Assembly (NCBI GenBank): GCA_040289575.1
Contig: PSLL01000002.1
Span: 71,741 to 102,041 of the forward strand
Direction of reading: 5' to 3'
From: Candidatus Dadabacteria bacterium
GTDB taxonomy: Bacteria > Desulfobacterota_D > UBA1144 > Nemesobacterales > CSP1-2
Length of the DNA: 30,301 bases
The stretch's first letter is position 1, and every line of letters starts with the position of its first letter. Under the pieces are notes generated by a model, which was not told where the DNA came from, did no database searches, and saw only the letters and a list, made by a program, of their open reading frames with translations. Shown one piece after another: positions 1-30,301 of this stretch. Made by a program: the position numbers and the translations under genes.

Positions 1-425
1 CGCCTGCCGTATTCGGAAGTGATCCCCGCAGATATAGCGTCATGACTAAAAGATTTGTCGGGGATAGAAATGGACATGTCAAAGAACTCCATACCGTTCA
101 GGTTGAATGGCGTAAAGGTGATAATGGCAGACCTGCGTTTAGGGAAATCCCTGGTACAGAGAAAATATGGCCTGTGCAATTGGTGCTTCTGGCTATGGGG
201 TTTCTCGGCCCGGAAGATGCGCTTTTAAATCAGCTTGGAATTGAAAGAGATGAACGCTCAAATGTCAAAGCCGAGCACGGCAGATTTTCCACGAATGTAA
301 AAGGCGTCTTTGCCGCAGGTGATATGCGTCGCGGTCAGAGTCTGGTTGTATGGGCAATCAATGAAGGACGCGGTGCCGCACGTGAGTGCGACAGGTATCT
401 TATGGGGACAACGAACCTACCTTAA
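1..425 (+). CDS. gltD: Glutamate synthase small (beta) subunit, 3' part (5' end outside window)
   Basis: Frame open from position 3 ([16 protein letters not shown]). The motifs LVLLAMGF and [30 protein letters not shown] are typical of the GltD C-terminus. Confidence 0.93.
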
Positions 426-583
426 TAGTAGGTTGTAGTCTATTTTAAAATTTGGTTGTATAACAAACGTTACAAGTTACTTGCTGCCCGTTCAGTAGAT
501 CAATATAATAGATATATCTGAAAAATCCCATTGATTAATGCATTCAAGGAAACTCATATAACCAAAAGGGGGATAATCAGGAG

Positions 584-877
584 ATGGCTAAAAAAACTGT
601 GACTGTTGAGGTCTTCCAGTGTGACTACGCGGATGAAAGGGGAGCTTGTACTAATGATGGATCGAGGCAGGCTATAAAGGAATGCGCTGTGTGTAAAAAG
701 GACTTATGTAGTAGACATTATGAGACGTTTTCCATCTCCAAACTCTCCGGTCCTACGGGCAGTGGAGTCACACTTACGTATTTTTTCTGCTGGGAGCATG
801 CCGAGGAATTTGTTAATATGCTTGTAAAAACCCTAGGTGATACAAGACCGATTTCTTATGGAGGAATGGCAAAATAA
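584..877 (+). CDS. Small Cys/His-rich putative zinc-binding protein (97 aa)
   Basis: Strong RBS (aggag) just before the ATG; C-x8-C, CxxC-x4-CxxH and CxxH motifs. Confidence 0.75.
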   Translation: MAKKTVTVEVFQCDYADERGACTNDGSRQAIKECAVCKKDLCSRHYETFSISKLSGPTGSGVTLTYFFCWEHAEEFVNMLVKTLGDTRPISYGGMAK

Positions 878-950
878 AGGCTGCCCTTTAAGGTTTAATT
901 GGGTTTGGGCTGCTGGGAAGGCCCACAATTCACTTTGTTACAGACTTGCC

Positions 951-1083
951 ATATCAAATCAGCCTGATTAGTTTCTATATAAGAATACAAGAGATGTAGG
1001 ATGTAGAGCTTGTTCCCTGAACGGGCCTTAAATCATTGGTGTGTTCTGGGAATACACCTACCTTAATTAATCGGATTTGATAT
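951..1083 (+). ncRNA. Candidate structured RNA or leader (unknown family)
   Basis: ATATCAAATC (951-960) pairs perfectly with GATTTGATAT (1074-1083), and the stem continues inward via G-U pairs. Two internal hairpins (GCTTGTTC/GAACGGGC, GGTGTGTTC/GAATACACC) have only G-U deviations on the + strand. Confidence 0.35.
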
Positions 1084-1108
1084 TACTCAACTGGAAGGGG
1101 CATTCTTT

Positions 1109-1270
1109 ATGAAAAAGAAACAGAGTGGATCCAAGTCTAGGTTTGAAGGCTTCTTTAAGATTAGAAAGGAGACCCCTAAACCTGGGAGGATCATAGAGTC
1201 AAAAAGGGATAAAGAGAAAGAAAAGAGGATTAAGCATAGAGACTTAATAGGGGAAGTTGAGGAAAATTAG
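1109..1270 (+). CDS. Small basic protein (53 aa), absent from the ORF track
   Basis: MKKKQSGSKSRFEGFFKIRKETPKPGRIIESKRDKEKEKRIKHRDLIGEVEEN*; preceded by purine-rich GGAAGGGG; fills an otherwise empty gap. Confidence 0.6.
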   Translation: MKKKQSGSKSRFEGFFKIRKETPKPGRIIESKRDKEKEKRIKHRDLIGEVEEN

Positions 1271-1330
1271 AAGACGTTGACTTTTCTCAGCCCCTTCGGC
1301 GTTTAAATCTACCTTTTGAAGGGAGTGCAG

Positions 1331-2725
1331 CTAGGGTAATCCCTTAGGAAGTCCCAGATTATACTCCTCGAGTTTTCTCCTAAGCGTCAGGCGATTTATA
1401 CCAAGGAGTCTCGCTGCCTTAGAGCGATTCCAGCCGCTTGCGTTGAGTGCCTCCTGAAGGAGAATCTCCTCGGCTTCTCTGAGGATTTGGCTATATACAT
1501 TCCCATTCTTCCCGCGCGAACGGAAGAGATTTCTTACGGCATCGCGGAGCGGTTCTGTAAATGAGACGGGCTCTTTCGCTCCTGTAAAAGAAACCGGCTC
1601 GCCAAGATTCAAGTCATAAGAGGTGAGAAAAGGCGTCTTTGCAAAGACAATTGCCTTTCTTACCGTGTTTTCTAACTCCCTTATATTTCCGGGCCATTCA
1701 TATTCCATGAGTCTGTCTAAAAATTTTTTACTCACTCCCTTTATCTCCTTTCCTGCCTGACTGCTGTATCGGCGCGTGAAGCATTCGACCAAAAGCGGTA
1801 TGTCTTCCTTTCTCTCCCTTAGTGCGGGCAGGTGAATTCTCACAACATTTATACGAAAATAAAGGTCTTCTCTGAATTTTCCCTGACGAACCATCTCTTC
1901 AAGGTCTTTATTCGTTGCCGCGATTACACGAATGTCTGTCTTTAATTCCCTGTTATCTCCAATCCTGTTAAATGTGCCGTTTTGAAGTACACGAAGCACC
2001 TTTGCCTGAAGAGAAAGCGGCATGTCTCCAATCTCATCAAGGAAGACTACCCCGCCATCGGCTTCTTCAAACTTCCCTATGTGCAATGAGTTTGCTCCAG
2101 TGAAGGCTCCCTTCTCATATCCGAATAGCTCCGCCTCAAGTAGTGTCTCGGGGATTGCCGCGCAGTTTATTACGACAAACGGCTTCTCCCATCTTGTACT
2201 CACCTTCCATATTGATTCTGCAACGAGGTCCTTTCCAGTTCCGCTCTCCCCTGTAATCAGTATAGGAACATCAACCCTTCCTGCCTGTCCTATGAGCTTG
2301 CATATCTCATGGAGCACATGTGAGTTTCCGACTATTGCGCATGTTAGGCTGCTACCCTCTACATCTCCGGGGAATTTAATCACGCTCTTTTGGGTCTCGG
2401 ATTTTATTCCAAGCGCACGCCCTAGGGATTCATGGAGTGTAGAACCTTTGAGCGGTCTAAAGACACAATCAAACGCCCCAAATGTCATTGATTCAATCAG
2501 ATACCTAGTGCCCCTTTGAGCCGTTATTATGATTACAAAGGATTCGTCTTTCAATCTGCTCAGTCCGCCGATCCCAAGGCTGTCCACATCGAGGAGAACT
2601 ATGTCCGTGCCGTACGCTTCCTTGATCTCCCCGTATGTGTATAATTCCACATTCTGAGGCAGTGTATTCTCTACCTCTTTTACTAGTTTTGAGTCCTTGG
2701 TTAATAGAACAACTCGACCTTTCAT
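1331..2725 (-). CDS. Sigma54-dependent transcriptional activator (NtrC/AtoC type: degenerate receiver, AAA+, Fis-type HTH)
   Basis: Walker A GESGTGKD, GAFTGA loop, Walker B FLDEIGD, FREDLYFRINV, WPGNIRELEN and C-terminal WNRSKAARLLGINRLTLRRKL. Confidence 0.95.
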   Translation of the reverse strand: MKGRVVLLTKDSKLVKEVENTLPQNVELYTYGEIKEAYGTDIVLLDVDSLGIGGLSRLKDESFVIIITAQRGTRYLIESMTFGAFDCVFRPLKGSTLHESLGRALGIKSETQKSVIKFPGDVEGSSLTCAIVGNSHVLHEICKLIGQAGRVDVPILITGESGTGKDLVAESIWKVSTRWEKPFVVINCAAIPETLLEAELFGYEKGAFTGANSLHIGKFEEADGGVVFLDEIGDMPLSLQAKVLRVLQNGTFNRIGDNRELKTDIRVIAATNKDLEEMVRQGKFREDLYFRINVVRIHLPALRERKEDIPLLVECFTRRYSSQAGKEIKGVSKKFLDRLMEYEWPGNIRELENTVRKAIVFAKTPFLTSYDLNLGEPVSFTGAKEPVSFTEPLRDAVRNLFRSRGKNGNVYSQILREAEEILLQEALNASGWNRSKAARLLGINRLTLRRKLEEYNLGLPKGLP

Positions 2726-2826
2726 TTTTTATCTATTGTAGCAGAAATATACAGGGTGATTAAGAAATAATCAAGAAATCGTTCCTGTGATGATCCTAAT
2801 TGTTTGAAAACAGTGGATTTTCTTCA

Positions 2827-2842
2827 TGGCACCTTCTTTGCA
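2827..2842 (+). promoter_or_regulatory. Sigma54 (-24/-12) promoter of the cysP-sat-cysH operon
   Basis: TGGCACCTTCTTTGCA matches TGGCAC-N5-TTGC (GG-N10-GC). It lies 36 nt upstream of the transporter ATG and is divergent from a sigma54 activator. Confidence 0.85.
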
Positions 2843-2878
2843 ATAACTGTTAAAGTTTGAGATAAAAGAGGCTAATAT

Positions 2879-3879
2879 ATGAATGTTGCTTTTCCAATTG
2901 CGATAGCTCTCTCTTCACTTCTCGCTCTCAACATCGGAGCCAATAATTCTGCCGCATCAATGGCTACGGCTTACGGAGCCGGGGTGCGGTCTAAAAGGGA
3001 AGCTGTAATTTTAATCGCCGTGTTTGCTCTTCTGGGGGCCTTTTTGGCCAGTGCGCGCGTGATTAAAACCCTGAGCGGGGAATTGGTTCCAGAATCTGTG
3101 CTTTCATCCCATTTCGATCTTGTTCTGATAGTTCTTATAATTGCGATATTTTTCATCTCATGGGCAAACATAATCCGCATACCGATTGCGACAACCCATG
3201 CGATTGTTTGTGCAGTCGCGGGTGTGGGACTGTATTCGCATGCCCTGAATGTGAAAAAGTTCCTTGAGATTGTTACCTGGTGGATAATTACCCCTTTTGT
3301 CGCCTGGTCTTTAAATTACCTTGTTGGGAAGTATATCTATTTTAGAATCCTAAAATTTCTTACAGACCGATACTCGGAAGATAAGATAAGGAGAATCCTC
3401 GGTTTTCTCATTACCCTATCGGGATGCTCTATTGCCTTTTCTGCTGGCTCTAACCACGCCGCAACGTCCATTGGTCCCCTTGTTGGCATGGGTTTTATAA
3501 ATCCGTCATTGGGGGCGATTCTTGCCGGTTTGGGTATGGGTCTCGGAGCAATACTCCTTGGCGGAAGGGTTTTAGAGACTGTGGGAAAAGAGATCACAGA
3601 GATCTGCACACTGAGGGCTATCTCTGTTGAACTTATCGGAGCAACCCTTATACTTATTGCCTCGGTATTTGGTATACCAGTTTCATTATCCGAGATTACC
3701 ACTGCGGGGGTGATAGGGTTCTCATGCGCAAATCAGGGCTTTTCCGCAACGGCTGAAAACAGGCATGTGGTGCGGATTGCTTTGTTTTGGTTTGTAATCC
3801 CTTTTTTGCCATAGGCGCGAGTTACGCTTTATCCTCGTTGTCTTTTAAATATGGTGTTACAGCAATGTTGGGTTTTTAA
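2879..3879 (+). CDS. cysP: PiT-family anion transporter, probable CysP-like sulfate permease; as sequenced it stops at 3814 owing to an apparent frameshift in a T run at 3802-3807
   Basis: PiT signature [16 protein letters not shown], second repeat [26 protein letters not shown] and GIPVS; first gene before sat-cysH. One extra T restores [27 protein letters not shown], ending at 3879 next to the sat RBS. Confidence 0.8.
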
Positions 3880-3893
3880 GGAGACTTATAGAA

Positions 3894-5054
3894 ATGGAAA
3901 ACACAATTCTGCCTCACGGAGGAAGGTTGATAAACAGGGTTGTTGTGGGTCGAGAAAGAGAGGAGCTAATAAGAAGATCAAAAGAGATAAAAAAGATTTC
4001 GGTTTCTCCGAGGGTTGTGTCGGATTTGGAACTCATCTCTATTGGTGCAATGAGTCCCAACGAGGGCTTTATGGGAAAAGACGACTATGAAAGCGTAGTC
4101 GAGAATATGAGGTTAAAAAATGGGCTTCCCTGGAGTGTTCCTATTACACTTCCGGTAACAAAAGAGGAAGCGGCAAATCTCAAAGAGGGTGAGGATGTGC
4201 TGCTCCTTGACGGGTCGGGAGATTCTATTGCCGTATTGCATCTTCAAGAGAAATTCTTTTATGATAAGAAAAAAGAGGCTAAAGAGGTCTATAGGACTAC
4301 GGATGATGCCCATCCCGGAGTTAAGGTGGTTTATTCTCAAGGGGATGTGCTCCTTGGTGGCAATATTAGCCTAATAAATCGCCCTCCAAATCCCGAGTTT
4401 CCCGAATACAGACTAGAGCCTGCGCAGACAAGGAGTCTGTTTAGAGAAAAGGGATGGAGGAGGGTAGTCGCATTTCAGACGAGAAACCCAATACACAGGG
4501 CGCACGAGTACCTTCAGAAATGTGCCCTTGAGATGTCAGACGGTCTTTTAATCCACCCAATTGTCGGCGAAACGAAAAGCGACGACGTTCCAGCTCATGT
4601 AAGGATGGAGTGCTACAAGGCACTGATTGAAAATTACTATCCGAAAAATAGAGTGGTGCTCTCCGTCCTTCCTGCCGCAATGAGGTATGCAGGCCCAAGA
4701 GAGGCGATCTTTCATGCGCTTATGAGAAAGAACTATGGATGCACGCATTTCATTGTGGGACGCGACCATGCGGGCGTGGGGAATTATTACGGAACCTATG
4801 ATGCCCATAAGATTTTTGATGAATTCAAATCTGAGGAGATAGGGATCACGCCTCTTTTTTTTGACCATGCGTTTTATTGTAAGAAGTGTGCCTCGATGGC
4901 TACGACAAAGACATGTCCTCACACACAGGAGTTTCACGTTGTTTTAAGCGGGACCAAGGTAAGAGAATTGCTAAAAAAGAAACAGGACCTGCCTCTTGAA
5001 TTCACAAGGCCGGAGGTAGGAAGGATTTTGATGGAGGCTTATGAGAGTCTTTAG
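3894..5054 (+). CDS. sat: Sulfate adenylyltransferase (ATP sulfurylase)
   Basis: [47 protein letters not shown], CxxC...CPH zinc site, SGTKVR. Confidence 0.97.
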
Positions 5055-5131
5055 ATTTCTGTAGGGGAATTTGTCCCTATAGCGAACGAATGGAGATAAT
5101 AAACACAAATACAAAAATTATGGAGGGTAAG

Positions 5132-5893
5132 ATGGAACTCGAGGAGATAAAGAGGTTAAATCGCGAATATGCGAGTAAAAGCCCGCAGGAGGTTCTCAGT
5201 TGGGCACTCAATAATCTTCATCCAAAGGTTGCCCTTGCGTCTAGCTTTGGGGCAGAGGACGTTGTTGTAATTGATATGATGATGAAGATAAACCCGGAGG
5301 CGAGGGTCTTTACATTGGATACGGGCAGACTTAATCAGGAAACATACGATGTAATGGATGAGATAAGAAATAGGTACGGAATTAATATAGAGGTCATGTT
5401 TCCAAATCATGAGGAAGTCGAGCAGATGGTTCGGGCTCATGGAATGAACCTGTTTTATAAAAGCATAGAAAATAGAAAGCTCTGCTGTGGAGTAAGAAAG
5501 GTCAATCCATTAAACAGGATATTGGCAACCCTAGACGGGTGGATAACCGGGCTGAGGAGCGACCAAACCCAGACCCGGGCGGTAGCAAGCAGGATCGAGA
5601 TTGATGCCCAGCACGGCGGTATAGTGAAGATAAATCCAATCATTGATTGGAGCTGGCAACAGGTTTTGGATTACATAAAAAAGAACGGCGTTCCATATAA
5701 TAAATTGCATGATAGGGGTTATCCGAGCATCGGATGTGCCCCATGCACACGCCCTATAAAGCCGGGTGAAGACCTGAGGGCAGGCCGATGGTGGTGGGAG
5801 ACAGACTCACAAAAGGAGTGCGGCCTGCACGCAGACCACGGTCAGGCTCGGCTGTCCAATAATGGGGCGCCTTCAGCACAGACAAACTATTAG
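5132..5893 (+). CDS. cysH: Adenylylsulfate (APS) reductase, CysH family, [4Fe-4S] type
   Basis: SSFGAED, LDTGRL, CC motif (LCCGVRKV), SIGCAPCT, GRWWWE and ECGLH. Start placed at 5132 because of the GGAGGGT RBS (the track gives 5090). Confidence 0.93.
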   Translation: MELEEIKRLNREYASKSPQEVLSWALNNLHPKVALASSFGAEDVVVIDMMMKINPEARVFTLDTGRLNQETYDVMDEIRNRYGINIEVMFPNHEEVEQMVRAHGMNLFYKSIENRKLCCGVRKVNPLNRILATLDGWITGLRSDQTQTRAVASRIEIDAQHGGIVKINPIIDWSWQQVLDYIKKNGVPYNKLHDRGYPSIGCAPCTRPIKPGEDLRAGRWWWETDSQKECGLHADHGQARLSNNGAPSAQTNY

Positions 5894-6057
5894 AGTAGGA
5901 GTCGGGCTCTGTCGAAACAGGGGGAGAGATAGAAAACCCCTGCGGCAGTGGAAATCGAGATATAGCATCGCGTCGAGTATCAAACATAAAAAACCGCTCT
6001 TTGATGAGTAGAATTGGGCTCGGTTTATATCCAATTACCTTAGCTTTACGGCCTATA

Positions 6058-6927
6058 CTATTTCTTCCAACCCACTGCCTCGCATCGGGCCCTGGCAAAG
6101 AATGCATCTGGGTGTTCGCCCCAAGCCCTAATGGCTGCGCCCATCTCATCAAGCTCTGATTTATTAGCCCAACCCTGATTAATGATCAAATCCGCGTGCA
6201 ATTTCAGAATGAAGTATCCCCAGAATTCGCTGATTCGCTGAGTTGCCTCATTTGTTCCATAGTAATCATAGGAGGCAGAGGCCTGGATTTGAACAAAACC
6301 TGTCTTGCGGAGCAAAGCCCTATGGGTTCTACCGAAATAGAGATTGCTGCCTTTATAACTCATAACATTTTCTATCAATGCCCATGCCTGCTCAATCATA
6401 GGGTTAGATGGGGTAAATATATGTCCATCGCGATCGGTATCTCGCACGCCTATAATCCCTCCGCGTCTTAACACCCGATATATCTCTTTGAGTGCCTTGC
6501 ATGGATCGCTTAGATGGTATAAAACGGCATGTGCAAAGACGGCATCAAACGAACCGTCTGAAAATGGTATATCGTAGGCATTGCCCAACTCAAACCGTAT
6601 ATTCGAGACACCCCTTTCTAAGGCACGCGTCCTTCCTATATGAAATTGGTTTGTCTCTACATCTATACCAACAACGCTACCGGGCGAAACTATCTCGGCT
6701 ATATCAACTGTGATGGTGCCCGGACCACAACCACAATCCAGAATGTCCATACCGGAATGCAAATAGGGCATGAAGAATGCCGCATCTCTGGATGCGCTTC
6801 TTCTGCTGAGTCCCCCCATAGCCAATGGATCATAGCCTATTGAATAGTGCTCCGTGCCCAAATCACTAATGCGTTTAGATTTGACAGCTCCACCAAAGGA
6901 TTGGTTTATGTCTTTTGTGGTATCCAT
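6058..6927 (-). CDS. Class I SAM-dependent methyltransferase (UbiE/Methyltransf_31-like)
   Basis: ILDCGCGPG motif I, VVGID, FSDGSFDAVF, RVLRRGG. Confidence 0.9.
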   Translation of the reverse strand: MDTTKDINQSFGGAVKSKRISDLGTEHYSIGYDPLAMGGLSRRSASRDAAFFMPYLHSGMDILDCGCGPGTITVDIAEIVSPGSVVGIDVETNQFHIGRTRALERGVSNIRFELGNAYDIPFSDGSFDAVFAHAVLYHLSDPCKALKEIYRVLRRGGIIGVRDTDRDGHIFTPSNPMIEQAWALIENVMSYKGSNLYFGRTHRALLRKTGFVQIQASASYDYYGTNEATQRISEFWGYFILKLHADLIINQGWANKSELDEMGAAIRAWGEHPDAFFARARCEAVGWKK

Positions 6928-6937
6928 GGACTTCAGC

Positions 6938-8038
6938 CTACTTTGACATCAATTCATAAACACTGTGGTCGTCTACTGCCGCGGCGCACCGTTCGAATAT
7001 AGCCTTCATAAGGGATTGCCCACGTTCACTTGTAAAATCGAGCATCCCTACTGATACCACCAGGCGCTGCAATATTTGCACGATAGAGAGCCTATAATCA
7101 TACAAAAACTGGTCAAATCCATACCCCCGAATCCCGGATTCTATGAGTACCGAATGATAGATATTAAGGAGATCCCACTCCATTGCCCGGCGCTGCTCCG
7201 GAGGCAGGCAAAATACCAAGAAATATGCTATATCCGATATACTGCGCCCGCGTCCAATAAACTGCCAGTCAATTACTATAAGCGATGTGCCATTCTCTGA
7301 TGAACTAAAAAGCAGGTTATCCAGACGCAGATCACCATGAATAAGGGTTCGAGGAGGCTCCGCCAGGCGGTTTCTGATGTTTGCAATATTTCTTCCAAGC
7401 CAGGTTCCGATCTCCAGAAATGAATCGCCTAATTGATCCCCGAATTTCTCTATAAACGGACCCCATGATTGTTGATACAAACCCTGTATATAGTCGGCGC
7501 CCTGATTAAAAGCCGGAATCCAGCCCATCATATACTCAAGTTGCGGACTCTCCCACCAGAGGGCGTGAAATCTACCCAAGTTGCGGAAAATCAGTTCTGC
7601 ATCCTCAAAAGAGCAGCCAATAACATTATCGCCAACGCGGGCATCTATAATATCCTCAAGAACCAGGACACTTTCTCCGGATTCAATATTGAGAGCACCG
7701 TAGTAGTATCGGGGAATTCGAATGTCTATTTCCTTAGCAATCTCTCTGTAAAACCTAATTTCCCTTTCATACAGGCGATAGCGATTCCACATAGCCCTGA
7801 GATTGGGATCGGAGGCGGGGAATTTAGATATGAGCGATTTTGGAGAACCCCCCTCGTCAATATCATATTTGAGACGGAGCCGTGCAATCTGCCCTGTAAA
7901 GGCTTGTCCTTCCCCAATCATCTCTATACTGAATAACTCGACGGTAGCGTTGTTTATTGTTCCTGTGCTACGGAGTGCCTGGGTTAGCCATTCGGGAGTG
8001 AGTGCTTTGGGATTCGATGGAATCTCGAAATCAGTCAT
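6938..8038 (-). CDS. Aminoglycoside/choline-kinase-like phosphotransferase (ecdysteroid-kinase-like)
   Basis: YEREIRFY, LVLED, catalytic HGDLRLDN, IDWQ, DIAYFL. Confidence 0.88.
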   Translation of the reverse strand: MTDFEIPSNPKALTPEWLTQALRSTGTINNATVELFSIEMIGEGQAFTGQIARLRLKYDIDEGGSPKSLISKFPASDPNLRAMWNRYRLYEREIRFYREIAKEIDIRIPRYYYGALNIESGESVLVLEDIIDARVGDNVIGCSFEDAELIFRNLGRFHALWWESPQLEYMMGWIPAFNQGADYIQGLYQQSWGPFIEKFGDQLGDSFLEIGTWLGRNIANIRNRLAEPPRTLIHGDLRLDNLLFSSSENGTSLIVIDWQFIGRGRSISDIAYFLVFCLPPEQRRAMEWDLLNIYHSVLIESGIRGYGFDQFLYDYRLSIVQILQRLVVSVGMLDFTSERGQSLMKAIFERCAAAVDDHSVYELMSK

Positions 8039-8146
8039 AGTTATGAATTACAGATTAACACAATAATAACCCGAAAAGAATGGCTATTGCGTCTTATGAT
8101 TCCATGAACCCGATCCTCGATATAATGATGTCGAGGAAAGTTTGTG

Positions 8147-8176
8147 TTGACAACGGATTATTTGCTGTGAGATAAT
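8147..8176 (+). promoter_or_regulatory. Sigma70-type promoter of the LLM oxidoreductase
   Basis: TTGACA (8147-8152)-N18-GATAAT (8171-8176), with a TGn extension. Confidence 0.55.
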
Positions 8177-8212
8177 GGTGAAACTATATAATATGGTGAG
8201 AAAGGTGAATAA

Positions 8213-9235
8213 ATGAAATTTGGAATCGGTCTTTTTAGTTTGCAGTCTCATCCCGAAAACCCTGTCTTCCACGCTGAGATTTACAGACAAACGCTTGAGC
8301 AGGTACAGCTTGCGGAAGAGATGAATTTCCATTCTGCATGGATTTCGGAGCACCATTTTCTCCCTGACGGATACTGCCCCTCACCGCTTGTTATTGCTTC
8401 TGCTATGTCTGCTGTGACAAAAAGGATAAAGATCGGCACATGCGCTCTTATACTTCCCATTCACAATCCCATAAGAGTGGCTGAAGACGCCGCAGTTGTA
8501 GATAACATCTCCGGTGGAAGACTTATCCTCGGTGTTGCTCTGGGCTACCGTAAAGAGGAATTTGATGGATTCGGAATATCAATTAATCAAAGACCCTCTC
8601 GAATGGAAGAGGCAATTGATGTTATCGTCAAATCATGGACAGAGGACAAATTCTCATATGAGGGAAAACGGTATAAATTCAATAACCTAAATGTTACACC
8701 AAAACCTCTACAGAAACCCCATATCCCGATTTACATCGGCGCGATTGAAGAGCCTGCTATAAGACGTGCGGGAAGGCTTGGGTTTCCGCTCCTTATCGGC
8801 CCATTGAGAACAATGCAGATGATAAAAGACACGATTGATACATACAACGATGCTGCAAGACAGGCCGGAAGAAATCCGGAGGGCATCGGTCATATACTCC
8901 TAAGAAGGGTCTATATTGCCGAGGATAAGAAAAGGGCAAATGAAGAGTCAGATAAGTACATAATAAGTATGTATAGATTCTTTCTCAGTTTAGGAGTTAA
9001 GATGTCTGTCCGGGGAAAAGAGCTTACGAGTCCCGATGATCCGCTGTTTGATTATCTGACCGAAGACCGATTCATAATAGGCGACCCCGAGGATTGTATA
9101 AGAGAGGCAAGGAGATATAGAGACGAAATAGGAATTAATTATATCCTGTGTACAATGAAATTCCCTAAAGGCACCCATGAAGTAGTATCAAGGTGCATAG
9201 AACTCTTCGGAAGGGAAGTTATATCAAAAGTTTAG
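8213..9235 (+). CDS. Luciferase-like (LLM) flavin-dependent oxidoreductase
   Basis: AWISEHHF, TKRIKIGT, PIRVAEDAAVVDNISGGRLILGVALGY, PKPLQKPHIPIYIG. Confidence 0.92.
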   Translation: MKFGIGLFSLQSHPENPVFHAEIYRQTLEQVQLAEEMNFHSAWISEHHFLPDGYCPSPLVIASAMSAVTKRIKIGTCALILPIHNPIRVAEDAAVVDNISGGRLILGVALGYRKEEFDGFGISINQRPSRMEEAIDVIVKSWTEDKFSYEGKRYKFNNLNVTPKPLQKPHIPIYIGAIEEPAIRRAGRLGFPLLIGPLRTMQMIKDTIDTYNDAARQAGRNPEGIGHILLRRVYIAEDKKRANEESDKYIISMYRFFLSLGVKMSVRGKELTSPDDPLFDYLTEDRFIIGDPEDCIREARRYRDEIGINYILCTMKFPKGTHEVVSRCIELFGREVISKV

Positions 9236-9334
9236 GATTATAAGTTCATGTCTATATAGGATAGGGTAAAAACGCTCCTCGTCTTATCCCGTCTTAGATA
9301 ACCCAAAGACCGCCACTATTCCTTGTAGAGTGTG

Positions 9335-9364
9335 TTGACAGGGAGCCGCATTTTGGGAGATAAT
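9335..9364 (+). promoter_or_regulatory. Sigma70-type promoter of the PD-(D/E)XK nuclease gene
   Basis: TTGACA (9335-9340)-N18-GATAAT (9359-9364). Confidence 0.5.
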
Positions 9365-9453
9365 TGGGTTAAAAGGGGATTATACATACAACGGAGTAAA
9401 CAGAATTTGTCATAGAGCGCCTAATATCAATGTGATTTGGTGAGGCAAGGGCC

Positions 9454-10641
9454 TTGGAACTATATTCACACACAAGACTCTCTACTTATAAACAGTGTCC
9501 CTATAGGTATAAACTCAGATACATAGATAAAATCCCAGAAGAGATGAAAACGATAGAGCAGTTTATGGGTTCAAGGGTTCATAAAGCCCTTGAGAGACTC
9601 TATAAGAGCCTAATCTCTGCCAAGATAATACCGCTTGAAAGGGTCATTGAATACTATCACAGGAATTGGGAAAAGGAATGGGATGATAATATAAGGTTTG
9701 TAAATAAGGAGCTATCCAAAGAGGATTATAGGGAACTCGGTGAGAAATGTATCCGGGACTATTATGAGAGTTACTATCCATTTAACCAATCTAGGACTAT
9801 TCATGTAGAGAAGAGGGTTTCTTTTACCCTCGATAACGATGGAAGATGCAAGATACAGGGTTATATAGACCGTCTTGCTATTGCCCCTGATGGCACTTAT
9901 GAGATTCACGATTACAAGACAAATAAGAGCCTTCCCACTCAGAAGGATAAGGATGAGGATAAGCAGCTTGCCCTCTATCAAATAGGCGTAAAAGGTATGT
10001 GGAGCGACGCCCACTCTATTAGGCTCATCTGGCATTATTTAGTGTTTAACAAGGAAATATCATCATCGAGAACCGATGAGGATATTGACAGATTAAGGGC
10101 CGAGCAAATCGCGCTTATCAATGAGATAGAATCCGCAACGGAGTTTCCACCAGTTGAGTCATCGCTCTGCATCTGGTGCTCTTATCAATCAATATGCCCG
10201 TTGCGTAAACATCTCTTTATAATAGAACGCTCTCCAGAAAAAGGGGGGTTAAAAGAGGAAGGGTTTCAGCTTGTAGACAGGCTTGAGGAGCTTCAGTCTC
10301 TGAAGAAAAGGGTAGAGACCGAGATAGAGGAAACGAAGGGGTCTTTAATTACATATGCTGAACGGGAAGGTATAGACAGGATTTTTGGAAGCACAAAGGT
10401 GGCAAAGGTTGAGAGAGAAACCAAGATTAGATTTCCTGATACAAATGATGAAAAAAGGGTACAACTTGAGAATATAATAAGGGAATCAGGGAAATGGGAT
10501 GAGGTGTCATTGCTTAATGTAAGAAGGCTTAGCAAAATAGTTGAAGAAGGAGCTTGGGATGAAAGCATTACAAGTAAAATCGAGGGATTTATAGAGAGGG
10601 AAGGGAAGAAGTCCGTAACGCTGGTCAAAAGAAAAATGTAA
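9454..10641 (+). CDS. PD-(D/E)XK nuclease, RecB/AddB-like, with four Cys (probable Fe-S) and a C-terminal extension
   Basis: YSHTRL..YKQCPYRY, GSRVHKALE, VEKRV, GYIDRL, IHDYKT, QLALY, CIWCSYQSICP; TTG start after GAGG. Confidence 0.88.
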   Translation: MELYSHTRLSTYKQCPYRYKLRYIDKIPEEMKTIEQFMGSRVHKALERLYKSLISAKIIPLERVIEYYHRNWEKEWDDNIRFVNKELSKEDYRELGEKCIRDYYESYYPFNQSRTIHVEKRVSFTLDNDGRCKIQGYIDRLAIAPDGTYEIHDYKTNKSLPTQKDKDEDKQLALYQIGVKGMWSDAHSIRLIWHYLVFNKEISSSRTDEDIDRLRAEQIALINEIESATEFPPVESSLCIWCSYQSICPLRKHLFIIERSPEKGGLKEEGFQLVDRLEELQSLKKRVETEIEETKGSLITYAEREGIDRIFGSTKVAKVERETKIRFPDTNDEKRVQLENIIRESGKWDEVSLLNVRRLSKIVEEGAWDESITSKIEGFIEREGKKSVTLVKRKM

Positions 10642-10716
10642 AGGTCTAAATTTGATCTGGTATAAATGACTTATCTGACCACCCACTTCTTAAAGTTCCA
10701 AAGTAGTGGGTGAGAA

Positions 10717-12386
10717 ATGAAAAATCTTGATAAAGGGAGTATTATCAAGTGGGCTTACTGGCCAGAGCCTGTCGAAATCAAAATCATTGAGGATGCAGGT
10801 AAATATATTCGCATTATTGGTGTTACCACAGTTTCCCGATCCCATATTGACCAGCTTATCCCCCATGATGCCTTCAATCTCTGTTGCCAATTTTGATTTT
10901 TGTTGATGAAGCGCACAAGATAAGTGCCTATCGCTATGGAGATAAACTAGAAAAGACAAGCCGTTATTATATGTTGGGAGAGAGGCCTTTACATAATACA
11001 ACACATCTTTTGTTTTTTAACAGCGACGCCCCATAAGGGAGACCCTGAGAAATTTCGGTTGTTTCTTGATCTGATTGAGCCCGGGTTCTTTGCTGCAACC
11101 GAAATGGCTCAGGAATCCATAAAGAATAAGGACAACCCTTTGTTTGTAAGGCATGTTAAAGAAGACCTCAAAGATTTTGATGGTAAACCGCTTTTTTGCC
11201 CAGGCATGTGATAAGGAAGAACTTTAATTGGGATCAAACTCGCCGAGGGAATACGATATTCCCTGGAACCCCAATCGGCTTAAGCAGAGAATGGGAAGAA
11301 TCCATCGGTACGGTCAGCAGAAGGAGGTCCATGTATTTAACCTTGTCGCATAGGATACAAGAGAAGGTAAAGTGCTCAGCAAGTTATTCCAAAAGTTTGA
11401 AGAAATCAAGGACACACTGAGATCAGACAAGGTATTCGATTGTTTAGGTGAGTTAATGCATGATAAAAACCTCTCACAACTCCTGATTGAGGCCGCCGAT
11501 GCGAGAAACATCAACGAAATATTGCAAGACATTGAAACTACGGTAAATGAGGAATACATCACAAAGGTAAAAGAAAATCTTGGTGAGAGCCTTGCTACCC
11601 GATTCATTGACTACACACGTATAAAGGAAATGGCTCATCAGGCGCATGAACACAGGCTTATTCCCGAATATACACAGAGCTTTTTCAAAAAGGCTTTTGA
11701 CAAGTCAGGTGGAAAATTCCGAGAGATTAAAGACGGTTTCATATTCATAGATTCAATTCCATATGAAATCAGAAAGACTGGTGAAGAGGATGGTTTTAAG
11801 AGGTCATACGGGGAACTGTTAAAGAGATACCCCAAAGTAACCTTTGATAAGGAAATAGCATTTAAGAACCCCGATGCAGAGTTCGTTTCATTTGGGCATC
11901 TCCTATTTGAGGCCCTTATGGTCTGGGTGGAGAGGGCATTTTCAGACCTCCTCATAAAGGGAGCTACATTCATAGACACTGACGAGAGGATGGGACGGAT
12001 ACATTCTCTTCTATGAGGGTGAAATTAGAGACGGCACAGGCAATGTAGCCTGGGGAAATGGCTCTTTAGTTTTTAAGTGACTGCGGAGAAGTAAAACCAA
12101 TATCCCCGGCCATCATATGGGACCTCAAAGAGGGTGAAAATACCGATAAAAACCCGTTAACATTGAAGACCTCAAAGATCGCGCATTAAGCCATGTAATT
12201 CAAATGCTTGAGCATTATAAGGAGGAGCTTCTGAGAGAGCGCAGGAGGCAGACAGAAATCAAGCAGAAATACGGGATTAAATCACTGGATCATCTCATTG
12301 TAGGACTTGACGGTGATTTGATTTCTCTCTACGACTGTAAGAATCAAGGAGAAAGGTTTGACCTTGCTATCCGAAATAAAAGTTAA
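10717..12386 (+). pseudogene. Decayed SNF2-family helicase (internal deletions, frameshifts, in-frame stop, truncated C-terminus)
   Basis: Fragments lie in different frames: N-terminal MKNLDKGSII..WPEPVEIK (10717), VDEAHK (DEAH 10905-10916), LTATPHKGD (~11017-11043), and [22 protein letters not shown] followed by TAG at 11351-11353. ORF pieces 11372-12016 and 12204-12386 follow. No Walker A is visible. Confidence 0.85.
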
Positions 12387-12423
12387 TTGTATCTTAATAG
12401 TCTTTTAATACAAGCTTAACGAT

Positions 12424-12452
12424 TCGACTATGCGGAATTATTTTGGTATAAT
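12424..12452 (+). promoter_or_regulatory. Sigma70-type promoter of the glyoxylate-shunt fusion gene
   Basis: TCGACT-N17-TATAAT with extended -10 TGgTATAAT (12444-12452); AAGGAG RBS before 12516. Confidence 0.55.
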
Positions 12453-12515
12453 ATTGCGCTTACTTTTTCGATATTTGGGCAATGATACAGAAAATAACCC
12501 CCTACCAAAGGAGAG

Positions 12516-15500
12516 ATGGAGATGAGTACTGTTCGTAAAAGAGAGAATCAATATCTTACCGACATTACTAGGTCTAGAAAATTAGAAATTCGAGACGACC
12601 TAGAAAGTTTGTACCCCGATGTATATACACCGGAAGCTATGACCGCTCTGTTATATATGGCCAGGTTTAATGAAGAACAAAAAATGCTCATGGCAAAAAG
12701 GATAAAAAGAAGACTGGAGCGGTTTCGGAACAAACAAAGAATAACGTTTCTTGACCCTGATGATTATATCCCGCGGACGAACATTAAGGTGCAAGACGCA
12801 AGGGATGGGAAGTTTGTTGGGTCGGAAATACCAAAGGACCTACAGCGACAGTGGATTCAAGGAACTGGGCCTGGGACAAAACCGAATGCACCGATTGAAA
12901 AAAGCATCCGGAATGTTGCCTATGCATTACTTTCCGGCGCGGATGGTTGGATGTTTGACGGAGAAGATGCCCTTGGTCAGATTACAACGATGTCATTAGA
13001 CAATCAAAGAAACCTAAAGCTAGCCTTTCAAAAAGACCCAATTTTTATGAAAGCCGCCGAGCAGGTTGCTAAGGAGATGAACGAATGGGCACTCGGGTTT
13101 TTCGGGAGGAAAATCATCAAAGATTGGGAAGAACAATTAGATTTTACGACGAAGATTTTCCGTGTTCGAGGATTGCATTTAGACGACCGGCACATTCGCG
13201 ATGAAAATGGTGTGGCGCTCTCGGCCTCAATCGTCGATTTGGTACTTTATGTCGTAAACAACTATCAGGTATTGCAGAGATCTGGCTCATCAATCGTTTT
13301 ATATCTGCCTAAGATTCAGACTGCGGAGGAGGCGGCGCTCTGGAATGAGATGCTCTCGGCCCTTGAAGAACATCTCGGCCTTCGCATCGGAACGATCAAG
13401 GTTTACGTTCTTGTTGAACAACTCGAAGCGACGTTTCAGTTGATGGAAATCAGGGCTGTTTTGGGCACACATTTCGTTGGATTTAATACGGGCAGATGGG
13501 ATTACATTAATAGTGTTGCCGATGCGATGGCATGGGATAAGGAATTTATCAACCCGAATATCGAAGCTATTACGATGACTTACGGTTATATGAGGAATTA
13601 CGAAGACCGGGTACGTCGAGCGGTAAACACACCTGACTTGAACGGCAATTTTGCACTTTGGCAAGGGGGCATGGAGCCAAATATTCCAGTCGGTTCTGAA
13701 GAAGGTGTTAGAAGCGGCATGGAAAAAGCCGTATCAGGGGCGGAGCGTGAGCAGAGAGCAGGGGCCAGCGGCAAGTGGGTGGCGCATTGGAAGATGGTTC
13801 ATATCGTAAGGCCCGTCTGGGAAAAAGTCGGTGAGGACAACCAGCTTGGAAGGCCTTTCCCCCCCCTTACCTACACGCAGGAGGATGCAGATGGGTTATT
13901 GCTTCTCGAACCGGCCCCCAGAACAATTAGAGGAGCACGAAATCTTTTAAGCGTTGCCTTACAGTATGGTAATGCCTTTCTTCAGGGATATCAGGCTGCG
14001 GCTTTAAAGCCAGCCGACTTCTTTGGTAATGATGATGTCTTGTACCTGATGGAAGACATGGCAACGGGAGAGATTCGTCTTAGTATACTGTGGGAATGGA
14101 TCCACAAAGGAGCAAGACTCACCGAAGATGACCAAGAAACCGGATTAAGGGCAGAAGACGTTTTTACGGTGGATGTGTTTAAAAAATTATTGGAAGAAGA
14201 ATACCAAAAACTGCTTATGGCAAAAGATAAAGATGTTCATGATGATTCAAAAGGAACGACCCTACCTATTGCCAGGGAGATTGTCGAGGCGTATGTGCTT
14301 GACGATGTCAAGGCCCCTTGGTATATAGACCTTTTGAATACCAATCTAAATAATCATGACCTACAAATTGCCAAAGAGAGAATAAAAATGTACATGGAAG
14401 CATTCAAAAAAGATGGAGCTAGAATCACCGAAAATTTAGACTTTGTTCCATCTTCTCAGGCCGAAATTACGACAGAAGACGAAACGGATTTATTTGAGAA
14501 GGAAGTAAATGAAACAAAGCACTGGTTTTCGAGCCCACGCTTTAAAGGAATTACGCGTCTTTATTCCGCACGCCAGGTTGTACAACAGCGAGGGACTATT
14601 GAAATAGACTATCCGGTTGCAAGAAAAGCCGCAGAGGCATTTTATAATAGGTTAATGGAATTGTTTGCCAAAGGAGAACAAATTACGACATTTGGTCCGT
14701 ATTCTCCGAGTCAGGCGGTTACTATAAAACGTTTGGGTATCGAGGCCATATATCTAGGTGGATGGGCTACGTCCGCAAAAGGCTCGACGACAGAAGACCC
14801 TGGACCCGATTTGGCCAGTTACCCTTTGAGTCAAGTACCAGATGAGGCGGCTACCATCGTTCGGGCGTTGCTTACGGCGGATAGAAATCAAAAATACACA
14901 AGGTTTAAAATGACAGAAAAGGAGCGAAAGGCTACCCCGAAGATTGACTACAGGCCTTTTATAATTGCCGATGCCGATACCGGACATGGCGGTGATGCCC
15001 ATGTAAGAAACCTGATCCGGAGGTTTGTCGAGGTTGGTGTGCCGGGGTACCACATTGAAGACCAAAAGCCAGGTACCAAAAAATGCGGGCATCAGGGCGG
15101 TAAAGTGCTTGTTCCTGTGGATGAACAAATCAAAAGACTGAATGCCGCCAGGTTTCAGCTTGATATTATGAAAGTCCCGGGGATTATAGTTGCCAGGACC
15201 GATGCGGAAGCGGCGAATTTACTAGATGGACGGGGCGATGAACGCGACCACCCTTTCATATTAGGTGCAACTAACACAAACGTACCTGGTTACAAGGACT
15301 GCTATCTTGCCATCTTAAGAAGATTTTATGAAAAAGGGATAAAGGATGTTAACGGCCATTTGTTGTACAGAATATCCGAGGAAGAATACGAGGCCGCTTA
15401 TGAGTGGTTCAACCAAGTAGGACTTATGTCTTATATTGATGAAAACATTCAGGCTTTAAAAGAAGATAGGGAAAAAAGTATCTCAAAGCCACTCGACAAT

Positions 15501-16778
15501 GTTGTCACAAAATTTGTTGAAATATGGGAGGTGGAATCAAAGCTTAAGACATATGGGGAAGCCGTTGCGGATTTGATGGAATTTCAGATCGAAGAAGGCA
15601 GACAGCTCGACCTAACCGTTGACGAATGGCTTGATTTTTGTAAACGAGTATCGCTTCATAAGGCACAGGAAAAAGCGAGGTCAATGGGTATCGAAGCTAC
15701 CTGGGATTGTGAATTATCAAGAACACCAGAAGGTTACTATCAGGTCAAAGGCGGAATCGAATATGCGATCGCGAAATCACTTGCCGTTGCGCCCTTTGCT
15801 GACATTCTTTGGATGGAAAACAATACAGCGGATTTGGCTGAAGCAAAACATTTCGCTGACGCCATCCATGCGGTATACCCAGACAAGATGTTGGCCTACA
15901 ATTTGTCCCCTTCATTCAATTGGGACACAACTGGAATGACCGATGAAGAAATGCGGAATTTCCCAAAAGAATTGGGAAAACTCGGGTACGTTTTTAACTT
16001 TATCACATATGGAGGTCATCAAATTGACGGGTTGGCGGCCGAAGAATTTGCCACGGCTCTAAAACAGGATGGAATGCTTGCATTGGCTCGCGTGCAACGC
16101 AAGTTTAGATTACTCAACTCTCTATACAGGACACCCCAGACGTTGGTAGGAGGTCCACGCTTAGACGCCGCTCTGGCTGCAAGTTCCGGACGTACGGCGA
16201 CAACTAAGGCTATGGGCAAGGGCTCCACTCAGGTTCAGCATTTGGTTGAAACGGAGGTTCCACCCAGACTTCTCGAAAAATGGCTTGAGTTATGGGCGGC
16301 TCATTACAAATTTCCGCATAACTTGCGCGTTCAATTGCGACCTCATACGGCAGGTTCAGAACTGCTGGAATTGAATGTCTTGGATGAATCCGGTACCAAG
16401 ATTGCCGACGTTATATTTGCGACGATTCGTGATCGCAAAGGCAGAAATATTCTATCTATTAGGGATCAAAACAATTTTAACTTAGAATTCCGTAAAAAAC
16501 GCTTAATGACGATAATCCATTTGTTTTTGATTCACCGATATAAGATTGCTTCGGTTCATTATGTTACTCCCACCGAGGATAATCAGAAGAAGGCTGAAGG
16601 AATGAAGAAATTAGGTATTTATGACGAGGTAAACACCGAAATTGGTGATATCATCGTTGCCGGAGTTAATACGGAAAGGGTTAAAGAGCTACTTAATCCT
16701 GACCAAATAGAGCTAATGAATCTCATTACTAAAAGTCCGAGATCGAAAAAACAAAAGAAGCAAAGTAATCGGAAATAG
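12516..16778 (+). CDS. aceB-aceA: Bifunctional malate synthase (N-terminal) / isocitrate lyase ICL2-type (C-terminal) fusion
   Basis: Malate synthase motifs [29 protein letters not shown] and [10 protein letters not shown] lie in the first ~645 aa. ICL motifs DADTGHG, HIEDQ, KKCGH (15078-15092), VARTDAE and [10 protein letters not shown] follow, then an ICL2-like C-terminal domain ([21 protein letters not shown]). Single uninterrupted ORF. Confidence 0.93.
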
Positions 16779-16887
16779 GCCTGCGCTAAGCACAGTCCAG
16801 AGAGTTTCTTGGGGTCTATCTTTAACCACTTTTATATTGGAAATTGTATTATACCAGTTCTATTTTTCGATAGTGCATAACGAGGCT

Positions 16888-16981
16888 TGTCATTGCGAGG
16901 AATGCATTCGCTTCGCTCAGTGTAAACTCCGTGACGAAGCAATCTAAGGACACTGGAGATTGCTTCGCTCCTCAAGTCGCT
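16888..16981. repeat. REP-like palindromic repeat (GTCATTGCGAG...CGAAGCAATC type), right arm interrupted by IS110
   Basis: TGTCATTGCGAGG (16888-16900); inner inverted repeat CGAAGCAATCT (16935-16945)/AGATTGCTTCG (16957-16967). The expected closing arm CTCGCAATGACA stops after TCGCT at 16981. Confidence 0.75.
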
Positions 16982-17027
16982 CCATTAGACTTTTATATAG
17001 TGTGAATGTTAATTTTATCATAACAAA

Positions 17028-17167
17028 CCAGGGTGGAGTAAGTCTAAGCTTCGCTCAAAGCCATAGCTTATATTGCGAAATAAGACACCACCCTGGGGTA
17101 GAAACAAAACTATTATGGTATTTAAGTCTTGTAAAGACTAATAGTATGGAGCAAGTTCTAACTACCC
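17028..17167 (+). ncRNA. IS110 bridge RNA (target-binding loop plus donor-binding loop)
   Basis: Stem CCAGGGTGG/CCACCCTGG (17028-17036/17088-17096) encloses guides GCTTCGCT and ATTGCGA around a small hairpin. Stem GGTAG/CTACC encloses AAAACTATT-ATGG, hairpin AGTCTT/AAGACT and ATGGAG, the reverse complement of the element's own left junction CTCCAT. Confidence 0.75.
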
Positions 17168-17179
17168 GGAGGCGAAAAG

Positions 17180-17745
17180 ATGAAAAAGCCAGACTTTTTA
17201 TCGGTGTAGATACGAGTTCAGATACATTTGCTGTATCTGTGGGAACTAAAGACCCCTGGAGGGTGCTTAGCCTCTCTCAGATCTATGAGAACTCCACATC
17301 AGGGTTTGAGGATTTTCTGAAGTGGTTAGGCCAGAAGCGAGCTTTCCCTACCCATGGGCATAAGAACGAAATAACAGATAGCCAGCATTTAGCGGAGTAT
17401 GCATACAGATTCTTTGATGAGATTCACATGTGGCAACCACCTGATAATGTATTAAAGCAGATAAGGACCCTACTCAAGACAAGGGAGCAACTGACAAAAA
17501 ATCTTTCATCCTATCAGAGCACACTGAAGATTCTAAGGGGGGGGGGAAGTGGTTCGTACTCCGATTGCAGAGAAGATGTATGAGATTTGATAAAGGAACT
17601 AAGGTCTCTTATTAAGGAGATAGATAAGCAGATAATTAGTGGAGCAATACCCTTTTTTAGGCATAAGTTTAATCTTCTGCTTAGCATACCTGGTGTTGGA
17701 CTACAGTTTGCATCATACATACTTGTGATAACTGAGGAGGGGTAA
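17180..17745 (+). pseudogene. IS110 (DEDD) transposase, frameshifted and internally deleted
   Basis: GGAGG RBS plus ATG at 17180; FIGVDTSSDTF after a frameshift in a T run; KNEITDSQHLAEYAYRF; G10 run at 17537-17546; LLLSIPGVG helix-hairpin-helix motif. The ExTGxY region and C-terminal catalytic Ser domain are missing. Confidence 0.82.
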
Positions 17746-17905
17746 TAGGGAGTCCAGAGCAAAAGATATGGTTGCCTATATACTCAAAAGTGATGGGTTA
17801 AATGCAAATAGAGAAGAGGAAAAGAATCAATAGGGCTTGAAAAAAGCCCCCTCGGTGTGTTTGTAGATTTGTGCTAAATCCAACTTACACCTGAGGGGGC
17901 ACACA

Positions 17906-18388
17906 GTGATAGGCATCACCGTCATAGCTGAGAATGTATACGGATTCTTATACCAGTTCAAGGGTTATTTTCGATGCAAGCAGTCAAGGCACCTTGTGCT
18001 GTTTAGTTGGCTGGTGATAATGCTTATTATTGATCAAGGCAAGGACAAGATAAAGGAGTTGAGCCAGATGATGCCAGGGAGAATAAAGTATTGGTCATTG
18101 ATGCCAATGATAAGGAGTGGGCAGTGGGACGCACAGGAGGTGCTAGGAGATATGGCAAGAGAAGTCCTTCAGTGGCTACCTGGGGCCTATGATGAGGTGA
18201 TGTACTTGATAGCAGATGCAACAGCCAATGGCAAGAGAGGTAAGAAGCATCCCCTGGGACACAAGCTCAGGGTCAATGATTATAGCAGATACACATTTGG
18301 GTTTGAGGCGGTAATACTGATAACCCCTTGGGGTAGGTATTGTGTTCCTGTGGCAATAAGGCTGATTAATCCAAAGGATGTTTGCTGA
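17906..18388 (+). pseudogene. Truncated DDE transposase (IS701/IS4-like), N-terminal part only
   Basis: YLIADATANGKRGKK (first catalytic Asp region), YTFGFEAVIL, GRYCVPVAIRL, then an abrupt stop; RBS-sequestering hairpin upstream. Confidence 0.7.
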
Positions 18389-18424
18389 TGGCAGGCATGT
18401 TGGGGATTTAGGGTGTATATTGAG

Positions 18425-18450
18425 TGAAACCTCGTCAACTTTTCGTCTAA
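18425..18450 (+). promoter_or_regulatory. Putative ECF-sigma promoter, copy 1 (upstream of beta-propeller/CHAT operon)
   Basis: TGAAAC-N13-CGTCTAA containing the exact AACTTTTCGTCTAA (18437-18450). Confidence 0.65.
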
Positions 18451-18583
18451 ATATTGGGTTCTAGTATAATAAGGGGTCGTCAATATATGAAATATAAATG
18501 AAAGACTCCATAAAACCTTCTTCTGATTTTTATGTATTATATAAGGGCTTTTAACTAATAAAAAGATTAGAAGTGGGTGATAC

Positions 18584-20947
18584 GTGCATAAACTCAAATT
18601 AGGTCTTTTAAATCTAAAATCAAATTTAAAAATCCTTTTATGCCTTCTTATCGCCTCATGCACAGCCGCCGGCAGCTCACTACTTCTGCTACCTGGCATC
18701 TCTTCAGACATATTACCCGTCGTTACACCGCTCATCATACTTAGGCCTACTGCAATAGGGTCGGTGCCTTCATTTGTTCTTCCCTTTAGTTCCAACCTCC
18801 GGGCAATGGTAATAACCCCCGACGGCTCCAAGCTCTACGCAACCGACAGCTTTAGTAATACGGTATCGGTAATAGACCTGTCAATAGATGATGTTATCGC
18901 CGTTATAGATGTTGGAAATGGGCCTACAAATATAGCAATAACACCGAACGGCACTAAGGCTTATGTGACTAATCCAGGCTCAGGCAACCAGCCGGGAAAT
19001 ACGGTATCGGTAATAGATATACCAACCAATCGAGTTATTTCTACAGTAACAATAGATGTAGGATTCAGACCGAGTAGCATAGCAATAACCCCGGATGGCT
19101 CTAAGGTTTATGTCACTGCGGTCTCCCCCGACGCGGGCAAGATATTGGTAATAGATGTGTCAAATGATCAAGTTATCGCCACAATAAATATAGGATCCAG
19201 GCCGAGCAGTATAGCCATAACCCCGGATAGTTCGAAGGTATATGTAGCTGATTCCGCCAATAATACGGTATCAGTAATAGATGTGTCAACTAATGCAGTT
19301 GTTACTACAATATCTGATATTGGGCCTAGCCCTAGCTTTGTATCAATAATCCCCGATGGTTCTAGGGTCTATGTATCTAATTCAGGCTCAGACAACCAGC
19401 CGGGAAATACGGTATCGGTAATAGATGTAAAAAAATCAGTAACAGATCCAGCAAATGCAGTTGTTGCTCAGATAACAGTGGGAGATAAACCCGGGACTAT
19501 AATTATAACCCCGGATGGCACTAGAGTCTATGTGGCCAATAGTATTAGTGACACGATATCGGTAATAAAGACATCAACCAATGAGGTTACTGATACGGTG
19601 AATGTCGGACCCAATCCTGTGGGTATGGCGATGACAGGAATGGGAAAGATTTCTAAACTCTATGTAGCCAATTCAGGTAACTCCCTCTCGCCGGGCAACA
19701 CTATATCGGTGATAAATACGTCAACCAATCAGGTCATTGATACAATCACCGTAGAACCCAGCCCTATTGCAGTATTGATAGCCCCAAATAGCTCCAGAGC
19801 CTATGTTGCCAGTATGGATACAGTATCGGTAATAGATGTACCAACTGATAAAGTCATTGCTACAATCTTTGCCAGGGGGTCAGGGCCCACCAATGTATTA
19901 ATAACCCCAGATGGGTCTAAGGCTTATGTAGTCAGTTCCGGTACAAATACCGTATCGATAATAAACATATCAACCGATCAGATTATTTCCACATTAAACG
20001 TAGGGTCGAGACCCAGCAGTATAGCAATAACCCCAGATGGCTCTAAGGTTTATGTAACCAACTTTTCAAGCAATACAGTTTCTGTAATAGACACATCAAC
20101 CGACGATATTATTGCCACAGTCAATGTAGGAAATGCACCCCTTAGCATAGCTATAACCCCCGATGGCTCTAGAGCCTATGTGGCTAATTTCGTTGACAAG
20201 ACGGTATCGGTAATAGACACATCAAATAATTCGGTTATTGATACAGTATCCGGTGTCGGTCCTGGACCCAACTCCATATCTATAACCCCGGATGGCGCGA
20301 GGGCTTATGTGACCAATGTGGGCAATAATAATCAAACCGGAAGCACAGTATCGGTAATAGACACATCAAATAATATGGTCTTTAACGCAGTGCATGTAGG
20401 TTTTAGACCCGTTGATTTATCAATAACCCCCGATGGGTCTAAAGCCTATGTTACTAATTTCTTTACCAGCACGGTGTCTGTAATAGATGTGTCAAACAAT
20501 TCGATTACTAATACAGTACAGGGTGTCGGTCCTGGACCCGGATTTATAGAGGTAACACCGGATGGCTCTAAAGTCTATATAGTCAATCCAGCTGATAAGT
20601 CTTCGTTCCCTGAAACCGGAAGCACGGTATCTGTGATTGATACGCAAACCGATACACTTATTGCTACAGTGCAGTTGGAATCAAAGCCTATTGATATAGC
20701 TATAACCCCGGATAGCACTGAGGTTCTTGTTCCCAACTACTTCAGCAATACCGTTTCAATAATAGACACATTGGCCAATCAAGTCATCGCTACGGTCAAT
20801 GTGGGGACTGCGCCACTGGGTATAGCCATAACCCCAGATGGCTCTAAGGCCTATGTCGCTAATTCTATAAGCAGAACAGTATCAGTGATAAATATATTAA
20901 CAAACGAGGTTAAAACAATCACTATTAATTCTAAGACTCCTGTTTAA
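18584..20947 (+). CDS. YVTN/YncE-type beta-propeller repeat protein, 16 blades, probably exported (possible lipoprotein)
   Basis: 16 repeats of AITPDGSKxYV...NTVSVID; N-terminal basic plus hydrophobic stretch with a LIASC lipobox-like motif. GTG start is uncertain. Confidence 0.9.
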   Translation: MHKLKLGLLNLKSNLKILLCLLIASCTAAGSSLLLLPGISSDILPVVTPLIILRPTAIGSVPSFVLPFSSNLRAMVITPDGSKLYATDSFSNTVSVIDLSIDDVIAVIDVGNGPTNIAITPNGTKAYVTNPGSGNQPGNTVSVIDIPTNRVISTVTIDVGFRPSSIAITPDGSKVYVTAVSPDAGKILVIDVSNDQVIATINIGSRPSSIAITPDSSKVYVADSANNTVSVIDVSTNAVVTTISDIGPSPSFVSIIPDGSRVYVSNSGSDNQPGNTVSVIDVKKSVTDPANAVVAQITVGDKPGTIIITPDGTRVYVANSISDTISVIKTSTNEVTDTVNVGPNPVGMAMTGMGKISKLYVANSGNSLSPGNTISVINTSTNQVIDTITVEPSPIAVLIAPNSSRAYVASMDTVSVIDVPTDKVIATIFARGSGPTNVLITPDGSKAYVVSSGTNTVSIINISTDQIISTLNVGSRPSSIAITPDGSKVYVTNFSSNTVSVIDTSTDDIIATVNVGNAPLSIAITPDGSRAYVANFVDKTVSVIDTSNNSVIDTVSGVGPGPNSISITPDGARAYVTNVGNNNQTGSTVSVIDTSNNMVFNAVHVGFRPVDLSITPDGSKAYVTNFFTSTVSVIDVSNNSITNTVQGVGPGPGFIEVTPDGSKVYIVNPADKSSFPETGSTVSVIDTQTDTLIATVQLESKPIDIAITPDSTEVLVPNYFSNTVSIIDTLANQVIATVNVGTAPLGIAITPDGSKAYVANSISRTVSVINILTNEVKTITINSKTPV

Positions 20948-20950
20948 AAA

Positions 20951-23776
20951 ATGATGGTCTACTCTCTGATGAGTCGAAAGAGGATCACCCATTACCCAAT
21001 TAAACTCCTTATAATACTACTCCTAAGTGCATGTGTAGGGGCAAATCATACGGATACCGAAATTAAAGGTGAAAGGGCAAGCCAGTTAGTCAAAGAAGCG
21101 GCAGACCTGTATGATAAAGGGAATTATGACAAGGCACTATATAAGCTCTCCGAGGCTGAAGAGCATGCTAAATCAACTGAGGATAAGATAAAAATCGCTG
21201 GTATATTATCTAAAGGTGGTTTTGGACTCATTGAGAAAAGACTATTTAGAACCTCGCTTTCATATTACGACCGCTCACTGGAAATAAATAGAATATTGAA
21301 TAACAAACCCGGGCTGGTTAATAACTATAGCTACATAGGAAAGGTGTATACAGAGATTGGAGAATACGAAAAGGGAATTGAATACTTTGAGAAGGCCTTG
21401 AAGGTGCAGGAGGAGTTGAATGATAAAAGCGGAATATCACACAACCTAAATAACATGGCCAACCTCTGTAGCTACTTAGGCAATTATCAAGAATCAATAA
21501 GGCTTTTAAACCGAGCTCTTAAGATTAGCGAAGAGATTAAAGATCCGTTTCAGACAGCAAAGACACTGATAAATCTGGGCACAATCAATTTCCGCCTAAG
21601 AAACTATCAAACCTCCATCGAATACCTAGACCGCGCCTTTAAGATTGCCGATAGCACAAAAGAAGAGAACCTAAAAGCCTACGCCCTTAATCTAATAGGG
21701 GTCGTCAATAGGTCTCAGGGCAATTATGAAAGGGCATTGGATAATTACAAAAGGGCGCTAAAGATAAATAAAAAGCTGGGACTTAAGCCCGAGATTGCCA
21801 TGAATCTCAGTATAATAGGGGAGTTATATAAAGAGTTGGGGCGTTATGATGAAGCCCTTAAATACCTCAAGCAGTCACTCGACATATCTGAGTCATTGAA
21901 TGATAGATTAATAACAGCGGCGAATCTAAATTATATAGGGGAAGTGAGATATAAACAGGGGAATTATGGGGAAGCCCTAAGACTCTATAATTCCTCACTG
22001 GCAATATCCCAAAAACTGGGTTTTAAAGACGGAATAGCACGAAGCCTCAATAACATCGGCTATCTGAAAGGCGATATGAAGGAATGGGACTCTGCGATAG
22101 AGGACCTAGATAAAGCCATATCAATCTATAAAGACCTCGGAGACAGGGAGTGGATTCGAGTCTCACTATTTGGAAGGGGACTTTATTCAGAGAAAAAGGG
22201 AGACCTGGCATCAGCCGAAAAGAGCTATAAAGAGGCGGTTGATGTATTTGAGTCAATAAGGGAAGACGTTACGGGTGGAAAAGAGGCACAGCAACTCTTT
22301 AGCGATGTCAACGTAAGGGTCTATGAAAGGCTCGTATCGCTTCTACTGAGATTGGGGAAGAAAGAAGAGGCTCTCGAATACATTGAAAGGAGCAGGTCCA
22401 AGGCTCTCCGCGATACGTTCCTTAGAAGCGGTATAAGTTCCTCTGATGAAAAGACAAGGGGACTTCTCAGCCTCTATAATCAACTGTTTCACAAAGAGGC
22501 ATCAATAAGCTATAAAATCGCGGAGGAAAAATCAAAACCCTCGCCCAACTCGGAGAAGATTGATAACCTGGTAAAAACACTTGCAAAGACAAAGGAGGAG
22601 TTCAATCGTGTAAGCTCTCAACTAAGTGTCAAGCATAATGATATATACAAACTCCTCAGCATACGACCCGGAAAACTTTTGGATTTAGAACGAGAAAATA
22701 AACTTCCTCTTAATGTCGCTTTTGTAGAGTACTTCATCACCGATAAACAGACATACATATTCGTTATAAACAGAAGGGACTTAATTGTAAAAGGCGTTTC
22801 TGTATCGAAAGAAGAGCTGAAAAGATCGGTAACGCTCTTTAGGATACTGATAGAGAAGAACAAATCCAATCCGACAAATAATTGGCGAGACGACGGCAGT
22901 AACAGGTATAGAAGTGATATAAAACCATTAAAAGAAATATCAACGCGGTTGTACCATCTCCTTATAAAACCGATTGAGGATGATATAAGGGGTGCGGATA
23001 TAGTGGCAATAATCCCGTTTGGATTCCTTGATTACCTTCCATTTCATGTCTTGAGTGAGGAGAGGGCAGATGGTGGTTTAGATTTCTTTATAGAGAAGAG
23101 GAGGTTGGTTTATCTGGTATCCACATCTACCAACTATCTGAACCTGGCCTTGAGAAACGATAGAAGAAGAGAAATCAGGAGGGTCGCCGCTTTTGGCAAT
23201 CCAGACCTTGGGGAACCAGAACTCGCTCTTCCCGATTCTGAAAAAGAGGTATTAGTTATAAAGGAGATGTTTCCTAATACAACCATCTTCTTAAAGAAGG
23301 ATGCTACTAAAGACAATTTCAAAAACAGCTGGGGGAAAAATGAGATAATACATTTGGCAGCTCACGGACTTATACAGGATGAGCCTTCAATACTACTAGC
23401 CCCATTGGGTTCGGGGAGTCTCACCCTCTCAGATATTACGGGGCTGCCCCCGGCAAGAAACACACACTTGGTAGTTCTTTCAGCATGCAATGCGGCAATA
23501 GACCATAATGAAGCCAACTCGAATGGAACGGGGCTAAATAGCATAGCATTCGCTTTTACAATGGTGGGTGTGCCCTCAGTTATTGCCACACTCTGGGAGA
23601 TAGACGACCGTGCCACATCCGAGCTAATGTCTAGTTTTTATAAGAACCTAAAGACCGATGGTAGATTCGACTATCAGTCATTAAGGATGGTCCAGATTGA
23701 TATGCTAAAAAGGCCGGATAAATACGGTCAGCCTTTTTATTGGGCTCCGTTCATACTATTAGGCGTATGGAATTAG
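20951..23776 (+). CDS. TPR-CHAT (caspase/HetF-like) protease with a lipoprotein signal peptide
   Basis: RKR..KLLIILLLSAC lipobox; ~10 TPR repeats; ERSRSKAL; CHAT motifs LYHLLIKPI, IIPFGFLDYLPF, IHLAAHG (His 23363-23365), VVLSACN (Cys 23486-23488), TLWEIDD and PFYWAPFILLG. Confidence 0.93.
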   Translation: MMVYSLMSRKRITHYPIKLLIILLLSACVGANHTDTEIKGERASQLVKEAADLYDKGNYDKALYKLSEAEEHAKSTEDKIKIAGILSKGGFGLIEKRLFRTSLSYYDRSLEINRILNNKPGLVNNYSYIGKVYTEIGEYEKGIEYFEKALKVQEELNDKSGISHNLNNMANLCSYLGNYQESIRLLNRALKISEEIKDPFQTAKTLINLGTINFRLRNYQTSIEYLDRAFKIADSTKEENLKAYALNLIGVVNRSQGNYERALDNYKRALKINKKLGLKPEIAMNLSIIGELYKELGRYDEALKYLKQSLDISESLNDRLITAANLNYIGEVRYKQGNYGEALRLYNSSLAISQKLGFKDGIARSLNNIGYLKGDMKEWDSAIEDLDKAISIYKDLGDREWIRVSLFGRGLYSEKKGDLASAEKSYKEAVDVFESIREDVTGGKEAQQLFSDVNVRVYERLVSLLLRLGKKEEALEYIERSRSKALRDTFLRSGISSSDEKTRGLLSLYNQLFHKEASISYKIAEEKSKPSPNSEKIDNLVKTLAKTKEEFNRVSSQLSVKHNDIYKLLSIRPGKLLDLERENKLPLNVAFVEYFITDKQTYIFVINRRDLIVKGVSVSKEELKRSVTLFRILIEKNKSNPTNNWRDDGSNRYRSDIKPLKEISTRLYHLLIKPIEDDIRGADIVAIIPFGFLDYLPFHVLSEERADGGLDFFIEKRRLVYLVSTSTNYLNLALRNDRRREIRRVAAFGNPDLGEPELALPDSEKEVLVIKEMFPNTTIFLKKDATKDNFKNSWGKNEIIHLAAHGLIQDEPSILLAPLGSGSLTLSDITGLPPARNTHLVVLSACNAAIDHNEANSNGTGLNSIAFAFTMVGVPSVIATLWEIDDRATSELMSSFYKNLKTDGRFDYQSLRMVQIDMLKRPDKYGQPFYWAPFILLGVWN

Positions 23777-23778
23777 TC

Positions 23779-23804
23779 GGAAATTCATTGAACTTTTCGT
23801 CTAA
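23779..23804 (+). promoter_or_regulatory. Putative ECF-sigma promoter, copy 2 (upstream of anti-sigma)
   Basis: GGAAAT-N13-CGTCTAA containing the exact AACTTTTCGTCTAA (23791-23804), 27 nt before the ATG. Confidence 0.65.
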
Positions 23805-23831
23805 TAGATATACGCTGAGACTATCAATGAC

Positions 23832-24428
23832 ATGGGATTAAAAAAAGAACAGGAAATACTCGGAGCAGTTGCTGCCTCTGTGATTCAGGGAAAAAAAGGG
23901 TTATGCCCGACCGATGAGGAATTTGCCCTTTATATAGAGGGAAATATAGATGAGGAGAGGAGAAAGGCTGTTGTTTTGCACTTCGTCTCCTGCCGAGAGT
24001 GTAGGGAGAGGCTTACCATCCCAATTCATCATTCTGAAATCCCAAAAGTGGCAAACCCTATGGAAAAGCTCCGGACTCCATTGAGGTATCCATTTGTTGC
24101 GGCACCTGTTGCGTTAATATTTGTTGCTCTCATAGCCTTTAGTCTAAATGTCTACCTAAGCCCCCGACACATCACAGAAGGGAGATTAAGGGGAGGGAAT
24201 TTAGTTGCCATAAAGCAATTGGATTTAACCCCGAATTTATTAACAATTATAAAGAAGGAGAATGAGGAAGGGCTAAAAAATGAGATAATTAAAGATTTGC
24301 CATCCGGTGCAAAGGTATCAGATATAGTTGTAGAGGATATTAAAAACCTGAAAGCGGCCAAGGAGGGGGATAGGATAGTCTTAATTCTCTATAGTAATGG
24401 TTTATTGAAGGTAAGATTAGAGAAGTAG
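23832..24428 (+). CDS. Membrane-anchored zinc-binding (ZAS/zf-HC2) anti-sigma factor
   Basis: CPTDEEFALYIEG...HFVSCRECRE (HxxxCxxC), one TM helix (PFVAAPVALIFVALIAFSLNVYL), and a short external domain starting with GRLRGG. Confidence 0.8.
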   Translation: MGLKKEQEILGAVAASVIQGKKGLCPTDEEFALYIEGNIDEERRKAVVLHFVSCRECRERLTIPIHHSEIPKVANPMEKLRTPLRYPFVAAPVALIFVALIAFSLNVYLSPRHITEGRLRGGNLVAIKQLDLTPNLLTIIKKENEEGLKNEIIKDLPSGAKVSDIVVEDIKNLKAAKEGDRIVLILYSNGLLKVRLEK

Positions 24429-24450
24429 GAGAACCTATATATCTTATCGT

Positions 24451-25290
24451 CTAAATCAGGTGTTCAAATATCTCCTCTATATCCGCTTCGGTTACGCCCC
24501 TTTCCTCTAGACGCCTCTTTAGATTCTTTAACACCCTCTCTATTCTTTTATATACGCCTTTGTCCTTAACACCCGCAATGGCTCCTGATATCTCCTTTGC
24601 AGTTAAACCATGATCGAAATAAAGCTGTAGGATTAAAATGTCCTCGGCTTCGAACCTCTGAATCTCTTTCCTCAATATATCTAAGATCTTCTCCCTCCTT
24701 TGTTTGATCTCCGCCGTTATTATATTCTCCTCCGGGTTTGATACCGGATCCTCCGAGCAGACAACGTTCTGTTCATTATCAAAGGTAAGCGGCTCATTTT
24801 GAGCGGGTCTTTCTATCCTTACCCTACTTTCCCTTATCCTCTTTTCAACCTCGTCAACCCTCATTTGCGCCTCATCCTGAGAGATCTTAAACTCTGCCTT
24901 TATTGCATTCTCTATCCATCCCGGGGTTAGGTTTTGGTAAAAAAACAGTTTAAATATATAACGATTGATCTCATCAAACTCCCAAAAGTATTTGGGCAGA
25001 ACCCTATATCTAAATTGCGTGCGTCTAAAATCAATAATGAGTTTATTCGTAACGCTGTATAGAAATGTCCGAAAGCTCGATTCCCCCTTAAAGGCCATTA
25101 TTCTGCGTGACTCATTCTCATGGAGCTTCTCCCAGACATATAAGAAGCAGTCATTTGCCAGCTCTTTATTCTTACCAAAACTCTTCATACATATACCCCG
25201 AACAAAAAGGGCATCTTCTTCCATTAGTGTCCTTTTATCCATATTGAGCCTGAGGAATATAGAGTCCTTCAAATAGGGAACTCTTCTCAT
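24451..25290 (-). CDS. ECF-type sigma70 factor with a long insert between regions 2 and 4
   Basis: Region 2-like ANDCFLYVWEKL..FKGESSFRTFLYSVTNKLIIDFRR; region 4-like DILILQLYFDHGLTAKEIS..VYKRIERVLKNLKRRL. The true start may be a downstream Met. Confidence 0.82.
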   Translation of the reverse strand: MRRVPYLKDSIFLRLNMDKRTLMEEDALFVRGICMKSFGKNKELANDCFLYVWEKLHENESRRIMAFKGESSFRTFLYSVTNKLIIDFRRTQFRYRVLPKYFWEFDEINRYIFKLFFYQNLTPGWIENAIKAEFKISQDEAQMRVDEVEKRIRESRVRIERPAQNEPLTFDNEQNVVCSEDPVSNPEENIITAEIKQRREKILDILRKEIQRFEAEDILILQLYFDHGLTAKEISGAIAGVKDKGVYKRIERVLKNLKRRLEERGVTEADIEEIFEHLI

Positions 25291-25347
25291 TAACTGCCGT
25301 CTAAGACCTATTAGAGATTTTAATAACTTATTTGGCTAATTAAAAGG

Positions 25348-25373
25348 GGAATATATAAAAACTTTTCGTCTAA
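25348..25373 (+). promoter_or_regulatory. Putative ECF-sigma promoter, copy 3 (upstream of RpoD-like sigma)
   Basis: GGAATA-N13-CGTCTAA containing the exact AACTTTTCGTCTAA (25360-25373), 30 nt before the ATG. Confidence 0.65.
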
Positions 25374-25403
25374 CCCACCGAAAGGTCAACTGAGGGCTTT
25401 TTT

Positions 25404-26492
25404 ATGGATTTCCTTGAAATTGAAGGCGATTTAACAAACCAAAATGAGTCAGAAGCCTTCATCACCCGGTATGATACCGAATCAGAGAATAGAAATGGCC
25501 ACAGGTGGGTCTCTGAAGAAGACTACAGGCTTCTCCAATCCTACTTTAGAGAGGTTGGGGGAGAACCCCTCCTTACTCCGAATGAGGAGCTTGAGATATC
25601 CATTAAAATAAAGAAATATGAGGCAAAGGCTAAGAAGACAAAAACCCTCCTTGATAAATTCATACGGCAGTCCGAGAATGGTTCTAGGATTAGGAGAAAA
25701 GACCCTACCGGAAAAGCCAGAGCCACCCGCATATATATTCCATCTCAAAGGATACAGAGACTCTACACACTCATGAGAGTCTATTCAAAGCGATCAAGGA
25801 CGCTCAAAGATAGGTTTGTAAAAGCCAACCTCAGACTCGTCATAAGCATAGCCAAGAGATACATAGGGCGCGGACTCCCATTTGCCGATCTCATTCAGGA
25901 GGGGAATATTGGACTTATTAAGGCTGTAGAGAAATGCGATCCTTCAAAGGGTTACAGATTCTCAACCTATGCCTCCTGGTGGATAACACAGCGTATATGC
26001 CGTGCCCTAATTGACCAAACCAGAACTATAAGAGTACCTATTCATGTACTTGAGCGGGCAAATAGGGTGCATAGGACGGCCAATATGATTCAAAATAAAA
26101 GCGGTAGAAGACCCGATATTGATGAAATTGTATATGAGTCCGGGCTTAGCATAGATAAGGTAAAAAGCGTGATGAATGCAAATTTGGGTGTGGTTTACCT
26201 TGATGCCTTGAGTTTTGATTTTATATACGACAGAAGACCCTCTGCAGATTCACTTATAGAGAGGGTTACGATGAATAAAAAGATTGAAGAGGCGCTCTCC
26301 AGCCTCTCCGATAGGGAAGAAGAGATACTGAAGATGAGATTTGGCATTGGATACAACTGCTCATACACACTCGATGAGATTGGAAACAGATATGGGCTTA
26401 CAAGAGAGCGTATAAGACAGATTGAAAAGCGCGCCCTTAGAAAGCTCAAGCAGCTTGAAGTAGGAACACTGCTCAAGGATTTTATAGAATGA
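25404..26492 (+). CDS. RpoD/RpoS-like alternative sigma70 factor (no region 1.1)
   Basis: YFREVG..PLLT..EE (1.2), ANLRLVISIAKRY, DLIQEGNIGL, RFSTYASWWI, RTIRVP, TLDEIG..YGLTRERIRQIE. Confidence 0.93.
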   Translation: MDFLEIEGDLTNQNESEAFITRYDTESENRNGHRWVSEEDYRLLQSYFREVGGEPLLTPNEELEISIKIKKYEAKAKKTKTLLDKFIRQSENGSRIRRKDPTGKARATRIYIPSQRIQRLYTLMRVYSKRSRTLKDRFVKANLRLVISIAKRYIGRGLPFADLIQEGNIGLIKAVEKCDPSKGYRFSTYASWWITQRICRALIDQTRTIRVPIHVLERANRVHRTANMIQNKSGRRPDIDEIVYESGLSIDKVKSVMNANLGVVYLDALSFDFIYDRRPSADSLIERVTMNKKIEEALSSLSDREEEILKMRFGIGYNCSYTLDEIGNRYGLTRERIRQIEKRALRKLKQLEVGTLLKDFIE

Positions 26493-26845
26493 TAGTCCAA
26501 TTTATCAATCAATTCTATAAATTTAAAAAGGAGATTGATCAGGAGAAGATAGAAAATAGGTATAGCCCAGAGTATATTGCAAGGCTCCTTGTGAAAAAAG
26601 CCCCTAAAGGAAAAGTGCTCTTCCACTTTAAAAACAAAAGCGACCACATTGCCCTTTTCTCAAATAGGCAGCTAAATGTAAGAGGAGAAGAGGATATGTT
26701 TAGAGCCTGGGGAAGCTCGGAGTTTAATAGCCTAAAGCCACAGGCTATTTTTGAAGAGCTTGAAAAGGAGATAGTAAAGATTAAGGTCATATCGGCATCA
26801 GGTAGAAATAACTATTCATTTAGCTCTTACGGCGAGTTCCTATAG
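26489..26845 (+). CDS. Hypothetical protein (118 aa), translationally coupled to the sigma gene
   Basis: ATGA start/stop overlap at 26489-26492; no recognised motif. Confidence 0.6.
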   Translation: MIVQFINQFYKFKKEIDQEKIENRYSPEYIARLLVKKAPKGKVLFHFKNKSDHIALFSNRQLNVRGEEDMFRAWGSSEFNSLKPQAIFEELEKEIVKIKVISASGRNNYSFSSYGEFL

Positions 26846-26901
26846 TGGCTTGCAAATGAAGGCGATAAAAATTGACTTCGAATCTTAATTCGTGGCTTTC
26901 A

Positions 26902-27900
26902 TTACCCCCCCGGCGCAAGTTCCATAATTGTTTCCTTTACTATATCGCGCGGGGCCTTAGGCGGAAATATAAGAATCGGCAAATCCGCGCCTGAGTATCT
27001 AAATTCTTCGAGCTTTTTTCTTCCTTCTGCAGCCCTTCCAACAATTGCGACTGAATCTATCATAGAATCGCTTACAGATTGAATTGCCTGGGCTTTGCTC
27101 CCCTTTTTCCACGCTTCCACAATGCGATCCGCCTCATCTTTAAACCCGTACCTGCTTATCACATTATGGTAGAACGTTCCCATTCCCCCGATATAGTAGG
27201 CTATATGTTCTTGAACAACCCTTTTTGATAAATCAGCATCACTGGAAATACAGGCGGGGATATAAGGACAAACCCTAATCCAACCTAAATCCCTTCCCGC
27301 AGCCCATGCTCCGGCCGCGAGTTCCTTTTTGGCGTCTTGAATGTAACCCTTTGGAATCAAAAATGGGATCCACCCATCTGCTAATTCCCCAGTAAGACGG
27401 ATGTTCTTCGGCCCAATCGAAGCAATGTATATCGGGATGTCTTTTCTCGGGGTAAACTGGAGGCGGAAATTTTTGAGTTTAAATATCTCTCCTGTATAAT
27501 CCACTCTACTCCCATTAAGTATCATTCTTATGATTTCAATGTATTCCCTTGTTCGCCGAAGCGGTTTTTCAAACTTTATCCCGTGCCAGTCTTCAATCAC
27601 AATAGGCCCGCTTGTGCCCAGTCCAAGAACCATACGTCCCCCTGAGATTTCATCGAGGGTTGCAACGGTCTGAGCGATTATTGCGGGGGTTCGGCTAAAC
27701 ACAGAGACAATTCCCGTACCGAGATTGATTCTCTTGGTATGAATGGCAATGAATGCAAGAAGAGAAAAAGCATCCCTCCCCCACATCTCTGGAACCCAGA
27801 TGGAATGAAATCCGAGTTCTTCTGCGAGCCTTGCCACCTCAATGAGTTCAGATTTACTAATATCGCTCCAGTATGGAATTACAAGGCCGATTTTAGACAT
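26902..27900 (-). CDS. LLM-class oxidoreductase (F420-dependent Mer-like subgroup)
   Basis: WVPEMWGRDAF, RINLGTGI..SRTPA, LGLGTSGP, IPIYIASIGPKNIRLTGELADGW. Start placed at 27900 because of the GAGGAG RBS (the track gives 27927). Confidence 0.9.
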   Translation of the reverse strand: MSKIGLVIPYWSDISKSELIEVARLAEELGFHSIWVPEMWGRDAFSLLAFIAIHTKRINLGTGIVSVFSRTPAIIAQTVATLDEISGGRMVLGLGTSGPIVIEDWHGIKFEKPLRRTREYIEIIRMILNGSRVDYTGEIFKLKNFRLQFTPRKDIPIYIASIGPKNIRLTGELADGWIPFLIPKGYIQDAKKELAAGAWAAGRDLGWIRVCPYIPACISSDADLSKRVVQEHIAYYIGGMGTFYHNVISRYGFKDEADRIVEAWKKGSKAQAIQSVSDSMIDSVAIVGRAAEGRKKLEEFRYSGADLPILIFPPKAPRDIVKETIMELAPGG

Positions 27901-28071
27901 GCATTTCTCCTCTATAAAATCGTACATAATATCACAGTTAATAAGAGGAAAAGAGGTCTCTTAGGAATTGCTTTGATACGCTATTTGGATAGCAACCCTT
28001 TTTAAAATTCTATCATCTAAATTATATTAGAGCAATCACAGTATTTGAAACTCGGGGGTAGATTCCTAGAC

Positions 28072-30063
28072 ATGACCATTGAGTTCGGACGTGAAATCTG
28101 TGGTGAACTGAGTCTAGCCGAGAGTCGGGAGTGGCTTGTAACCAACGGAATCGGCGGTTACGCATCGGGCACCGTAGCCGGACTGATGACGCGCCGCTAT
28201 CACGGATTGCTTGTCGCAGCCCTCAATCCGCCTCTGGGTCGGACCCTGCTCCTTGCCAAGGTTGATGAAACCGCCATATACGGCGAAAATCCATATCCCC
28301 TCCATACAAACCGATGGGCAGACGGAACAGTAGACCCCCATGGGTACAGGCACATTGAGGGTTTCGGCCTTGAAGGAACAACGCCTGTATGGAGATTTGC
28401 ATGTGCGGATGCGATTCTTGAAAGGCGGGTGTGGATGAAGCTCGGCGCCAATACAACTTATATTCACTACACACTACGCCGTGCAACAATGCCCATTAAA
28501 TTGATTATTAAAGCGCTCGTCAACTATTGCGATTATCACAGTACAACGCACGGTAGAGAATGGTGGATGAAAATTGACCCCGTCCAAAACGGCTTCTGCG
28601 TGACGGCCTTCTCGGGCGCCCTCCCCCTCTACCTTTTAACAGATAGGGCCGAGGCCATTTCTGCGCATGATTGGTATTTCGGGTTTGACCTGGCTCAAGA
28701 AAGATATAGAGGACTGAATGATCGTACAGACCATCTGCATGCGGCTACATTCAGAATTACCATCAACCCCGGAGAATCACTCACATTTGCCGCAAGTATC
28801 GAAGCACACCCAGATTTAGATGGTGAAGCGGAACTGGAACTCCGACGTGCTCACGAGCAAAAATTAATTGAAACCTGGAAGGCCCGAAGACCAAAATGTA
28901 TGAATGAAACCCCGGAATGGATAAATCACCTTGTCCTTGCCGCTGATCAGTTTATTGTGAGCCGTCCACTGTCCGATGAGCCTTATGGCAAGAGCATAAT
29001 CGCGGGCTACCATTGGTTTTCAGATTGGGGGCGCGATACAATGATTAGCCTGCCGGGTCTTACAATCTCTACAGGCCGACCAGAGGTAGCACGCTTTATA
29101 CTCCGCACATACGCCCGATACGTAGATCAGGGGATGTTGCCCAACCGATTTCCGGACGCCGGAGAGTCGCCCAAATACAATACGGTGGATGCAACGCTCT
29201 GGTATTTTGAAGCAATCCGCATATACCATGACGCAACGGGGGACGATGATCTGGTAAGAGAACTATTTCCAATACTTGCGGAAATCATTGACTGGCACTA
29301 TCGGGGAACAAGATACAACATTCACGTAGACCCAAATGATGGACTGCTCTATGCCGGAGAAAAACGGGTACAGCTCACATGGATGGACGCTAAAATCGGC
29401 GATTGGGTGACCACACCACGCATCGGTAAACCGGTGGAGGTAAATGCCCTTTGGTACAATACCATTAGAACAATGGTGAACTTCGCCCGGCTGATAGGAA
29501 AGCCATATAAGAAATACGATATGATGGCTGAGATTACTCTCTCAGGATTTAGGCGGTTCTGGAATGATAAATCGGGATATTGCTACGACGTTATAGACGG
29601 GCCGGATGGGGACGATCCAACACTTAGACCAAACCAGATATTTGCCGTGTCCTTGCCCCAGAGTCCGATTACACCAGATCAGCAGAGGGGCGTAGTGAAC
29701 GCCTGCGCACGGTCTCTTCTTACATCATATGGCCTTCGCGGCCTTGCCCCCGATCATCCACAGTACAAGGGCCATTACGGCGGGGATCAGTTTCATAGGG
29801 ACAGCACATACCATCAGGGAACGGTATGGGGATGGCTGATCGGCCCATTTGTCCTTGCATATCTGCGCGTATACAACGACCCCTTGCAGGCACGCGAGAT
29901 CCTAAAGCCCATGTCAAATCAGATGGTTGCGCGCGGAGTCGGAACACTAAGCGAAATCTATGACGGCGATGCCCCTGTGACGCCCAGAGGTTGCATCGCT
30001 CAGGCGTGGACTGTGTCTGAGGTCATTCGCGCATGGCATGCGACGGAGAAATGGGGCGTTTGA
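28072..30063 (+). CDS. Glycogen debranching enzyme / amylo-alpha-1,6-glucosidase
   Basis: REWLVTNGIGGYASGT, TRRYHGLL, IIAGYHWFSDWGRDTMISLPG, YNTVDATLW, QLTWMDAK, LRPNQ, YHQGTVWGWL, GCIAQAW. ATG 28072 preferred over TTG 28045. Confidence 0.93.
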   Translation: MTIEFGREICGELSLAESREWLVTNGIGGYASGTVAGLMTRRYHGLLVAALNPPLGRTLLLAKVDETAIYGENPYPLHTNRWADGTVDPHGYRHIEGFGLEGTTPVWRFACADAILERRVWMKLGANTTYIHYTLRRATMPIKLIIKALVNYCDYHSTTHGREWWMKIDPVQNGFCVTAFSGALPLYLLTDRAEAISAHDWYFGFDLAQERYRGLNDRTDHLHAATFRITINPGESLTFAASIEAHPDLDGEAELELRRAHEQKLIETWKARRPKCMNETPEWINHLVLAADQFIVSRPLSDEPYGKSIIAGYHWFSDWGRDTMISLPGLTISTGRPEVARFILRTYARYVDQGMLPNRFPDAGESPKYNTVDATLWYFEAIRIYHDATGDDDLVRELFPILAEIIDWHYRGTRYNIHVDPNDGLLYAGEKRVQLTWMDAKIGDWVTTPRIGKPVEVNALWYNTIRTMVNFARLIGKPYKKYDMMAEITLSGFRRFWNDKSGYCYDVIDGPDGDDPTLRPNQIFAVSLPQSPITPDQQRGVVNACARSLLTSYGLRGLAPDHPQYKGHYGGDQFHRDSTYHQGTVWGWLIGPFVLAYLRVYNDPLQAREILKPMSNQMVARGVGTLSEIYDGDAPVTPRGCIAQAWTVSEVIRAWHATEKWGV

Positions 30064-30301
30064 TAATAAGTCGCTTAGCCTCAATCGCTGTGCGCCGATT
30101 TGTTCTATTTGCACCGTGAATGTATCTTCCCGAATCTGCACCGCCGAATCCGATGTCTAATTTCTCCGTTATGACACCCTTCCAATGCCCATCAATGGTC
30201 GCTATCCCGCGTATTATTTGGATTTATGATTTCCGGATTTTTATGTCAATCTCGCTGAGTTGGCGCTGCAAAAAGTTTCTGTTGTAACCACTTCATACCT
30301 T

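What the first reader, a model, noticed from the sequence alone, without database searches (positions are those of the whole stretch)
16888..17167. IS110 bridge RNA whose guides spell out the REP-like repeat it has interrupted
Seen: loop 1 (stem 17028-17036/17088-17096) holds GCTTCGCT (17048-17055) and ATTGCGA (17072-17078; reverse complement TCGCAAT), which together give the target GCTTCG-CT-CGCAAT. The adjacent palindrome's left arm TGTCATTGCGAG predicts a right arm CTCGCAATGACA, which breaks off exactly after TCG-CT (16977-16981), where the element begins with CCAT. Loop 2 holds ATGGAG (17146-17151), the reverse complement of this junction (CTCCAT), and AAAACTATT followed by ATGG. Known: IS621 has a left-end bridge RNA with the same two-loop layout and a CT core, and it targets E. 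coli REPs. Inference: this IS110 is programmed against a different repeat family, with a predicted donor of about AAACTAT-CT-CCAT. Only the core-proximal 5 nt of the actual left flank match the left guide.
Basis: partly seen in the sequence, partly recalled or inferred. Interest (0 to 1): 0.8.

Follow-up and report, generated by a model that had tools for sequence, protein, structure and literature searches.

The report
Relic IS110 bridge RNA targeting a palindromic repeat
This is the leftover front end of a broken IS110 jumping gene whose guide RNA still spells out the palindromic repeat it landed in; it is an ordinary new example of a mechanism described in 2024.

Summary
Window 17025-17169 (+) encodes a two-loop RNA in the left end of an IS110 element that begins at about 16982.

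A covariance model built only from 66 distant relatives finds it at 92.7 bits, E=1.5e-20. Its stems covary strongly. The recombinase family matches the solved IS621 and ISCro4 bridge recombinases.

Across relatives, all four guide segments match their own flanks or ends far better than those of other copies. The closest intact relative, L001, carries a compensatory change. Its right guide ATCGCGA faces a right flank TCGCGAT, where the window has ATTGCGA and a repeat arm that implies TCGCAAT.

- The shared crossover dinucleotide is TC, not CT.
- The left donor guide is ATGGTATT, not AAACTAT.

The window's copy is dead. Its gene has frameshifts and an internal deletion of about 129 nt. The last ~327 nt, including the right end, are missing.

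Verdict: a new member of a known kind. The published IS110 dataset already lists targets in this type of repeat.

The parts
16888..16899 (+). Outer left arm of the target repeat (TGTCATTGCGAG). Its reverse complement, CTCGCAATGACA, is the predicted lost right arm.
   Evidence: It is the only exact TCGCAATGACA in the window, on the minus strand.
16935..16967 (.). Inner inverted repeat of the target repeat: CGAAGCAATCT and AGATTGCTTCG, with 11 nt between the arms.
   Evidence: pair I1: 11-nt arms, 100% complementary.
16962..16970 (+). Exact copy of the left target guide 9-mer, GCTTCGCTC, in the flank. A second copy lies at 16910-16918.
   Evidence: (family D2).
16970..16976 (+). 7-nt insertion (CCTCAAG) relative to the flank of relative L001. 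It separates the perfect guide match from the junction.
   Evidence: pairwise alignment.
16981..16982 (+). TC core at the left junction.
   Evidence: TC is shared by both junctions in relatives and occurs once in empty sites.
16983..17179 (+). Left end of the IS110 element, with the right donor CATTA followed by GAC at 16983-16990.
   Evidence: CCATTAGACT starts the element in most relatives; homology to L001.
17028..17096 (+). Target-binding stem-loop. Stem 17028-17036 with 17088-17096. GTCT 17042-17045 with AGAC 17083-17086. Inner hairpin AAGC 17058-17061 with GCTT 17066-17069.
   Evidence: Helix 1 has 8 of 9 pairs with changes on both sides.
17048..17056 (+). Left target guide GCTTCGCTC. 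It has the same sense as the left target (7 nt) plus the TC core.
17072..17078 (+). Right target guide ATTGCGA, the reverse complement of TC+GCAAT.
17097..17166 (+). Donor-binding stem-loop. GGTAG 17097-17101 with CTACC 17162-17166. AACT 17108-17111 with AGTT 17154-17157. Inner hairpin 17125-17139.
   Evidence: helices 3 and 4.
17115..17122 (+). Left donor guide ATGGTATT. It predicts a lost right end ...ATGGTAT-TC.
   Evidence: L001's right end is CATGGTAT-TC and its loop holds ATGGTATT. Across the family, 31 of 46 unique pairs match 8 of 8.
17146..17151 (+). Right donor guide ATGGA, the reverse complement of TC+CAT, plus a conserved G.
17180..17782 (+). IS110 recombinase pseudogene. ATG at 17180 follows GGAGG at 17168-17172. 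There is a -1 frameshift near 17195, a ~129-nt internal deletion near 17328-17335, a frameshift at the G-run 17537-17546, and stops at about 17743. Homology ends at about 17782, so the C-terminal ~100 aa and the right end are missing.
   Evidence: (PF01548, E=2e-7).

Best explanation
Window ~16982-17782 is the decayed front part of an IS110-group insertion sequence. It inserted into the right half of a nested palindromic repeat.

Its left end encodes a bridge RNA of the IS621 type, made of two stem-enclosed internal loops.
[quoted passage not shown] Together they specify the 14-nt site GCTTCGC-TC-GCAAT.
- In the second loop, ATGGTATT and ATGGA would read the element's own joined ends, ATGGTAT-TC-CATTA.

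An intact element of this clade would excise as a circle and recombine at the TC core, guided by this RNA.

What is shown computationally: the homology, the fold covariation, and the guide-to-DNA concordance in relatives. What is inferred: transcription of the RNA, the pairing itself, and recombination.

This copy cannot move on its own. Its recombinase gene is broken and its right end is gone.
For: 1. Gene and family. PF01548 hits the ORF fragment. Intact homologues of 341-360 aa carry PF01548 and PF02371. The closest one, P0003, matches ISCro4 transposase 9t56_A (E=1.7e-31) and IS621 transposase 8wt6_A (E=2.5e-29) over its full length.

2. RNA. Model R1 was built from 66 relatives, excluding the window and L001. 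It hits window 17025-17169 (+) across the full model at 92.7 bits, E=1.5e-20, and nothing else in the window. On 68 sequences, 95.0% of cells pair against 80.5% when shuffled. 15 of 20 pairs change on both sides. The covariation score is 0.476 against 0.201 shuffled and at most 0.145 when slid.

3. Guides, each tested with 5000 permutations; 0 reached the cognate mean in any test.
- Right target guide against TC plus 5 nt: of 51 unique pairs from 66 loci, 35 match 7 of 7, 14 match 6 of 7 and 2 match 5 of 7. Only 1.8% of non-cognate pairs match 7 of 7.
- Left target guide against 9 nt: 59 unique pairs from 67 loci, mean 6.39 against 4.78 for non-cognate pairs.
- Left donor guide: 31 of 46 unique pairs match 8 of 8.
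- Right donor guide: 21 of 38 unique pairs match 6 of 6.

4. L001. The left flank GCTTCGCTC equals the guide 9 of 9. The guide ATCGCGA faces the flank TCGCGAT, where the window has ATTGCGA.

5. Empty sites. The sequence left flank + C + right flank occurs unoccupied with exact 19 of 19 matches, at L020:2107 and at L006:1453.

6. Layout. [quoted passage not shown] The site is 14 nt with the core at positions 8-9 (bioRxiv 10.1101/2025.05.14.653916, passages).
Against: - The window's own right junction is lost, so its right guide cannot be checked against a real flank. The check rests on the palindrome's left arm and on relatives.
- The actual left flank matches the guide at only 6 of 9 positions. 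That is within the family range, where 18 of 59 pairs score 6.
- The window's RNA has two 1-nt insertions relative to L001, one next to the right target guide and one in the donor loop.
- No expression data exist.
- No Rfam family matches, even at E<=10.
- The permutation tests do not correct for relatedness among loci.
- Right junctions were located with a pattern that required TC, so TC at every right end is partly by construction. Independent support comes from the raw listing and the empty sites.
Confidence: 0.9

Rival explanations
1. The crossover core is CT, as in IS621 and. The target would then be GCTTCG-CT-CGCAAT and the element would begin CCAT.
For: - Nearly all left flanks end in CT.
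- The conserved ATGGAG is the reverse complement of CTCCAT.
- IS621 and IS622 use CT.
- A target of this repeat type in the published dataset is centred so that CT precedes CGCAATGAC (supplementary file 4, target_seq3290).
Against: - Right junctions read ...AT-TC-G or ...AA-TC-G, never CT.
- Only TC is common to both junctions, and it occurs once in exact empty sites.
- The reverse complement of the right target guide reads (A/C/T)(T/A)-TC-, not CT.
- The overlap of the left and right guide footprints is TC.
Confidence: 0.08
2. The relic is not inert. Its RNA is still made and guides a recombinase supplied in trans by intact copies elsewhere in the same genome.
For: - The stems and all four guide segments are intact, and the model score is high.
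- A sigma-70-like site, TTTATA-18-TATCAT, lies at 16992-21 just upstream of the first stem.
- Bridge RNA works in trans for IS621 (PMC11208160, passages).
Against: - No intact copy is in the window.
- The element shows heavy decay, and promoter-like matches are weak evidence.
Confidence: 0.15
3. The complementarity is coincidental. The region is only a structured 5' leader or promoter of the transposase gene.
For: The single-sequence fold is only modestly better than shuffles (z=-2.45). TCGCAAT is common in the window.
Against: All four guide segments co-vary family-wide with flanks that lie outside the element. L001 shows a compensatory change.
Confidence: 0.02

Closest known systems
IS621 and ISCro4 (IS622) bridge recombinase with bridge RNA (Durrant et al. 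2024, PMC11208160; Perry et al. 2025 preprint, 10.1101/2025.05.14.653916)
   Same: - The RNA is encoded in a long left end upstream of a DEDD/Tnp recombinase, and the right end is short.
- Two internal loops are present, each with a same-sense 5' guide of 8-9 nt and an antisense 3' guide of 5-7 nt that overlap on a 2-nt core.
- The site is 14 nt, split 7+2+5.
- The base next to the right target guide matches left donor position 7 in 52 of 65 loci but left target position 7 in only 2 of 65. This resembles the published handshake guide.
- The protein is homologous at E about 1e-30.
   Different: - The core is TC rather than CT.
- The RNA sequence is too different for any Rfam hit.
- The target is a different repeat.
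- GAC is nearly fixed at positions +6 to +8 after the core in targets, and it is also present in the donor.
- The window's copy is a pseudogene.
ISPpu9 and ISPpu10 of Pseudomonas putida, IS110 elements that insert into REP or stem-loop intergenic repeats (PMC12288879, search listing only; 10.64898/2026.03.19.712850, abstract only)
   Same: An IS110 element aimed at a multicopy palindromic intergenic sequence. For ISPpu10 a target stem-loop is reported as an extra specificity determinant.
   Different: The hosts and the repeat sequence differ. No test here shows that the hairpin itself is recognised.
IS1111-group elements
   Same: Same recombinase superfamily and RNA-guided logic (PMC11208160, section 12).
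   Different: IS1111 elements carry the RNA in a long right end and have 7-17-bp subterminal inverted repeats. Here the RNA is in the left end, and the subterminal repeat is about 5 bp (AAGTC...GACTT, read).

Membership tests
IS110-group bridge RNA (IS621 type) | Encoded in the left end, upstream of an IS110 DEDD recombinase gene | tested here: met
   PF01548 on the downstream ORF fragment. Homologues carry PF01548 and PF02371. Homology to IS621 and ISCro4 structures.
IS110-group bridge RNA (IS621 type) | Two stem-enclosed internal loops, conserved and covarying | tested here: met
   The model built without the window hits it at 92.7 bits, E=1.5e-20.
IS110-group bridge RNA (IS621 type) | The 5' side of loop 1 matches the left target plus core (8-9 nt) | tested here: met
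   Window: 6 of 9 with the actual flank, and 9 of 9 with 16962-16970, 12 nt upstream. L001: 9 of 9. Family mean 6.39 against 4.78.
IS110-group bridge RNA (IS621 type) | The 3' side of loop 1 is complementary to core plus right target (4-7 nt) | tested here: inconclusive
   The window's right junction is lost. The guide matches the arm predicted from 16888-16899. In relatives, 35 of 51 unique pairs match 7 of 7.
IS110-group bridge RNA (IS621 type) | The loop 2 guides match the element's own ends | tested here: inconclusive
   Right donor: ATGGA against TCCAT at 16981-16985, met. Left donor: the right end is missing in the window. It is met in L001 and in 31 of 46 unique relative pairs.
IS110-group bridge RNA (IS621 type) | CT core dinucleotide, a feature of IS621 and IS622 rather than of the whole family | tested here: not met
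   TC is shared by both junctions and occurs once in empty sites.
IS110-group bridge RNA (IS621 type) | The RNA is transcribed and required for recombination | not testable with these tools
   Only promoter-like matches are available.
IS110 recombinase (functional copy) | Intact RuvC-like DEDD domain plus a Tnp domain with a conserved serine motif | tested here: not met
   The window's gene has frameshifts and a ~129-nt deletion, and it lacks the region that aligns with the conserved SGTSV block. The catalytic role of that serine is recalled, not tested.
REP-like extragenic palindromic repeat (the target) | Palindromic, intergenic and multicopy in the genome | tested here: inconclusive
   It is palindromic and intergenic. 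Only one copy lies in the window, and the rest of the genome was not available. A similar GATTGCTTCG motif (up to 2 mismatches) lies within 45 nt of the junction in 20 of 61 relatives.

The most novel reading that the evidence does not exclude
This IS110 clade may use a fixed, non-guide-encoded flank in addition to RNA pairing.

GAC sits at positions +6 to +8 after a TC core in 43-47 of 49 unique target flanks, across 25 different right-target classes. The same GAC sits at the same offset in the donor (CATTA-GAC). No contiguous guide extension can pair with it.

It could be a protein-read, PAM-like or hairpin-linked determinant. Such a determinant might tie the clade to one nested palindromic repeat type found in MAGs labelled as many bacterial phyla and some archaea.
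Probability: 0.25. Interest if true: 0.55.

Novelty: new member of a known kind. Interest (0 to 1): 0.35.

Why it matters
The finding shows that the bridge-RNA logic can be read straight from a raw, decayed element. The relic still records the 14-nt address of the repeat it entered.

At the family level it adds a well-sampled natural clade with a TC core and clear covariation in all four guides. It also raises a possible fixed GAC flank. These features could be useful to people engineering bridge recombinases with other core or flank preferences.

It does not change the known mechanism.

Tried and rejected
- Rfam, at gathering thresholds on the whole window and at E<=10 on 16850-17250: no family.
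- A second copy of the repeat or the lost right arm in the window: none.
- Synteny between L001 and the window: none outside the element and its repeat, so these are independent insertions.
- Literature string search for four 11-mers of the repeat: 28 papers hold at least one, and the 15 listed are unrelated to this repeat (mostly eukaryotic or clinical studies), with single chance occurrences.
- Supplement search of PMC11208160. The left-end motif occurs only in a synthetic oligo, and the two Dadabacteria protein entries found there are unlike this recombinase. Two listed targets do carry this repeat type. The supplementary files were cut when stored, so absence there means little.
- A first left-guide count used a loop window that was too short and gave spuriously low scores. 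It was redone.
- A junction promoter was only read by eye: TTGACA in the right end, 17 nt, then TAGACT in the left end, for L001. It was not tested.

Full report
**What is in the window**

The region lies in an intergenic stretch after a 1420-aa gene that ends at 16778. It consists of three parts:
- A nested palindrome. The outer left arm is TGTCATTGCGAG at 16888-16899. The inner arms are 16935-16945 and 16957-16967.
- The string CCATTAGACT, starting at 16982.
- A 200-nt non-coding stretch, followed by a broken IS110 gene.

The gene fragment hits PF01548 at E=2e-7. Alignment with intact 341-360-aa homologues, a three-frame translation and blastn against relative L001 show the damage:
- a -1 frameshift just after the ATG at 17180;
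- an internal deletion of about 129 nt;
- a frameshift at the G-run 17537-17546;
- stop codons near 17743;
- loss of homology at about 17782, roughly 327 nt short of the element's end.

The right end and right junction are therefore gone. A DDE_5 transposase fragment follows at 17906-18388.

**Relatives**

That scan matched 370 stretches, of which 349 encode a relative; the best 80 were kept.

L001 is from a record titled Candidatus Dadabacteria bacterium CSP1-2. It is the closest locus, 73% identical to the scan's query protein P0003, and it is intact. The other loci are 39-51% identical. They come from MAGs labelled Chloroflexi, Ignavibacteria, Bacteroidota, Elusimicrobia, Atribacteria and others, and a few are labelled archaeal.

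From the 80 loci I dropped 8 with an upstream region identical to another locus, 4 without the conserved loop anchor (contig ends or divergent) and 1 that was too short. That left 67 unique left ends.

**The RNA**

The 67 left ends plus the window align well (A3). RNAalifold predicts two outer stems and two short clamps, 20 pairs in all, and 15 of them show compensatory changes.

Counting on the named structure gives the following:
- 95.0% of cells pair, against 80.5% in shuffles (0 of 500 shuffles as high).
- 222 cells change on both sides, against 67 in shuffles.
- The covariation score is 0.476, against 0.201 shuffled and at most 0.145 when the 3' partners are slid by 1-3 columns.

A covariance model was built from 66 relatives, leaving out both the window and L001. 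It finds window 17025-17169 (+) over all 138 model positions at 92.7 bits, E=1.5e-20. It finds L001 at 111.3 bits, and nothing else in the window. Rfam has no matching family, even at E<=10.

**The guides**

L001 settles the central question. Its left junction reads ...GATTGCTTCGCTTCGC-TC-CATTAGAC, and loop 1 holds GCTTCGCTC, a 9 of 9 match. Its right end reads ...CTTGACAAAGTCATGGTAT-TC-GCGATGACA, and loop 1 holds ATCGCGA, the reverse complement of TCGCGAT. The window's loop has ATTGCGA instead, and the window's repeat arm implies TCGCAAT. This is a compensatory change between guide and target.

Family-wide, I scored each loop side against each flank or end. I took the best ungapped offset for cognate and non-cognate pairs alike, and counted identical guide-target pairs once.

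| Guide | Compared with | Loci | Unique pairs | Result |
|---|---|---|---|---|
| Right target guide | TC + 5 nt (7 nt) | 66 | 51 | 35 at 7/7, 14 at 6/7, 2 at 5/7; 1.8% of non-cognate pairs at 7/7 |
| Left target guide | 9 nt | 67 | 59 | mean 6.39 vs 4.78; scores 4 to 9 in 2, 11, 18, 20, 6 and 2 pairs |
| Left donor guide | 8 nt | 66 | 46 | 31 at 8/8 |
| Right donor guide | 6 nt | 69 | 38 | 21 at 6/6, 16 at 5/6, 1 at 4/6 |

In each test, 0 of 5000 permutations reached the cognate mean. These permutations ignore relatedness among loci. Eight loci had no usable right junction.

The window's real left flank scores 6 of 9, which is typical for the family. Relative to L001's flank it carries a 7-nt insertion, CCTCAAG, at 16970-16976. 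The perfect 9-mer sits just upstream at 16962-16970. Either the flank decayed after insertion, like the element itself, or the element entered a variant repeat.

**The core**

In the raw right ends the element is followed by TC-G or TC-A, preceded by T or A, and never by CT. At left junctions the flank ends in T and the element starts with C.

I joined left flank + C + right flank and searched all loci for the result. This found unoccupied sites, including exact 19 of 19 matches at L020:2107 (for L020 and L022) and at L006:1453 (for L002). TC is thus present at both junctions and once in the empty site. It is also the overlap of the two guide footprints, which is how the published work defines the core.

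The 14-nt target is unchanged and reads GCTTCGC-TC-GCAAT, with the core at positions 8-9 as in IS622. One caveat applies: my pattern for locating right junctions required TC.

**The donor**

Right ends finish CATGGTAT-TC in L001 and CATAGTA(A/T)-TC in most relatives, and they co-vary with loop 2. The window's left donor guide is therefore ATGGTATT at 17115-17122, not AAACTAT. ATGGA at 17146-17150 reads TC+CAT.

The base next to the core-binding end of the right target guide matches left donor position 7 in 52 of 65 loci, but left target position 7 in only 2 of 65. This resembles the published handshake guide.

**Comparison with known systems**

P0003 matches ISCro4 transposase (9t56_A, E=1.7e-31) and IS621 transposase (8wt6_A, E=2.5e-29). 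The layout agrees with Durrant et al. 2024 (PMC11208160): a long left end, a short right end, and 8-9-nt and 4-7-nt guides. I read passages of that paper and its section 12. Section 12 also reports predicted bridge RNAs in 85.7% of ISfinder IS110-group elements.

Their supplementary target list holds two entries of this repeat type, target_seq3290 and target_seq3295 (the files were cut when stored). This is therefore a new member of a known kind.

IS110 elements that target REP-like or stem-loop repeats are known: ISPpu9 (search listing only) and ISPpu10 (abstract only).

**What stays open**

- Whether the RNA is expressed.
- Whether intact copies exist in this genome.
- The meaning of the nearly fixed GAC at +6 to +8 of targets (G in 47, A in 46 and C in 43 of 49 unique flanks) and in the donor.
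- The exact cleavage positions.

Noticed in passing
Right flanks of L001-L080; window 16988-16990: GAC is nearly invariant at positions +6 to +8 after the TC core in targets (G in 47, A in 46 and C in 43 of 49 unique flanks, across 25 right-target classes). The donor has GAC at the same offset (CATTA-GAC). No contiguous guide extension could pair with it.
   Followed up: partly
L049, L050, L052, L053, L054 (one Elusimicrobia chromosome, OY969767.1): Five identical copies have CC at the left junction (...CTTTCG-CC-TATTAGAC) but TC at the right junction. Both target-loop guides and the right donor guide read CC. The first core position therefore differs between the two junctions.
   Followed up: no
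window 16888-16903, minus strand: Read on the minus strand, the intact left arm is an unoccupied near-target: GCATTCC-TC-GCAATGACA. The right guide matches 7 of 7 and the left guide 6 of 9 including the core. This match was counted by eye, not by a script.
   Followed up: no
Joined ends of L001 (about 4030-4052, then 2779-2795): In the predicted circle junction, the conserved TTGACA of the right end lies 17 nt upstream of TAGACT in the conserved left end. This may be a junction promoter, as described for IS621. In L002 and L003 the same spacing leads to TATAAT. Read by eye only.
   Followed up: no
window 17906-18388: A truncated DDE_5 (PF13546) transposase fragment lies just beyond the point where the IS110 remnant ends. 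It may mark the event that removed the IS110 right end.
   Followed up: no
window 12516-16778: A single 1420-aa ORF fuses malate synthase domains (PF01274, PF20659) with an isocitrate lyase domain (PF00463). Both glyoxylate-shunt enzymes are in one protein.
   Followed up: no
window 18584-23776: A 787-aa protein of repeated beta-propeller blades is followed by a 941-aa TPR plus CHAT-domain protein.
   Followed up: no
L058 about 240-290: The donor loop region carries a tandem duplication of about 22 nt that includes the right donor guide.
   Followed up: no
L009, L015, L027, L028, L032, L042: Some relatives sit on contigs binned as archaea (Methanothrix, Methanospirillum, Aenigmatarchaeota, Methanosarcinales, Woesearchaeota). 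Most of these contigs are short, so the binning may be unreliable. L028 is on a 28.9-kb contig.
   Followed up: no
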